Origin: a virus
Lineage: Duplodnaviria > Heunggongvirae > Uroviricota > Caudoviricetes
Virus record (IMG/VR): IMGVR_UViG_3300028549_001428
Strand: one strand, 5' to 3'
Length of the DNA stretch: 64,000 nt
Shown: piece after piece, positions 1 through 64,000 of the stretch
How positions within the stretch are numbered: position 1 is the first letter of the stretch
Layout of the letters: each line of letters opens with the position of its first letter
The notes under the pieces: generated by a model
The model's input: only the letters and a program-made list of their open reading frames with translations
Databases searched by the model: none
What the model was told of the DNA's origin: nothing
Position numbers and translations under genes: made by a program

Positions 1-194
1 TATACATGAATATCCAATCATCGAATTTTTAAATATCCCAATTCCAAAATCTTCAAACCACATACGACGAGCAGATAAGTAGTAAACAATAAAATTAACT
101 ACACTACCTAATTGTTGCCAGTGTCCACCATATTTAGAATATTTTTCATTAAAAATTGATAAATAAATTCCATCACTAAATCTAGTTATTCGCA

Positions 195-707
195 TTAATC
201 CCACCACGATCTGATTTCATTCATACTATCACTAACAATTTTTAAATCAGCGGTTCGTTTCTCTTCATGTTCCTTAAAAATAGCTTCATACATTTCTTTT
301 GTGCGTGGCACTGAACCAAAATGATAATCAACATATTCATCTTCACGAAGTCTCTTCAACGCACCAGCACAATCCAATGCATGTTTAGCATATAATTCAC
401 TGTTTTCAGCATTTCCATTAACAAGGCATTTAGCCTGTGCTCTACATTTGATCTCGAATGCTTCTAATGTATAATAAGAATCCCAATCACGATCATACCA
501 AACAAACTTACCCCACTTCCTTATATTTCCAGGAAGATGCTTCAGTCCATAGTAGAATTCTTTAACATGATTCCAGAAATATCGATAGAATGGAATTTCA
601 ATATTACGTTCAAACCAATTAAGTCTACTGGAAATGCTCTGCATCCATTCTTCTACTGAATCGAATTTAGTAATTTCAATTTTTTCTAGTTTGTCTTTTT
701 TGCTCAT
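195..707 (-). CDS. hypothetical protein (170 aa)
   Basis: ORF directly downstream of a TTGACA-17-TATATT promoter (714-742); no motif recognised. Confidence 0.75.
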   Translation of the reverse strand: MSKKDKLEKIEITKFDSVEEWMQSISSRLNWFERNIEIPFYRYFWNHVKEFYYGLKHLPGNIRKWGKFVWYDRDWDSYYTLEAFEIKCRAQAKCLVNGNAENSELYAKHALDCAGALKRLREDEYVDYHFGSVPRTKEMYEAIFKEHEEKRTADLKIVSDSMNEIRSWWD

Positions 708-750
708 AATGATAATATAGCTATAAAATTAGAATATGTCAAGTAAATCA

Positions 751-1032
751 TTATACCTTAATACTTGACAAAACCTCTAACAAAAACTTCTCACCTTCTG
801 GCGAAACTACACACATTGTTTTTACACAATCAATAATAATTGAATAATCAGATGGTGAAATTGTAGGTGATGGATAACCCTCGATCACTGAATATAACGC
901 AAAAATCAATACATCTCTATATTCTTTTTCTAATTTACTACCAGCATCAACTCGAAAGTTATTAATTATATTATCAAATAATTTTGATAACCCAATATCC
1001 ATAATCCAATGATTAACAACAATCGATAACAT
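751..1032 (-). CDS. hypothetical protein (93 aa)
   Basis: ORF in co-directional run. Confidence 0.55.
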   Translation of the reverse strand: MLSIVVNHWIMDIGLSKLFDNIINNFRVDAGSKLEKEYRDVLIFALYSVIEGYPSPTISPSDYSIIIDCVKTMCVVSPEGEKFLLEVLSSIKV

Positions 1033-1570
1033 GATATTTTGTGCTCTCAGCTTCTAATTCTAATGACTTGTATTTATCCAAGGCATCAATGAAATCACCA
1101 GTAACTAGATGAATTGATTTAGCAAGCATCAAGTTAAGAGGAAGACCAAAATCTTCAATAGTGAACTTTTCTTGTGGCTTTCCGCTAAACATTGACTCAA
1201 ATAGAGCACCACCACGTATCAATGCCGTATTAACATTACCCGCAACATGAGTCTTCCAATCCTTGATATCTGTGTAGCCTACAATTTTCTTACCTTTATC
1301 TACCCCATACCCAACTTCAAATACAGTCCCAGAGTCTGGTTCTGTGCCTCTAAATGGATTGAGATTGGCTATGATACCATCAGCTTTATCAATCATAGCA
1401 ACATTAGCTCGATATATTTGACCTGCAACATCAAGACCTTCGGTAATTTCATTATCCAACGGAACTAATGGTTCATATCCAGCTATTCGACATAGCTTTT
1501 TCATCCGTTCAAACCGTTCTTTAGCATCAGGGTAAAATACATCAAATCCAGCCAAATATATCTTTTGCAT
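1013..1570 (-). CDS. nucleoside 2-deoxyribosyltransferase family protein
   Basis: IYLAGFDVF start, IYRANVAMIDKADGIIANL and DSGTVFEVGYG motifs. Confidence 0.9.
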   Translation of the reverse strand: MQKIYLAGFDVFYPDAKERFERMKKLCRIAGYEPLVPLDNEITEGLDVAGQIYRANVAMIDKADGIIANLNPFRGTEPDSGTVFEVGYGVDKGKKIVGYTDIKDWKTHVAGNVNTALIRGGALFESMFSGKPQEKFTIEDFGLPLNLMLAKSIHLVTGDFIDALDKYKSLELEAESTKYHVIDCC

Positions 1571-1589
1571 ATTATTCTCCAGTTACAGT

Positions 1590-1838
1590 CTATGAAACCA
1601 AAACAGTATCACATACATTTAATTTTCTAAAATAGTTATCACCTAAATCTCTACATTCAAATACAGGAACTGCTTCTTTATGGGTATAGATATTAGGCGA
1701 CATTCCAAATGAAGATGCGCAGTATACCTGCTCTGATTTTCTATTATCACAGAACTTCAATTCATATACTGAAATGGTTCTATTATCCGATTCACAGGAC
1801 ATTAGAATTAATGTAAGCAATATAACTAAAAATTTCAT
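1590..1838 (-). CDS. putative lipoprotein
   Basis: MKFLVILLTLILMSC lipobox-like signal. Confidence 0.65.
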   Translation of the reverse strand: MKFLVILLTLILMSCESDNRTISVYELKFCDNRKSEQVYCASSFGMSPNIYTHKEAVPVFECRDLGDNYFRKLNVCDTVLVS

Positions 1839-2056
1839 TTGTCACTCTTAGTAGATATGCTATTTGAAATATTATCGCTCCATAAAAGTAACGTTATTCC
1901 TAACAATGGAAGTCATCCAAGTGTATTTACTATTATAATAGCACCTACTACACCAACTACAATGCCAACCACCGCATGTATCATTTTACGTTTAGCTTTC
2001 TTCTTGTTATTTGCTATAATATTTAGCAATCCCTGTTTTAATTCTTCATCAGTCAT
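1835..2056 (-). pseudogene. small membrane-protein gene with internal TGA at codon 48 (1913-1915)
   Basis: Reads MTDEELKQG...VNTLG*LPLLGITLLLWSDN...SDK*; hydrophobic frame continues past the stop and ends in an ATGA overlap with the next gene. Confidence 0.55.
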
Positions 2057-2059
2057 ATC

Positions 2060-2701
2060 TTACCTTTTTGTATATAAAAAATTTTTATTAAGTAATCTAA
2101 ATTCTTCTATTTCTTCCATCGATTCATCGGTGGATTCTAACAATCTTTCTACGATTTTTGTATCTACATAACCAAGTTCTATCAATAGTTGTACAAAATA
2201 CAATACATGTGCTTGTCTATTCCAATTAGGACTTAGACATATTCCAATACCTGCAAGTCGAGAGAATTCAAACTCAGGAACTTCACCATAGGTTTTTAAT
2301 ACACGATTCCAATTATACATTCCTTGTCGATGCTTGAGAAATGGATTATACACACTAGTATGACAATAACCAGTATTCATACTAATACATTTTTGCATTG
2401 GGTAATACCATACAAATTCATGATTTTCAGACAACTTGATATAGTTTCCCCATGTGCCTTCATTAAATTCTCTTTCAGTGCATTCACTAATATCAGCAAT
2501 GTCTGAATGATAATCCATATTCAATACACGGTTGACACCTTCCATTCCATTGATATGTTTTACAAGTTCATGATGATATTTTACAACGACAGGTTTAATA
2601 CCTGTCGTTGCTAAACTTCTCATAAATTTATTCACTTTCTTGTAATTATTACACTGTGACCAAAAATCCATGTCAATGCTTAAATAAGTGTCTTTCATCA
2701 T
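2060..2701 (-). CDS. UPF0489/arginase-fold-like protein
   Basis: LSIDMDFW, HH and NMDYHSD metal-ligand-like motifs. Confidence 0.55.
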   Translation of the reverse strand: MMKDTYLSIDMDFWSQCNNYKKVNKFMRSLATTGIKPVVVKYHHELVKHINGMEGVNRVLNMDYHSDIADISECTEREFNEGTWGNYIKLSENHEFVWYYPMQKCISMNTGYCHTSVYNPFLKHRQGMYNWNRVLKTYGEVPEFEFSRLAGIGICLSPNWNRQAHVLYFVQLLIELGYVDTKIVERLLESTDESMEEIEEFRLLNKNFLYTKR

Positions 2702-2840
2702 GTAGTAAATATAGCAAACTTTACAAAAACTCAGGAATATTTATATTCATCCAAAGCGTTGGACGCATATATTCATACCTTAAAGATAATGGTTTGCTGA
2801 CAAAATGTATTTTCAACCGTATCTATTGCAATTCGTGTAA

Positions 2841-3650
2841 TCACTTCGTTGCTCGTGTTACCATGAAGTCTTCGATTTCATTAACACGCATTACGAAACT
2901 GGGTTGACGTTTCATATCACGATTTCTAACAAGAGGAAGTGGTGATACAAACTTACCAATGATGTTACCTGGATTTCTTCCCATAACATAAATATCATCG
3001 CCAAGATATACAGCTTCTGAAATATCATGTGTAACGAAAATAATTGTAGGTGAAATCTCAGTCCAAATCTTAGCAAGCAAATCTTGCATCTGGGAGCGAG
3101 TTTCAACATCCAATGCACCAAATGGTTCATCCATTAGAAGCACCTTAGAATCATACAATAGGCTACGTGCAATCGCTACACGCTGTAACTGCCCACCAGA
3201 AAGATTAGGATATTGAGCAAACTTATTTTCATGACCCTCAAGACCAACCTTGACAATCATATCCATTGCCTTTTCCTTGCGTTCCTTTGCAGAAACTCCC
3301 TTGTATTTCAATCCAAGAGCAACATTATCAAGAACAGTCAGCCAAGGATATGAAGAATATTGTTGGAATACCATTCCTACACGGTCAGCCTGTGTGATTG
3401 GTCCGCCATACATGAGAACTTCACCCTCAGTAGGCTTTTGTAATTGAGATATATACCGTAGAACCGTTGATTTTCCGCAACCTGATGGTCCAAGTATAAC
3501 AACGAATTGTCCTTGATTTGGCTTATCTTCAATCAATAAATTCATGTCGTTTAATACAGGAGGTTTATCACCATAAACTTGTTTGATTCCCTTCAATTCA
3601 AGGATATCAGGAAGATCAGTATTAATCATTTTAATAATTTGTTCAGTCAT
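2841..3650 (-). CDS. ABC transporter ATP-binding protein (TauB/SsuB-like)
   Basis: Walker A GPSGCGKST, Q-loop VFQQYS, signature LSGGQLQR, Walker B LLMDEPF, H-loop VTHD. Confidence 0.97.
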   Translation of the reverse strand: MTEQIIKMINTDLPDILELKGIKQVYGDKPPVLNDMNLLIEDKPNQGQFVVILGPSGCGKSTVLRYISQLQKPTEGEVLMYGGPITQADRVGMVFQQYSSYPWLTVLDNVALGLKYKGVSAKERKEKAMDMIVKVGLEGHENKFAQYPNLSGGQLQRVAIARSLLYDSKVLLMDEPFGALDVETRSQMQDLLAKIWTEISPTIIFVTHDISEAVYLGDDIYVMGRNPGNIIGKFVSPLPLVRNRDMKRQPSFVMRVNEIEDFMVTRATK

Positions 3651-3651
3651 A

Positions 3652-4443
3652 TTATGCCTCGCTCATATGCTTGTGTGGGAAGAGTTGTTTGTCAACGATT
3701 GCAAATAATTTATCCTGAATAAATCCGACAAGGATAATCAAGAATATCAATGCAAATACTTTATCAATACGACCTTGACGGGCAAATGTGTAAATCATAC
3801 CGCCAATACCAGCAGATTTGTTTACCATTTCAGCTACGATAATATATGTCCAAGAGATAGCAACCAGAACTCGAATATCATCCATCAACTTAGAAATAAC
3901 AGCAGGGATAAATACGCTAATGATTGTTTGTAGCTTACTTGCACCTAGTGTAAATGCAGTCTGTTGATATACATCAGGGACATCATTGATGCGCTGTACA
4001 ACAACAGGCAGAAGGTAAACAAGAATACCAAAGGCAAGGAATTGAATCTTCATTACATCACCAATACCAAACCATACAATGAAAAGACCTGTTACAGCAG
4101 TCAATGGAATAAAACGGAATGCGTCAATCGGCTTATTAAACATTTGACGAAAAATTGGGAATAGACCAATTATAAATCCAAGTGGAATACAGATTGCAAT
4201 TGCTTCAATGTATCCAACATAATTAAGATAAATTGAATACCCAAGATTGCGAATCATTGCATCACGGAAATGCAAATCAGGAAGAGTTCGAATTACTTCC
4301 ATTGGAGAAGGAAGAATTGTACTTGGTACAAACATAGATGCAACTAACCAAGTTAGTGCGATCAATGCTAATCCAGTAACTATCAGAATTGTATTCAACC
4401 GTTCCGATAATTGTCCACGTAGTGCAAATAGCTTGGATATCAT
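3652..4443 (-). CDS. ABC transporter permease (TauC/SsuC-like)
   Basis: Multiple TM helices, LPSPMEV motif, EAA-like loop (QQTAFTLGAS), SWTYIIVAEM. Confidence 0.93.
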   Translation of the reverse strand: MISKLFALRGQLSERLNTILIVTGLALIALTWLVASMFVPSTILPSPMEVIRTLPDLHFRDAMIRNLGYSIYLNYVGYIEAIAICIPLGFIIGLFPIFRQMFNKPIDAFRFIPLTAVTGLFIVWFGIGDVMKIQFLAFGILVYLLPVVVQRINDVPDVYQQTAFTLGASKLQTIISVFIPAVISKLMDDIRVLVAISWTYIIVAEMVNKSAGIGGMIYTFARQGRIDKVFALIFLIILVGFIQDKLFAIVDKQLFPHKHMSEA

Positions 4444-4469
4444 GTATTCTCCTTTTTAATTTTTATATA

Positions 4470-4503
4470 ATATAGAAAAAATGGTGGTTGCTGTCAACCA
4501 CCA
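4470..4503 (-). terminator. intrinsic terminator of the SBP gene, overlapping the promoter of the permease/ATPase genes
   Basis: AATGGTGGTTG-ACAG-CAACCACCATT followed by T run on the - strand; TTGACA (4497-4492) lies in the stem-loop, TATATT (4474-4469) 17 nt downstream. Confidence 0.75.
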
Positions 4504-4527
4504 TTCTTAAAGTTTTCTAAGTGTTAA

Positions 4528-6090
4528 TTACTGAGCAAGAATCTGGAAGTCAGTTCGACGATTCTTAGCATAGCAACCTGCACTAGCATCATTACAGATA
4601 GGCTTGTCTGGTCCATTACCAACCACTACGAATCGGTTTGCATCCATGCCATGGGTATTCACCAGATAGCTTACTACAGAGTTAGCACGAGCCTTGGAGA
4701 GAGCAACATTACTTGCATGATCACCAACAGCATCAGTGTTACCTTCAATACGGATACGAGCATTAGGGAATGCACGAGCATCGTCTACAAACTTAAACCC
4801 AATCAATTCCTTTGCATTCTCATCAAGTACTGCACTTCCACTTGGGAAAGTTACACGCACTGGCTTAGAAGCGATAGCACGACCCGATGCTTCCTGTACA
4901 GTAGCCTTAGTAAAGGACTTCTGAGTTTCAGCTACTACAACCGAACCACCAGTCAAATTAATCGAACCAATGAAGTCTGTATCAATAACCTTAGAGTATT
5001 CAGGAATGTTTGCCTTTTCAGCAAGACGAAGTGCTGAATAAACCTTGCTCATCTTATTATAAAGATCTTCACCCTTTACATTAGTATAACTGCGATTCAT
5101 ACCAAAGAAATCCTTGTTATCACCGTAAGTAGTCAAGCGTACATTATCAATTGCCTTTTCAGCAACAGGCTTTTCAATCTTTAGTCCAGTAGCGAGAATT
5201 TCAACTGCTTTCTGCTTTGCCGATGGATCGTTATTAATTTCATCAGAACCCTTCAACCAACCTTCAACAAACTTACGTAGTTGATCTTTCTTTGCATTGA
5301 AAACAGATTCCTTAACCATGAATCCATCAGCAATGATATGGGTTGCTTGTTTGGTATTGATAAGAATCTTAGCACCGGATACTTCGCTAATACAAGTCTC
5401 GTCATCTGGACTCCATACCACAGCGGCATCAACCTTACCAGACTTAAACGCAGTGGCTGCATCAATTGCAGAAGGCACTACAACGATCTCAACGTCCTGT
5501 ACACTCAACCCAGCCATATCAAGCATCCAAAGTAGGAATGTATGAGATGGTGTTGCTTCTGCTACAGCGATCTTCTTACCAAGCAAGTCACCTACAGAGT
5601 TGATTGCACCCTTAACTACGATAGCATCACCACCACGGCTCCAATCTGCTTGGAAAAGGAACTTAACTGGCTCACCAAAACTACCTGCTTCTGTTGGAAA
5701 TGCATCCATAGTAACCCAGAGCAAATCAATATCACCAGAACGGAAAGCATTACGAGAAGAAGCGAAATCATCCATTACATGGAAGTTTGCGCAGATACCA
5801 TAGTCAGTACGGAAACGAGACTTGGCATTATCCTGAAACCCGTTATTAAAGTACTCACCACCTGCATAACCGCCCCAAGTAACGACACCCACTTCGATAC
5901 AGGAATTCTTACCACCAGTACCAGTAGACTTGGAACCATCAGCCATCATACCCGATACATCACTTGCAGATTCACCTGCTGGAAATAGTGCTGGTCCGAA
6001 CTTCTTATATCCGAAGAACAGTGCTACACCGATGATGACCAAGATAGCGATTTTACCACCCATATTCAATTGAACCTTTGTTTGCGCCAT
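4528..6090 (-). CDS. ABC substrate-binding protein (NMT1/SsuA-like) fused to C-terminal OmpA-like peptidoglycan-binding domain
   Basis: N-terminal TM anchor; DWSRGGDAIVV and GKKIAVAEATPSH; C-terminal FPSGSAVL, IEGNTDAVG, LSKARANSV, KNRRTDF. Confidence 0.92.
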   Translation of the reverse strand: MAQTKVQLNMGGKIAILVIIGVALFFGYKKFGPALFPAGESASDVSGMMADGSKSTGTGGKNSCIEVGVVTWGGYAGGEYFNNGFQDNAKSRFRTDYGICANFHVMDDFASSRNAFRSGDIDLLWVTMDAFPTEAGSFGEPVKFLFQADWSRGGDAIVVKGAINSVGDLLGKKIAVAEATPSHTFLLWMLDMAGLSVQDVEIVVVPSAIDAATAFKSGKVDAAVVWSPDDETCISEVSGAKILINTKQATHIIADGFMVKESVFNAKKDQLRKFVEGWLKGSDEINNDPSAKQKAVEILATGLKIEKPVAEKAIDNVRLTTYGDNKDFFGMNRSYTNVKGEDLYNKMSKVYSALRLAEKANIPEYSKVIDTDFIGSINLTGGSVVVAETQKSFTKATVQEASGRAIASKPVRVTFPSGSAVLDENAKELIGFKFVDDARAFPNARIRIEGNTDAVGDHASNVALSKARANSVVSYLVNTHGMDANRFVVVGNGPDKPICNDASAGCYAKNRRTDFQILAQ

Positions 6091-6182
6091 TGTTGACTCC
6101 TTTGTGTTAATGTTTGTTTCTTATGGCATAACTAATATAGGAAAATTAGGAATGTCTGTCAATTAATTTTTTAAATGAAAAA

Positions 6183-6204
6183 AGGCAGGGATAATTCCCT
6201 GCCT
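6183..6204 (-). terminator. intrinsic terminator after the PspA-like gene
   Basis: AGGCAGGG-AATTAT-CCCTGCCT followed by TTTTTT on the - strand. Confidence 0.8.
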
Positions 6205-6224
6205 AAATATTACCAAACTATTTT

Positions 6225-7274
6225 TTATTTAGTCGCTTCACGTTTAACTTCTACAGGCTTCTGGAAGAAGTTCTGGAAGTTCTGATTCAATGGAACAGAA
6301 GACATTGCACCATCACCAGTCTTTGGGAAATATGACGATGAATTATAATTAGAAGACAATCCACGATCCGATGACTTGTTGTTCTCGTAAGAGAACAATG
6401 ATCCACCTTTATCAAGATCTTCCAAAATCTTCAAGCCCTTTTCATCCCAAATACCATTAGTAAGATCAGTCTTTCGCATGAAGTTTTCAGATGCTTCCAT
6501 TGCACGTTCCATTTCAGCAAGTTTGTTAGCAATATCATCAGCAACAAATTCCATTGATTGATCGAATAGTTCCTTTGCTTCATCACCTTCAATCAAGCGT
6601 TGCGCTGTGCTCATAGCCTTGTTAGCAGCCTTGACTGTAGTATACTGAATTTCACGTGTCTCAACTTCATCCTTAGTATCTTCTAGCAATAGAGTGACAT
6701 TCTTTTTCATCTTATCAAGTAGACGATACAAGAAATTCATTTTTTCAAGTGTAGTATTAAGAGTTTCAACAAATTCTTTTGCTCGAACCATCTTACGACT
6801 CTGAATTGTAAACTGCTCAGTATCGTTTTGCTTCTGTGCTTGTCTAGCTAAGTCAGCGCAATCTTCGGCAGTCTTTTTGCGTTCAGAAATAGTGTGCTTC
6901 AACTTATTAATCTGCCCACCTAGAATACCAATTTGCTTATCCATATCGGTGAGTTTTTCAACCATGTATTCAATGTAGTTCTTCATGATACCAATTGGAT
7001 CAATCGTTACAAACATTGCAGTCACAAATCGCATTGAACTCTTGTACAAATTCCAACACAACAAGCGGAATTTCTTGTTCATTAGAAGCCATATAGTACC
7101 CAATACAACACCGCCTAGAATAGCGGCATGAATTGTATTTTGTAGGGCGGTGATAATGTATGGGACAATTGTATTACCTGCTACTAGGAATACGAATACC
7201 CCAATAACAATAAATACCATTCCCATCTTTCCTTCTGGTCGTTCAAAGAACGATTTCGGTGTATAATTTTCCAT
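6225..7274 (-). CDS. PspA/IM30-like coiled-coil protein with two N-terminal TM helices
   Basis: Two hydrophobic helices, then DPIGIMKNYIEYMVEKL and a long heptad region typical of the PspA/ESCRT-III superfamily. Confidence 0.7.
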   Translation of the reverse strand: MENYTPKSFFERPEGKMGMVFIVIGVFVFLVAGNTIVPYIITALQNTIHAAILGGVVLGTIWLLMNKKFRLLCWNLYKSSMRFVTAMFVTIDPIGIMKNYIEYMVEKLTDMDKQIGILGGQINKLKHTISERKKTAEDCADLARQAQKQNDTEQFTIQSRKMVRAKEFVETLNTTLEKMNFLYRLLDKMKKNVTLLLEDTKDEVETREIQYTTVKAANKAMSTAQRLIEGDEAKELFDQSMEFVADDIANKLAEMERAMEASENFMRKTDLTNGIWDEKGLKILEDLDKGGSLFSYENNKSSDRGLSSNYNSSSYFPKTGDGAMSSVPLNQNFQNFFQKPVEVKREATK

Positions 7275-7295
7275 TTTTTTATTGCTCCTTTTTAA

Positions 7296-7958
7296 TTACT
7301 TCTTGAGGAAGGTTGTCATTTTTGTTTTGTCTTCATTCAGCTTACCAACGACAACGTTGTAAGTAGCTTCAAAGGAAGATCGTGTCATATCAATCTGTTG
7401 CTGATTTTGAGCAACTTCATTCTTCTTAGCAAGAACATCTTGCTGAGTCTTAACAACCAATTCATTCAATCGATTGATTTCAGCGAGTGCATTTGCGATA
7501 TTCTGTTCATCTTTAGCAATATCAGCAACCTTAGATTCAACTTGCTCTTTGACTGCATTATCAACATTGGCGATAAATGCAGTATGTTGCTGACCAAGAA
7601 TACCAATGTAATGGTCGATAGATGATAACAACTTGTCTAGTGTAATACCCATAACTTTGATGGTACGATACACTGCTTCATACTTCTGTTGTTCAGTCAT
7701 TGGAAGATCAGCATATCCAGCAAGTGCCTCACGGAACTCTAGATAATCAAACCCTTCGAGATTAGCATCCTCAATTGCCTTGTTGAGAATAGCAAGCATT
7801 TCAGCATTTATCCCAGCAGTATATGCCGTTGGTAATGCCATTGCACTTACAGGGGCTGGTGCTGGTGCGCCAGTACTTACAGCACCCTTTGCATTAGCTG
7901 GTGGTGCTTCCTTATCACCGTCTTTAGTAACGGTGAGAAATATATCCATAAATCCCAT
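7296..7958 (-). CDS. coiled-coil protein, first gene of the PspA/ABC cluster
   Basis: Ala/Pro linker, GFDYLEF motif, long C-terminal coiled coil; strong SD; promoter at 7986-8014. Confidence 0.8.
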   Translation of the reverse strand: MGFMDIFLTVTKDGDKEAPPANAKGAVSTGAPAPAPVSAMALPTAYTAGINAEMLAILNKAIEDANLEGFDYLEFREALAGYADLPMTEQQKYEAVYRTIKVMGITLDKLLSSIDHYIGILGQQHTAFIANVDNAVKEQVESKVADIAKDEQNIANALAEINRLNELVVKTQQDVLAKKNEVAQNQQQIDMTRSSFEATYNVVVGKLNEDKTKMTTFLKK

Positions 7959-8081
7959 GAGAACTCCTTTTTACATGTTTTCTGTAATATAGAAATGAAT
8001 CTAATATACGTCAATTACTTTTATCTAAAATTTTTAGTAACGTAGAAACCGTTCAAATGTACTTATATTAACAATCACTCA

Positions 8082-9224
8082 TCATGCGTTAGCGTGATGA
8101 TAGGGATGTTTATTTAAAAACAATTGTTTGTACTCGGAACCGTAAGTACCGAGAACAAATCGAGCCAGTGAGTTTATTGCGCCAACTGTGTCGGCATTGT
8201 GTGAAACACCACATTTCACACAAACAAATTTATCCTGTGTTGCTCGATTCACCTTCTCACTGTGGCTACAGTCAGGACATTTGATAGAATTACCATAAGC
8301 AGGTACTCGTCTGAGGGACACACCGTGTTCCTCAGACAGCATTTGAATCCTACTGTTTATTCTACTTGTCATCCAACCAGTGAGAACAGATCGCATATTT
8401 TTATTCAGGCGACCTCTGATCTTCATCTTATTCTTGATTTTTCTGTTGTCCTCTAGGATAAGCAACTGAATCAACTCATATGGAACCTGCTTACAACTTC
8501 GATCAATATATTCCTTGATCTCTTCTCTACATGCATTCCATGCATTTGAACTTCGTTTCTTTCTCTTTAATTTCAATAAAAGTGACATCATTTCAGAACC
8601 ATAATGATTACCATTGTCATCATTGATGACATGGACTGCACCTGGATCGAGTCCAATTATATCACCGTCTGTCTTCTTTCCCTGCTCACATTCAAATGAA
8701 AACTGTATGTATTTATCTGTCAGTATAACTGAACTACATAATTTTCCCTTTGATTTCCATTTATTAAAATGTTTATTTTTCTTTAATGTAATAGCTATTG
8801 TTACATTTCGAGTTCTAGAATCAAAACAATATAACTCTAATAGTAAATCAAATTCATTCAATTCAGGATTGTGTTGAATCTTTACATTCGTCATACTCAA
8901 TAGAATACGATTTGGATCATGGGTTGGTCGTGAGTATGGAACATTCAGCGCATCAATACTTCGTTTAGTACCAAGAACTAACGCATGTGCTTCTGCAAAT
9001 GCATTCTTCTTAGCTCTCGCAGTCAACCATGATTCGCATTGATCCAGATTGCAAGCCAGAAGTAACTGTGCTTTCGTCATTCCATTTACGATATCTGATT
9101 CGTGGTGATTAATCACCCATTCAACAACACAATGCATCTCAGTAATGAACTCACGAATAGAAACCTGTTTGGTTTCCGTGATCCATTTACTAAAATAGCA
9201 CTTTGCTGAACGAGTATACTTCAT
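8082..9224 (-). mobile_element. tnpB: TnpB RNA-guided nuclease (IS200/IS605 family), copy 1
   Basis: RuvC-I IIGLDPG, RuvC-II LILED, Zn finger CPDC..CVKC, RuvC-III NADTVGA. Confidence 0.9.
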
Positions 9225-9373
9225 TTATTGACCTTTACATCCACTATTGCATTCAATGCAACGAATCTGACATATTCACTTATTGAAATGAAATGTCCAT
9301 CTGATACCTTTCTATAAATGATTGATCGTTCTTCTGGTGAACAACAAAATATAATTCTTTCGGTTTTCTTCAT
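9221..9373 (-). CDS. ribbon-helix-helix (CopG-like) mini-protein, 50 aa, coupled to tnpB
   Basis: Manual translation MKKTERIIFCCSPEERSIIYRKVSDGHFISISEYVRFVALNAIVDVKVNK; SD AAGAGG; stop overlaps tnpB ATG (ATGA). Confidence 0.75.
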   Translation of the reverse strand: MKKTERIIFCCSPEERSIIYRKVSDGHFISISEYVRFVALNAIVDVKVNK

Positions 9374-9391
9374 TCAATCCTCTTATTATAT

Positions 9392-9420
9392 AATATATGT
9401 CATTTTGACATATAAATCAA
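9392..9420 (-). promoter_or_regulatory. promoter TTGATT-17-TATATT with palindromic operator in the spacer
   Basis: ATATGTCA-TTT-TGACATAT at 9395-9413. Confidence 0.7.
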
Positions 9421-9464
9421 AATTATTTTAACTGTTTTATTCATGTTTACATATATTCTTATTT

Positions 9465-9827
9465 TTATTTACCATTTACCAATTTAATTAACGTCTTTCC
9501 TCTATACCTTGCTTGTAGTTTTTTCTTTGGTGCAATTCGTTTAAATAATCTTGTAAACTCAAGGGTCAGTGCATTTTCTATTATTCCTAGATATCTTTTA
9601 TTTGTGACTGTCATTTCTAACCACTTAATTCCTATGGTTCCTTCATTGAATGTATTAGCACCAATACATTTATTCAATCCATTTTTTGCAAAGGCATAGT
9701 TCCCAATTTTATTATAGAACATAGAATCATCTTTGAATTTTTTCATATCTACATTAAATACTGATTCTTTTATAAAATCATTCAATGAAGTTGTTTCTGG
9801 GTCTATATATGTAATTGGACGAATCAT
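9465..9827 (-). CDS. hypothetical protein (120 aa)
   Basis: ORF coupled to pnk stop. Confidence 0.65.
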   Translation of the reverse strand: MIRPITYIDPETTSLNDFIKESVFNVDMKKFKDDSMFYNKIGNYAFAKNGLNKCIGANTFNEGTIGIKWLEMTVTNKRYLGIIENALTLEFTRLFKRIAPKKKLQARYRGKTLIKLVNGK

Positions 9828-10738
9828 TAGAAATCACCTGGATTTACTTGAAAACATGTTAATCCCATATTACGCCACATATTAACTACTTGATTTCTAT
9901 CATCGAATACAATATATGGATAATACTCAGGAGCAATTTGATTTTGATATATTTCAGCCTTGACTATGGCATCTTTACGTGAATCACCTTGCTTTCTCAT
10001 ATACAATGCATCATAAGTAATATTATTAGCCTTTAACCAATTTTCAGTTTGTGTCTTATATGCATCACTTCTGCCAGTAACTATCAATAACTTATATCCA
10101 AATTCAACTAATGCAATGATACAATTCCATAAAGGTTCATTTAATAAATCTCGTTCACAGTTTGCTGTATCATATACATTTCTATCGGTAACTAATGCCA
10201 GTGTTCCATCTAAATCACAGATTATACATTGAATGTTTGAGGTTTCTGGCGTACCGATAATCGGCAATTGTGTAGTTATTAGATTATCAAACATACCATG
10301 TTTCTTACACGATACCAAATCCTTAGATAACTTATTTATAATATCAGCACCAACTGAATGATCTCGTTTTTTATCTCGTGCAATACATTCATCAGCATCT
10401 ACATCAAACACTTTACTTGTAAATCGAACTACTGCATTGTAATCATTACAATACTGTCTAATGGTATTAGTTAATGTTTGAACAGTTTTATAACTAAGAT
10501 TTGTATCATCAATAATTAGATTGTTTCCTCTTACAAGGCAACCTGTTATGAGTCTGCATTGCATATCAGTTATAAAATTTTCAAACTTTTCTATATGATG
10601 TGTTTTCTTATCAGCAAACATGTTTCGTAAATCATCACGATTGATTCTTACATAATCAGTGTGTTTTGATATAAAATCTTTTGCCCATGTACTCTTACCA
10701 GATGCTGGTAGTCCGTGTGTCATTATTATTTCTTGCAT
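9827..10738 (-). CDS. pseT: polynucleotide 5'-kinase/3'-phosphatase (T4 PseT-like)
   Basis: GLPASGKST P-loop, RINRDDLR, HAD motif CDLDGTLA, FDDRNQVVNMWR. Confidence 0.95.
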   Translation of the reverse strand: MQEIIMTHGLPASGKSTWAKDFISKHTDYVRINRDDLRNMFADKKTHHIEKFENFITDMQCRLITGCLVRGNNLIIDDTNLSYKTVQTLTNTIRQYCNDYNAVVRFTSKVFDVDADECIARDKKRDHSVGADIINKLSKDLVSCKKHGMFDNLITTQLPIIGTPETSNIQCIICDLDGTLALVTDRNVYDTANCERDLLNEPLWNCIIALVEFGYKLLIVTGRSDAYKTQTENWLKANNITYDALYMRKQGDSRKDAIVKAEIYQNQIAPEYYPYIVFDDRNQVVNMWRNMGLTCFQVNPGDF

Positions 10739-10739
10739 A

Positions 10740-11066
10740 TTATTCTCTAAATGTTATTTTGAATTTACTGGTTAATTCTTTTACAAATGCCCTTTTAATG
10801 ACATTAAAAATTGGATGTCCTATATATGGATTAAATCCAATACGAAATACTTCTATTCCAGCAAGTGATCTATCCAATGATTTCAATAATGGTTCGCTGT
10901 ATATTCTACTCAATACATCATCCAATGAAAACTTATGCTTATTAAACAATAGATTCATTCGTTTATCATGGATAACATCAGTAATTTTAAAACCCACAGG
11001 GTCATTGAAATTTGATAAATGTCCCTCTTTTGGATTATGTGTATAATAACATAATGGAGTAATCAT
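10740..11066 (-). CDS. small protein, MIT-start group
   Basis: Starts MITPL; coupled in operon. Confidence 0.65.
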   Translation of the reverse strand: MITPLCYYTHNPKEGHLSNFNDPVGFKITDVIHDKRMNLLFNKHKFSLDDVLSRIYSEPLLKSLDRSLAGIEVFRIGFNPYIGHPIFNVIKRAFVKELTSKFKITFRE

Positions 11067-11869
11067 ACGAGTTCTTTTGCCTTCAAATATAATTCACTAT
11101 ATTTCAGCAATAACTTATTGAAACAATCCATAGCAAAATCGTTATCTGGAATACCAACCATGTCATTGACTTCCAGCAATCCTATTTTATCACCAACCGC
11201 ATAATCAACACCAAGTAATGGGCCAGCCACATGTATCTGTAAAATTAATGCATCATGCACTAATTCATTTGCACATGGAAGCCATTTAAGAGTTTCCTCT
11301 TTTTGTGTATTCCAATGATATGTAATTTCATCTACTGGATGATCGTTCTTTATCCATGTATCTGGATTTACTTGCTCGATTAAGAATATATCATCACTAA
11401 TAATAAGTACACGAATCCCACGATGATTCTCTACAAATTCCTCATATACTACGCTTTCATGCCTAAGCATTTTTCGTGGAGCACCTGGATATTTGTATTT
11501 ACCTATTCCCTGATGATTATCACCAGTTTTCATTATAGGCAACTCTTTATTTGGCTTTGGAATGCCAGTAAATGCATCTATATATTCTCGTTTCAATGGA
11601 AATTTTGTAATACTATCGAGTTCTTTAAGCTGTGTTGCTCTATTCCTTAATTTATGAGTAATATACTTATTAGGGAATAGTATTGCACCACGCTCTGCCA
11701 TTGAATCGTATAGTTTACTATGCTTATAGTTAAAAAATATTACAAAATCACCAGCAACTACTTTGCTATTCAATGACGAAGGATCGTGGGTTGATTTAAA
11801 TGATCCATTAGGTAAATGAGTCATTAAATAATTTTTTGTGTATGGTTCTAAATCGTAATACCAGATCAT
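11063..11869 (-). CDS. ATP-grasp fold protein (RimK-like ligase)
   Basis: IMKTGDNHQGIGK, YEEFV, IRVLI, GVDY, LLEVND. Confidence 0.7.
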   Translation of the reverse strand: MIWYYDLEPYTKNYLMTHLPNGSFKSTHDPSSLNSKVVAGDFVIFFNYKHSKLYDSMAERGAILFPNKYITHKLRNRATQLKELDSITKFPLKREYIDAFTGIPKPNKELPIMKTGDNHQGIGKYKYPGAPRKMLRHESVVYEEFVENHRGIRVLIISDDIFLIEQVNPDTWIKNDHPVDEITYHWNTQKEETLKWLPCANELVHDALILQIHVAGPLLGVDYAVGDKIGLLEVNDMVGIPDNDFAMDCFNKLLLKYSELYLKAKELV

Positions 11870-12648
11870 TACAGTGTTGCCTTTTTTATAATTACACCAT
11901 TGTAATCAAATGATTCCACATATGAATGAATACGAATAATATCACCCGATGGGGTTATTCCTAGTGTTGGTACATCATCTGTATACACACTATACCCACT
12001 CAATATAATAGGGTCATTATTTGTTATTAATTCACATCGATCATATTCATATTTATCTATATAAAATGTATCATAATCAGTAACCAACAAAGCATTTCCA
12101 TATTTAGCTTTCATTTTTTCGTGAATATCCTTCAATACGGTATTCACATAATTTTTTAAGTTCACCTCAGATGAAATCCACATAGACTTATCTATGTTAC
12201 CCCAGAAATAATTTGTAAACAGCTTCGTGTTATGCTGAATCAAATCTAATTTATCAGCAATATCTCTATACAAGCTACGATTATATCTATGCCTGATAGT
12301 ATACTTTAATTCGGTTTTAATTCTTTTACGAAATTCTATAAGTCCAGTCAACACAATATCAAAGGGAAATGAAGTTCTTGCCTTTAGTTTAGCTAACGCA
12401 TTAACCATAAAACTAACAATAGACACTTCTTTCACATTATTATATAATACACCTTTTTCACGCATATATTCATCGAATACATGTTTGTTGGTTAGTTCGC
12501 TACAACTTAAATTTGGTGTAAATTGTACATTGAATGCTTTAAGCACTTCATGCAAAATGGTATCATAACTTGATTTAATCTTAGTTTCATCGATTACTTG
12601 AAATATTTCGATTAACTTTTCTTCTGTTTCAATAGATAATGTTGTCAT
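11869..12648 (-). CDS. degenerate family-B DNA polymerase palm/fingers derivative
   Basis: Spacing and residues echo PolB motif B (QHNTKLFTNYFWG) and motif C (YGNALLVTDYDTFY); motif A Asp appears lost. Confidence 0.5.
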   Translation of the reverse strand: MTTLSIETEEKLIEIFQVIDETKIKSSYDTILHEVLKAFNVQFTPNLSCSELTNKHVFDEYMREKGVLYNNVKEVSIVSFMVNALAKLKARTSFPFDIVLTGLIEFRKRIKTELKYTIRHRYNRSLYRDIADKLDLIQHNTKLFTNYFWGNIDKSMWISSEVNLKNYVNTVLKDIHEKMKAKYGNALLVTDYDTFYIDKYEYDRCELITNNDPIILSGYSVYTDDVPTLGITPSGDIIRIHSYVESFDYNGVIIKKATL

Positions 12649-12708
12649 AGTTCCTCTTTATTGAAGTTATCTCACAGCAAATTAAGCTGATATTGTAAGT
12701 ATAGCAAT

Positions 12709-12957
12709 TTATTCGGTTATTTCCCAATTACCAAACGGAATAATATTTATTACATGACTCCGATGTAATGTTGCTGTGTGTTCAGCTTTAGTAATTTCCC
12801 CGTGTGAACCAAATCTGTTTTTTAACACAGTAATGCGTCCCTGTTGGGTTTTTGAGAAAATATATAAAGCCATATTATTTTCTTTATAATCACCTAATTT
12901 GGGTTCGTATGGTAGTGATCTTTCAATTACGCCATTTGTTAAGTGTAGTCTTTTCAT
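12709..12957 (-). CDS. small protein with a DnaB C-terminal-like motif
   Basis: RITVLKNRFGSHG. Confidence 0.5.
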   Translation of the reverse strand: MKRLHLTNGVIERSLPYEPKLGDYKENNMALYIFSKTQQGRITVLKNRFGSHGEITKAEHTATLHRSHVINIIPFGNWEITE

Positions 12958-13016
12958 AATTTAGTAATATAGAAAGATTATGCCTAAATGTCCATAAAAA
13001 ATGCTATATTTTTTGA

Positions 13017-13289
13017 ATGATTACTAGAATAGCTCAATATCATCAATCGGATTTATTTACAGGGTTTTGTAAAAGACCTATGTATATAACGATTTCTGAA
13101 ATGTATGAACATGATGTAACTGATAAATTTTCATCATTCTATTGGTTTGATATTGTCGGAGATGAACTTTTATCAGAATCTATTAGACGAATAGAAACTA
13201 ACGCATTATCACAAAACCCATCGGATTACTTCTGTAAAGAATTTAATACTGACTTTAAACAATATTTGAATAAATTGGTTAGCAAATGA
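13017..13289 (+). CDS. small protein, MIT-start group
   Basis: Starts MITRI. Confidence 0.65.
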   Translation: MITRIAQYHQSDLFTGFCKRPMYITISEMYEHDVTDKFSSFYWFDIVGDELLSESIRRIETNALSQNPSDYFCKEFNTDFKQYLNKLVSK

Positions 13290-13567
13290 CAACAACTACT
13301 ATAAATAAAAAACTAATTGACAAAATCAACAATATATGGTACGAAAAGAACAAACCAAATCGAACCGCAGTTGATAAGTTCATAGGAAAATTAGTTACCA
13401 TAGACAGTGAACGATACCTGATAACAGGAACCAAACCATGTACTAAAACCCTTCAAGGGAACAGCGATGAAACCCCAAGAATAGTACAATCCTTTGCGTT
13501 GCTCATAGGAACTGAGTGGGTTGAATGGTTCGATTTTATCAGAAATTACAATCGCATGGTAAAATAG
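13286..13567 (+). CDS. hypothetical protein (93 aa)
   Basis: ATGA-coupled to previous ORF. Confidence 0.7.
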   Translation: MTTTTINKKLIDKINNIWYEKNKPNRTAVDKFIGKLVTIDSERYLITGTKPCTKTLQGNSDETPRIVQSFALLIGTEWVEWFDFIRNYNRMVK

Positions 13568-13573
13568 TATATT

Positions 13574-13583
13574 TATAAACTAT
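13574..13583 (+). promoter_or_regulatory. putative late promoter TATAAACTAT
   Basis: Same 10-mer at 35121, 36263, 39820(-) and 56149(-); resembles T4 late TATAAATA. Confidence 0.65.
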
Positions 13584-13588
13584 ATGAA

Positions 13589-14023
13589 ATGGATTATTCT
13601 AAACAAATATTGATTGAATTCATAGATTCGTTTAATTCTGGTGAGTTAAACGAAGTATTTCATAATGCCATAAATGTAATATTTGAAGATAGTGTAGCAT
13701 CAACCAGTTCAGATATGTATTCGGATGGTATTAAGAATTCGCAACTAAATACCACAGATATAGATGAAGGAACAAATTCATACTTAGGTAGTGAAGCGGA
13801 AATTTTTAATGGCGATGAAACTGATCTAATCGATGAATTAGATCTATTCAATATTGAAAATGTTACAATGCATGACGCAGATGAATCACTTCGTGAAAAA
13901 TTCCATAATACAAGTACATATCAAACTATAATTCCTCAAATCAAAACTATGACAGATTCTCATAAATTGATGCAAAGTCATATGAATCGAAATGACACTT
14001 CAGTAAAAATACTGAAAGCATAA
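13589..14023 (+). CDS. acidic late protein, shared N-terminal leader family
   Basis: LIEFIDSF..ELNEVFHNAINVIFE resembles the N-terminus of 39243-39821. Confidence 0.75.
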   Translation: MDYSKQILIEFIDSFNSGELNEVFHNAINVIFEDSVASTSSDMYSDGIKNSQLNTTDIDEGTNSYLGSEAEIFNGDETDLIDELDLFNIENVTMHDADESLREKFHNTSTYQTIIPQIKTMTDSHKLMQSHMNRNDTSVKILKA

Positions 14024-14045
14024 TTGACAAAACCGACTTAAAGTT

Positions 14046-14180
14046 CTATATTAAGTCATTGAATTCTTTTTTTGGTATTAAAAAACCGTTAAGAAAACTA
14101 TCTATTTGTTCCTTTACCCGTTTAGTTGAATCGCATCCATATGTTAATTCCTTACTTGCCTTATGCAATAATGTTATCAT
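14046..14180 (-). CDS. 44-aa protein, MIT-start group (not in ORF track)
   Basis: MITLLHKASKELTYGCDSTKRVKEQIDSFLNGFLIPKKEFNDLI, starting 7 nt after the previous stop. Confidence 0.55.
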   Translation of the reverse strand: MITLLHKASKELTYGCDSTKRVKEQIDSFLNGFLIPKKEFNDLI

Positions 14181-14187
14181 TAATTCT

Positions 14188-14430
14188 TCATACGATGTCA
14201 TTTGTTATCTCCATATACCATTGCATAAATTCTGTTAATTTAAATGAATCACCTACATGCTGACCTAAACTTTTTCCATCAAGTATATAATGAATGCTTA
14301 CACTTTCAGTAGAAAAATAAACTGCGTATAGGTCAAATACATCGCCTTTACAAAAACGAGATGTGAAACTATCTAAGTTTTCAAAGATAGCTGTCTCGTA
14401 TTTACCCAAAATTTTAAAATCTTCTATCAT
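14188..14430 (-). CDS. hypothetical protein (80 aa)
   Basis: ORF after a TATATT box. Confidence 0.65.
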   Translation of the reverse strand: MIEDFKILGKYETAIFENLDSFTSRFCKGDVFDLYAVYFSTESVSIHYILDGKSLGQHVGDSFKLTEFMQWYMEITNDIV

Positions 14431-14488
14431 ACAGCTAATATAGCATTTTTCTTTACAAACACACAGAAAATTTCTATATTAAAATATC

Positions 14489-14743
14489 ATGATAACTCAA
14501 GTAAAGACATCATACAAGGGAATATTACCCCCTTATAAAGAAGAATGCAATATATGCATTTTTCGTGATAATATATTTTCTGTACTTGATAGCATCATTT
14601 ATGAAACATTACATGAACTCGTAATATATGAAATGAATATGCAAATATGGAACGCTGTTATTAGAATAGCACCTCGTGGTGCGATTGAAGCAGAAACCAA
14701 AAAATTACTAGTGAAGATGGTGAATAATGATAACTCAAATTGA
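14489..14743 (+). CDS. small protein, MIT-start group
   Basis: MITQV; promoter TTTACA-17-TATATT at 14452-14480. Confidence 0.7.
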   Translation: MITQVKTSYKGILPPYKEECNICIFRDNIFSVLDSIIYETLHELVIYEMNMQIWNAVIRIAPRGAIEAETKKLLVKMVNNDNSN

Positions 14744-15005
14744 AAGTGATATTACTAAAGAAACAGTTACTTATTTGACTGCGTATAGTCATTCACTATT
14801 TACCCATATAAAACATCTTATAAAATATAAGAAACGATTAAGATCAATAGGCGAATCTATTCGATCAACTTCACACAAATATTATCATGTATACTCAGAT
14901 ATAAATGATACACCAGGCAGACGACTCAATAATAGAATTGAACATCTAGTTAAGTTAAAACTGGCTCATTACATGGATGAGTTAATTAATAACACAAAAG
15001 ACTGA
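14727..15005 (+). CDS. small protein, MIT-start group
   Basis: MITQI; followed by hairpin terminator at about 14997-15025. Confidence 0.7.
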   Translation: MITQIESDITKETVTYLTAYSHSLFTHIKHLIKYKKRLRSIGESIRSTSHKYYHVYSDINDTPGRRLNNRIEHLVKLKLAHYMDELINNTKD

Positions 15006-15078
15006 TCCGATTGGGTCAGTCTTTTAAAAATTATTTTTAGATGATTATTCATATGATCTCCATGAAACCCCTGAATCT

Positions 15079-16098
15079 TCAGTTCATGAGAGATAAAATA
15101 TTATAATTGTTAAATGATTTAAAGGTTATATCAGAGTGCGAAGCACTCTGAGTCAATCTTTTTCCTGTTGTTAAACTATGTAGACTTATTTTATTCTTGG
15201 AAGTTCCACCAATTGTGCATACACCGTATTTAGGATGTGATACGATTGAACCTCTTCTGAAACCAATGGATCTCGTTGACCCATAGGATCTACGAATTCC
15301 ACCCTTCGCAGGTTGAAATACATGCAGTTGTCTACGATGAAACTGCATCGGTTTAATCAATAACATAGATTTGTCAATACTTGGTAAAGATTTCATCTGC
15401 GATGACGCAAGCACCCATGAATCGACACAATGTGCATCCCATACATTAGAAAGTTTGTTAGAATTCTTTGAAAATCCATGTTGCTTACGCAACGATGATG
15501 TTTCAAATCCTTGTAACAAAATTACGTTTAACCCAAGTGATTCTAATTGTGAATAAAACCACTTTTTCCCCACTTCGAGTGGAGAAAAAGAGACATTCCA
15601 TTTCTTTTTATCAGGCTTAGTTACTGCTTTTATATCTTCTATCACAGCAGTTGAAATAGGAAATATTTGTTTCATTGATTTAATCAAATTTAGTTTTACT
15701 TGCCATCTAGCTTTAGTGCTCGGTGGCAACCATTCTTTATCAGAACAATTCAAATACTTGTTTTTCCTACATGGCGTATTACGCTGTCTTCGTGCTCTAC
15801 GAGCATTTCTGCGTGATTCTAATGCGTCCTTAACCCAAGTGACTGCATCCAACTGTATGTTCAATACAGTTTTCTTTTTTGTTGTTATTGATAAGCCTTC
15901 TTTCTTTGATCCGGGGTCTACCCCGATAGTTATTGGTTGAATCTTGTTGTCAGAAGGTGCTCTGTTCAACCTGATACAGAACACACCTTTATGGATGAAA
16001 GGAGTTGCTTGTCTGGACGCAATAAGCAACCTCGCCCTTTGGGGCGTAGTTGGCATTAAAGCCTGTCCATTATATACTACTCCTACTAACATCATCAT
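15079..16098 (-). CDS. isrB: IsrB RNA-guided nickase (RRXRR/PLMP domain, RuvC, no HNH)
   Basis: ALMPT (PLMP), RuvC-I IGVDPG, bridge helix RRNARRARRQR, RuvC-II VIED, RuvC-III DAHCVD; 339 aa; no HNH insert. Confidence 0.88.
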   Translation of the reverse strand: MMMLVGVVYNGQALMPTTPQRARLLIASRQATPFIHKGVFCIRLNRAPSDNKIQPITIGVDPGSKKEGLSITTKKKTVLNIQLDAVTWVKDALESRRNARRARRQRNTPCRKNKYLNCSDKEWLPPSTKARWQVKLNLIKSMKQIFPISTAVIEDIKAVTKPDKKKWNVSFSPLEVGKKWFYSQLESLGLNVILLQGFETSSLRKQHGFSKNSNKLSNVWDAHCVDSWVLASSQMKSLPSIDKSMLLIKPMQFHRRQLHVFQPAKGGIRRSYGSTRSIGFRRGSIVSHPKYGVCTIGGTSKNKISLHSLTTGKRLTQSASHSDITFKSFNNYNILSLMN

Positions 16099-16368
16099 TC
16101 CTCAAAATTTGTCCTTACGGACGCTCCCTTGCGGGGTATATATACATCTTCGCTACTGACCAACCCAGAGCCTCCAGCTAGACGAGCACCAGAGGGTGTT
16201 TTTCGTACTGTCACGTACATTCAGTTCAGTTTTTCTTACAATTGCCTCTTACGAGGCGATTGCCGAAGTAAGCTAGTCAATCATTCAATATATCGCATGA
16301 ATTCTCACGAAGTTGACAACGCTTCCGAATTCACAAGCCCCTGAATCTTTAGTTCAGGGGTGATTGAC
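16099..16368 (-). ncRNA. omega RNA scaffold of IsrB
   Basis: 270-nt GC-richer non-coding stretch upstream of isrB, with CCCCTGAAC..TTCAGGGG and other hairpins. Confidence 0.8.
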
Positions 16369-16546
16369 TTAACGTATTCAATGCCTGTTCTACATCTTGC
16401 ACTAATGGTGTCAAATAAGATTCCACATCTTTCGATAGTTGTTTTGTAACATCGTCTGATATGTTATTTTTTATGATAGTAATTCGTGCTAGTGTTGCCT
16501 TTAGCTCTGTTAATAAAATATTATTAATTTGTTCTTTCGCTTCCAT
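16349..16546 (-). CDS. small coiled-coil protein; C-terminus runs into the IsrB element end
   Basis: Last codons (SQSPLN) are element sequence. Confidence 0.6.
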   Translation of the reverse strand: MEAKEQINNILLTELKATLARITIIKNNISDDVTKQLSKDVESYLTPLVQDVEQALNTLSQSPLN

Positions 16547-16622
16547 TATTTTTTATTCCTTAATTATAATCACCAATATATTCATCACAGTAAAAATGAA
16601 ATTAGATACACTTACCAAATCG

Positions 16623-17765
16623 TTACGTATTAGCGTGATGATATGGGTGTTTATCTAAGAACAATTGTTTGTATTGGGAACCATAGATACCCAAAGTAAA
16701 TCTAGCCAGTGAGTTTGTTGCGCCAACGGTGTCAGCATTGTATGAAGCACCACACTTCACACAAACAAATCTATCCTGTGTTGCTCGATTCGCCTTCTCA
16801 CGGTGGCTACAGTCGGGACATGTTATAGAATTACCATAAGCAGGTACTCGTCTGAGGGACACACCGTGTTCCTCAGATAGCATTTGAATCCTACTGTTTA
16901 TTCTACCTATCATCCAACCAGTGAGAACAGAACGCATATTTTTGGTCAAGCGTCCTTTGACTTTACTCTTATTCTTGATCTTTCTGTTGTCCTCTAGGAC
17001 AAGCAACTGAATCAACTCATATGGAATCTGCTTACAGGATCGATCAATATATTCCTTAATCTCATCACGACAAGCATTCCATGCATTTGAATTTCTCTTC
17101 TTCCTTTTCAGTTTAAGAAGTAATGACATCATATTGGAACCGTAGTGATTTCCATTGTCATCGTTGATGACATGGACTGCACCAGGATCTATTCCAATTA
17201 TATCACCTTCTGTCTTCTTTCCCTGCTCACATTCAAATGAAAACTGTATGTATTTATCAGTCAATATAACAGATGAACATAACTTTCCTTTAGATTCCCA
17301 TTTATTGAAATGCTTGTTTTTCTTTAATGGAATCGCTATTGTTATTGCTCGACCACGAGAATCAAAACATCTCAAATCAACTAATAGATCAAACGATTCA
17401 AGTTCAGTATTCATTTGTATATCAACATTAGTACAACTAAGCAAAATACTACTAGGATTATGTGAGGTATGTGAATATGGCTTATTCAGAGCATCTACAC
17501 TTCGTTTGGTTCCAAGAACCAATGCATGCGCTTCTGCAAATGCATTCTTCTTAGCACGAGCAGTTAACCAAGAGTTACATTTATCTAAATTGGAAGCAAC
17601 TGTTAATTGGTATTTACTCATTCCATTTATGATATCAGATTCATATTGAACAATGACCCATTCAACAACACGATGCATTTCAGCAATAAACTCACGAATA
17701 GAAACCAACTTGACTTCCGTGATCCACTTGTTATAATAACACTTTGTTGAACGAGTATATTTCAT
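16623..17765 (-). mobile_element. tnpB: TnpB RNA-guided nuclease, copy 2 (close paralogue of 8082-9224)
   Basis: Same length (380 aa), colinear, same D-E-D RuvC triad and Zn finger. Confidence 0.9.
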
Positions 17766-17792
17766 TTATTTTAAATATACATTATTACACAA

Positions 17793-18158
17793 TTATTTGT
17801 TATAACAAGGAATTATTTTATAATTATTATTTGGGATATATACTGAACTTAATGCCTTTATTGATGATGTCACAGGTTTGTCAATTCGCTTTACTGCATT
17901 TTTGTAACACTGGATAGGATCATTCTCAAAATAGATTCTATCAATTACTGTAGATTCACCATATTTTTTCTTTAATATGGAAATTGCCTTATCCAGATTA
18001 GTGCTGATGCAAAAATTTGGATCTGTAATTACTAAATGATCGCATTCTAAAGGCAATTCATTAACTGATTGTGGATCATCGAGAAGAAAGCCACCTAGCG
18101 TTTTTGCATAGGTGGTCTTTCCACTGGCTGGCAATCCTATAATCAATGTTATTCGCAT
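17793..18158 (-). CDS. small P-loop kinase-like protein
   Basis: IIGLPASGKTTYAK. Confidence 0.7.
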   Translation of the reverse strand: MRITLIIGLPASGKTTYAKTLGGFLLDDPQSVNELPLECDHLVITDPNFCISTNLDKAISILKKKYGESTVIDRIYFENDPIQCYKNAVKRIDKPVTSSIKALSSVYIPNNNYKIIPCYNK

Positions 18159-18553
18159 ATCAAGTTATGCTCAACCATGTATTCATACAACGAAGGAAGA
18201 TGAATATACTTAATCAAATAATCATGGTAATTGCCATAATAATCACTTGATCCAGATTCATTAGTTACATTTATCAATGCCGATTCAATTTTCTTACCAT
18301 GCAAAAATGAAATGTTAGGACAAACCTTTTCATATAATTCATACAACGAATTAAACTCAGGTACTGAATCATTACTAGAATAACGTTCTCTATTAGTACC
18401 CCAACAACTACCACCACGCATTCCACCAGTGCAATGAGTCATCCATAAGTAGAGTCTATCACAATCAGTTTCTTTGCATGGAATTGAGCGTCTGCCTTCC
18501 CACGGGCGGTTTATGTCCTTCGCAATATCTAAGAACTCTTCTAGAGTCATCAT
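18149..18553 (-). CDS. hypothetical protein
   Basis: ORF; start moved to MMTLEE. Confidence 0.7.
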   Translation of the reverse strand: MMTLEEFLDIAKDINRPWEGRRSIPCKETDCDRLYLWMTHCTGGMRGGSCWGTNRERYSSNDSVPEFNSLYELYEKVCPNISFLHGKKIESALINVTNESGSSDYYGNYHDYLIKYIHLPSLYEYMVEHNLICE

Positions 18554-18554
18554 A

Positions 18555-18692
18555 TTAGTTAGCCCACATGAAAATACCAATTACACACGCAGCAAGACCA
18601 ATACCACCTACAGCACCAGGCGCAAAATGAGCCACACCTACTACCATTGCAGCCAGACCTAATGTTCCAATTCCTTTTCCAATGTATTCCAT
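18555..18692 (-). CDS. 45-aa Gly-rich two-TM peptide (not in ORF track)
   Basis: MEYIGKGIGTLGLAAMVVGVAHFAPGAVGGIGLAACVIGIFMWAN; SD and own promoter at 18712-18740. Confidence 0.7.
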   Translation of the reverse strand: MEYIGKGIGTLGLAAMVVGVAHFAPGAVGGIGLAACVIGIFMWAN

Positions 18693-18725
18693 ATATACTC
18701 CTATTTTCTATAATATAGAAACTAA

Positions 18726-18929
18726 TCATACCTTTGTCAATGGCTTATTTAGATAAGTACCAAACAACGTCTGTTGATTGCGTTTCAAATAATCTTTTAA
18801 GATATACGATTGACCGCTATTCCATATTGTGTTTTCAATACGACACAAAGCATCTATATCATACTTAGATTCCAATTCAGTAAATATTGTTTTTGTTATA
18901 TCTACCGATTTGTAAATTTTGGTAATCAC
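18726..18929 (-). CDS. small protein, MIT-start group
   Basis: GTG start, MITKI. Confidence 0.6.
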   Translation of the reverse strand: MITKIYKSVDITKTIFTELESKYDIDALCRIENTIWNSGQSYILKDYLKRNQQTLFGTYLNKPLTKV

Positions 18930-19459
18930 TTATTTGATTCAATCCATGATTTAATTAGCGAAATTGCTTCTTCAACTGTATTTGCATTAGATTCTAAGAA
19001 ACAACACAACTCATGTGCTTTTTCGTCGGATAAGATAGGAAATTTTTCGGTTTCTTCTCTTCTATTGAATACGGACAACATTTCTTCTGAAAAATTTTCT
19101 CTGATATATGTATATTGATTTGCATAAAATCTGGCTTCCATTGGAAGTGATTCTATTTCAAATCCTTTCAATTCTAGTAACGCAAACATACCAGATGAAA
19201 CATAATCTATATCAGTATAATTAGCTTCACACCACGATGTTACACGAGCATCAAAACCATATTTGACACATTGCACAATTTCACCATCATTTACCATTGC
19301 AGGTATTGATTCGGTTGATAACTTTGTTAATAACGATTCTTTAATACATTCTTTGCAAATTGCATCAAATTCTTCTTTTGTATATTTTGTGTCATGTGTT
19401 ATAACCGTTTCATTTGAACATTCATAATCACAAAAGTCGATTACATATCTATATTTCAT
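18926..19459 (-). CDS. hypothetical acidic protein (177 aa)
   Basis: ORF in operon. Confidence 0.7.
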   Translation of the reverse strand: MKYRYVIDFCDYECSNETVITHDTKYTKEEFDAICKECIKESLLTKLSTESIPAMVNDGEIVQCVKYGFDARVTSWCEANYTDIDYVSSGMFALLELKGFEIESLPMEARFYANQYTYIRENFSEEMLSVFNRREETEKFPILSDEKAHELCCFLESNANTVEEAISLIKSWIESNK

Positions 19460-19691
19460 TTTTCATCCTATGTATTTTTCTAAATTTTTGTAACCGATTG
19501 TTTGTTTCTCTATTAACAATACGATTAAGTATAGTTCTGAATAATCGCACACGCTCATATAATTGGGACATAACTCTACTTTCTATAGCAGGTGCTACAT
19601 TTGGCATTCTGAATGGAGGAATTTCAGAAAAATTGACTTGCTTATCAATTATAACTTCACACTCCATTCTTGTTAACTCTGTTATCACCAC
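19449..19691 (-). CDS. small protein, MIT-start group
   Basis: (M)VITEL. Confidence 0.6.
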   Translation of the reverse strand: MVITELTRMECEVIIDKQVNFSEIPPFRMPNVAPAIESRVMSQLYERVRLFRTILNRIVNRETNNRLQKFRKIHRMKNEI

Positions 19692-19915
19692 ATACCAAAT
19701 TTGTCTTTGTTATGTTTTTCTTCATGCGCAGTTATCGCATTTGATATCAACCCAATAGTAGATTCAATTGGATCTAGACATTTGTTTTTCAGTTTGTCTA
19801 CAACACTATGTTTAATACATGTGTTTATTTTAGATAGCATCGTATCTAAATTTTTATCGAACATGTGTTTATCTAGTTCATGTTCAACGTGTATATATTT
19901 TATAATACTTATCAT
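19685..19915 (-). CDS. small protein (MISII start)
   Basis: ORF after a TATATT box. Confidence 0.6.
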   Translation of the reverse strand: MISIIKYIHVEHELDKHMFDKNLDTMLSKINTCIKHSVVDKLKNKCLDPIESTIGLISNAITAHEEKHNKDKFGMW

Positions 19916-19963
19916 AAATTCTCCATTGATTAATATAGCAAAAAATAATGTATATTAACCAAT

Positions 19964-20167
19964 ATGATTACGCAACTTGACATTAACTTTATAGAAACCC
20001 ATGTTGTCTATAGATTTAAAAATAATGTAGAAGTATATCTAGATCAGATATATGGAACTAATACATTATTAAAATATAAAGATATACTTGATCCAATGGA
20101 TAACAATTTTCATATACCTGTTCTAAATAAAGTTGAAATACTTACAACAAAAAAGAGCCACGATTAA
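19964..20167 (+). CDS. small protein, MIT-start group
   Basis: MITQL; terminator AGAGCCA..TGGCTCT follows. Confidence 0.6.
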   Translation: MITQLDINFIETHVVYRFKNNVEVYLDQIYGTNTLLKYKDILDPMDNNFHIPVLNKVEILTTKKSHD

Positions 20168-20187
20168 GTGGCTCTATCGTAAGTGTA

Positions 20188-20346
20188 TCACTTATCATTT
20201 ACAAAATCAGATACTTCATCGACAACTTCATTGGCGACTTCAGCTACTGGCTTTGTGACCACTCGTGCAACATTAGCAGCTACCTTTACAGGTGCTGTGG
20301 CAATATCAACGAGATCAGAACCGAGATCAAATAGACTACCGAACAT
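20188..20346 (-). CDS. 52-aa amphipathic protein (not in ORF track)
   Basis: MFGSLFDLGSDLVDIATAPVKVAANVARVVTKPVAEVANEVVDEVSDFVNDK; SD AGAGG. Confidence 0.7.
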   Translation of the reverse strand: MFGSLFDLGSDLVDIATAPVKVAANVARVVTKPVAEVANEVVDEVSDFVNDK

Positions 20347-20371
20347 AATATACCTCTTGTGTGTTTGTTTA

Positions 20372-21226
20372 TTAGCCTTTTAGAACGTCTTCTAGACGCT
20401 TTTTGAATAGGAACACAGTCTTCTTACCGATTGCTTTTTCAACCTCTTTAGACTGCACCAATTCGCCTTCACCTTCACGATACACATCTTCAACCATTGC
20501 CTTGATGATATCAGGAATCTTTTCCATTCCAATATCTTGAGGCAACTTATCAAGCACATGTTCAAGTCGCATTGGAGTTACCCATTCCTCTGCAATTTCA
20601 TTTGCTTCGGTCAATACTTGCAATCGTTCTGGATTGACTTCTCGTGGGGTAGCAGTTTCACCGAACTTGTCGCTCTTATGCTTAGACAGAATTCGTTTAC
20701 CATCGTTGGTCTTCATTTCAATAAGAGGTCGAAGAACAACACCCTCACGAGGATGACCAGAACCCATACCATTACGAACAGCCTGTACGGAATCTGCATC
20801 ACGTTCAGCATCAATTGCTTCAATCGTGGTAGGAATACGAACATAATGTACGAATTCCAATCCCAATTTAATAGCAACATCTTCTGCATTAGGAACAGAC
20901 AACCAGTAATCGTCTACCTTCACTTCAAAGACAATAAATTTCAGTTCAGGTCCATAGGTATGCGACATCTTCTGTTGCTTTCCACCGTATCCTTCACCAA
21001 ATACGACAACATCAGAATTGAAATTTTCTTTGAATGCCTTCAACAAAGCAGTTTCATCGAACAAAGAAACGAACTTCGTGTGGCTTTCTCCACTAGATGA
21101 AAAATGAACTTTCTGTTCAGCGTGATTGTAAGAAATGTGAGTAGAAGTGCCATGAATCTTCTCAGTAGCATAGCATTCCTTAAACAACATGATAGTGTTG
21201 TTTTTATATAAATTTTCTATGTGCAT
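20372..21226 (-). CDS. RNA ligase, Rnl2-like family
   Basis: Motif I TEKIHGTS, FGEGYG, FIVFEV, REGVVLRP, SKHK. Confidence 0.85.
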   Translation of the reverse strand: MHIENLYKNNTIMLFKECYATEKIHGTSTHISYNHAEQKVHFSSSGESHTKFVSLFDETALLKAFKENFNSDVVVFGEGYGGKQQKMSHTYGPELKFIVFEVKVDDYWLSVPNAEDVAIKLGLEFVHYVRIPTTIEAIDAERDADSVQAVRNGMGSGHPREGVVLRPLIEMKTNDGKRILSKHKSDKFGETATPREVNPERLQVLTEANEIAEEWVTPMRLEHVLDKLPQDIGMEKIPDIIKAMVEDVYREGEGELVQSKEVEKAIGKKTVFLFKKRLEDVLKG

Positions 21227-21304
21227 ATAAGAAATGATGTTATCCTCGTTCTATGGTGTTTCTGCTAATATAGAAAACTATGATTGCTTTGTCAATGAAA
21301 AATA

Positions 21305-21931
21305 TCAAACCGATCTTGTAACATACAAGAAATCAATCAAATCGGTTTTAGTGGTGTTTTTAACATCATCCTTATTCCATATATGCACCATATCAGAACT
21401 TTCATTATAAAATACTCGTTTACAATCAGTAAATAGCTTCTGATCTCCATTTTTCAGTATCATGGATACATTAAATGCACATCCACTCTTATAACTTTCA
21501 TAATCAAATGATTCATATGGACTCAATTCAGCATTTTCACTAAATGGTTTGAATATATGATGAGGTGCTTTTATAATATAAAAATCAACATCGACTGAAT
21601 AGTATCCATTACTGGAGCCATACCATCTTAATGTTACATAACCTTTGGATGTTCTTATGTTATAGAATGTCCACTGACATTCATCATCGTCTTTATGATC
21701 TACGTCTGTGCTAGTATCCACTCTGAATTCATGAATATCAGCATCACATAAATCATTAATATCACCGCAGAAATCTTCTAGATATACACTCTCACAGCAA
21801 TCTTGATCGTGTTTCATTTCATATACACTACCATCGGTACAATAAAATACAAGACTGTCTGTATCAATCTGAACAGTCTTTACTAAATGTTTTCCAACTA
21901 ATTCACTTTCTTTTGCTTTAGTTCGTATCAT
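21305..21931 (-). CDS. conserved phage protein
   Basis: HDQDCCESVYLED and LRWYGSSNGYYS motifs seen in phage hypotheticals. Confidence 0.75.
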   Translation of the reverse strand: MIRTKAKESELVGKHLVKTVQIDTDSLVFYCTDGSVYEMKHDQDCCESVYLEDFCGDINDLCDADIHEFRVDTSTDVDHKDDDECQWTFYNIRTSKGYVTLRWYGSSNGYYSVDVDFYIIKAPHHIFKPFSENAELSPYESFDYESYKSGCAFNVSMILKNGDQKLFTDCKRVFYNESSDMVHIWNKDDVKNTTKTDLIDFLYVTRSV

Positions 21932-21932
21932 A

Positions 21933-22175
21933 TTAATTCACTTTTGTTATATCTCTAACAACAACATTTCGAGGTTCACTTACTTCATATTCAATTGTAC
22001 GCATATATACGGCAAACTGTTGATCTACTCTTTTATATATAGCAATCCTATCAACATGAGATTTATTATGTTTAATAATTGCTGAATATGCGAGGTCAAT
22101 GGTAGGAAACAATTCACCGTCAATAACATCCTTACATATAGGCATAGGTTCATTTGAATATAATACTTTATACAT
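21933..22175 (-). CDS. hypothetical protein (80 aa)
   Basis: ORF in operon. Confidence 0.65.
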   Translation of the reverse strand: MYKVLYSNEPMPICKDVIDGELFPTIDLAYSAIIKHNKSHVDRIAIYKRVDQQFAVYMRTIEYEVSEPRNVVVRDITKVN

Positions 22176-22179
22176 CTAA

Positions 22180-22722
22180 TTATTCCTCTAAATTTAATAG
22201 CTCACGCATTCTACCAAATTCTGGTCCATTTATACCAATATTTGGATCGGTTTGAATCAATTTATCACCAACATATCTACGAATTGAATTGCCCATATCA
22301 TCCAGCACACACCAATGAGTTACATCATTAAGTTCACCAAATTCTTCAATCCATTTGAGTATTTCAATACCTCTATCTTTATAAAGTATAGGCGTGAATC
22401 CCACGATTGGTATATGCAATCCTTTATATTGAAACATTTGCGTTAGTGATTCAACCGTTTGTCCTTCTCTCCATGTAGATGACATGACTATTTTTACATC
22501 TTCATTATCACAAACTATTCTATGTAAATATGATACAGCTACTTCATCAAAAGGCCAGTTTTCTAAATTGAAATCAGGCATATACGCTTCCCTAGACCGC
22601 TTACCTTCTCGGATCTTTGGTATCTTTGATTCATTACTTACACCATACCAATCAGTATTTTGCTTAGTATATGAACGTTGAGTAGCAACTACACCATCTA
22701 TGTCTAGGAATATTACTTTCAT
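22180..22722 (-). CDS. HAD-family phosphatase (RNA-repair Swiss-army-knife type)
   Basis: VIFLDIDGV, IVMSSTWR, RGIEILKW, CVLDD. Confidence 0.85.
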   Translation of the reverse strand: MKVIFLDIDGVVATQRSYTKQNTDWYGVSNESKIPKIREGKRSREAYMPDFNLENWPFDEVAVSYLHRIVCDNEDVKIVMSSTWREGQTVESLTQMFQYKGLHIPIVGFTPILYKDRGIEILKWIEEFGELNDVTHWCVLDDMGNSIRRYVGDKLIQTDPNIGINGPEFGRMRELLNLEE

Positions 22723-23000
22723 TTTTTCTTCTTAATGTTAGGTTCTATTAACGGTTTAATTTTACTTTCTGATAATCTAACGATTGTCTCTTTCAATAAT
22801 AGTTTCAATGGATTGTATATTCGAGATACAAATTTATTTTGTGTCTCTCTTGTACCACCCCAACTTCTATCATATAGACCACTGTGACCACTGCCACCGA
22901 AATCCCTATCTCGGTTGGCAGGGATTTGCTCTTGAATAGGTGTTATCGTATTTCTACGAATAACACTATCAACTTCATATGCTTTAATCTCAGTAATCAT
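22719..23000 (-). CDS. small protein, MIT-start group
   Basis: MITEI. Confidence 0.65.
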   Translation of the reverse strand: MITEIKAYEVDSVIRRNTITPIQEQIPANRDRDFGGSGHSGLYDRSWGGTRETQNKFVSRIYNPLKLLLKETIVRLSESKIKPLIEPNIKKKK

Positions 23001-23003
23001 TTT

Positions 23004-23222
23004 TTATTTAGTTGGTGCTCTAAATTCTAACCATTTTTCTGTTACAAATTTCAATGAGTTGAATACAGCTTCCATTATTCCAATCATAAAATTAACTAGA
23101 AAATTATTTCCGTTTCCTTTATGTTTAACTGCGAACCAAACAGCATATGCGAATATTGCTATACCAGTGCCACATGCAATCAATGTGATAAGTGATTTTA
23201 GTTTTTCTTTTAATTTCTTCAT
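23004..23222 (-). CDS. small membrane protein
   Basis: One or two hydrophobic helices. Confidence 0.65.
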   Translation of the reverse strand: MKKLKEKLKSLITLIACGTGIAIFAYAVWFAVKHKGNGNNFLVNFMIGIMEAVFNSLKFVTEKWLEFRAPTK

Positions 23223-23236
23223 GATACCCTCTTAAT

Positions 23237-23452
23237 TTAATTGTATTTACGTTTAATTGATTCTTCAATTGCTTTTTGTATTGAATGGCATAACTCATGT
23301 AACTGAACTCTAAATCTAGGCATTTCATGATAAATATCATAATGCCTAATAACTCTATCGGTTATATTTCCCATAGAGTTATCGTTTCGGTAATCATGGA
23401 ATTCATACCATGTAGTTGGATTTATATCAGTATGTACAATTGTCGTTATCAT
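23237..23452 (-). CDS. small protein, MIT-start group
   Basis: MITTI. Confidence 0.6.
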   Translation of the reverse strand: MITTIVHTDINPTTWYEFHDYRNDNSMGNITDRVIRHYDIYHEMPRFRVQLHELCHSIQKAIEESIKRKYN

Positions 23453-23498
23453 AGCATCAATATAGCAAATTATACTGGAAATTGCTATTCATGTAATA

Positions 23499-23526
23499 AA
23501 AAAGCCTCTATAAGAGGCTTTTTATT
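23499..23526. terminator. bidirectional intrinsic terminator
   Basis: AAAAAGCCTCT-AT-AAGAGGCTTTTT. Confidence 0.75.
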
Positions 23527-24146
23527 TATCGAAATTCAAACTGTCCATCTGCTGGCATTTTTTTATTTAATCTGTCAATAAATGCCTTGTGAGTCTTTGG
23601 TAATGTTTTCAGATTAAAAGACATCAACAATTTAACTGGATAATACTTATCACCACTGTCACGATGACTTGCTTCTTTATTAATTTGCAATTCGTCTGTT
23701 ACACTGAAGAAACGTTCTTTTTTTGTTAGAGGTTGATGATTGAATCCCTGATACACTTCGAATGTATTTTTATCCAAATCAATCACATATGCATACTCAC
23801 AGAACAAGCTATCAACAGCAAAATCATATTTATTAAATACTTTGATTTTTGTTTTAAGATTGTATACATACTCTAAAATTTTTCCACCCATGTCTCTGCT
23901 TAGATGTGGATATTGTTTATCCCAGTCTTTGGTGTTATCTATTTTTTCTAAATACTTTTTATCTTTCTTTTCATCAATAAAAGAAACATATTTTTCAATC
24001 TTATCTTTGAAAACTGATAAATCAGCAGTCAATAGAAAATCCAAAATAGTATATCCCTGACCTTGTGGATAACCGTCCCATTGCCCATATTGAGCAATGC
24101 ATGGTTTACCTTTATATATCACAGCGGTTAAATTTCGTGTACCCAT
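23526..24146 (-). CDS. conserved phage protein
   Basis: MGTRNLT..QYGQWDGYP motif common in phage hypotheticals. Confidence 0.8.
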   Translation of the reverse strand: MGTRNLTAVIYKGKPCIAQYGQWDGYPQGQGYTILDFLLTADLSVFKDKIEKYVSFIDEKKDKKYLEKIDNTKDWDKQYPHLSRDMGGKILEYVYNLKTKIKVFNKYDFAVDSLFCEYAYVIDLDKNTFEVYQGFNHQPLTKKERFFSVTDELQINKEASHRDSGDKYYPVKLLMSFNLKTLPKTHKAFIDRLNKKMPADGQFEFR

Positions 24147-24153
24147 TTAATCC

Positions 24154-24336
24154 TCAATTAATTATGTTATACTCATTTAAATATGATTCTTTAATATGAG
24201 GCAACATAGAATCAAATGAATCATATTTACTCATTTTAGCTGTATCATACTCAGCCAATATATTATGCATAGAAACAATTTCTTGTTTGGTCTTCGTTTC
24301 TTTTACATAACATAAATTACCATTATTGTCATACAT
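24154..24336 (-). CDS. hypothetical protein
   Basis: ORF in operon; start refined. Confidence 0.55.
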   Translation of the reverse strand: MYDNNGNLCYVKETKTKQEIVSMHNILAEYDTAKMSKYDSFDSMLPHIKESYLNEYNIIN

Positions 24337-24640
24337 TACTTTCATCGATGGCACTCTCTTTCACTAGTTCATCAATATTGGTTTTCATATAAGTTGTAAT
24401 TTTATTATATGATGCTGCTTGGGATTGTTCACTGAATCCACGAAACACTGTTCTGGCTGGATAAACAATTTCCGACCCATCATCATTTATTTGAACTACA
24501 ATAGCCCATCCAAATATATGAAGGAATGTATTAATCATTGTCATCAGTCCAGTCTGTCGAAATTCTGACCATGTTTTTTGAGTAACAGGAGATACTTCTT
24601 GTGTCTCCTGTGCTGGTTCTTGTTTATCCATATCTGCCAT
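24329..24640 (-). CDS. conserved phage hypothetical protein
   Basis: WSEFRQTGL..INTFLHIFGWAIV..YPARTVFRGFSE. Confidence 0.75.
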   Translation of the reverse strand: MADMDKQEPAQETQEVSPVTQKTWSEFRQTGLMTMINTFLHIFGWAIVVQINDDGSEIVYPARTVFRGFSEQSQAASYNKITTYMKTNIDELVKESAIDESNV

Positions 24641-24642
24641 AA

Positions 24643-24849
24643 TTAACCTTCCAATATCCAATATGCTTCAGCCAATAAATCTTGAATCGAACGACATGCT
24701 TCAGGAGAAGGTACAACCAACTTCTTTTTGTCATCACGCAAAACACCTGTAACTCTGTTATCGCTAACGGTCAATGCCTTTTGAATAGCACTAACTACGA
24801 TATCATAATCATTTGAACTAATTTCACTCTTTTGTGGGATCTGTCTCAT
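24643..24849 (-). CDS. hypothetical protein (68 aa)
   Basis: SD GGAAG, TATATT box upstream. Confidence 0.65.
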   Translation of the reverse strand: MRQIPQKSEISSNDYDIVVSAIQKALTVSDNRVTGVLRDDKKKLVVPSPEACRSIQDLLAEAYWILEG

Positions 24850-24915
24850 ATTAACTTCCTTGTGTTGTTACCACAATAATATAGCAAATATCTCATAGTA
24901 ATTTATGATTTTTTT

Positions 24916-25239
24916 TTATTTTATTCGAACTAAAGTTGCGCCAATCAATGCCAGTATGAATCCAGCAATATGCCACCACCGCATACTACTAAATCCATCA
25001 GCAGAGAAATAACATAATGCTGGGTAATATATCAATGTGATAGCAAAGTCGTATAACAAACCATCAGCACTTAAATTTTTACTGAATCGTGATACAATTG
25101 CCCACATGGGAATCATACCTATTGCCCAAATAGCAAAGAACCATTTAATGTGTCCTGTAACATTTTGTTGTACAGAAAAATAAGCACTTACCGTCATCAA
25201 GACAGTAAGTACAATTAACCAAGAAATGGTGAATAACAT
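24916..25239 (-). CDS. four-TM small membrane protein (SMR/DMT-like size)
   Basis: Four hydrophobic segments in 107 aa. Confidence 0.6.
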   Translation of the reverse strand: MLFTISWLIVLTVLMTVSAYFSVQQNVTGHIKWFFAIWAIGMIPMWAIVSRFSKNLSADGLLYDFAITLIYYPALCYFSADGFSSMRWWHIAGFILALIGATLVRIK

Positions 25240-25241
25240 AA

Positions 25242-25445
25242 TTATTTAATTTCCATATCAGTTATTCCAGAACATGAGTCAAATGAGTATTGAACTCCAC
25301 CAAACGCATTAACTTGTTCTGGTGATATTACATCTACCAAACACGTCTGATTTTTTTCATAATCAAATAACTTAATATCCAAGAGTATATCAAATACATT
25401 TTTTGCTTTTTTATCATCGTCAAATGTAATTGTAATAGTTTTCAT
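25242..25445 (-). CDS. hypothetical protein (67 aa)
   Basis: ORF in operon. Confidence 0.6.
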   Translation of the reverse strand: MKTITITFDDDKKAKNVFDILLDIKLFDYEKNQTCLVDVISPEQVNAFGGVQYSFDSCSGITDMEIK

Positions 25446-25447
25446 GA

Positions 25448-26167
25448 TTATAGCAACTTTGAAAATTGTTTCTTGTAGCCTAATACAGCAGGGACATAAT
25501 CCATTGTTTCTTTAGAAATTCCATCAGCAGTAGCTAACCCATTCTTAAATAATTTGTATTTACTACCACCGCCAGGACCGCCATTGTATGCAGCAATTGC
25601 ATAATGCTCATTATTGAAATATGTCATCATTTGATGTACATATCGAGCACCTAATCTAATATTGTATTTCGCATCATACATCATATTTTCATCATATGTC
25701 ATGCGCAGATATTCACACATATCCATTGCAGTAGTTGGCATTAATTGCATCAAACCTTTTGCCCCAGTTGGACTCAATGCTTTATCATTAAAAGCTGATT
25801 CTTGTGAAGCCAGTGATACAAGCAATACAAAATCAACATTAGGGTATTTATCTGCTTCATCCACAAAGTATTCACCGTATGTCATCGCTACTTCATATTT
25901 CAGATTCTTGTTCCTACTCATAATCATTTCGGTAGCTTTTTGAATCTTAGCCTTCCGCTGATTATCAATAGAAATACCAGTACCTAATACAGTAATACTC
26001 TTTTCAACTGTCTGCAATTGCTCACGATTTTTGTGAACCAGTTCATATCCAATATACAAACCATACCCAATACCAAGTACACCAACAATCAAAAAGGCAT
26101 CTTTCAAAATATTGTATATAGTGCTAAGACGTTGTTTAAGTGTTTTCTTTTCGTTAATGCTTTCCAT
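25448..26167 (-). CDS. membrane-anchored lytic transglycosylase (SLT domain)
   Basis: QESAF catalytic Glu, GAKGLMQLMP, NIRLGARY, AAYNGGPG; N-terminal TM. Confidence 0.92.
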   Translation of the reverse strand: MESINEKKTLKQRLSTIYNILKDAFLIVGVLGIGYGLYIGYELVHKNREQLQTVEKSITVLGTGISIDNQRKAKIQKATEMIMSRNKNLKYEVAMTYGEYFVDEADKYPNVDFVLLVSLASQESAFNDKALSPTGAKGLMQLMPTTAMDMCEYLRMTYDENMMYDAKYNIRLGARYVHQMMTYFNNEHYAIAAYNGGPGGGSKYKLFKNGLATADGISKETMDYVPAVLGYKKQFSKLL

Positions 26168-26179
26168 TATAACTCCATG

Positions 26180-26371
26180 TTATTTGTTGTGTGTAACCCA
26201 AGTAAACAATACAATAACGGTAACTATAACCAATATTGCCATTGTAAAACTTGGTTCGAACCAGAACGCAAACCGTTCCAGTGTACTAAATCCAAGATAG
26301 TAACTAATTGCAGAAATGCAATATATGCTACCAACTAAGATTGTTAGATATGCCAAAAATTTAATAAACAT
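26180..26371 (-). CDS. two-TM small membrane protein
   Basis: Start refined to MFIKFLAY; two hydrophobic helices. Confidence 0.6.
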   Translation of the reverse strand: MFIKFLAYLTILVGSIYCISAISYYLGFSTLERFAFWFEPSFTMAILVIVTVIVLFTWVTHNK

Positions 26372-26372
26372 A

Positions 26373-26984
26373 TTATTTTTTTGACAATTCGATAACCTTA
26401 ATAGCAAACTCAGCAAATGTGCTATGATAGTTTGCTACTTCCCCATAACCAGAGCTATGCCCAGCTTCATATGCCATACTGTATACAGCACTACGAATTT
26501 CTTCTGAATATACATTCAAACCATCCTTGTATGCAAGGTATGCCATGTATGTGTCCATCCATTCACGCATTTTATTGTTTGCTGTGGAAGTTTCTTCTGT
26601 GAAAACTTTCATTTGGACTTCGAATTCTTCCATTGCTTTTTGATACTTAGCAATTTCTTCCTTTGTAGGAGAAGTAGAATTCATTCGAGGCGTGGATGGC
26701 TTTGTTGGATACTTGATATTCCGATAGCTACTGACATTAAAATTGTCAAATTTACGATGCTTAACAAAATAATCGGCATTTTCTTTAGTCAGTACCATAT
26801 CATAACCATCCAACTTGCTGATATAGTAATAAAATCTATAATCACCAAGCCAGATAGTATCATTACGGAAAATTTTTCCATTAGAAAGTGTAATCAGGGA
26901 TCGAGTAATTTTTTCAATAGTCGATTCAGTGATGTTATTACTAACATCAATTGCATAAACTTTCTGACCTACTTCAATATCCAT
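26373..26984 (-). CDS. hypothetical protein (203 aa)
   Basis: Strong SD, promoter at 27005-27033. Confidence 0.75.
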   Translation of the reverse strand: MDIEVGQKVYAIDVSNNITESTIEKITRSLITLSNGKIFRNDTIWLGDYRFYYYISKLDGYDMVLTKENADYFVKHRKFDNFNVSSYRNIKYPTKPSTPRMNSTSPTKEEIAKYQKAMEEFEVQMKVFTEETSTANNKMREWMDTYMAYLAYKDGLNVYSEEIRSAVYSMAYEAGHSSGYGEVANYHSTFAEFAIKVIELSKK

Positions 26985-27042
26985 TATTAGTCTCCTTTCC
27001 CCGTAATATAGAAAATATATAGGAAAGTGTCAAGGTATAATA

Positions 27043-27999
27043 TTACGCTAAAAACCCAAGCGCATTAGGTAGGTCTTCCTTTCCCTTGTATTCCCACAAG
27101 TGATCATTATCGGAATCAGATGGGTGCATTCCAGTACGAGTCAATTTGCATTTAGACATTACCAGACGTGTAATTGTAGCAATTTGTGCAAAATTCCATC
27201 GCTTGCTGTGTAATTGCCAAATATTTTCCGATACTTCAAAAAACGCAATACCACAATGAAGAAGCACAGCACCTAAATTATGTAATTGATCGTATTCACC
27301 ATTATTAAATGTATCAGGCCAAGTAGATTCTTTAGTTTTACCAGTAATTACTAAGTGTAGCTTATGATTATCTTCACCCAGAATACCTACATCTGATTCA
27401 CCTATAAAGAAGCCAAACTTATTTGCAAATGCCTCTGAAAAATTTGCACTCCGTAAAAATTCACGGGCAATAAGAGGGTTATAAAGCTGATCTACTTTAT
27501 CTAAATTTGGATTAATCATTTTAGACAAGGCTTTTATAATATCCTTGCCTACATTAACATAATCGTTCTCATCGTCATCACCATGAAAATCTGATGTATT
27601 AGATGGACCAACTCCAATTATGTTAGTACCACCGTATGTACCAAGATCATAAAATTGACCACCTTCCAAACTAAGTCCATTTCCTAGATCCAAAGAATCA
27701 CCATCGCATGAATCAAATGGTGAGCGTTCCATAGGTGGGGTATCGGTATTAATCTTGCGAGGTTCATTGATCTCATTGGAAGTCATATTGATATACGCAT
27801 TTCGATCTGTTACATCAATGCATGTAATCATAGTACCTGTGTTATCATATACATTATAGTACTGGTCGCACATACCATACAACGATTCTTCATTCAACGC
27901 AAAGACACAAACAGCCTTCTTTGGCGAAGTTGCTTCTACTTGATGATATACATTGTTTACATCAAATGTATCCGAAACTGCGTAAATAAAATAGTTCAT
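27043..27999 (-). CDS. hypothetical protein (318 aa)
   Basis: Long ORF with SD GGAG. Confidence 0.75.
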   Translation of the reverse strand: MNYFIYAVSDTFDVNNVYHQVEATSPKKAVCVFALNEESLYGMCDQYYNVYDNTGTMITCIDVTDRNAYINMTSNEINEPRKINTDTPPMERSPFDSCDGDSLDLGNGLSLEGGQFYDLGTYGGTNIIGVGPSNTSDFHGDDDENDYVNVGKDIIKALSKMINPNLDKVDQLYNPLIAREFLRSANFSEAFANKFGFFIGESDVGILGEDNHKLHLVITGKTKESTWPDTFNNGEYDQLHNLGAVLLHCGIAFFEVSENIWQLHSKRWNFAQIATITRLVMSKCKLTRTGMHPSDSDNDHLWEYKGKEDLPNALGFLA

Positions 28000-28069
28000 A
28001 TTAACTCTCCAGTGCCACGCACCTACATGTTTGTCATAAAATAGAAATTTACAATTGATTTGTCAATTG

Positions 28070-28258
28070 CTATTTTTCAAATTTCTTACACAGGTATTCG
28101 TACACTTCTGTTTCCGATAAACCATTAAAGTTAGGCTTGAAATTATCTACTAAATTTCTATGTGTACTGTAATGCTTACAATTGACACAATTACGACTAT
28201 CCCAATTAGTAGCTGGATAATCACCTTCATAATGTACACATAATTTACACTGATCCAT
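28070..28258 (-). CDS. small Cys-rich protein
   Basis: CKLC..CVNC pairs. Confidence 0.6.
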   Translation of the reverse strand: MDQCKLCVHYEGDYPATNWDSRNCVNCKHYSTHRNLVDNFKPNFNGLSETEVYEYLCKKFEK

Positions 28259-28925
28259 TTTTTATTACCTTGTATAAATGAACCGAATCGTGAATACCAT
28301 AAAACGGTTCGTGTGGTAGACGTTCTATCACCTGACATTTAGTACTTAGATAATTATTAAAATCATCATCACCAGTGCAACCACCATAAGGTTCGCCAAT
28401 GTTAATTACTTTACGTCCTGATTTAATAAGTTTTAATGCTTCATATCCCCAAGGTTCTTCATATGATACCCATGAGAATATGACATTGCGATCATGATAT
28501 TTTGTTACTGCATCAGATGCTGATAATAACTCAATATCAATGTATGGCGTGTTTCTATGCAACCCACCACGAAAATACATATTAGAATCTACAGAAACAA
28601 TATCAGTTGCGATTACATCAACACCGTGTAGTTGTAGAATACGTTCAAAATATCCACGACCACAACCAACGGATACCCACTTAGTATCCATTTTTTTAAT
28701 ATAGTTCACCACTTCCATACATGGCAAGTAATAACCAAAATCTTCTATAAATGAAAAGCGTTCAAAGTATGAAGGCAATTCACGCTTACTATATTCACTA
28801 TAATAAGGAAATCTTCCAGACCTAAATGTGGTATGGAAGAAATCAGAGAATCCAGTATTAGTTTGAATGTATGGAACTGATTCTATATCTTCATTTTCTT
28901 GAACCAACGAATTCATTACGAACAT
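28245..28925 (-). CDS. class I SAM-dependent methyltransferase-like protein
   Basis: VSVGCGRGY motif I, VIATD. Confidence 0.65.
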   Translation of the reverse strand: MFVMNSLVQENEDIESVPYIQTNTGFSDFFHTTFRSGRFPYYSEYSKRELPSYFERFSFIEDFGYYLPCMEVVNYIKKMDTKWVSVGCGRGYFERILQLHGVDVIATDIVSVDSNMYFRGGLHRNTPYIDIELLSASDAVTKYHDRNVIFSWVSYEEPWGYEALKLIKSGRKVINIGEPYGGCTGDDDFNNYLSTKCQVIERLPHEPFYGIHDSVHLYKVIKNGSV

Positions 28926-28930
28926 TTACC

Positions 28931-29260
28931 TTATTTACGATTTATCTTTCTTGCTTTCTTTGCCGCTTTACGCTTGGCAACTGCACGTGCTTTCTCTTCT
29001 GGGGTGCGTACTCGTTGTTCACCCATATTCAATTGATTTAATTCTCTACGTTCTTTACGTAGTTGTGTATACGTTTTTCCTAGTGTAGACTTATTATCAT
29101 AAGGACTTACTTGGAGTGTTGTACGTTGTTTTTCGGTGGCATCTGGTATATCAATTTCTATAAAATTTCCTAATCCTTCAGCGAAGGATTTAGTTATTTC
29201 CTTTTTTATTTCAAAAGTCATTGATTCATCAGTATATATTTTACCTGTTCTAGTATCCAT
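28931..29260 (-). CDS. hypothetical basic protein
   Basis: MDTRTGKIY start, Lys/Arg-rich tail. Confidence 0.7.
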   Translation of the reverse strand: MDTRTGKIYTDESMTFEIKKEITKSFAEGLGNFIEIDIPDATEKQRTTLQVSPYDNKSTLGKTYTQLRKERRELNQLNMGEQRVRTPEEKARAVAKRKAAKKARKINRK

Positions 29261-29272
29261 ATTCTATTACCT

Positions 29273-29779
29273 TTAACCTTTGTATTCAGTCCACTTGATA
29301 TATTCACGGGTCTGGGTCAATGCCTGTCCAAGCAAATTAATGCCTTTCCACTTCGTTCTATCAGTAGCACGATAATCATCGGCTGCTAACTTGATTCCCC
29401 AAATATTATCCAAAGGACTTGCTTCTACAAGGGTCTTCAATTCAGTGTCCATCAAGATCTTTTTCAAGTCTGGATTTTGTGTGAACTTCGCAATGGATGC
29501 ACCAAGCACGATAGTAAATCTGTGCTTATCCCACAATTCCTTATTGAAGTTAGATACCAACCGACCATATTTCTTGATCTGCTTTGGATCTTGTTCAGCC
29601 ATGATATCAGCATGCACCGCAGTATCACCGAATAGCAATGCCTTCTGTGCCATCATATATTGTTCAGCAGAACAATATTCAACTCCATTCACTTTGAATG
29701 TACATGGATGCCATTGACTAAATGGACCATGCCAAAACAATTCAAATTCTTCTTTTTCTGTCAACATAGATTTCTCCAA
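29273..29779 (-). CDS. NADAR (YbiA-like) ADP-ribose hydrolase
   Basis: FSQWH, SAEQYMMAQKALLFGD, KFTQN, LVEASPLDNIWGI, NLLGQAL. Confidence 0.93.
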   Translation of the reverse strand: MEKSMLTEKEEFELFWHGPFSQWHPCTFKVNGVEYCSAEQYMMAQKALLFGDTAVHADIMAEQDPKQIKKYGRLVSNFNKELWDKHRFTIVLGASIAKFTQNPDLKKILMDTELKTLVEASPLDNIWGIKLAADDYRATDRTKWKGINLLGQALTQTREYIKWTEYKG

Positions 29780-30048
29780 TCTGTTAATGATTTTTTTCCG
29801 TCAGTTGCCCATATAATTTTTGGTGTATCTTCTATAGGTGCTACGCCTATTATTTTTTTATATATAGCAATAACATCCTTAAAATATACATAATCTTGAG
29901 CAATATTGGCACATCTAAATGAATATTCTGAAGTTACGTATACGCCATATTGTTTTTCGGTTTGATCAACAAACCCAACACTAGCTAATATAGCACAGTC
30001 CTCATGTATATACTCGATTACATCACCTACATTAGCAATTCGTTTCAT
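29761..30048 (-). CDS. hypothetical protein, possibly cassette-derived
   Basis: Preceded by GTTAGGCATACGAAATTAA, nearly identical to the start of cassette 2. Confidence 0.65.
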   Translation of the reverse strand: MKRIANVGDVIEYIHEDCAILASVGFVDQTEKQYGVYVTSEYSFRCANIAQDYVYFKDVIAIYKKIIGVAPIEDTPKIIWATDGKKSLTDWRNLC

Positions 30049-30266
30049 TCCTCTTCCTCGTATTTAATTTCGTATGCCTAACTACTCGTTAGTGATCATT
30101 AAATCCTTATAATAAGGAAATAACCATTTAAACAGTAATATAGCAATTCAATTAATATAAGTCAAATGATTTATAAAAATAATTAATATTATTATTTCAT
30201 GATTTAAACCTTTTATATATAAAAATTTCACTTGACATATTTTATAATAGTTTCTATATTATAGAT

Positions 30267-30809
30267 ATGAAAAACATTATTCTAGCTTTAATCATAGTAA
30301 CTCAAGCACTTGCTTTCGACACGCAAGATACCATTAAGACATCCCCAAATTCCTATACTGTTATCAATTACATCAATAGTAAATATAACAATACCATGAT
30401 TAATGTAAGTAAAGACTACTACAAAAATGATGTATTGGTATCTAACACCCTATTATGGGGAGACTCTATAAATCTGAAAATCGTGGACTCAATAACAACA
30501 GTAAATTATAAGGGATACCATTATGTTTTCACTTGGAGAGGTGGAAATATCAATAGTCAATCCCTTTATTATGACTCTATTGTTGAATTTAATGTTGAAA
30601 ATGATAAGCGCACAGTGTTAAAGAAATCTAGTGAAACAAACATTGTAAAGTTCAATTCATATGAAATTAGAATGTTCTGTGGTCGAATTGTAGAAATTTA
30701 CTATTTGGATTCGGTTAAGGTATACTCGGTATTTACTGAAACAAACTGTGCTGATTCAACCGATGATTCGAATGATTCTATACCAAAATATTTACAACCT
30801 ATAGGATAA
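30267..30809 (+). CDS. secreted protein
   Basis: Signal peptide MKNIILALIIVTQALA; promoter at 30232-30260. Confidence 0.75.
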   Translation: MKNIILALIIVTQALAFDTQDTIKTSPNSYTVINYINSKYNNTMINVSKDYYKNDVLVSNTLLWGDSINLKIVDSITTVNYKGYHYVFTWRGGNINSQSLYYDSIVEFNVENDKRTVLKKSSETNIVKFNSYEIRMFCGRIVEIYYLDSVKVYSVFTETNCADSTDDSNDSIPKYLQPIG

Positions 30810-30813
30810 TAAT

Positions 30814-31002
30814 ATGACATATAAAATGCAAGCCATCGCATCAAACGCTTCAATCAAACGGAGCAGACGAGGAAATAAAAGACGTTGGAATCGATTAAGT
30901 GAGCCATTTGCTCATATGTTTGGTGGTGCATTTAAAATAACCAAAGAATGGCTTAATAGAAAAATTAGTAGACATGAAAGAAAATACAATATGTTTGATT
31001 GA
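30814..31002 (+). CDS. small basic protein
   Basis: ORF in operon. Confidence 0.55.
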   Translation: MTYKMQAIASNASIKRSRRGNKRRWNRLSEPFAHMFGGAFKITKEWLNRKISRHERKYNMFD

Positions 31003-31048
31003 CAAATGATTTAAGTATTCCTATATTAATCAAAAAGGGAAAACATAA

Positions 31049-31633
31049 ATGGTTGATAACTTTAATTTAATCAGATCTTTGCTTACTTTTGATGGAGAAG
31101 ATGACTTCTACTACACTCAATTGATTCAGCGCAAAAAAGAAAATCCTACTAATCATGGTGATTGGGCTGTGAAAACATGGACTATTAATTCATTTGAGAA
31201 ATTTGATGAATTAAAACCTGATATCATTGCTCTAGCGATTCAGTTTAATGCACGTGCTACTATTCGTCTTAACAAACGTAGTCGCAGACAATGTGCATTG
31301 GAAACCCTTTCAGAATTGGCAAGCAACATTGCAAAGGGTGATTACACACCACCTGATAAGGTTCATTCAAGCGTGATGGGTAAGTATCATGCAGATCCAG
31401 TGAAAAAATGGTTATTGGATGCTGATGATATTGCTCCTGATGCTCCTATTGTAAGTGAAATTCTTGCTTTCATTCGGGATATTCAGCCTGTAGGCGATAA
31501 ATTGGTTTCTGTAATTCCTTCCAAGAGTGGATGTCATATTATGACTACTCCATTCAATCCAGTGCCTTTTACTAAGGCATATCCACTGATTGGTATCCAA
31601 AAAGATAACCCAACAAACCTTTATATTGTGTGA
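31049..31633 (+). CDS. conserved phage protein with AEP/prim-pol-like motifs
   Basis: WLLDAD and SKSGCH resemble AEP motifs I and II; promoter at 30999-31027. Confidence 0.55.
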   Translation: MVDNFNLIRSLLTFDGEDDFYYTQLIQRKKENPTNHGDWAVKTWTINSFEKFDELKPDIIALAIQFNARATIRLNKRSRRQCALETLSELASNIAKGDYTPPDKVHSSVMGKYHADPVKKWLLDADDIAPDAPIVSEILAFIRDIQPVGDKLVSVIPSKSGCHIMTTPFNPVPFTKAYPLIGIQKDNPTNLYIV

Positions 31634-31640
31634 GGATAAT

Positions 31641-31973
31641 ATGTCAATTCCTTTATGGCGAGATATGAGTGGTAATCTACATGATCCATCTACCATGTCA
31701 ATCGATTATATATTTAATGTTTTCCTTATGATATGGAATCATTCAGTTCCCATTCATATGAGAGCACATTGTCCCCCATATACTAGATACACAAAATTTC
31801 CTGGTTATAGCAAGAAATATTTAAAAGAAATGTTTCATATAATGCATGAAAAATTAGTTAAACAAGGTGATTTCGGTACAACTCAATTACAGCGTGGTTT
31901 GATTGCGTTTGTTGAAAAATGGTTGGAAAGCGGTGAATGTGAATTTATGAAAAAGAAGGTTAACAATGTATAA
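31641..31973 (+). CDS. hypothetical protein
   Basis: Start refined after SD GAGGA. Confidence 0.65.
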   Translation: MSIPLWRDMSGNLHDPSTMSIDYIFNVFLMIWNHSVPIHMRAHCPPYTRYTKFPGYSKKYLKEMFHIMHEKLVKQGDFGTTQLQRGLIAFVEKWLESGECEFMKKKVNNV

Positions 31974-32112
31974 AATAATACGACTTACAACAAACACACC
32001 TGGTACAGATGAATTACAGAAAGCATTGAATGATGGATACTCTATAGTCAATGTTAATGAGACACATTCTGCTGATTTTGGCTTCATTATTTATGTATTG
32101 AAGCGAGGATAA
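31966..32112 (+). CDS. 48-aa protein (not in ORF track)
   Basis: MYKIIRLTT...YVLKRG, coupled on both sides. Confidence 0.55.
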   Translation: MYKIIRLTTNTPGTDELQKALNDGYSIVNVNETHSADFGFIIYVLKRG

Positions 32113-32114
32113 TA

Positions 32115-32504
32115 ATGACTCCTGAAGAATATGTTGCAATCCGTTTGCGTAATGGATATATTACTGAAAATTGTATTATTGATAATGATACTGGGTTGGG
32201 TAGGTACAAAAGTCCTAACCCATATGTAAAAATGCGATTCCCAAACGACCTTGATTACATTTATCGTTGTGGTAATACAGCTACTATGGAAGAATTTTGG
32301 AACAATGCAAAAACACAGAAAGATCTATTGTGGGCAATTCGTGGATTAGGTGGAGAGTATTACAAATTAGCTGATTCAATTTGGTCTGATTTATGTTCTA
32401 CATTTGGAATTAATAATTCTAGTAAGATAACACCAGAAGATGCATTTTCTTATGCTCAGTGCGTAAGAATGCGAGTTGGAAAAAATCCATTCAAGGAAAT
32501 ATAA
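32115..32504 (+). CDS. hypothetical protein (129 aa)
   Basis: SD GAGGA. Confidence 0.7.
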   Translation: MTPEEYVAIRLRNGYITENCIIDNDTGLGRYKSPNPYVKMRFPNDLDYIYRCGNTATMEEFWNNAKTQKDLLWAIRGLGGEYYKLADSIWSDLCSTFGINNSSKITPEDAFSYAQCVRMRVGKNPFKEI

Positions 32505-32506
32505 TT

Positions 32507-33856
32507 ATGGGATGTTTTGATTCAGTATGTTCATTAAGTAAACTACCAATTCATTATGGTGATGATATTGTTGCATTTTATGTATGCAGTGGTTCGGTGA
32601 ATAGTTTTTCACCAGAATACAGGTGGTATCAAATGGGATTTCCATTATTCGGTAAATATAATGATTATGGTGATATAGAAGAATATGATACATCACATAT
32701 CAATTATAATATACTTGAAAATACAGTGAATAAACGGCAGAAATATATTAAGCCAATGGAATGCTGTCAATATAAAGATACAGAACCATCTTTAATTGAT
32801 ATGTTCATGAAAAATGTATCTAGTGGTGAACAGATGTTGCCTTCTATATCAGGTGAAAATGGTGAACTTGAAGAATCCGAGCTTACAAAAGGAATGATGA
32901 AGATAAAAACTCATTCAGGTAATGCAGTACATCTTGTATTAATTCATCGTAAAGTATATGATTATGTAGTTGAATTTGGAAAATCTATGTTAACAAAATC
33001 GGTTAATGCTGATTCTATAAATGATTATTTCAAACATAGAAATATGTGGTCAAAGGATAGTAGTCGAGTTATTAGAATTAATCATGATATGTTAATTAAT
33101 GATATTAATATATCATCAATAGATAATATTGAAGAAATTGACTATGATAATAGTTTATCTCATATTCACAGATTTCTAAAATGTCGTCAAAATGATTGTT
33201 TTCCGTCTGTATGTATGTATACCAACCAGGTTATTAATGAAATGTATTCGACAAAAGCAGATGAATTATCATTTGAGCATCCATTAATTCAATCGGTTCT
33301 TGATTATAAATTTTTTAGAACCGCTAGAATAGCATTAAATCTTGAATTGGTTCCTCATTTTAGCTATGCTAGTAACCAACATCGAGACAATCATGATGTA
33401 AGAGGAATACAAACATTCCATACACAGATGGCTGAGATTGCAGATACATTAATTAGAGATGATGAAGAAGAGTACGAGGATGATATGAGCTTTTTCAAGA
33501 CGAAACTAAAAGAACCTACAATTTCTGACTATTATCGGATTGAGCGTAAGGTAACAGACCTAGTTACACAGTCCCTAAAAATGCAGAAATCAAAAAATAT
33601 ATTGGATAATAAACCGGACATATATTGGCTGGTATCGTATGCGTATAGTGCCTCACCGTTTATGGAAGTTCATGCGGGGAATCTGATAGATGCTATCACA
33701 TGGTTCATTACCCTACAACCAAAGTGCGTACCTATTGCGTCATGGGAAATATCTGAGGAACAGTATGTGACTATCTCGGTGAAAAATGGGATTATATCTC
33801 AAATGAAAATTGAAGGATACAAACCAACACACTTAATTAACCAAGGCGATGCCTAA
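32507..33856 (+). CDS. phage hypothetical (MGCFD start), apparently fused in frame to a C-terminal cassette ORF starting at 33485
   Basis: Acidic DDEEEYEDD, then SD GAGGA plus in-frame ATG at 33485; stop lies in the attC-like R'' box. Confidence 0.7.
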   Translation: MGCFDSVCSLSKLPIHYGDDIVAFYVCSGSVNSFSPEYRWYQMGFPLFGKYNDYGDIEEYDTSHINYNILENTVNKRQKYIKPMECCQYKDTEPSLIDMFMKNVSSGEQMLPSISGENGELEESELTKGMMKIKTHSGNAVHLVLIHRKVYDYVVEFGKSMLTKSVNADSINDYFKHRNMWSKDSSRVIRINHDMLINDINISSIDNIEEIDYDNSLSHIHRFLKCRQNDCFPSVCMYTNQVINEMYSTKADELSFEHPLIQSVLDYKFFRTARIALNLELVPHFSYASNQHRDNHDVRGIQTFHTQMAEIADTLIRDDEEEYEDDMSFFKTKLKEPTISDYYRIERKVTDLVTQSLKMQKSKNILDNKPDIYWLVSYAYSASPFMEVHAGNLIDAITWFITLQPKCVPIASWEISEEQYVTISVKNGIISQMKIEGYKPTHLINQGDA

Positions 33857-33902
33857 CAGACGGTGTAACCGACACTTCGTGCGGTTAACCTAGACGTTAG
33901 GC
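33851..33902 (+). other. attC-like integron cassette recombination site 1
   Basis: R'' GCCTAAC, L'' GGT[G]TAAC, CG[A]CAC-TTC-GTG, L' GTTAACC, R' GTTAGGC; two extrahelical bases. Confidence 0.85.
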
Positions 33903-33926
33903 ATACAAAATTAAGGAAACAATAAA

Positions 33927-34244
33927 ATGACACCTAGAGCAAAAACAGCGGAAGAAGTAAGAACCGAATTCCTTAAAAAGGTACAGAGTCTCGCCCAGTA
34001 TTGGGGAAATGTAGAAGGAAAGACTGATGTAGAAAAATGTGAGGGATTAGCATTTTCGATCCTAAACATTTTTGACGGAACTTCAGCCGACCTACCAGCA
34101 ATGGACATCTCTCTAGCACCACACGAGAGCGATAAGGATTATTGCATTGATAATGGTGAAAACTGGTATGAGCCGGGAATGATTATCAACAACTGCACTC
34201 TACATGAATCATTTTACAAAATAACGATGCCTAACAAACGGTGA
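33927..34244 (+). CDS. cassette ORF 2, hypothetical (105 aa)
   Basis: Lies between attC1 and attC2; SD AAGGA. Confidence 0.8.
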   Translation: MTPRAKTAEEVRTEFLKKVQSLAQYWGNVEGKTDVEKCEGLAFSILNIFDGTSADLPAMDISLAPHESDKDYCIDNGENWYEPGMIINNCTLHESFYKITMPNKR

Positions 34245-34286
34245 AGCCGATCCGCAGGAAACGGACGGCTTACCTAAGCGTTAGGC
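34229..34286 (+). other. attC-like site 2
   Basis: GCCTAAC-AAAC-GGT[G]AAGCCG[A]TCCG-CAGGAAA-CGGACGGCTTACC-TAAGC-GTTAGGC, 58 bp. Confidence 0.9.
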
Positions 34287-34319
34287 ACACAACCTCCGGT
34301 TGGATTGAGGAGTAAACAA

Positions 34320-34691
34320 ATGACGCATGATACCAACAAGAATGCGGGTCACTTACTTGGTAAGATGGTCTACCACAGAGATTTATACAAACATTGCGAA
34401 CAGTTCAAGGTAACTGGCGTAACGCTAGATTCTATTGAGCTAGAGGGCGATTACTCTGGAGGAACTCACCGGATAATCCAAAAGCAGTGGAATCCATTAA
34501 AAGGAACCTCGGTGGTGTATAACCACGCATACAAAGAGGAATGTCGAAAAAAAGCATTGACTATACAGGCATTAGCAATACCTGTTGAGTGTGCGGAAAA
34601 GAGAAGCAACACCGAAGAAGCCATGATCGAGCTATTAAGTATGGTGCTGGTTCTTACAAACGATGTAGCAATGAATCCAGAATATACCTAA
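34320..34691 (+). CDS. cassette ORF 3, hypothetical (123 aa)
   Basis: SD GAGGAG; stop TAA inside ACCTAAC. Confidence 0.8.
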   Translation: MTHDTNKNAGHLLGKMVYHRDLYKHCEQFKVTGVTLDSIELEGDYSGGTHRIIQKQWNPLKGTSVVYNHAYKEECRKKALTIQALAIPVECAEKRSNTEEAMIELLSMVLVLTNDVAMNPEYT

Positions 34692-34743
34692 CAAATGATA
34701 ATTGCGATATAACTGGACATAATCAATATAATCAAAGCGAGAC
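34686..34743 (+). other. degenerate attC-like site 3
   Basis: ACCTAAC-AAAT-GATAATTG...CAATATAATC-AAAGC-G--AGAC (R' lacks TT). Confidence 0.55.
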
Positions 34744-34746
34744 ATT

Positions 34747-35013
34747 ATGAAATTTTCATTATTAAAACAAATCGTGACAGATCATGCAAAAGAACGAAAA
34801 GAGAATGCTGGGTTCTCTGGTGCTTGGGATGATGGTGGTTGTCAATCCATTTTAAATAAAATGGATTCGTACCAACAAAAAATTGTAATTGAAATGGATT
34901 TGCGTCCATCCGAATTAGGTAAACTCAATGAGCGTGAGGTCGGAGAACCTAATGAGTTATCAGATATAATCAACAACTACAAAATTAAATTAGCAAATAA
35001 CATAAAACTGTGA
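34747..35013 (+). CDS. cassette ORF 4, hypothetical (88 aa)
   Basis: Followed immediately by residual R'' ACCTAAC at 35013-35019. Confidence 0.7.
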   Translation: MKFSLLKQIVTDHAKERKENAGFSGAWDDGGCQSILNKMDSYQQKIVIEMDLRPSELGKLNEREVGEPNELSDIINNYKIKLANNIKL

Positions 35014-35155
35014 CCTAACGATTCACCAGAGTTGATATAATATGAAATAACTAGAACATTCATATATAAACATGAAATTTTTACAAAGGAATTTAATTCA
35101 CGCATTCCTTTTTGTGTTTTTATAAACTATAAGCATAAAAATAAATGGATTTATT

Positions 35156-36217
35156 ATGAATCAAGAAGAAAAATTTTATAGTTATTTAACTAAATTATCC
35201 GAGCAGACAAAAAACCCAATAGTTGAAAGTATAATTAAAGGATTTACTGTATTATCTGGGTATTCCCCAATAGTTGAGAATGAAGATCAGGCAACTAACG
35301 ATACAAACACAGAAACTATAGATACATCAAATGCTGAAAATACTATGTCTGATGATATATCAACTGGGTCAGTAATGGAATCCGATGAACAAGCAACAGA
35401 GCCAACCGAAGCAGTTTCCGAACCAACCGAAATAGTAAAATCAGAGACTGTAGCCCCTGAGTTATTAGATAAAGTAACAAAATTATGTAATGAAGTACTA
35501 AGTCTTTACAAACATTTAGCTGGAACGGATTTTGTTAAAGAAGAAATTAAGCAAGATGATACTAAATCCGAAGAATCACCAAATACAGATACAGTTAAAG
35601 AACCCATCATGGAAGAAGTTAACTTAGGACAGCGTAAAGCAACAGGTGACTATACAGGAACTGATTACTCTAAAGCATTTGATAGTTTATTTACATTTTT
35701 AAATGACACAGAAAAACATATTGAATCTATGTATAGAATAAATAAAGTTGATTCACAAGATCAAATTTTAGCACAAACTATTCCACATATCGATAACATA
35801 TTAAATACATATAAAGCTGAATTCCAACAAATGGAAGAACAACACATGGATAACATGATCCCTGTAATCCGAACAACAATTTCAGCATCTGCTACAAAAT
35901 GGATTCAAGTATTGAAAAAATTTGATATTAAATTAAACCAACAACATGAAATTCCTGATTATTATGGTAGATATGTTGTTGCTAAATTTATTAATGATGT
36001 AGTAACACCAGCCATAGATTATAGCGAAATGATCCGTGGTCAGATGAGTGTAAATGATAATAAATTACAGGTAAATGTTAAAGCGATTATGGATAAAATT
36101 TCAGCATTAGTTCAAACATTTGATGCTGATGTCGAATCTGATATAAAGGCAAAAACAGGTGGAAAGGCTTATACTAAGGGTGCTACCCAAGCACAACCTC
36201 AAGCAGTTTCTGCTTAA
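35156..36217 (+). CDS. acidic late protein, possible internal head protein
   Basis: TATAAACTAT at 35121; Glu/Thr/Pro-rich linker; several hydrophobic-x-E sites (PIVE, SVME, PIME). Confidence 0.7.
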   Translation: MNQEEKFYSYLTKLSEQTKNPIVESIIKGFTVLSGYSPIVENEDQATNDTNTETIDTSNAENTMSDDISTGSVMESDEQATEPTEAVSEPTEIVKSETVAPELLDKVTKLCNEVLSLYKHLAGTDFVKEEIKQDDTKSEESPNTDTVKEPIMEEVNLGQRKATGDYTGTDYSKAFDSLFTFLNDTEKHIESMYRINKVDSQDQILAQTIPHIDNILNTYKAEFQQMEEQHMDNMIPVIRTTISASATKWIQVLKKFDIKLNQQHEIPDYYGRYVVAKFINDVVTPAIDYSEMIRGQMSVNDNKLQVNVKAIMDKISALVQTFDADVESDIKAKTGGKAYTKGATQAQPQAVSA

Positions 36218-36231
36218 TATGTAGTATTTAC

Positions 36232-36257
36232 GACTCAGAAAAATATTTTTCTGAGTC
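36232..36257. terminator. perfect 26-bp palindrome (terminator or IS left-end hairpin)
   Basis: GACTCAGAAAAATATTTTTCTGAGTC. Confidence 0.6.
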
Positions 36258-36305
36258 ATTTTTATAAACTATATGTAAAGCATATACAACACACAGGAAT
36301 ATAAA

Positions 36306-36464
36306 GTGTCAAAAAATAAAGTACATATAAATGCAGTAAATATTAGATTATCAAATTTATTACATCAAGGTTTATCAAGAATAGCTAGATCAAAAGGCAT
36401 GACTAATTCAGAGTATATGAGATTCTTATTGCTCAGTGCTATAGAGAAGGACGAAAGTAAGTAA
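36306..36464 (+). CDS. ribbon-helix-helix mini-protein, 52 aa, upstream of tnpB (not in ORF track)
   Basis: GTG start; VNIRLSNLLHQGLSRIARSKGMTNSEYMRFLLLSAIE. Confidence 0.75.
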   Translation: MSKNKVHINAVNIRLSNLLHQGLSRIARSKGMTNSEYMRFLLLSAIEKDESK

Positions 36465-36466
36465 TT

Positions 36467-37742
36467 ATGTTAATGGGTCAAAAGATATTGTTGTATCCAA
36501 CGCCTGAACAGGCGTTGGTTTTTAACAAGTCTTTTGGCGTATCCCGATATGCCTATAATTGGGCATTAAGTAAATGGAAAGAACGGAAATCACTTGGTGT
36601 AGCCAAAGTGACTGAAGAAAGAATGGAATAAATGTAAGCCAGAATGGGTTTATGATTGTCCAAAGGACGCTAATCAACAACCATTTGCTGATTTATCCAC
36701 TGCATTAAAGAATTATTTCACATCAAAGAAAGCAGGGAATAAGCATTTTAAGTTTCCAAGAAAGAAGAAGCGAGGAAAATGTAGAGATTCTTTCTATGTA
36801 TCAAATGATAGAGCACATATAACTAACAACCATATTAAATTACCACTTGTTGGTAGAGTTCGTTTAGCCGAAGGCTTGAGATTCAAGAAAAACCAAACAA
36901 GAATTTTATCATATACTATTTCTAGAACTACTGATAAGTATTATGTATCAATAAATTATGAAATACCTGATGATTTGAGTGCAATCCAAAGTGGATCAGG
37001 GATGGTGGGTATTGATTTAGGCTTAAAGACCTTTGCTGTAGAGAGTAATGGACACGAAGAACAATCACCAAGACCACTAAAGAAGCACCAACAAAAGCTG
37101 GTGCGTTTACAAAAGAAATTATCTCGTGCTTCCAAAGGAAGCATCAGACGAAATAAAACAAAAATGAAACTAGCAAAACAACATGCTAGAATATCGAATA
37201 TTCGAAAAGATCATTTACATAAATATTCACGAAAAATAGTGAACGAAAATGCGGTCATCGTTTTCGAAGATTTGAATATACGAGGAATGCTTAAAAACCA
37301 CAAGCTGGCTCGTTCAATATCTGATTCTTCGTGGAGTGAATTGGTCAGAATGACCGATTACAAATCCAAACGATCAGGTTCTATAGTCTTAAAAGCTAAT
37401 AGGTTCTTTCCTTCATCTAAATTATGTTCACAATGTGGTGCGTTAAAGCACCACATTGGACTTGATGAAAGAGAGTATATATGTGAAGAATGTGGCTCGG
37501 TCATGGATCGAGATCACAATGCGTCAATTAACATTCTAGCCTATGGCTTAACACAATTAATACCCAGTGCCTCTGGGAAATTTACGTCCGTGAAGATTGT
37601 AGCTCTGTGTCAGAAAGCAATTTCTGACATAACTTCGGTCAATGAAACGTTCCTTAGATCAGAAAATGGTCAATGGAACAGTGAGGTTCTTGTAGCCTCA
37701 CTGAGAAATCAAGTTGAATTGTCTTTGACAATTCAACCATAA
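36467..37742 (+). pseudogene. tnpB: TnpB (IS605/IS1341-type) with a frameshift at about 36608-36629
   Basis: N-terminal LLYPTPEQ..FGVSRYAYNWAL in one frame; LKKEWN..GIDLG..IVFEDL..CSQC..CEEC..DRDHNA in another. Confidence 0.88.
37679..37736 (+). ncRNA. 3' part of TnpB omega/reRNA and IS right end
   Basis: Hairpins CAGTGAGG..CCTCACTG and TTGAATTGTC-TTT-GACAATTCAA, ending in TCAA. Confidence 0.7.
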
Positions 37743-37771
37743 AATAAGAATAAAAATATTCTTATTTTATG
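37738..37771. terminator. long AT-rich hairpin between convergent genes
   Basis: CATAAAATAAGAATA-AAAA-TATTCTTATTTTATG. Confidence 0.65.
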
Positions 37772-38202
37772 AGGCGTATAGAAATATCTCCATTTTTTAT
37801 TTCCATATGATTACCGGCATCAGTCATTATTAATATTGATATATATTCGCTTGTTGTATATATCCGACTAATAAAATCATTTGCAATTGTTATATCAAAA
37901 TAAGGAAGAAATCTATAATACCATTCCTTTTCACTATCGGTGAATAAGGTGTATGATGTTACATAGTGCAATTCAATAAATTGAAACTGATTCAAATAGA
38001 ACTTCTTAGAATCATCGAATAACACCATAAAGCCAACTGTGTTATCATGTCTAACCATCATCGCAGTGTAATAAGCAGGTGAGAATACACCATCTAGGTT
38101 CATAATACGAATTGAAAATACTCGACCAATGTAAAGTTCGCTATTGTCACACAAGTTTTCTAGATCAATAGTTGAATCATAAGTAACGCATTCGTCGATC
38201 AT
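37762..38202 (-). CDS. hypothetical protein
   Basis: Start refined: SD AAAAGGAG, promoter at 38222-38250. Confidence 0.7.
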   Translation of the reverse strand: MIDECVTYDSTIDLENLCDNSELYIGRVFSIRIMNLDGVFSPAYYTAMMVRHDNTVGFMVLFDDSKKFYLNQFQFIELHYVTSYTLFTDSEKEWYYRFLPYFDITIANDFISRIYTTSEYISILIMTDAGNHMEIKNGDISIRLIK

Positions 38203-38246
38203 ATTAATCTCCTTTTCTATTAATATAGAATAGATATTGGAGTTTG

Positions 38247-38534
38247 TCAATGGAAAGATTTTAAAAGCTCGTCTATTTCGCTCTGATTGAGGATTTCTTC
38301 GCATTTTGGGTGAATTTCTTTGTCTCTTTTAGTATTTTTAGCCAATTTTGGTAATTCAAATACCGAAGTGTAACCCTGATCTTCTTTAATATTTTTAGGT
38401 TGATTGGTAATTCTATACTTGCTGTAAATTACCATAAATTGAGTTAATGTCATATCATATCTGTAGTTGATATCAGATACAGCTTTCTGCCACGCATCCT
38501 TTGAATCAAATAAATATGGAAAAAATGTTAGCAT
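38247..38534 (-). CDS. hypothetical protein (95 aa)
   Basis: ORF. Confidence 0.6.
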   Translation of the reverse strand: MLTFFPYLFDSKDAWQKAVSDINYRYDMTLTQFMVIYSKYRITNQPKNIKEDQGYTSVFELPKLAKNTKRDKEIHPKCEEILNQSEIDELLKSFH

Positions 38535-38632
38535 GAAATAAATATAACTATTTCACTTAGTTTATTATGTTATCACAAAATAATTTTTTTTACATCATTG
38601 TGATAAACTAAGTATAAAAGGGATATTAAAAA

Positions 38633-39124
38633 ATGCGCAAAGGTCTTACAATTTTCACTCTTATGGGTATATGCTATATTTTTATAGAAATAGCATTCAG
38701 CTCAATCGTTTCATTAAAACCAGCCTTGATCGGACAGAGTTCATTATGGATGTTCCTGGTTGGTGGATTACTTGGATTGACTCTAGGTAAAATGAACGAA
38801 ATAAAAACAACCAGAAATCTAATGTATCCATTCAATATATTGGCTGGTGCTGCTATGATAACATTAAATGAATTAATTTCTGGTGTTATATTGAATATCT
38901 GGCTTGGGTTTAATATATGGGATTATAGTTCGGCTACATATAATTTCCTTGGGCAAATTGATCTAGTTCATTCAATGTGCTGGATTGTGTTAACTCCATT
39001 TGTATTCTGGGTAGATGACGTTATGAAACATTATATGTTTGAAGAACCAAAACCAGAAGCTCTGTATAAATATTACATAAAAAACGAAAATCGTAAAAAT
39101 AATTTGTCTTATTTGGTAAAATGA
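38633..39124 (+). CDS. ABC_trans_CmpB-like membrane protein (putative type IV ABC permease)
   Basis: YIFIEI, SSLWMFLVGG, ELISGVILN, IWDYS..YNFLGQIDL. Confidence 0.8.
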   Translation: MRKGLTIFTLMGICYIFIEIAFSSIVSLKPALIGQSSLWMFLVGGLLGLTLGKMNEIKTTRNLMYPFNILAGAAMITLNELISGVILNIWLGFNIWDYSSATYNFLGQIDLVHSMCWIVLTPFVFWVDDVMKHYMFEEPKPEALYKYYIKNENRKNNLSYLVK

Positions 39125-39138
39125 TATATATTAGTATT

Positions 39139-39244
39139 ATCGGTGGGAAGTTGTTTTACGTTGATTCCTCCTTTTGACCCACCGATTTTTACTAACCTCG
39201 TACTAAAAACCCCTGATGATTGCTCTCATCAGGGGTTTCTTTTT
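39139..39244 (+). ncRNA. candidate small RNA with an anti-Shine-Dalgarno loop
   Basis: Promoter TTGTCT(39104)-17-TATATT(39127); stem ATCGGTGGG/CCCACCGAT enclosing TTCCTCCTTTT; terminator AAACCCCTGATGA/TCATCAGGGGTTT. Confidence 0.55.
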
Positions 39245-39821
39245 ATCTAGATTCGTGTATGTTTCGTGGTGATGGTAATAAGTCTGCTACTTCTTTACTA
39301 GACATTGTTTTGTTGCGCACAGCATCATCATAAAAAGTAGTTGGTAATTCCATTACTTTATCTGGATTTTCATGTAGATAGTTACGCAACGACAACATGG
39401 CATAACGGTTGTGAGTAATCCACTTCAAAAACTGTGACCCATCTGATTTGCTTAATTTAATTGATACATTATCTCGTGGTGATATTACGGCTCTACCTAA
39501 TGAAATATCTCTTATGTATCTCATTGGTTCATGGATTATGCCATCGGCTCGTTGCATACCAGTTTGTTCAATATACAAATCAAAGGCATCGAATTCATCT
39601 ATGTTATTCACATGAATCTGTTTACGCTTTTTCTTTTTTAACCTTAATAAATCATCTAAGGTAAAATTGTTATGGAATTGCTTTACCATAACATCGTTAG
39701 GAGCATCTATATGAGGTTCTTCGAATAAAACATTAATAGATTCTAGTAAGGTATTTACTAGTTCGGAATCAGTAGATTCAAATGTATTTATAAAGTTAAT
39801 TAGATTCTGTTTCATTAACAT
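39243..39821 (-). CDS. late protein, shared N-terminal leader family
   Basis: TATAAACTAT at 39829-39820; LINFINTF..ELVNTLLESINVLFE. Confidence 0.75.
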   Translation of the reverse strand: MLMKQNLINFINTFESTDSELVNTLLESINVLFEEPHIDAPNDVMVKQFHNNFTLDDLLRLKKKKRKQIHVNNIDEFDAFDLYIEQTGMQRADGIIHEPMRYIRDISLGRAVISPRDNVSIKLSKSDGSQFLKWITHNRYAMLSLRNYLHENPDKVMELPTTFYDDAVRNKTMSSKEVADLLPSPRNIHESR

Positions 39822-40138
39822 AGTTTATAAATATCTTCATTATAAAGATATATATTACCATGCCATCCTAACAATTCCGCTGATATGTTACTTAATTTTA
39901 TTTTTAATACTTCATCTGTTATTTGAATTAATATACCTGAAATTACATCAACAGGTAAATTTCTTTGTTCTACACAACTTCTAGTTAGAAATACTGCTAT
40001 ACTTTTATTTGTATATGAGTTGTATCTATCATATAAATTACTTTCAGCAGTAAAATTAACTACCATATTATCAAACATGGCAGTTAATCCAATATCAATT
40101 ACATAGTGTTTAATTAATGTTTTTAACATCACAGGCAA
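39815..40138 (-). CDS. hypothetical protein (107 aa)
   Basis: N-terminus (IKHYVIDIGLTAMFDN) resembles that of 751-1032 (VNHWIMDIGLSKLFDN). Confidence 0.6.
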   Translation of the reverse strand: MPVMLKTLIKHYVIDIGLTAMFDNMVVNFTAESNLYDRYNSYTNKSIAVFLTRSCVEQRNLPVDVISGILIQITDEVLKIKLSNISAELLGWHGNIYLYNEDIYKLC

Positions 40139-40335
40139 TCAATATCTTCAACCGATATCTGTCTACTCTTTTGTTCATCGTCTATGTAAGCATTACATGT
40201 ATTTTCATATTCAGGAAATTCATACGCAATTCGTTTTAGTAAATCGTAATATGCCAATTCTAAAGTGTTGCCACTTGATAATTGTGCAATGATTACATCA
40301 ACTATAAGACTAGCTTCTTCTGTTTTTAATTGCAT
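40129..40335 (-). CDS. hypothetical protein (68 aa)
   Basis: ORF in operon. Confidence 0.65.
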   Translation of the reverse strand: MQLKTEEASLIVDVIIAQLSSGNTLELAYYDLLKRIAYEFPEYENTCNAYIDDEQKSRQISVEDIDCL

Positions 40336-40342
40336 AACAACC

Positions 40343-40993
40343 TCAATTATATTCGTAGTATTTATCTAGTGTTTGTTTTATATCATTTTCTAACTTTAAT
40401 TGTGGTCGTAGTTCCTTAACCAACACATTAAATTCTTTAGACATAGGTATTATAAAATGGGTACTGGGAATAACATGTGATAAATGTTTCAATCCAGAAA
40501 CCTCATACCCATAATGCAAGCGCATATAATATCGAATCATATTAATATTGGCTTGCCTTCTAATCATTTTCATGGTAGAATAAGCTGGGTAACAGTCATG
40601 CACCTTTAGGTATTGCAATCCTATTGTGGTGGCTCGATGTTCTTCTGTTAGCAAGGCACGAATCATTTTTTTCTTTTTACTTGATTCTACACGTTCACCC
40701 ATCATTAATTTATGGTAGATAGATTCATCCAAACTATTTAGATTGAGAGAGTCTTGATCCATGACATACTGGAACATATGCCCATATTCATGTGATAGAA
40801 TAAATAATTTATAAGAAAGAGATTTGCCTTTAGTATCTTCAATATGCATTATCTTGGACTCAGGATCAAACATATTACCCAAGCCTTTATTGGATATTAT
40901 AAGTTTAATGCCGTTAGTCTTACAATACTTTCGCACATGATTCACGATTAAATGTTTCTTAAATTCAATACTCATACAACCCTTATTATCCAA
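40343..40993 (-). CDS. zincin-like metallopeptidase (HExxH)
   Basis: FILSHEYGHMF and downstream EEHRA. Confidence 0.65.
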   Translation of the reverse strand: MDNKGCMSIEFKKHLIVNHVRKYCKTNGIKLIISNKGLGNMFDPESKIMHIEDTKGKSLSYKLFILSHEYGHMFQYVMDQDSLNLNSLDESIYHKLMMGERVESSKKKKMIRALLTEEHRATTIGLQYLKVHDCYPAYSTMKMIRRQANINMIRYYMRLHYGYEVSGLKHLSHVIPSTHFIIPMSKEFNVLVKELRPQLKLENDIKQTLDKYYEYN

Positions 40994-41177
40994 TCAAATC
41001 TGCTACTGTTCTCAATTCGGTTGCTGTTAATGTCAGCATTTTCGATCCTGACATTGCTTTCCATTTGCCATACGAGGGATTAGTATTTTCGATACCAAAG
41101 GTATTAAATATTTCACATTCGTTTAATTCTCTATACTCTAATATAGATGATATTTTTCTAAATTGTATTTGCTCCAT
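40986..41177 (-). CDS. hypothetical protein (63 aa)
   Basis: ORF. Confidence 0.55.
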   Translation of the reverse strand: MEQIQFRKISSILEYRELNECEIFNTFGIENTNPSYGKWKAMSGSKMLTLTATELRTVADLIG

Positions 41178-41261
41178 AATTCCCTCAAAAAGTATTGAAA
41201 TAATAAATGGAATTAGACTTTCGATCTAATTCCATTTTAAAATTTCAAGTGTTATTATACA

Positions 41262-41711
41262 TCAATCACCAAACCATTTATTGTTAAGATCATCCAGTTT
41301 TCGCTTGGTTGACATCTTTAATATAGCAATATTTAGGTTATTTTCGATATTATTTTTTTGAGGTAATACAATTCCATAGCTTTGAGCGTCCATAATATCA
41401 TCAATCACATGCACATCATCATATTGAGTTGATACATATCGTAGCACAGGCTCATCGAAAAATATTGCATCTACTTCATTATTGCGTAAAAGATCAATAG
41501 CACTATCTAATGTACCAGTACTAATTACCTTTGCTTTGCATGCAACGACAGTTTCCACACTGGTAGTTCCTGTAATCACCGCTACCTTTTTACCACGGAA
41601 ATCATTAAATGTATTGAATGCATATTTCTGCTTTTCAATCTGAACCGAGGCAGACAAATTTGAAATAGCCAATCCAAGTAGCAGAATGATATACTTACCG
41701 ATATTCTTCAT
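41262..41711 (-). CDS. truncated class-3 solute-binding domain (S2 half of a GluR0-like channel or amino-acid SBP) with N-terminal TM
   Basis: DFRGKKVAVITGTTS, NEVDAIFFDEPVLRY, QSYGIVLP, KWFG; only 149 aa. Confidence 0.75.
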   Translation of the reverse strand: MKNIGKYIILLLGLAISNLSASVQIEKQKYAFNTFNDFRGKKVAVITGTTSVETVVACKAKVISTGTLDSAIDLLRNNEVDAIFFDEPVLRYVSTQYDDVHVIDDIMDAQSYGIVLPQKNNIENNLNIAILKMSTKRKLDDLNNKWFGD

Positions 41712-41801
41712 GTTTATTTCCTTTTTTTTATTGTTTCAAGTTAATTCTTGATGTGGTTAATATAGAATTTTTTCAATAATCTGTCAATAAAAATTATAAA
41801 A

Positions 41802-41906
41802 TCAATTTTCGTTAGCCTCCAATTCTTGATTGATAGCATCGATAGCATCCATGACAATGCAAGCATCATCATCGTTTGGATTGGTAAACAAGATTTCGTT
41901 GTTCAT
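41802..41906 (-). CDS. 34-aa highly acidic peptide (not in ORF track)
   Basis: MNNEILFTNPNDDDACIVMDAIDAINQELEANEN; SD AAAAGGAGA; own promoter at 41927-41954. Confidence 0.65.
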   Translation of the reverse strand: MNNEILFTNPNDDDACIVMDAIDAINQELEANEN

Positions 41907-41991
41907 AATAATCTCCTTTTCTTAGTAATATAGAAAAAACCTATGGATTGTCAATGGAATATTATAAACTTCTATATATAATAGGATTAAT

Positions 41992-42309
41992 ATGAGAGTA
42001 TCACCAAACCACGGCTATTTTGACACTGTTTTCTATGTCGATGCATCCCAATCACAAATGGATTTGGTTGGTATTTTGGTTACTGTATCTTCTGGTGAAG
42101 TGCAAGTAGCTAATATTAACTACCCTAACAGAGTTATTTCTATAAGATTAACTGATACGGTGAATGGAACAAAAACTGTTTCTTTTACAGATGGTGTAAC
42201 CACTGAAACAGTTGATATAATACTGGAAACACCACATAATCCAGAAACTAGAGAAAATTACACTATACAGGATTCAAAAAGACCTAAATGGCCTTATAGA
42301 ACATACTAA
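41992..42309 (+). CDS. hypothetical beta-rich protein
   Basis: SD AGGA; divergent promoter region. Confidence 0.65.
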   Translation: MRVSPNHGYFDTVFYVDASQSQMDLVGILVTVSSGEVQVANINYPNRVISIRLTDTVNGTKTVSFTDGVTTETVDIILETPHNPETRENYTIQDSKRPKWPYRTY

Positions 42310-42677
42310 TTAGTTTTTGATATTTTTCTAGCAATATTTTCAGGTGATTTTTTGCGATAATATTCGTTGATTACATCATCGGTATCACTGAGCCATAAAA
42401 TTTGATCTAAACACTTTTTTACATATTCAACATCGGAAATTCCCATTTTTTCTGCTTGGGTTTTTATATATGATGCTATATATTCAGACAAAAACATAGT
42501 TCTAGAATCTTCACCATGATATAACTCATATGAATCAGATTTCTTTAATCCATGATCCATAACATATAATATGGATGCATACACAACACCATCAAATGGA
42601 ATTGATAATTTTTTTGCTGTTGATATTGCTGTGTTTACAATGGATGTTTTTGATATCTGAATCTTTACAACATTCAT
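42306..42677 (-). CDS. possible tandem RHH-like DNA-binding protein
   Basis: Two repeats of a beta strand plus AKKLSIP / AEKMGISDVEY. Confidence 0.4.
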   Translation of the reverse strand: MNVVKIQISKTSIVNTAISTAKKLSIPFDGVVYASILYVMDHGLKKSDSYELYHGEDSRTMFLSEYIASYIKTQAEKMGISDVEYVKKCLDQILWLSDTDDVINEYYRKKSPENIARKISKTN

Positions 42678-42841
42678 TTTTTAAATTCCCAATAATGATC
42701 ACATTTTACTGTAGCGGATACGCTATTATCTCTGGGAGATTGCGAAAAATACGATTGATAATTACTTGGTGTTGCGTTGTATCTGTAACATGTCATATTC
42801 AAAGGACATTGTTTATCTGTACACATTGTTATATCCGCCAT
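42674..42841 (-). CDS. small Cys-containing phage protein (not in ORF track)
   Basis: MADITMCTDKQCPLNMTCYRY. Confidence 0.7.
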   Translation of the reverse strand: MADITMCTDKQCPLNMTCYRYNATPSNYQSYFSQSPRDNSVSATVKCDHYWEFKK

Positions 42842-42962
42842 AATAATCCTTTATTCATCTGGAGGTGAATCATTGTCATCATTGTCATCTAATCGTTTAA
42901 TTTCTAACCACATTACACCAAAAAGACATATTCCTATACCTATTAACCAACTCATAATTACC

Positions 42963-43265
42963 TCAATATAAGTTTTCACTTATGAGTTGTTTTAACATTT
43001 CAGGAACTTGACCTGCTTTAAATGCAATTTCAGCTGCGATTTCTCTATTGACAAATAAATTACCAGTAGTTATAAATCCTTCAATAATTGGATATTTTGC
43101 ATCCAATGCTTCTCTTCTTAGATTTGGTTCAGTTTGTGAAATTGTTGCATAACAGTTACAATGTCTTCTACCACAAATAACAATGCCACTTTCAACATTT
43201 TTAGGTTGATGTGGATAAATTCGTGGATTAGCGGTCCAGATAGCAGCACATAAAATCTTTTCCAT
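42963..43265 (-). CDS. conserved phage hypothetical protein
   Basis: ILCAAIW..GRRHCNC..EGFIT..FVNREIA. Confidence 0.8.
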   Translation of the reverse strand: MEKILCAAIWTANPRIYPHQPKNVESGIVICGRRHCNCYATISQTEPNLRREALDAKYPIIEGFITTGNLFVNREIAAEIAFKAGQVPEMLKQLISENLY

Positions 43266-43429
43266 TAATCACTCCAATGTTTTATAATACCTAATATAAT
43301 CATAGTATTGGTGGCAATTGCTTGTAATATTATAACAAGTCTAATAAAAGCAATAGTACCCGCTTCCGAATCAGTTGTTCCTGTTTTTTCACCCAGTGCT
43401 TTCGCAACTAAACGCCAAATATTTCTCAT
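43265..43429 (-). CDS. small membrane protein of a T4-like-phage type (not in ORF track)
   Basis: IWRLVAKALGEKTG..IRLVII..IIKHW. Confidence 0.7.
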   Translation of the reverse strand: MRNIWRLVAKALGEKTGTTDSEAGTIAFIRLVIILQAIATNTMIILGIIKHWSD

Positions 43430-43468
43430 AATCAATATATTTATTTACACTCTGTTTATATAAATATA

Positions 43469-44089
43469 TCAAATTAATTTGGGTATTGGGATTTTAAATG
43501 CGATATCTTTATTAGAGTATGATATTGTTGAAATCATAAACGATTCAACCTCAGTAAAAATAATGTCCCTGTCACAACTACTTGTATTTATAATAGATAT
43601 TCTTGAATTATTATTTAATGGTTCAGAAATTCTTTCTATTACTGTATATCGGTCTGCACAAGCACTAATATTTGATAATATACTGGTTTGAATATTACGT
43701 ATATCACGAGTGTTTCCAAATCTATTTAATTGCATTCCTAGAATAAGTTTACCACATCTATTACGTATTTCATGAAAAATATCATTGTAAACACCATTCA
43801 TCAACATCCTAGCACAATCAATAATTATGGTATCGTATAGTTCTCTACCTCTAAGATATTCATGAATCATTACCATTGACTGTTTAGAAAATGGAACTTG
43901 ATAAATATCTACAGTTGGTGTGATATCTGAATAATGGGTATATGCATATATTCGTTTAGTTATCTCTTGTGCAGATATTTCAGGAGATATAAATAAAACT
44001 CGGGTTCCTTTAGCTGATTCATCACTAGCAAGTTTAATTAAATAACTTGTTGTTCCAGAACATACTTCACCACACACTAAATGCATCAT
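43469..44089 (-). CDS. degenerate DnaB/RecA-fold helicase domain
   Basis: GEVCSGTT (Walker A Lys lost), VLFISPEI, IIIDC, MQLNR. Confidence 0.65.
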   Translation of the reverse strand: MMHLVCGEVCSGTTSYLIKLASDESAKGTRVLFISPEISAQEITKRIYAYTHYSDITPTVDIYQVPFSKQSMVMIHEYLRGRELYDTIIIDCARMLMNGVYNDIFHEIRNRCGKLILGMQLNRFGNTRDIRNIQTSILSNISACADRYTVIERISEPLNNNSRISIINTSSCDRDIIFTEVESFMISTISYSNKDIAFKIPIPKLI

Positions 44090-44154
44090 ATTTAATTACC
44101 ATATAACAAAGTACCCACCTTTTCAGATGGATACTTCGCTTTCCCGATCAATTG

Positions 44155-44565
44155 TTACTTTGCAGTTTTCTTAAAATCTGCGTCAAAGTGCTTGCGATCA
44201 CCTTCGGTCAACTCTAGAGTTGATAGAAGTAGTGGACTTCCGAACAGGGCATCCATTGCCTTGTTAAAAGCAATCTTACGACCATTAACACGAGTGAACT
44301 CTTCATATGGATGATTCACTACAGAAGCACTTGCTACGATCTTGCATTCACCACGTGTATCCTTGTCACCAACTAGGATAACACAGGTAGACATACGCTG
44401 ATTGCGTTCAAGGATACGCACAGGTGCTTCATCGGTTGCCTTTCCATCAGATTCAAGAGCCTTTAGGCGTTCCTTTAGCTTGATGATTTCGTATTCACGC
44501 TTAGACACCGACTTCGAATACTTGAATTCGACGAGAAATGCCTTATTACCAATAATTGTTTTCAT
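44155..44565 (-). CDS. hypothetical protein (136 aa)
   Basis: Promoter at 44600-44628; C-terminal FTRVNGRKIAFNKA. Confidence 0.75.
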   Translation of the reverse strand: MKTIIGNKAFLVEFKYSKSVSKREYEIIKLKERLKALESDGKATDEAPVRILERNQRMSTCVILVGDKDTRGECKIVASASVVNHPYEEFTRVNGRKIAFNKAMDALFGSPLLLSTLELTEGDRKHFDADFKKTAK

Positions 44566-44632
44566 TTGTTGTCCTTCGTTTTGTTGTTTTTATATGTTCA
44601 ATATAGAAATTATTTGTTATACTGTCAACGTT

Positions 44633-44863
44633 CTATTCGGTAATTTTTGTTACATCCAATTTACATTTAATTACGTCAAGGAAATAATCTTTGTACACAT
44701 CTATATCAGGAAATACATCAAGCATTCGATACAGATACGGTTCAAATATATGGAATTCCTTGGCTATATCTTTCTTGGTATATAACTCAACATTATCCTT
44801 AATAAGAGGAATCGATTGACCAATTTGAAATACAAATAATTTATAAAAATCCTGAATAACCAA
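44633..44863 (-). CDS. hypothetical protein (76 aa)
   Basis: ORF. Confidence 0.5.
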   Translation of the reverse strand: MVIQDFYKLFVFQIGQSIPLIKDNVELYTKKDIAKEFHIFEPYLYRMLDVFPDIDVYKDYFLDVIKCKLDVTKITE

Positions 44864-44879
44864 CTTATCTTTACCAAGA

Positions 44880-45755
44880 TCAGTAATTATTTCCTATGAG
44901 AACGATGGAATCTTCATTGCCATATACTTCATCCAATCCAGTAACGATAACACAATCAAATTTACTGGACTTCAAACTAATCATACCCATTGTGTATGGA
45001 CATTTGTAGGTAATGAACCCACCTGTAATCAATGGCTTAAATCCTCGATGACATAGGATAATTTTATTATCGAGATTAATAGTCACACCACCAATGGTTT
45101 CCTTCATGTTCTCATATCTAGCATATAATGCATTAATTTTATTTTTTGCACGAGTTATGACAGAATCAAAACATTCACGAACTTGTTCAGGCGTAGCACC
45201 TGATGGAATTTCATCCTCTTCATACACTTCACATTCTTTACCATATACAACAGCAAATCTACTATCAACCAAATCTGAATCAACAGTAAGTCCAAATCCA
45301 ACAGATACACTATCTTTAGTGCCATGATTTATACTTAACTTGCCACGAGGTTCTTTATACTCAGGTGTAAACATGTATGCATATGCATACATCATATGTT
45401 CATTCATATGATCGATTTTATTATCAATAACAGCACCAAGAATATCTCGATTCACAACATACGTAATAAAACCAATTTCATTGGATTTATATAAATCACT
45501 GAATTCAAATCCATCATATCCACTACCATTACGCTCAATGCGAATATGATGTGGTCTGTGTATAATAGTGTATACAGTCACCCCATGCAACTTGACATTA
45601 TATGTAGGATGTGAAACCCCTACTGGTTCGGTATACGTCAATTCAAAATGAGGGTGGTTTGTTTTTATTGTATTAATTAATACATTGAGTGCATTAGTTA
45701 ATGTAGATTCTTTGAATGCCTTTAATGTGGCTTCTTTTAAAAAATATTGAAACAT
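44880..45755 (-). CDS. hypothetical protein (291 aa)
   Basis: Long ORF. Confidence 0.75.
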   Translation of the reverse strand: MFQYFLKEATLKAFKESTLTNALNVLINTIKTNHPHFELTYTEPVGVSHPTYNVKLHGVTVYTIIHRPHHIRIERNGSGYDGFEFSDLYKSNEIGFITYVVNRDILGAVIDNKIDHMNEHMMYAYAYMFTPEYKEPRGKLSINHGTKDSVSVGFGLTVDSDLVDSRFAVVYGKECEVYEEDEIPSGATPEQVRECFDSVITRAKNKINALYARYENMKETIGGVTINLDNKIILCHRGFKPLITGGFITYKCPYTMGMISLKSSKFDCVIVTGLDEVYGNEDSIVLIGNNY

Positions 45756-46045
45756 TATTTATCCTGTGGGTTAAATGATTTGTAAATGTGAGCATCTTCA
45801 TAATCCCATAGGGTTCCATCGGATCTAAATGATAATGAAAATAACGAAACGTCGATTGTGCCAATTACTGTTGGTTTACCGTCTATTTCTTGTAGTAATT
45901 TATCGGTATTCTCGCCAGCGTGTATGACAAACCCTTCATCCCCATCAGCCCAATTTACATCGCCAATATGAGATTTGATACCAACTGCATTGAGGGCATC
46001 GCAAAGTACTGTTACCCTTTCAGGTATTTTTGATAATTCTTTCAT
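45755..46045 (-). CDS. hypothetical protein (96 aa)
   Basis: ORF after a TATATT box. Confidence 0.7.
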   Translation of the reverse strand: MKELSKIPERVTVLCDALNAVGIKSHIGDVNWADGDEGFVIHAGENTDKLLQEIDGKPTVIGTIDVSLFSLSFRSDGTLWDYEDAHIYKSFNPQDK

Positions 46046-46092
46046 TCGTAATAATATAGAAAAAAACTTATATTCTGTAAAGAGGTATTTTT

Positions 46093-46599
46093 ATGAAGTT
46101 TTTTATTGACACTGAATTTATTGATGATGGAAAGAATATAGAATTGATTTCTATCGGAGTTGTTGCAGAAAATGGGTACACTTTTTATGCTGAATCTTCT
46201 GAATTTGATGAATCAAAAGCAGATGAATGGGTAAAATCTAATGTAATAAATAAGTTAAAAGGCAATCCAAAACCCCTGAAAGAAATTAGACATGATTTAA
46301 TATATTGGATTGATAAATGTCGTGGATACCAAGCACCTGAATTCTGGTGTTATTATGGTTCCTGGGATTGGCTATTATTTTGCAGAACTGTAAGTAGAGA
46401 TGGTAGATTACTTACTATGCCAAATCAATACCCAAACTTATTCTATGAATTGGTTCAATACGCAAACGATGCTGGATGTCCTCACTTAATTTCTATGATG
46501 AAGGCTGAAAACAACAATGTCCATAATGCGCTTGATGACGCAAGATGGACACATGAAGTATACAATGCTATTACTACATTTAAATATCTAAAGAAATAA
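46093..46599 (+). CDS. DEDDh 3'-5' exonuclease (Rv2179c-like)
   Basis: FFIDTEF, ELISIGVV, WDWLLF, HNALDDA. Confidence 0.88.
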   Translation: MKFFIDTEFIDDGKNIELISIGVVAENGYTFYAESSEFDESKADEWVKSNVINKLKGNPKPLKEIRHDLIYWIDKCRGYQAPEFWCYYGSWDWLLFCRTVSRDGRLLTMPNQYPNLFYELVQYANDAGCPHLISMMKAENNNVHNALDDARWTHEVYNAITTFKYLKK

Positions 46600-47133
46600 T
46601 TATTTCTTTGTTGGCATGTACATCAATGCTACACGATTTCCGTTGTAGCTTGGTGCTCCTTCCAGATGTCCATTCACAACTAATGCATTTATTTCAACCA
46701 ACATTTTTTCAATGTTTTCTTGCATGTGTGCTTGTTCTCTACCCTTGAATTGAACGACAATCTTTACACGATGTCCATCAAGCAAGAATTTATCACCTTC
46801 ACCAATCTTTCGCTTGAAATCTGCTTCGCCAGTAACAGGACGCAATTGAATTTCCTTCAATTCGCTTGCTTTGGCATTTGCCTTTGCTAATTTCTTCTGT
46901 TCTTTCATTTTCTGTTTCTGCTCATAAATGTATTTATTCAAATCACCTAAGAAACATACTGGTGGCTTTGCAGTTGCTGTCAATTCAATTAGATCTAACC
47001 CCTTTGATTGCGCTAGATCAAATGCTTTCTTACTTGACATAATACCAATCAATTCTCGATTAGCACCTAAAAGCCGAAGCTCTTGATGTCTAACAGAACG
47101 ATTAGCAACCACATTTATACCTTCACTATTCAT
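46600..47133 (-). CDS. infC: translation initiation factor IF-3
   Basis: AQSKGLDLIEL..AKPPVC..KYIYEQK; LKEIQLRP; GHRVKIVVQFKGRE. Confidence 0.93.
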   Translation of the reverse strand: MNSEGINVVANRSVRHQELRLLGANRELIGIMSSKKAFDLAQSKGLDLIELTATAKPPVCFLGDLNKYIYEQKQKMKEQKKLAKANAKASELKEIQLRPVTGEADFKRKIGEGDKFLLDGHRVKIVVQFKGREQAHMQENIEKMLVEINALVVNGHLEGAPSYNGNRVALMYMPTKK

Positions 47134-48221
47134 ACATTTCCTTGTGTTGTGTTGATTTCTTTGTATGTACCATACTTATCTTTTTCCCTTGCTTGATTCC
47201 ATTTAAACTTAACATCTTCTGGGAATAATTGAACATTCAATCTACCCTTTGCTGAGTCCATACTTAAATGATCTCTTTTCATAATCCGATCTACGCATAC
47301 ATTATAATCAGCAACCACTTGAATAATGTTATTGTTTACCAATGATAAGTTATCATATTCAATTAACATCGGAGCATCAACTGCTACTTGAACAGCATCA
47401 TCAACATTATCAGCAATTATCTGTTGTTTAATTTTTTGTAGTTTCTCACGATAACCAGCCTCAATGTATGGTTTCATGATGTTGCGAATGATTGCATTCT
47501 TGCGAGGATCTTCTAACTCTCTACGAAGCATCGACTTCTCAACCTGACCCACGTATTTACTTGCGTAAATTCCTTTAGTCTCTAATTTCTTCAAGATGGT
47601 AGGTGCAAGAAACATATTATCCCAAATTTCAAATACGATCTTATCAAAATCAATTTTGTATGCGAAATTTTCTTTTATATATGTACTCTTACCAGAACAT
47701 GAACGTCCTACAATACCAATCAAAACCATATTCAACAATTTAGATTCTAGATCTGCTTTGATTTCCATAGGAACCATATCAGACACATCAATTCCAGCCT
47801 TTACGAGTGCTTTCACATTGCTAGAAGATAAGGTGCTATGTTCTGGTCTAGCTGGAATAAAAATGCTTTCTACGTCACTTAATTGGTTGTTAATAAGAGC
47901 CATTGATTGCTCATATTCATAGTCAGCTGCATTACGAATTCCACGAACTGTTGCACATACATTATTTCGTGTCATGTAATCAACTGCCAGTCCTTCATCA
48001 GAACCAATATACACACGACTTGGATCAATTCCATTTTCAGGATTATTGATAGCATGCAATATATAATCTTTTCTGTTATCCAAAGAGAATAGAGTGGTTT
48101 TTGATGGATTGACCCCAATAACAATATGGATCTTTTTGAACATTGTCATCGCACGTCTGACAATATCAAGATGGCCATATGTTATAGGATCAAAAGATCC
48201 AAAAAATGCACATTCACTCAT
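47130..48221 (-). CDS. coaD: phosphopantetheine adenylyltransferase (CoaD) fused to dephospho-CoA kinase (CoaE)-like domain
   Basis: GSFDPITYGHLDI, VRGIRNAADYEYE, SSSNVK; then GIVGRSCSGKST, DAPMLIE, RIMKRD. Confidence 0.9.
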   Translation of the reverse strand: MSECAFFGSFDPITYGHLDIVRRAMTMFKKIHIVIGVNPSKTTLFSLDNRKDYILHAINNPENGIDPSRVYIGSDEGLAVDYMTRNNVCATVRGIRNAADYEYEQSMALINNQLSDVESIFIPARPEHSTLSSSNVKALVKAGIDVSDMVPMEIKADLESKLLNMVLIGIVGRSCSGKSTYIKENFAYKIDFDKIVFEIWDNMFLAPTILKKLETKGIYASKYVGQVEKSMLRRELEDPRKNAIIRNIMKPYIEAGYREKLQKIKQQIIADNVDDAVQVAVDAPMLIEYDNLSLVNNNIIQVVADYNVCVDRIMKRDHLSMDSAKGRLNVQLFPEDVKFKWNQAREKDKYGTYKEINTTQGNV

Positions 48222-48275
48222 ATATTCCTTTGTTTACAATTCATGTTATTAATATAGTAAATACTATATCGCTTG

Positions 48276-48521
48276 TCAATCCCAATCTACTTCACGTTCA
48301 TCCATACTTACATCTTCATATGGCTCAGTATACTGGTTATATTTATCAATTACCATATTTAATATTACTCGATGAATAACACCAATAGACGAAAATGTAT
48401 TTTTTAGTATTCTATCTGTTCTATTTACGTCATTCCAATGTATTTGTTTTTTAACTTGATGATTTAAATAATCATTAAATGGCATTGAATTATGTACAAC
48501 TACACTAATTTGCGTTATCAT
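48276..48521 (-). CDS. small protein, MIT-start group
   Basis: MITQI. Confidence 0.65.
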   Translation of the reverse strand: MITQISVVVHNSMPFNDYLNHQVKKQIHWNDVNRTDRILKNTFSSIGVIHRVILNMVIDKYNQYTEPYEDVSMDEREVDWD

Positions 48522-48937
48522 CTGTATACCTTAATAGCTTTTCGACTATCAGGAATAATAGATGCTGATATAATAGTAACATTAGTTACAATTCCATTTT
48601 CATCTACTTCACCAGTTTTATTTAAAGCAACCGCAAGATATTCCATTTCTAATATATCACTGATTTCTTTTGTTGGTCTATCAAAGTGAACAGTAGCTAA
48701 ATATTTACCATCAGAGAATTCAATATTAGTTAAATTACCAATTACCTTATTTTTAGGTAACGTAAACAATTCTGTTTCGTTATCAAATTTAGGAATACCT
48801 AACATGACATCAGCCTTTCCATCCTTGATATTTTCCATATATACATTAACGGCAGACTCAAGAACTTCCCTTGAGTAATACCTACCATTAACATTAACTT
48901 CATCTGGAATTGGTAGCACATCAAATATCTTTTCCAT
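48518..48937 (-). CDS. degenerate T4 gp21-type prohead protease paralogue
   Basis: NVNGRYYSREVLESAVNVY resembles the gp21 N-terminus; the GELxHP motif is absent. Confidence 0.55.
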   Translation of the reverse strand: MEKIFDVLPIPDEVNVNGRYYSREVLESAVNVYMENIKDGKADVMLGIPKFDNETELFTLPKNKVIGNLTNIEFSDGKYLATVHFDRPTKEISDILEMEYLAVALNKTGEVDENGIVTNVTIISASIIPDSRKAIKVYR

Positions 48938-48946
48938 AATTACCCC

Positions 48947-51238
48947 TTAAAACTTGTCATGAATTTTATTAGTTTTAATGAATGTTGTACATTTACCAAA
49001 ATTTCTCACATCATCTGCACCAATATATGTACCGGTTGATCTCAGTCCACCAAGAATATCCTTAATGATTGGTTCCACCGACCCAACATAAGGAACTTCC
49101 TCAATTAATCCTTCACTGGTTCTATATTCCTTCATTTCACCCATATGAGTTTTTTGTGCATATTCGGATGACATTCCATAAAATAATTTGAATTTACTTT
49201 CTTTTATGATATCATCAAAATATTTTTTACCATCTTCGTCATATCTAAAATGAACTTCATCACTTCGATAATATCGAGTAATTATTTCGCCTTCACATTC
49301 ATCAGTTCCAGCAAACATACCACCAATCATTACTATGTCAGCATTAGCGCATAATGCCTTTGCGACATCGCCAGCACTACGAACACCACCATCAGCAATA
49401 ATACCAGCACTAAGACCATGAGCCGCATCAGCACACTCAATAATGGCAGATAGTTGTGGATAGCCTACGCCAGTTTTCAATCGAGTTGAACACTTACTAT
49501 TATGAACCACTGAATTATTTGCTATAAAACTATGCGATTCACAATCAACTTCAATATCATATGTCGGAATTAGAAATTCAATGTCTTCTGGTTCATTATA
49601 TACTCTATTTATTTGATATTTATAATCAGTGGTTTGTGGAATTGTAACAGAACGACACTTATATGAGTCTTGAATATTATCAATGTTAATATTTTCAAGC
49701 GTTCCACATGACTTTCCATGTGATTGCATTGATGGAAAATATCCATTAATCATATAAAATATGATAGCAAATCGTTCAATTAATATTTCAGATGTATTAC
49801 CAAATCCTATTCTACCATCAGAATAATATGAACCATCACTATCAATCATACCATCCAATATTCCCTTTAAATAATCGTGATTATTTATCAGATACATATC
49901 TGGTATTATTTTTTTATTAGTTTCATCATAAAATTGTCTAAAAAATCTAGTTAATACATTTGATGCACAATATACTGTTGTCATATTAGAAATAACATCA
50001 ATTGTAGATTTTACATTGAATACATCAGATAATGCGTCTTTAACTTTCAATGCAATAGAACCTTCTTCTTTACCAAAATACCATTTCAGGTTTGATGTAG
50101 TATTTCTAGTAACATTACCATCAGATGATTCTCGTTCAGTTCGATATATACCAGCAGTACCATCACCTATAAACGTACCAATTAAATACCCTAAATTATA
50201 TGATGGAATAATGGATTTATTTATATCAGATGAACCAGAAAATCCTCTAACTGCATGCGCAAATGAATTCATATCAATGATGAATGAATCTTTCATTTCA
50301 AATGATATTTTCATTGGCATTACCAATGTTTTATTTTTGAAATTATCTTCAACATTATCCCAATGAAATTTACTATCACCATTGCGGCATAATTTATGTA
50401 GGCAATCTTGTAAATTTACTGATCCAACTGATGCCGAAAATGACCCATAATCACCAACCATATGTTTATGATCAGGTGTAACTATGGTATTCTTATACCA
50501 TAAATTATTTTTATATTTTTTTACCTTTCTCATACCAGAATATGTTACACCAATTATATCAACTGGCATGCCATGTCCATTTATAACTCGATCATGCAGT
50601 CTAATATCTTTAATATTTTTATACGTTCCGTTAGCCATTAATACACGAGTATCACCAGCTAAACATCCAGGACCAATACCACATTTTACATAGTCAGCAC
50701 CACCAAGAATCAATTCCATTGTCATATCTGGGGTAACTACATTACCTGCAACAATAACAATCTCTGGATAACTTTCACGAATCTTTGATATAAACCCAGC
50801 AAATTTCTGACTATATCCATTAGCTATATCAACACATAATTTAATCTTATTTGATGTTATACCACTATACCGACATTCTTTGATAAATTGATAATATTTA
50901 TCAAATGTATCTAATTCAACATCACTCATACCTATGGTATAAAAGCCATGATCTAATCGGTTTGATAATTCTGTGGCAGTTAATGAATTATTAATCCAAC
51001 CACCAGAGGCAAACTTAGCAATCGCTACAAACATCCCATACTTACTAAATACATCTAACATTTTAAATGTACCAGTTGCCATATTTGAAGCCATTACTGG
51101 TATACCTTCAAATGGGGTTCCGTACTTTGGTTTAAATATTCTAGATAATGTTACCTGCGATCTGCTGTCCAGTGATGTTCTCTTTGGGCGAATCATAACA
51201 TCAGTGAAATTTAATTTTGCTTCCGATTCAATTAACAT
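48947..51238 (-). CDS. guaC: GMP reductase (GuaC, E. coli type) interrupted by an intein
   Basis: KLNFTDVMIRPKR, CVDIANGYS, GIGPG|S-K-C-STR..TGVGYPQLSA, IIADGG, FYGMSS. Confidence 0.93.
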   Translation of the reverse strand: MLIESEAKLNFTDVMIRPKRTSLDSRSQVTLSRIFKPKYGTPFEGIPVMASNMATGTFKMLDVFSKYGMFVAIAKFASGGWINNSLTATELSNRLDHGFYTIGMSDVELDTFDKYYQFIKECRYSGITSNKIKLCVDIANGYSQKFAGFISKIRESYPEIVIVAGNVVTPDMTMELILGGADYVKCGIGPGCLAGDTRVLMANGTYKNIKDIRLHDRVINGHGMPVDIIGVTYSGMRKVKKYKNNLWYKNTIVTPDHKHMVGDYGSFSASVGSVNLQDCLHKLCRNGDSKFHWDNVEDNFKNKTLVMPMKISFEMKDSFIIDMNSFAHAVRGFSGSSDINKSIIPSYNLGYLIGTFIGDGTAGIYRTERESSDGNVTRNTTSNLKWYFGKEEGSIALKVKDALSDVFNVKSTIDVISNMTTVYCASNVLTRFFRQFYDETNKKIIPDMYLINNHDYLKGILDGMIDSDGSYYSDGRIGFGNTSEILIERFAIIFYMINGYFPSMQSHGKSCGTLENINIDNIQDSYKCRSVTIPQTTDYKYQINRVYNEPEDIEFLIPTYDIEVDCESHSFIANNSVVHNSKCSTRLKTGVGYPQLSAIIECADAAHGLSAGIIADGGVRSAGDVAKALCANADIVMIGGMFAGTDECEGEIITRYYRSDEVHFRYDEDGKKYFDDIIKESKFKLFYGMSSEYAQKTHMGEMKEYRTSEGLIEEVPYVGSVEPIIKDILGGLRSTGTYIGADDVRNFGKCTTFIKTNKIHDKF
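49499..50665 (-). mobile_element. 389-aa intein with LAGLIDADG homing endonuclease
   Basis: Starts CLAGDTRV, ends HSFIANNSVVHN, +1 Ser; blocks LGYLIGTFIGDG and LKGILDGMIDSDG. Confidence 0.93.
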
Positions 51239-51443
51239 TGGAGTTCCTATTTTTTATAGTATATAATTTTGGACATATTACTCTAAATGTATATGCAAGC
51301 ATACATAGAGATAATCCTATTGCTGTATTAAATGCCATACCAATTGATATAGGAACCGCTACACATAGAAAAAATGTAACGAATCGTTTATTTTCTTCTA
51401 ACACATCATATTTGTTATTCAATTTCTGAATCCAATTAATCAT
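51228..51443 (-). CDS. small two-TM protein
   Basis: Hydrophobic core. Confidence 0.6.
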   Translation of the reverse strand: MINWIQKLNNKYDVLEENKRFVTFFLCVAVPISIGMAFNTAIGLSLCMLAYTFRVICPKLYTIKNRNSNVN

Positions 51444-51513
51444 AGATTCTCCCTAAATAAAAAAATCGTACATTACAAATATACGATTTTTTATAAGTAT
51501 TTGGTATATTATT

Positions 51514-52389
51514 TTATTTTAAATGACCCTGATCGTACAAAGTAACTACCATATTAACAGCAATCTCTGGTGTGATCTTAAATACAGATCTATCAAGCAC
51601 CGTCAATGCAACTGCATATTCTGGATCTTTGCGGAATTTTGCAAATAAAGCAGAGAACGCATCAACTTCATGTAAACTATATTTATGAAGTGTTGGCATT
51701 ACTTCATTACGAATATATTCAACAGGCAAAGTGAATTTTGTAGTCAATTGAGCTTTCTTTTCAGGTTCACGCTTAATTGAAACAATTTTATCTACTTTAT
51801 CCACTTTAGTTGCTGATTCCCTAATATCAGCAGCCTTAATATCACTTACTGGTTTTACCACTGGATCAACCACTTTCTTCGCATCACCAAATGTATGAGT
51901 GCCACTACCAACGATAGTTGATGATTGTGCTGGGATAACATTCGCATGTCCACCCATAATAGCAGAGTAATTGTTAGCTCGGTTAATGATTTTGCTCACC
52001 AACGAAGACATACCAAGATTAGTCTTGCACCACTGTAATTTTTCAGCAGGTGTCATTGTCTTCCATGCTTCAATGTCTTTATCACTAACAATAACAGCAT
52101 CAGGCTTTGGAGTTGGTTGTACAGGCGCAGGTTCTGGTGTGGCAGGTTTTGCACTATACAATGCAATCTTTTCATCAAGTGACTTTACAATAGCCTGTCC
52201 AATTGGACTAGTTTCCCACCCAAGTCTAGTAATAAATGACATGACTTGTTCTTTGCGTTTTTTATATTTGTCAGCTTCATCGCAAATAGGACATTTACCT
52301 TCTGGAAAAGTATTTGTTTTATATTCGTTAGGGGTCGCAGTAAAGCGTAGCGTTACTGGTTCGTTAATTTTCGGTTTCCACCATTCCAT
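51514..52389 (-). CDS. hypothetical protein with a gp32 (SSB)-like N-terminal fragment
   Basis: WKPK..VTLRF..KCPICD; remainder low-complexity or unrecognised. Confidence 0.55.
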   Translation of the reverse strand: MEWWKPKINEPVTLRFTATPNEYKTNTFPEGKCPICDEADKYKKRKEQVMSFITRLGWETSPIGQAIVKSLDEKIALYSAKPATPEPAPVQPTPKPDAVIVSDKDIEAWKTMTPAEKLQWCKTNLGMSSLVSKIINRANNYSAIMGGHANVIPAQSSTIVGSGTHTFGDAKKVVDPVVKPVSDIKAADIRESATKVDKVDKIVSIKREPEKKAQLTTKFTLPVEYIRNEVMPTLHKYSLHEVDAFSALFAKFRKDPEYAVALTVLDRSVFKITPEIAVNMVVTLYDQGHLK

Positions 52390-52390
52390 A

Positions 52391-52789
52391 TTATACTCCT
52401 CTATGCCCTACGCTGTAGGATGATTTAGTTCCATTGTTAATTTTGTCAATGATTTTTTTATCAAACAATTCAATTCTTGCTTTCTCAACGTTAGATGATC
52501 TAACAATTCCAATTGGTGTTACTCTATCATCATCTACAACAATTAAACCTACTTTCGATGGTGTATTTGTTGTAATATGCATTGTAGTAAGCACAGTGAA
52601 TCTATCAGTTTCTTCAACTTCAATAATAGGGCGATGCCATATAATATCATCAGTAAGACACTTGTAGCTATATGCTGGTGCTAACGATGACTCAATATAA
52701 CCAACACCAATAATTTCGTAGATAGTACCACGCTTAATGTGTTGGATTATAGTACCAACCTTATATTTATTATGTGTTATTTTTTCCAT
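52391..52789 (-). CDS. DUF1653-like protein
   Basis: QHIKRGTIYEIIG..YKCLTDDIIWHRP. Confidence 0.65.
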   Translation of the reverse strand: MEKITHNKYKVGTIIQHIKRGTIYEIIGVGYIESSLAPAYSYKCLTDDIIWHRPIIEVEETDRFTVLTTMHITTNTPSKVGLIVVDDDRVTPIGIVRSSNVEKARIELFDKKIIDKINNGTKSSYSVGHRGV

Positions 52790-52921
52790 ACAACTTCAAT
52801 ATTACGTTTAATAATTTCTTGTTTCATCTGTTCAGCAATCTTACCGAGTAAATAATCCTGTTGAACATTACGAACTACATCAGAATTCATTACACTAATA
52901 TAGTCAATAATCTTAGGTTTG

Positions 52922-53692
52922 TCAATTTCTATTTGATTCATAATCCAATACGCCCATAATCAACTTTTGAGTATCAATGCAATACAACCCAGAAGAATTA
53001 ATACAATTGGTTTCCAGAATTTTTGGAATGCCATTAGTTACGGCTACATCCATACAGAATGCATCATCTGGTTTCCAAGTTTTAATTATGTCGTTGACAT
53101 AATCAATGATATAATCATCTACATGGGGATGAAAGAATGGAGACCCATTCTGCTTATATTGCGATGTCGTCACAACCTTATCATTAATAACAAAACATCT
53201 AATCTCTTGGTCAATCTGCCTTAAACGAGCCATAGAAATTCTGGTATCTCGTGTAACAGTTGAATAATTTTCAACTGGAGTATCCATGATTTTCTGTTTC
53301 CAGTCCACATACCATTCACGAGTAACCACTTCACCACAAAATGATTTAGTATCTTCAGTAGGTCTAATGAAAAATTTGTCATCAATCGCATCCACATCTT
53401 TCACCGCACCAAATATCATATCAGAATTAAACATTTCTTCACCATAATGCAAATGAAGATTATCAATAGATAGATTAGGACTGATGAATGATGCAGGTGA
53501 AAAATATTTCTTTGATATACGAGCAAGAGTATATGAACCATACACAAAGATAAATTCATCTTTTAATGATTCATATGTATTACCATCTTCAAATTCAATT
53601 CCATCTTCAGAAAACGGAATTACTTTACAATCAGTATATGGAATACTAAAACGATCAAGATTAGTTTTGATCTCTACTACTTTTAAAAACAC
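52922..53692 (-). CDS. ATP-grasp protein (DUF4343/R2K-like)
   Basis: FIRPTEDTKSFCG, EIRCFVI, SQY, MDVA, LETNCINSSGLY. Confidence 0.82.
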   Translation of the reverse strand: MFLKVVEIKTNLDRFSIPYTDCKVIPFSEDGIEFEDGNTYESLKDEFIFVYGSYTLARISKKYFSPASFISPNLSIDNLHLHYGEEMFNSDMIFGAVKDVDAIDDKFFIRPTEDTKSFCGEVVTREWYVDWKQKIMDTPVENYSTVTRDTRISMARLRQIDQEIRCFVINDKVVTTSQYKQNGSPFFHPHVDDYIIDYVNDIIKTWKPDDAFCMDVAVTNGIPKILETNCINSSGLYCIDTQKLIMGVLDYESNRN

Positions 53693-53738
53693 TTTGCATT
53701 AACCAACGCATTTATATTCCTTATATAATGATTTTAAT

Positions 53739-54143
53739 TTATTGCTGTTGTGCATTAAAAACCATTTGATGATGCACCGCTTTATACAAATCTTCTATCG
53801 TTGGTGCTACCATAACTTTGATGTTTTGTTTATTTAGTGCATTATATTCGATTGCATTAATATCTTCAGAAACAACTACGAATAGTATTTCCTTTCTAGA
53901 TTTAGCAAAATCACATAAGTAGTTTACAGTACCTACACCAAGTAAACCACCATGTATGAATCGAAAATAAATCTGTTTTTTCTTAAATTTCACACGCAAA
54001 TCCAACCGAGACTTCTTAAATCCCTCGTAAGGGATATCTACTTTGTATCCATTCCGAACAAATTCCATTACAATATCTTGGAACAATTTCTTATCAAAAT
54101 TCTTCCATTTATAATTATGAATCCATTTCTGAATAAAATTCAT
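53739..54143 (-). CDS. PD-(D/E)xK-fold-like protein
   Basis: GYKVDI..SRLDLRV restriction-endonuclease-like pattern; catalytic completeness unclear. Confidence 0.4.
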   Translation of the reverse strand: MNFIQKWIHNYKWKNFDKKLFQDIVMEFVRNGYKVDIPYEGFKKSRLDLRVKFKKKQIYFRFIHGGLLGVGTVNYLCDFAKSRKEILFVVVSEDINAIEYNALNKQNIKVMVAPTIEDLYKAVHHQMVFNAQQQ

Positions 54144-54144
54144 A

Positions 54145-55281
54145 TTAGTATCCCTTCAAGATTTTCTGCAACTTAGAAGCATCTGTGTTACGAATGCCAT
54201 CAATAACATTAGCAATTCGACCAGCCTTCAATTGGAAGAATACACCACTAAGTGCATGATCCTTCACATGAGAAGCATATTCGAACTGATTAGTAATGTC
54301 CTTAACAGACTCATATAACTTTTCAGTTTCGCTAACAAGGTTCGTGTATCGAGTAAGAACCTTATTGTACAACTGCGTGTACTGAGGGTAATATGTGAGG
54401 AATTCGGAACACTCATTAATCATGATGATCTTGAGCATCCAACGTTCCTGTGTATTACCATCGTACTTATCCATACGAAGACCCTTTTCCTGAATCTCAT
54501 CAGGAGTCAAGCCAAGATGGGAGATAGCAGCGTACTGAGGGGACTTCAACTTTACACGATTGAATGCACCATCAGTAATGACAAATCCTTCCTGTTCCAT
54601 TGGATTCATAGATACGCAAAGCTGTTCTGCATCTTCGATAGAAAAAATAGGAAAGCTCTTTACCTTGTTCCAGTTTTCCTTGACAAAATCAATATCGATT
54701 TCGCACATGGTATCCAAGTCACGAGCACCAATCAAAGTGATCTTGTTTTCAGTCTGGGGAACAAGTACCATAGTCAATGGAGAAGTCATTTCAAAAATGT
54801 ATGTACGTCTCTTATCACGAGGCATTTCATAACCCATGTCATTCCATGTATTCCAGAACAAGTCTTTGAATGTAGTGCTGTTGTCAGAAACCTCACCACG
54901 AGCGTCAGGAAGTCCCGAAGAAGCTACATGGAACTTTCCATCATACCAGTAGACAAACATCAATGAACCGTCAATCTTCTCCCAGAACCGAGCATTCTTC
55001 CAATCAATCTTGTCAGCATGGTGTTCACCACAGCTAAAAAATCGTTTAAACGGAAATGCAATAATCTTCCAATCATTAGAACTATCAAGGATCAATCCTC
55101 TACATTCACGCACAATATCATGTACAGTTGGTGAATTTATCTGATCGTATTTAAATTGAACTAGATTTGGATATTCGGAATGTCTATTAATATTAATACC
55201 ATACTTTTCATTCAATGTATTTAATGCCACTTCAATATCATTAAATAACTTCAAAAATTTCACAACATGTAGTTCGTGCAT
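54145..55281 (-). CDS. rnlA: RNA ligase 1 (T4 RnlA-like)
   Basis: RECRGLI, PFKRFF, EKIDGS, YIFEMTSP, EGFV, RVKLKSPQY. Confidence 0.9.
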   Translation of the reverse strand: MHELHVVKFLKLFNDIEVALNTLNEKYGININRHSEYPNLVQFKYDQINSPTVHDIVRECRGLILDSSNDWKIIAFPFKRFFSCGEHHADKIDWKNARFWEKIDGSLMFVYWYDGKFHVASSGLPDARGEVSDNSTTFKDLFWNTWNDMGYEMPRDKRRTYIFEMTSPLTMVLVPQTENKITLIGARDLDTMCEIDIDFVKENWNKVKSFPIFSIEDAEQLCVSMNPMEQEGFVITDGAFNRVKLKSPQYAAISHLGLTPDEIQEKGLRMDKYDGNTQERWMLKIIMINECSEFLTYYPQYTQLYNKVLTRYTNLVSETEKLYESVKDITNQFEYASHVKDHALSGVFFQLKAGRIANVIDGIRNTDASKLQKILKGY

Positions 55282-55317
55282 ATAATCTCCTTTAATTATA
55301 ATATAGAAATAAACAAA

Positions 55318-56142
55318 CTATTTGTCAATGATTAAAACTCCTTTTTTTATCCATCTATATATAGACTGGAATGGAACTTCTATCATAGATGCAATTGTTA
55401 TTGGTGAGTATCCATCATTTAATAACTGTTGCGCTTTACTTTTCTTTATGTCATATTTAGCATAATCTGGTGTTATTGTGTTGATATAACCTAAGAATTT
55501 TTTATACTTAGGGCTATCTTCATGTACAGGAGATGCATAAATCCAATTACCTATTGAAACCGCCTTGCGTCCCGTCCATCTAAGTTCATATATCGAACTA
55601 CGTTCTATTTTTGTTATATACCCAGAAACAGGAACCACTTTATTTAATTCATATATAAATTCTTTTGTACCAACTACTAAAATAGTTAACAACTGATATT
55701 GTCTATTGTTCCTATATACACCAACAGTACCATCACCTTCAATATAACCCTCAATAAATTTATTTAATAATGCGTATGGAATTGTTTTAGGTAATGTGTA
55801 ATTTAATGTCTTTCTAGGTACTATGTTATACAATTTCAAATCGTCAATAATTAAATTTGACCCAAAATTTAATGTATATATTGTATTTCCTTTAATTGGA
55901 TTATGTGAATATATTGGATTATCTACTCCATATATATTTTTAATTTTTTCGATACAATATTTACCATTATCGCCACTCTGACTTATAGTAATTCTATTAT
56001 TTTTAGTAATACATCCATCAGATGCCATCATGCCCAACAACCAATACATTTCTGGTGTATTAGACTTAAAAATATCTTCATTCAATATAGTATATTGATT
56101 TAAAAATTTTCCTGTATTTATATCTTGCATAGCAAACTCCAT
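55318..56142 (-). CDS. free-standing LAGLIDADG homing endonuclease
   Basis: YWLLGMMASDG and FIEGYIEGDG; C-terminal HTH. Confidence 0.9.
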   Translation of the reverse strand: MEFAMQDINTGKFLNQYTILNEDIFKSNTPEMYWLLGMMASDGCITKNNRITISQSGDNGKYCIEKIKNIYGVDNPIYSHNPIKGNTIYTLNFGSNLIIDDLKLYNIVPRKTLNYTLPKTIPYALLNKFIEGYIEGDGTVGVYRNNRQYQLLTILVVGTKEFIYELNKVVPVSGYITKIERSSIYELRWTGRKAVSIGNWIYASPVHEDSPKYKKFLGYINTITPDYAKYDIKKSKAQQLLNDGYSPITIASMIEVPFQSIYRWIKKGVLIIDK

Positions 56143-56166
56143 TTTATAATAGTTTATAAAATGGAG
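56137..56166 (-). promoter_or_regulatory. 13-bp hairpin sequestering the HE start codon and containing the late promoter
   Basis: CTCCATTTTATAA-ACTA-TTATAAAATGGAG on the - strand. Confidence 0.75.
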
Positions 56167-56236
56167 AATATTTATTAAACTTTGGTGAATTTAATAAATG
56201 AAGCCGATAGAATTGATACCGACTCCATCAAAATAA

Positions 56237-56521
56237 CTAAGGTATAATTATATAATTTCTACCACCACCACCACTTTCTTTTTGTACATTATATCCAAGT
56301 GAGATCAATTCATTCTTGATTTCTTCCATCAACTCTTCAATAAAAATTCTGTTAATACCACTACGAACAGCAGTTTCTAGCTTATCAGTTATTTCTTTTC
56401 GCTGTGTGTTCATTCTGGTATCATTCAGTGCGTCCAATTTCTTTCGATATTCGGACGATTCAGGTATTTTCCATGTTCCTTGACAACTCATATGAATATC
56501 CTTACTTACCGAATTTTTCAT
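56237..56521 (-). CDS. hypothetical protein (94 aa)
   Basis: ORF. Confidence 0.65.
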   Translation of the reverse strand: MKNSVSKDIHMSCQGTWKIPESSEYRKKLDALNDTRMNTQRKEITDKLETAVRSGINRIFIEELMEEIKNELISLGYNVQKESGGGGRNYIIIP

Positions 56522-56843
56522 TCAATCGTTGATATTCACCAAGGCCTATTGTATCTACAGTAGGTTGAGAACAATTAGATTGAGCCATAGTATCTTCGGC
56601 AATAACAGTATTACTCACCTTTGTTTTTCCTACGTTATGAGTGGTAGTTGTAATTGCATTAGGGCAATACACAACATTCATATGAGTAATACCATCATCA
56701 GTCAGAAAAAACACCTTACAGTGACTCAATTCAGATGGTAGAATATACCTATCGGTAATGGTTTTTGTTTCCGCAGAACAACCAACTAGCAACCCAGTAG
56801 CCAACAAAATAAGAATATATAATTTATTCATAATTAGCCTCAC
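56502..56843 (-). CDS. putative lipoprotein
   Basis: LLVGC lipobox. Confidence 0.7.
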   Translation of the reverse strand: MRLIMNKLYILILLATGLLVGCSAETKTITDRYILPSELSHCKVFFLTDDGITHMNVVYCPNAITTTTHNVGKTKVSNTVIAEDTMAQSNCSQPTVDTIGLGEYQRLNEKFGK

Positions 56844-58048
56844 ACTAGAACGGTGTCAAGATATGTCTTTACAATAGACTTATTGATGGTAGCACCATAA
56901 GTCTTACTGATTTCACCCATGATCTTACCAACGATCTTCTTACTATTTCCATGAACTGCAATCAGACCATCTACGATAATCTTAGTTTCTGATTCGCTCA
57001 AGAATTCAGGTTCCTTTGGCAACTTATCCAACCAACGAGAAAGAACTTCAATTTCCTTCTGATAACCACCTTCACCAAACTTAGTAAAGTTTTCCTGAGA
57101 CGTTGAAATCAGCTTTTTAACGACCTTCGCAACCGTTTCATCGATAACGACATCGGTGCGCTTGTCGGCAATAATATTGAATACAATACGGTCAATTTCA
57201 CCAAGCAAAACAGACAGAATGCCCACTTCTACATGGTTCTTGTCCTTCATCTTACTAATCTTTTCGCTCTTAATCTGTTCATATAGATTCATTTTGATCT
57301 CCTTATTTTCACCTAATATAGAATTTTTTAGTGTTTTGTCAATGGAAGTTGCAAGATTTCTATTGTATGTTGCATAAAGTAATTCTGAATATTCGGTTGC
57401 ATACTTTCTAATGAAAGCCGACTGACTTCGGGTTTCTGGCATAAACTTGAATATGATAGCATTCTCTTCACCTTCCATAGTAAATGGAATCTCGGTTATA
57501 TCAGCCCAATATTTGAACATCATAGCATAAGCATGAAGTGGAATTTTTAGTTTCACGCTAATGTTTGGAAGTGCGTCTGCGGTTCCACCCAAAATAGCAT
57601 CCTTCAAATCTTGTGAATCGCATTTATGTTTTTTCTCAACATTACAATCTTGACACATAGGTTGATAGTTTTCGAGAATATCTTTACCACCCAATGCACG
57701 AGGAATGATATGATCCTTTGTCATAATGACATACTTATCATTCTTAGTTCCAACGAATTCAAAATGTCCTCGATTACTACCATCAGGTTCCGCAATTAGA
57801 ATACACTTATCGGCTACCATACCACACGACACACAAACGCATCCAGACTGCTTAAATAGCAAATATCGCTGGGAATTCTTATAGATATTAAATGACTTAT
57901 TCAATGTATCAGAAAAGATATCCCCAGATTCGCATTTGACTCCAAGAGTCTCATCCACAAAATTCTCAAATACATACTCAGGAGTAACAATTACACCAGT
58001 AACTGCTAACCGATCTACGGTTTTCTTCTTTTTCTTAGACTTTCCCAT
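56840..58048 (-). CDS. HNH endonuclease fused to a YqeY/GatB domain (internal start at 57292)
   Basis: CVSC..TKDHIIPRALGG..NYQPMCQDCN; C-terminal EIEVLSRWL..LSESE..GKIMGEI; SD AAGGAG before the internal ATG. Confidence 0.82.
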   Translation of the reverse strand: MGKSKKKKKTVDRLAVTGVIVTPEYVFENFVDETLGVKCESGDIFSDTLNKSFNIYKNSQRYLLFKQSGCVCVSCGMVADKCILIAEPDGSNRGHFEFVGTKNDKYVIMTKDHIIPRALGGKDILENYQPMCQDCNVEKKHKCDSQDLKDAILGGTADALPNISVKLKIPLHAYAMMFKYWADITEIPFTMEGEENAIIFKFMPETRSQSAFIRKYATEYSELLYATYNRNLATSIDKTLKNSILGENKEIKMNLYEQIKSEKISKMKDKNHVEVGILSVLLGEIDRIVFNIIADKRTDVVIDETVAKVVKKLISTSQENFTKFGEGGYQKEIEVLSRWLDKLPKEPEFLSESETKIIVDGLIAVHGNSKKIVGKIMGEISKTYGATINKSIVKTYLDTVLV

Positions 58049-58185
58049 AAAAATCCTTTAAAAATGGTGTATTTTTAATATAGAAATACTAAAAGGTATT
58101 GTCAATAACTTTTTTAATGATTAAATTGTCATGTAATATAAGTTTTTTCGGAAGTTTTTATAAACTAATTTTATAATCAACTGGA

Positions 58186-58428
58186 ATGTTTGCTATGATT
58201 ACCGCAACTAGCGATGAAACCATTTCATCAAGTTCTATCGAGAATTCTTACTCTGAATGTAATCCGTTACATATGTTATCTATGACTAATATATATAAAA
58301 AGGTCAATTCACATCGAAATGATACCATGCTGATTAAAAATTTATTAGTAAATCTACAAAATAAATTGACAATGATGGATAACCGCATAGAGATATCATT
58401 TGAATCCATCAAAACAAAAATAAGTTAA
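58186..58428 (+). CDS. possible late small protein
   Basis: TATAAACTAA at 58159; lone + ORF. Confidence 0.4.
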   Translation: MFAMITATSDETISSSSIENSYSECNPLHMLSMTNIYKKVNSHRNDTMLIKNLLVNLQNKLTMMDNRIEISFESIKTKIS

Positions 58429-58763
58429 ACTCGTTTAAAAAAACTATTATCGTTAAATCCATCTTCTATGTAATCTAATTTACATATGTAATTTCTTAAT
58501 AATGGATTAATAATAGATTCAATATAAATAATCCTATCATATTTCGACCCCAGTTCTTCAATATGGGTCAAAAATCTGGAAAAATTTCCACATTCTCTAT
58601 ATCGCTCATCAACTTTTACATTAGCTAATTCTAACGTATCTTGAAACACACCATTTATGAATCGCTTTGTTATTCTTATGTACGCTTGTACATGATATTC
58701 TTTAATGGTAAACCATCGATGTATAAAACTACCACGATTCAATTCTATGATAAGTGATTCCAT
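58425..58763 (-). CDS. GNAT-like protein
   Basis: VKVDERYRECGNFSRF resembles acetyl-CoA motif A. Confidence 0.55.
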   Translation of the reverse strand: MESLIIELNRGSFIHRWFTIKEYHVQAYIRITKRFINGVFQDTLELANVKVDERYRECGNFSRFLTHIEELGSKYDRIIYIESIINPLLRNYICKLDYIEDGFNDNSFFKRV

Positions 58764-58782
58764 AGTGGAAATATAGCAAATA

Positions 58783-59397
58783 TTACATTATTTTAGGACA
58801 ATGAATACGAAATTCACTCATTTTATTATTAAATTCGGACTTGAATTTATTGTAAATAGAATCCCATGATGAATCACTGTAACCACAAATCGTAGTCCAT
58901 ATATGATTAGCACGTGAGTAATCTACAATTTTACCAAATTCAGCAATCTGGATACCATAGTCACATATTCTAAAGGCATGAAAAATGCTTTTTAATCCAA
59001 TATATTTATCCATTGGTTTAGGAGGAATGCTACCAACCGTAATCTTTTTCTTCCCTTTAACCCAACAATGTGACGTTTTAGCAGAAATAGAATCTCTAAG
59101 TGTAGCTAAGTCTAATGTAAATGTGAATAAATTATCATCATCAGTCCAGATACATTCTAATGCAGATATTTCGTGTTTATCCACTCTGTTTTGGAATTCA
59201 TCGACTGAATATACAGTTACATCAACATTATCCCACGAGTAATTTACTGTGCCTAATTTTGTGTTGCTTATTGCAATAAAATCATAATCGGATTCGGGTG
59301 TATTAGTGCCATACACACGAGAACCATATTGATATACTTTGATAATATCAATATGGTATTCATTTATCAATTTTGATTTAACAGCATCGCATTTCAT
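58783..59397 (-). CDS. Pol-beta-superfamily nucleotidyltransferase
   Basis: YGSRVYGTNTPESDYDF. Confidence 0.88.
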   Translation of the reverse strand: MKCDAVKSKLINEYHIDIIKVYQYGSRVYGTNTPESDYDFIAISNTKLGTVNYSWDNVDVTVYSVDEFQNRVDKHEISALECIWTDDDNLFTFTLDLATLRDSISAKTSHCWVKGKKKITVGSIPPKPMDKYIGLKSIFHAFRICDYGIQIAEFGKIVDYSRANHIWTTICGYSDSSWDSIYNKFKSEFNNKMSEFRIHCPKIM

Positions 59398-59840
59398 TAT
59401 TTCAAGTCTGTAAAGTATTTAACAATAGTATCCCAGTTCGGAAATTCAGCCGAGCCAAAATGAATTAATTTTCCCTTAAACTTATCTTGACCATTTGTAT
59501 TTGTTCTATCATCAATAAGATAATCACCAATCAAACGATCTTTCTTGGTGATCTCAATTAAATCATTAAGTACTTCGAATCCAAATGTGTCCTGTATCCA
59601 TAATGCCTTCTCAGTGTAACCCAATGGATTATACATAGAAGGAGCAGTTGCTATAGCAACATCATACTTACTACGCAAGAACTTGAATCCTTCAATTGCA
59701 CCAGGCATTGGCTTCAACTTTCGGAAAAAATCTAACTGACTTTGTGGATAACACATTTCAGGAAATTTTAATAAGGCATCTCTTCGTGCGCCAGTGAAGT
59801 CACACATAACATCATCCATGTCTACATAAATTGTAATCAT
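59397..59840 (-). CDS. 5'(3')-deoxyribonucleotidase (HAD)
   Basis: YVDMDDVMCDF, EKALWI, GDYLIDD. Confidence 0.9.
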   Translation of the reverse strand: MITIYVDMDDVMCDFTGARRDALLKFPEMCYPQSQLDFFRKLKPMPGAIEGFKFLRSKYDVAIATAPSMYNPLGYTEKALWIQDTFGFEVLNDLIEITKKDRLIGDYLIDDRTNTNGQDKFKGKLIHFGSAEFPNWDTIVKYFTDLK

Positions 59841-59844
59841 AATA

Positions 59845-60141
59845 TTACTTAGTTAGAGTAGCAGTTCCAGCAATAACATTTCTGATGAATGCTACTGGAA
59901 CGGCACCAACGAACTTACCAACATATTCAGCATCCTTGTAGACAAGGACTGTAGGAACGCTCATAACATCAAACTTAGCAGCCAAATCAGGTTCTTCATC
60001 AATATCATATTTCATTACATTGATTGAGTCGGTCTTTTCAATCTCGATAAATGATTTATCAAGCATTTTACATGGACCACACCATTCTGCACCAAATTTC
60101 ACAAAAGTTAATCCAGTAGATGGAATATTTAATTCTGACAT
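59845..60141 (-). CDS. trxA: thioredoxin
   Basis: WCGPCK, VMSVPT. Confidence 0.92.
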   Translation of the reverse strand: MSELNIPSTGLTFVKFGAEWCGPCKMLDKSFIEIEKTDSINVMKYDIDEEPDLAAKFDVMSVPTVLVYKDAEYVGKFVGAVPVAFIRNVIAGTATLTK

Positions 60142-60142
60142 A

Positions 60143-60490
60143 TTAATACCTCGGTTTCTTCAAAAAATGTTTTTTGGTACTGCCATCTCTAGCAATACAA
60201 GTCACTGCTACATAAAAATTTGGTGACTTTTCTTTACACACAAATATACATTCATTGCATTCCAAAAATTTAAATTTTTCTTCAGTTCCGTACTTTTCAT
60301 ACAAACGAGAAATATATGCAGTATTGTTAAAGATCATCTTATTTTCAACAGATGCCTTTAACAATTCAACAATCATAGCATCAACATCACATTTATGTGC
60401 ATTTATACCTAGTCGTTCAATAATACGTTCTTTTGTGTGTTTACTTGCAACGTATGAATTACCATTAACATACACTACGTCTCTTGACAT
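60143..60490 (-). CDS. hypothetical protein (115 aa)
   Basis: HTKERIIERL. Confidence 0.7.
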   Translation of the reverse strand: MSRDVVYVNGNSYVASKHTKERIIERLGINAHKCDVDAMIVELLKASVENKMIFNNTAYISRLYEKYGTEEKFKFLECNECIFVCKEKSPNFYVAVTCIARDGSTKKHFLKKPRY

Positions 60491-60493
60491 AAT

Positions 60494-60961
60494 TTATTGT
60501 CCTGTTTTTTCGGTCAATAACATCGACAATGACGCAATGAAATCATTGGAGTATTTATCTCCAAATTCAGTAAACATAGTTTTAATTTTTCTACGCAATA
60601 CGTTTTGTGCGGTTCCGCTGTTATGCTTTCCTGAACGAACCCATGCAATGTCAAGATCGGATATTACAGTCATAGCACAATCACGAGTATGGTCGTTTTG
60701 AAACCCACCCATTGTAGGAAACTGATAAAAATTATTCCGTGGAGTATCGAACATATGATACACAGTAACCTTAATCTTAGGATATGACTTCTTCATATTT
60801 GCTAGGTATTCTTGTGCCATTGCATCAACGCCATAATAATCACCAAGCACAAATTCAATTGTATTAGGTTCTTTCATCACCGCATCGGTAATTGTCTTTG
60901 CGTAATAACGCTGGAATTCTTTTTGTGTAACGTCTCGATGTCCAGAAATAAAATATCTCAT
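60494..60961 (-). CDS. SLOG/YspA-like protein
   Basis: ISGHR, GDYYGVDAMA, RDCAM, SGTAQNV. Confidence 0.78.
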   Translation of the reverse strand: MRYFISGHRDVTQKEFQRYYAKTITDAVMKEPNTIEFVLGDYYGVDAMAQEYLANMKKSYPKIKVTVYHMFDTPRNNFYQFPTMGGFQNDHTRDCAMTVISDLDIAWVRSGKHNSGTAQNVLRRKIKTMFTEFGDKYSNDFIASLSMLLTEKTGQ

Positions 60962-60972
60962 GTAATTCCTTA

Positions 60973-61410
60973 TTAGTCGGGTGTAACAGGCAGAAACTTA
61001 GCAAAAAACTTCTTGGTTTTGTAAATATACTTACGCAACCATGTAAAATAACCTTTAGGCATTTTGATTGTACGCAACCCAGTGAACACCTCACCTTTGG
61101 AGGCAATAGTAGCTAACGCTGTCCGTTGGGGTTCTCCCCAATCTGGTTCGGTAAATATTCCATACTTATGTTCTTTCAAATATAGAGTATGAGCATATGA
61201 AAGCAATTCAGCTTCATCTTTGACTGCTAAATATACCATGATACCATTCGACCACAGAACACCTTTATATAGAGGTGTGTGATTTACTAAATATTCAGCA
61301 ACCGCATGTCCAGCCTGAACTGCTTCATTCTCATATCGCATATCATCACGAACAAGAACGTACATTACAGGTACGTTCTCTTGTGTTTTTATAGTATTTA
61401 CATTTTCCAT
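60973..61410 (-). CDS. peptidyl-tRNA hydrolase II-like protein
   Basis: MYVLVRDDM, AVQAGHA, VYLAV, FTEPD, TALA. Confidence 0.75.
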   Translation of the reverse strand: MENVNTIKTQENVPVMYVLVRDDMRYENEAVQAGHAVAEYLVNHTPLYKGVLWSNGIMVYLAVKDEAELLSYAHTLYLKEHKYGIFTEPDWGEPQRTALATIASKGEVFTGLRTIKMPKGYFTWLRKYIYKTKKFFAKFLPVTPD

Positions 61411-61428
61411 AAGTTGAATATAGAAATT

Positions 61429-62271
61429 TTACTTGTTATTGTCAATGGAAATGTATGTTTCTACAAAATCATCATATACAGCTCGTAAATCTTTGTCATA
61501 TACGAATGTTAAGGCATGTTCCTTGATATCATCTGGAATGCCATACAATGCTTCTGCTACTGCGCCAACGATTGCCCCTAGAGTATCAGAGTCAGCTTTA
61601 GGGATAGTCACTGCCTTCAATACAGCATCATGGAAATTAGTTGTAGTTAATAAAACAAACATCGCTAATCTCATAGTATCTTGACAAATTGCATCGAAGT
61701 GGTCTAACTGTGCAACTGGTTCATAGTGCAACTTCATATCATACAATTCATCAACAATTTGCTTTATGTTCTTACCCTGACGGGCTAGATAAATCATAAT
61801 TGCAGTTACTTGAGCACCCTTGATACCCTCTGGGTGATTATGGGTTGCGCATGCAGAATTGAAAGCCAAATTACGGACTTCAGTTAAATTAGCACCCACA
61901 TAAGCAACTGGCGATACTCTCATAGCAGATCCATTACCGCATGAATTGTATGGCTCTTTACCACTTCCAGATAACCAATTTACAAACCCACCACCATAAC
62001 CACCAATAGGTTCAGCGTAATGATTACCAAAACTATAATACAATGACGCAAATGATTCTGGTGTTACAGCTCCTGTCTTCTTATCTCGCAATCTCAAGCA
62101 TGTATATGCTGTAGCAAATGTAAGAACCGAATCATCAGTAATTCCATAACGAACATTAGGAATTATAGCATTCAATTCCTTGTGTGTTGGTAATAGACCA
62201 ACTTCTGGATATTTATTTTTACTGAATTCTCTAAACGAACCAGCGATATCACCTATAATAGCACCTAGCAT
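61429..62271 (-). CDS. ADP-ribosylglycohydrolase (DraG/ARH)
   Basis: GAIIGDIAGS, TDDS, GNGSAMRVSP, THNHPEG, DSDTLGAI. Confidence 0.93.
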   Translation of the reverse strand: MLGAIIGDIAGSFREFSKNKYPEVGLLPTHKELNAIIPNVRYGITDDSVLTFATAYTCLRLRDKKTGAVTPESFASLYYSFGNHYAEPIGGYGGGFVNWLSGSGKEPYNSCGNGSAMRVSPVAYVGANLTEVRNLAFNSACATHNHPEGIKGAQVTAIMIYLARQGKNIKQIVDELYDMKLHYEPVAQLDHFDAICQDTMRLAMFVLLTTTNFHDAVLKAVTIPKADSDTLGAIVGAVAEALYGIPDDIKEHALTFVYDKDLRAVYDDFVETYISIDNNK

Positions 62272-62349
62272 AAAAACCTCTCTTTTTGATTTAAATATAG
62301 TAAATAAAGTGTGTAAAATATATATTAATTATTATTAATTTAATATATT

Positions 62350-63135
62350 ATGAAAATACATAAACAAAATATCACATTCGATCACATTGAAATAATGCTT
62401 AAATCATTATATGAATATGACCCAGAACATACAAATACAGTATTTGTATTAGGTTATAACATAATGAAAGGTAATGGAATAGAATTATTACGTAATTTAT
62501 ATCCAAAGATGAAAATCATTATAATCCAATTAGAACAAATGTTTTTTAAAAGCCCTTGGGTGACAAAGAAAAAGATAGATTTTTTAAGTCAATGTGATGA
62601 AATATGGGATTACGATCAATCCAATATAATGTTTCTCAGAAATACCTTTGCGCTAACACCAAAGCTATTTACTCTAAAATATGTCCCAGAACTAAATACA
62701 ATGCCACTATTAGCTAAAGAAAAACATACAATAGATATCCTATTTTATGGTGCATTTAATGATCGACGACAGGATGCATTAAATAAAATACGAAGTCTGA
62801 TGCCTGATAAAAATATAATTACCACGGATGCGCTATGGGGAAAACAGCTAGATACAACCATACGAAAATCTAAAATAATACTCAATCTACACTATTATGA
62901 TAAAAATAGACAAGAACAAGCTAGACTATTCTACTTAATGTGCAATCATAAATGCATTGTCAGTGAAAAAAGTGAACCCAATTACTATAAAAACGGCATT
63001 ATTGAATGCGATTTAAATAGTATTGCCTCTGTATGCAAACAGACATTGGACAGCGAAATTTGGTATCAATACGCAAGACAATCATTAAAAAGCATAATTT
63101 TATCAAATGAATTTTATAAAGGTGGAATGCAATGA
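62350..63135 (+). CDS. glycosyltransferase-like protein (GT-B type)
   Basis: DILFYGAFNDRR, SKIILNLHYY, RLFYLM..CIVSE. Confidence 0.75.
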   Translation: MKIHKQNITFDHIEIMLKSLYEYDPEHTNTVFVLGYNIMKGNGIELLRNLYPKMKIIIIQLEQMFFKSPWVTKKKIDFLSQCDEIWDYDQSNIMFLRNTFALTPKLFTLKYVPELNTMPLLAKEKHTIDILFYGAFNDRRQDALNKIRSLMPDKNIITTDALWGKQLDTTIRKSKIILNLHYYDKNRQEQARLFYLMCNHKCIVSEKSEPNYYKNGIIECDLNSIASVCKQTLDSEIWYQYARQSLKSIILSNEFYKGGMQ

Positions 63136-63911
63136 AAAGTATACGAATATTAATAGCAATGCCTATCTACAAAAGAGAATTACTCGCACTCAATTCAATC
63201 AGATCAATTACAGAATTAACCCAACTCGACAACACATTTGATGTCACATTGGCATTGGGTATAAATGAAATGGATAGTATGCTAGATACCTTTTTAACCG
63301 AATACAAATCAGATACTATAAAGGTAAATGTACATAAATTTGATAAAAATCTTGGTAAAGGCATTGCAGTAAATAAACTAGCCTCATTATATGAATTCGA
63401 TTTCATCATAAGTATAGATAGTGATATGATATGCGTTGATCCAGAATGGTTAAAAAAGATGCTGTATGTATATTTTAGATACAACGAAAATCCAGCTAAG
63501 AATAGGGATCTAACCACTAGAATGATGGGCAGCCTATGCACAAATCAAATGGGGTTAAATTGCCATGCAATCCATGAAAAAGACCCAAATCGAATTAATA
63601 TAAACATTGAAAACAGATTTAATATTATATCTCATGTTTCAGGTGGAGGGGTCGCTGGTGGTGTTCTAATGAGCGATTCTAAGACATGGAAAATGATTGG
63701 TGGGTATCACGGTGGTAAATTGTATGCTACCGATGACGGTCATTACAATGGCGATTGTCATAGACGAAATAAATTAGTTGGATATATAAAAGAAGTTTAT
63801 TTCTATCATCCATATGAATTTAAAGATGACTATAGAGTATGGAAAGATAAAATTGTTAAGGAAGATGTTAAATTCGTAGCATATAAAACAGAACAAATAG
63901 AAGGCAAATAA
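63132..63911 (+). CDS. glycosyltransferase family 2
   Basis: IAMPIYKR, NLGKGIAVN, IISIDSD (DxD), IGGY, DD, FYH. Confidence 0.85.
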   Translation: MKSIRILIAMPIYKRELLALNSIRSITELTQLDNTFDVTLALGINEMDSMLDTFLTEYKSDTIKVNVHKFDKNLGKGIAVNKLASLYEFDFIISIDSDMICVDPEWLKKMLYVYFRYNENPAKNRDLTTRMMGSLCTNQMGLNCHAIHEKDPNRININIENRFNIISHVSGGGVAGGVLMSDSKTWKMIGGYHGGKLYATDDGHYNGDCHRRNKLVGYIKEVYFYHPYEFKDDYRVWKDKIVKEDVKFVAYKTEQIEGK

Positions 63912-63912
63912 C

Positions 63913-64000
63913 ATGATGGATGTAACAAAAATATATTATAACTCACATACGTTAGATGTGGTTGATAACATTAACAAAATAACGAAAGCATTTCCACATG
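63913..64000 (+). CDS. partial ORF running off the window
   Basis: ATG 1 nt after the GT2 stop. Confidence 0.55.
   Translation, partial: MMDVTKIYYNSHTLDVVDNINKITKAFPH

Follow-up and report, generated by a model that had tools for sequence, protein, structure and literature searches.

Within the 64-kb window that we analyzed, a stretch of DNA from a very large phage, a group of small plus-strand ORFs is punctuated by two imperfect palindromes of the form GCCTAAC...GTTAGGC. The first, attC site 1, spans 52 nt at 33851-33902 (R'' GCCTAAC, R' GTTAGGC) and the second, attC site 2, spans 58 nt at 34229-34286; both lie on the plus strand, 378 nt apart from start to start. The 64-kb window holds these two palindromes where none would be expected by chance. 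An earlier note on this DNA had described both as complete attC palindromes of the aadA type, and its coordinates proved exact. Folded as single-stranded DNA, the two palindromes gave z scores of -4.1 to -5.6 on either strand, with the bottom strand folding marginally better than the top.

Sites of the attC type are defined by RYYYAAC/GTTRRRY boxes, an unpaired spacer of ~5-6 nt per arm and a short variable loop (Nivina, 2016; PMC5027507). [quoted passage not shown] Set against this definition, the overall geometry of both sites is near-canonical. The R'' and R' boxes fit the consensus, are complementary to each other and are conserved over 16 relatives, and the L''/L' stem is set off by an unpaired spacer whose bottom-strand arms measure 5 nt and 4 nt, one base below typical. 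The paired L boxes contain two bulged bases, which on the bottom strand lie exactly 6 bp apart, the distal one being a T; the proximal one is a C, not the usual G, in the members of this attC subfamily that we inspected. The bottom strand of site 2, for example, consists of a 7-bp R box, a 5/4-nt spacer, 3 bp, a bulged C, 6 bp, a bulged T, and a 5-bp stem with its loop. Site 2, at 58 nt, falls within the published range of 57-141 nt and site 1, at 52 nt, slightly under it.

We then compared the sites with known attC by covariance models. As 13 attC of class 1 and Shewanella origin, aligned together with MAFFT, proved too ragged to model, a class 1 model was built from four 60-nt sites only, the attC of aadA1, aadA2, psp and qacH, which adjoin intI1 in phage P1 isolate MH445380. 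This model matched both sites over their full length, on the plus strand and in the orientation of the ORFs (site 1, 31.0 bits, E 6.4e-7; site 2, 35.9 bits, E 1.7e-8), bearing out the likeness to aadA-type attC. The remaining matches in the window had E values of 0.001 or more, those below 1 were the reverse strands of the two sites only, and the best match outside the sites' own DNA had an E value of 1.3. A covariance search of this kind had been suggested in the earlier note; run on the window, it recovered both sites and nothing else significant. Simpler searches gave less. No Rfam family matched within the window at gathering thresholds, and BLAST of site 2 against plasmids returned chance matches of 20-32 nt only, showing that a plain sequence search is blind to the attC likeness. 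Likewise, a simple regular-expression scan misses the attC of Vibrio and Shewanella, whose R boxes deviate from RYYYAAC.

In the reciprocal test, a phage-family model was built from an alignment of 16 sites from phage and metagenome relatives. In this alignment, 10 of the 13 inner-stem pairs had changed on both sides, which is strong compensatory covariation, and 95.3% of cells were paired, against 25-46% when the partners were slid; the R boxes are conserved at the sequence level and the L stem covaries. Beyond site 1 (65.6 bits) and site 2 (79.6 bits), this model recovered the class 1 attC of aadA1, aadA2, qacH, psp, dfrA and cmlA at cassette boundaries, with E values from 1.8e-9 to 0.011, as well as attC upstream of intI in IMG/VR contigs. 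As TnpB genes lie nearby, we also considered hairpins of the IS200/IS605 or REP type, and rejected them: no GCCTAAC site lies near the TnpB copies at 8085-9224 and 16626-17765, and the hairpins fit the attC models. By sequence and structure, both palindromes are genuine integron-type attC sites.

Four successive cassettes had been proposed in the earlier note, with each ORF ending at or in a box RCCTAAC. We find one complete cassette, one cassette ORF fused to a backbone gene, and a third ORF that has a cassette-type leader and no demonstrable attC. The first of the ORFs, ORF1 (33485-33856, +), does end as described, its stop codon TAA falling within R'' of site 1. It had been taken for a free ORF; here it forms, in frame, the C-terminal third of a longer ORF of 449 aa at 32507-33856 (+), in which a phage backbone gene (~aa 1-322) is fused to the coding part of cassette A. 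Homologues of the backbone gene are 319-330 aa long and cover ~70% of the 449-aa query. One of them, P0089, matches the query at 85% identity as far as residue 319, where it ends. In the longer frame, phrog_5960 spans aa 17-354; a 465-aa frame (32459-33853), used as a query against viral contigs, found no relative. The fusion is present in an independent contig, L058, which carries the same 449-aa ORF. From an internal ATG, with GAGGA 4 nt upstream, ORF1 encodes 123 aa, and stand-alone homologues of 120 aa (78% identical) and 119 aa (69%) occur. In contig L158, the DNA of an ORF1 homologue is 81% identical as far as the R'' box, and the gene is flanked by two collapsed attC and has other neighbors. 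Judging from these sequences, ORF1 is a real cassette gene, and cassette A occurs as a cassette of its own in other DNA.

Cassette B, the only complete cassette of the window, is bounded by the two attC. With its ends placed where integron recombination crosses over, at G|TT (PMC9892861, PMC5027507), it comprises 384 nt at 33897-34280 (+), from the TT of the site 1 R' to the G of the site 2 R', and encodes a 105-aa ORF at 33927-34244. Here the proposed rule for ORF ends did not hold, as the stop is the TGA at 34242-34244 inside the L'' box and not the TAA of R''. The ORF matches phrog_29367 and has 88 homologues of ~100 aa, all on metagenomic contigs; the six contexts that we fetched look phage-like. 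One homologue, in contig L059, is 79% identical and is followed by a decayed attC.

Directly 3' of the site 2 R' lies a leader with a Shine-Dalgarno sequence (34287-34312, +), ahead of ORF3 (34320-34691, +; 123 aa). A 26-nt pattern taken from the leaders of other cassettes matches 34287-34312 with zero mismatches, where no match would be expected, and near-identical leaders follow R' in at least seven cassettes with unrelated ORFs on other contigs. Folding of the leader RNA gave no significant structure. ORF3 probably belongs to a third cassette that has lost its attC to decay; otherwise it would be the first gene of the backbone past the array. Its nearest homologue (L160, 82% identical) is an ordinary gene at the end of an operon, where there is a terminator but no attC, so that it is the leader that argues for a third cassette. 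The expectation that homologues of the cargo would carry attC flanks held for ORF1, through the collapsed sites in L158, and for cassette B, through the decayed attC in L059, and did not hold for this nearest homologue of ORF3. Homologues of ORF1 and ORF3 likewise lie on metagenomic contigs that look phage-like in the contexts fetched and, together with the PHROG match and contexts of cassette B, they uphold the suggestion that the cargo looks like phage genes.

The two further boxes of the earlier note are ACCTAAC at 34686 and 35013. Neither has an R' partner or a fold, neither covariance model places a site there, and the window holds 10 RCCTAAC boxes where 7.65 would be expected. The box at 34686 may nevertheless be a decayed half-site: at 34686-34707 (+), ACCTAAC is followed by bases of which 10 of 16 are as in site 2. 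With a weight matrix for the left half of attC it scores 13.4 bits, third best on the plus strand, against maxima in shuffled windows with a mean of 10.9 and a largest value of 16.8, and so is not significant by itself; 35013 obtained no score with this matrix. On the minus strand, at 30076-30094, we found a collapsed attC in which an R''-like box, 5 nt and R' GTTAGGC are followed by the leader ATACGAAA and a 95-aa ORF (30048-29761, -). The 15-mer GTTAGGCATACRAAA has exact copies only at this collapsed site and after site 1, and cassettes in contigs L158, L031 and L040 are flanked by sites collapsed in the same way.

The array sits inside a phage operon that is driven by promoter-like sites at 30232 and 30999. 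We found no strong promoter between the two attC sites, in line with the earlier note's remark that no promoter-like site separates the cassettes. Its remark that the 64 kb lack a tyrosine recombinase was equally accurate: neither an integron integrase nor any other tyrosine recombinase was found in the window, which covers ~30 kb on either side of the array. Eight viral contigs with arrays, including one that has terminal repeats, likewise yielded no tyrosine recombinase, and no array locus that we fetched yielded an integrase; the enzyme serving the sites is therefore hypothetical. A complete integron, with intI, attI and Pc upstream, is accordingly not what lies here. At least two close attC with no integrase nearby make a CALIN (cluster of attC sites lacking an integron integrase); the one in the window is presumably served in trans.

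If such cassettes move, then related phages may carry them in other combinations. The arrays of related phage contigs comprise 2-6 attC of this subfamily, which is homogeneous and spread over many phage-like contigs. One 491-nt cassette, 99.6% identical, is common to contigs L047 and L048 and has its breakpoints at the R' box on either side. The sequences of L050 and L052 diverge immediately past R', and the one cassette of L041 has a lone GTTAGGC to its left and, to its right, the hybrid R' GTTATGA. Identical cassettes were also found between differing neighbors. To judge from these alignments, whole cassettes have been exchanged in the subfamily, with breakpoints at the R' box. The prediction of cassette-precise presence and absence was in this way supported by reassortment at R' among related contigs and not at the window's own locus, which showed no polymorphism relative to L058, the sole other contig covering it, where the gene layout is as in the window and both attC score identically. 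Near and distant DNA searches of INPHARED phages with 32400-36300 gave no match. Among 185,579 bacterial and archaeal species genomes, the exact subfamily pattern matched three times, in metagenome-assembled genomes of Akkermansiaceae (two) and Saccharibacteria (one), and the phage-family model confirmed none of these matches. Among 73 IMG/VR IntI loci, no IntI-linked array of the subfamily was found, the best scoring 25-37 bits compared to 42-80 for members.

Orphan attC clusters in phages were already published in 2023: 17 CALINs were described in temperate and virulent phages, and IntI1 recombined five of six phage attC tested (Qi, Rajabal, Ghaly, Tetu and Gillings, 2023, Front Microbiol; PMC9892861). 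The present case is a well-supported further example. As in those CALINs, at least two co-oriented attC separate small ORFs in the canonical cassette direction with no adjacent intI, and DNA methyltransferase cassettes occur in related arrays (L053). Unlike those, the carrier here is a ~365-kb uncultivated megaphage known from sequence alone, and a homogeneous subfamily, in which leaders are conserved and collapsed sites frequent, extends over many uncultivated phage contigs. The sites share with class 1 aadA-type attC (aadA1, aadA2, aadA7; IntI1 substrates) the R''/R' consensus and the order of 3 bp, bulge, 6 bp and bulged T, and site 2 has the identical 6-bp L stem AAGCCG/CGGCTT; in length, too, they are alike (52-58 nt versus 60 nt). 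They differ in the C instead of G at the proximal bottom-strand bulge and in spacer arms each one base shorter and, unlike class 1 integrons, the locus has no resistance cargo, intI1 or attI1. Sedentary chromosomal integrons of Vibrio and Shewanella, fragments of which occur in Vibrio anguillarum and Shewanella phages, resemble the phage arrays in having many cassettes of unknown function with one homogeneous attC type and in reassorting cassettes between genomes. However, sedentary arrays adjoin intI and attI and have attC of ~75-135 nt (in the two records read), whereas here the sites are short, neither element was seen and the carriers are phage contigs.

We consider it likely that the two sites mark a short CALIN of promoterless gene cassettes in an early-type operon of the ~365-kb phage. 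Under this model, DNA made single-stranded during phage replication or entry would let the bottom strand fold into a hairpin, an IntI-type tyrosine recombinase would cut R' between G and TT, and recombination of attC with attC would excise cassettes as circles, which could then enter either a further attC or a secondary GTT site. One preprint reports cassettes inserted outside att sites (bioRxiv 10.1101/2022.09.11.507474). The recombinase would be supplied in trans by the host or come from the phage genome outside the 64-kb window. The array shows signs of decay, namely the fusion of ORF1 to a backbone gene, a site collapsed to R''-R' and the possible half-site. As a small, decaying array, the cluster is likelier to be left over from past capture than to be a platform on which cassettes are busily shuffled.

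A non-IntI recombinase dedicated to this lineage of phages, such as a small Xer-like enzyme, would instead make this a parallel, phage-owned cassette system. The homogeneity of the subfamily, its occurrence so far on phage-like contigs only, the failure to find it in the bacterial species genomes and the two departures from the usual bulge and spacer would all suit such an enzyme. We nevertheless regard it as unlikely, as the window, the eight array-bearing contigs and the fetched loci yielded no tyrosine recombinase and the sites score well with the pure class 1 model, so that a standard IntI should accept them. Alternatively, the cluster could be a passive fragment of a bacterial integron, gained by illegitimate recombination and now inert in the phage. 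That only two sites are intact here, while another is collapsed, ORF1 is fused and 34686 may be half a site, accords with this, and capture routes of such a kind are discussed by Qi et al. (PMC9892861); yet the cargo has its homologues on contigs that are phage-like in the fetched contexts and matches PHROG families, the same attC subfamily and leaders recur with differing cassettes in many phage contigs, cassettes have been exchanged at R' between these, and no bacterial genome with the subfamily was found, all of which makes an inert fragment quite improbable. It is very unlikely that the hairpins act as RNA (terminators, processing sites or translational regulators) and resemble attC by chance since, although they are intergenic, co-oriented with the operon and conserved in structure with covariation, and attC are thought to be weak terminators (PMC9892861), no T-run follows either site, neither was called terminator-like, the outer boxes of 7 bp keep the sequence RYYYAAC/GTTRRRY, genuine attC and the sites are recognized by each other's models and the recombination breakpoints fall exactly at R'.

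Returning to a CALIN served in trans, the biology of the window alone is modest, with two intact sites in a decaying array. It contributes a carefully checked instance of a very large phage with integron cassettes, and indicates that such phages owe some of their accessory-gene mosaic, at least, to site-specific cassette exchange, beyond illegitimate and homologous recombination. More tentatively, uncultivated phages, including megaphages, might keep a cassette pool of their own, with a private, homogeneous attC subfamily, a few standard 5' leaders and phage-type cargo, a possibility that we hold to be open to considerable doubt. If true, the private pool would parallel the species-specific attC of sedentary chromosomal integrons, and cassettes would be made and exchanged within the phage world by the host IntI of an unsampled lineage or by a phage enzyme. 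The wider family, in which a single attC subtype and common leaders go together with collapsed sites and with reassortment precise to the cassette, could guide the search for the integrase of phage-borne arrays and could inform the origin of integron cassettes.

Two imperfect palindromes of the form GCCTAAC...GTTAGGC lie on the + strand of the window, at 33851-33902 (site 1) and 34229-34286 (site 2), where chance would be expected to produce none. As single-stranded DNA, both strands of both sites fold far better than shuffled sequences (z -4.1 to -5.6), the bottom strand slightly ahead of the top. Four genuine class 1 attC sites (aadA1, aadA2, psp and qacH) in the integron adjoining intI1 in phage P1 isolate MH445380 served to build a covariance model, R1, which was run over all 64 kb with filters off. 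R1 matched both sites end to end and in the same orientation as the ORFs, scoring 35.9 bits for site 2 (E 1.7e-8) and 31.0 bits for site 1 (E 6.4e-7); setting aside the sites' own reverse strands, the next match in the window had an E-value of 1.3.

Pattern scans of viral and metagenome contigs uncovered many relatives of these sites, 16 of which, all short and attC-type, were aligned. The R boxes are conserved in sequence and the inner stem in structure, with changes on both sides in 10 of 13 stem pairs and 95.3% of cells paired, versus 25-46% when partners were slid, which is the attC signature. The covariance model derived from this alignment, R2, recovers the class 1 attC of aadA1, aadA2, qacH, psp, dfrA and cmlA at cassette boundaries (E 1.8e-9 to 0.011), as well as attC upstream of intI genes in IMG/VR contigs. 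As R1 matches the window sites and R2 matches class 1 and intI-linked attC, recognition is reciprocal. On the bottom strand, the phage sites comprise a 7-bp R box, a spacer of 5 + 4 nt, 3 bp, a bulged C, 6 bp, a bulged T, and a short stem and loop. The same features define attC in Nivina et al. 2016 (PMC5027507), which requires 6 bp between the first and last extrahelical bases, with a conserved T as the distal one and usually G as the proximal one. The phage sites depart from this only at the proximal bulge (C instead of G) and in a spacer one base shorter; we read their geometry as nearly canonical. Collectively, both models, covariation and geometry bear out the earlier note's identification of the two palindromes as attC.

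Site 1 ends a 449-aa reading frame (32507-33856) whose homologues, of 319-330 aa, span only its first 70%. The closest, 85% identical, ends 8 residues past query residue 319, with a separate overlapping gene at its end. The last 123 residues (ORF1, the coding part of cassette A) run from an ATG at 33485 with GAGGA upstream and have stand-alone homologues of 119-120 aa. In the related locus L158, an ORF1 homologue with 81% DNA identity through the R'' box inclusive sits in an array with other neighbours, flanked on both sides by a collapsed attC, one that keeps R'' and R' but has lost the inner hairpin; the upstream one corresponds to site 1 minus the stretch between two AGACG repeats. The stand-alone homologues and the placement in L158 show that cassette A is a genuine, mobile cassette; in the window phage it has become joined in frame to a backbone gene. 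The identical 449-aa ORF is called in an independent contig.

The earlier note had counted four cassettes. The two attC sites are real, but a decayed third cassette is only possible and a fourth is unsupported. Neither R1 nor R2 reported further attC sites in the window, and the ACCTAAC boxes at 34686 and 35013 each lack a partner arm and a fold; their 7-mer is not enriched in the window. A left half-site matrix, built with the window's own sites excluded, gave 13.4 bits at 34686 (rank 3 on the + strand), a value within the shuffled-window range and comparable to that at an irrelevant position, and no score at 35013. ORF3 (34320-34691, + strand) is preceded by a conserved 26-nt leader, ACACAACCTYCGGTTGGATYGAGGAG (34287-34312), whose 3' end is a Shine-Dalgarno sequence. 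The same leader stands directly 3' of R' in L050, L053, L051, L046, L161 and L163, before unrelated ORFs in at least seven other cassettes, which speaks for ORF3 having arrived as a cassette. Against this, its closest homologue, in L160, is an unremarkable gene with a terminator behind it. An approximately 50-aa module in ORF3 (residues 13-65) turns up at either terminus of numerous small proteins (141 cluster representatives) and matches no Pfam or PHROG family.

Two more leader classes recur, ATACRAAA..AGGA and TAATGCGAGGAA. A third junction in the window, on the - strand at 30076-30094, is itself collapsed, with an R''-like box, 5 nt and R' GTTAGGC; the exact leader ATACGAAA follows R' and precedes a 95-aa ORF (30048-29761). 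Other collapsed sites lie in L158 (761-787, 1115-1132 and 1511-1530), L031 (1415-1446) and L040 (9828-9858). In one, the deleted stretch is precisely what separates two AGACG direct repeats in the full site. Collapse to R''-R' seems to be a frequent mode of decay within this attC family.

This subfamily forms arrays of 2-6 sites in eight viral contigs and in several from metagenomes, and relatives show cassette-precise reassortment, with exchange at R' boxes. L047 and L048 have one cassette in common, 99.6% identical across 491 nt, the identity bounded by successive R' boxes and the DNA outside unrelated; L050 and L052 diverge directly 3' of R'. In L041, a single cassette is flanked on the left by an isolated GTTAGGC and on the right by an attC with R' GTTATGA, as would be expected if it had inserted at a secondary GTT site, which IntI is reported to do (bioRxiv 10.1101/2022.09.11.507474). 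Sites of the subfamily also decay, as seen from point-mutated attC remnants in L059, adjoining a 79%-identical homologue of cassette B (the complete cassette at 33897-34280), and from the collapsed sites in several contigs. In L053, another phage contig, cassettes of the same subfamily (4156-5082 and 5302-6048) code for a radical-SAM protein and for an N6/N4 DNA methyltransferase, the latter fitting the anti-restriction cargo of reported phage CALINs (attC clusters without an integrase).

That no integrase was in view held up: a profile of three IntI proteins and one P2-type integrase found no match in the window or any fetched array locus, and none of the eight viral contigs that bear arrays, one of them 31 kb long with terminal repeats, has a match to Pfam Phage_integrase. 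With attC sites and no integrase nearby, the structure is a CALIN. This attC subfamily occurs at none of 73 IntI loci from IMG/VR, and its exact pattern hardly occurs in 185,579 species genomes. An integrase would act on the window sites in trans.

The window is AT-rich (about 33% G+C) and carries an RNA ligase, HNH endonucleases and several TnpB genes; the cassette B protein is on record on a 365,647-bp contig, and the genome is therefore that of a megaphage. Both palindromes belong to a + strand operon (30999-36257); promoter-like sites stand at 30232 and 30999, and terminators follow 36217. Strong, back-to-back promoter-like sites (30137-30260 and 30999-31027; TTGACA-17-TATATT, 11/12) occupy the divergent region between minus-strand genes and the operon. 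Directly past the cassette region, a 353-aa ORF (35156-36217) with an acidic low-complexity part and two terminator-like hairpins 3' of it had no match in Pfam or PHROG. Two intact TnpB-like genes of 380 aa each lie on the - strand (8085-9224 and 16626-17765), and a third on the + strand (36467-37742) is apparently in pieces, a separate HTH_OrfB_IS605 ORF and a 288-aa part that covers just the final two thirds of the profile. In the related contig G005 (L030 4408-5810), a five-site array has a TnpB element with 71-82% DNA identity directly 3' of its final attC.

Among 10,705 phage genomes, Qi et al. 2023 (PMC9892861) counted 17 CALINs alongside three complete integrons, and IntI1 recombined five of six virulent-phage attC as efficiently as attC-aadA7. 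Given these published CALINs, the window array is a further well-supported example of an already known phenomenon, not a new type; our literature search found no paper tying attC sites specifically to jumbo phages. What the present data add to the published picture is one attC type that recurs across many uncultivated phage contigs, together with standard leaders, collapsed sites and cassette-precise reassortment. A phage-owned cassette pool behind the shared subfamily, the more novel reading, is conceivable, though we consider it rather unlikely, and the common 5' modules on differing cassettes may bear on how cassettes arise.
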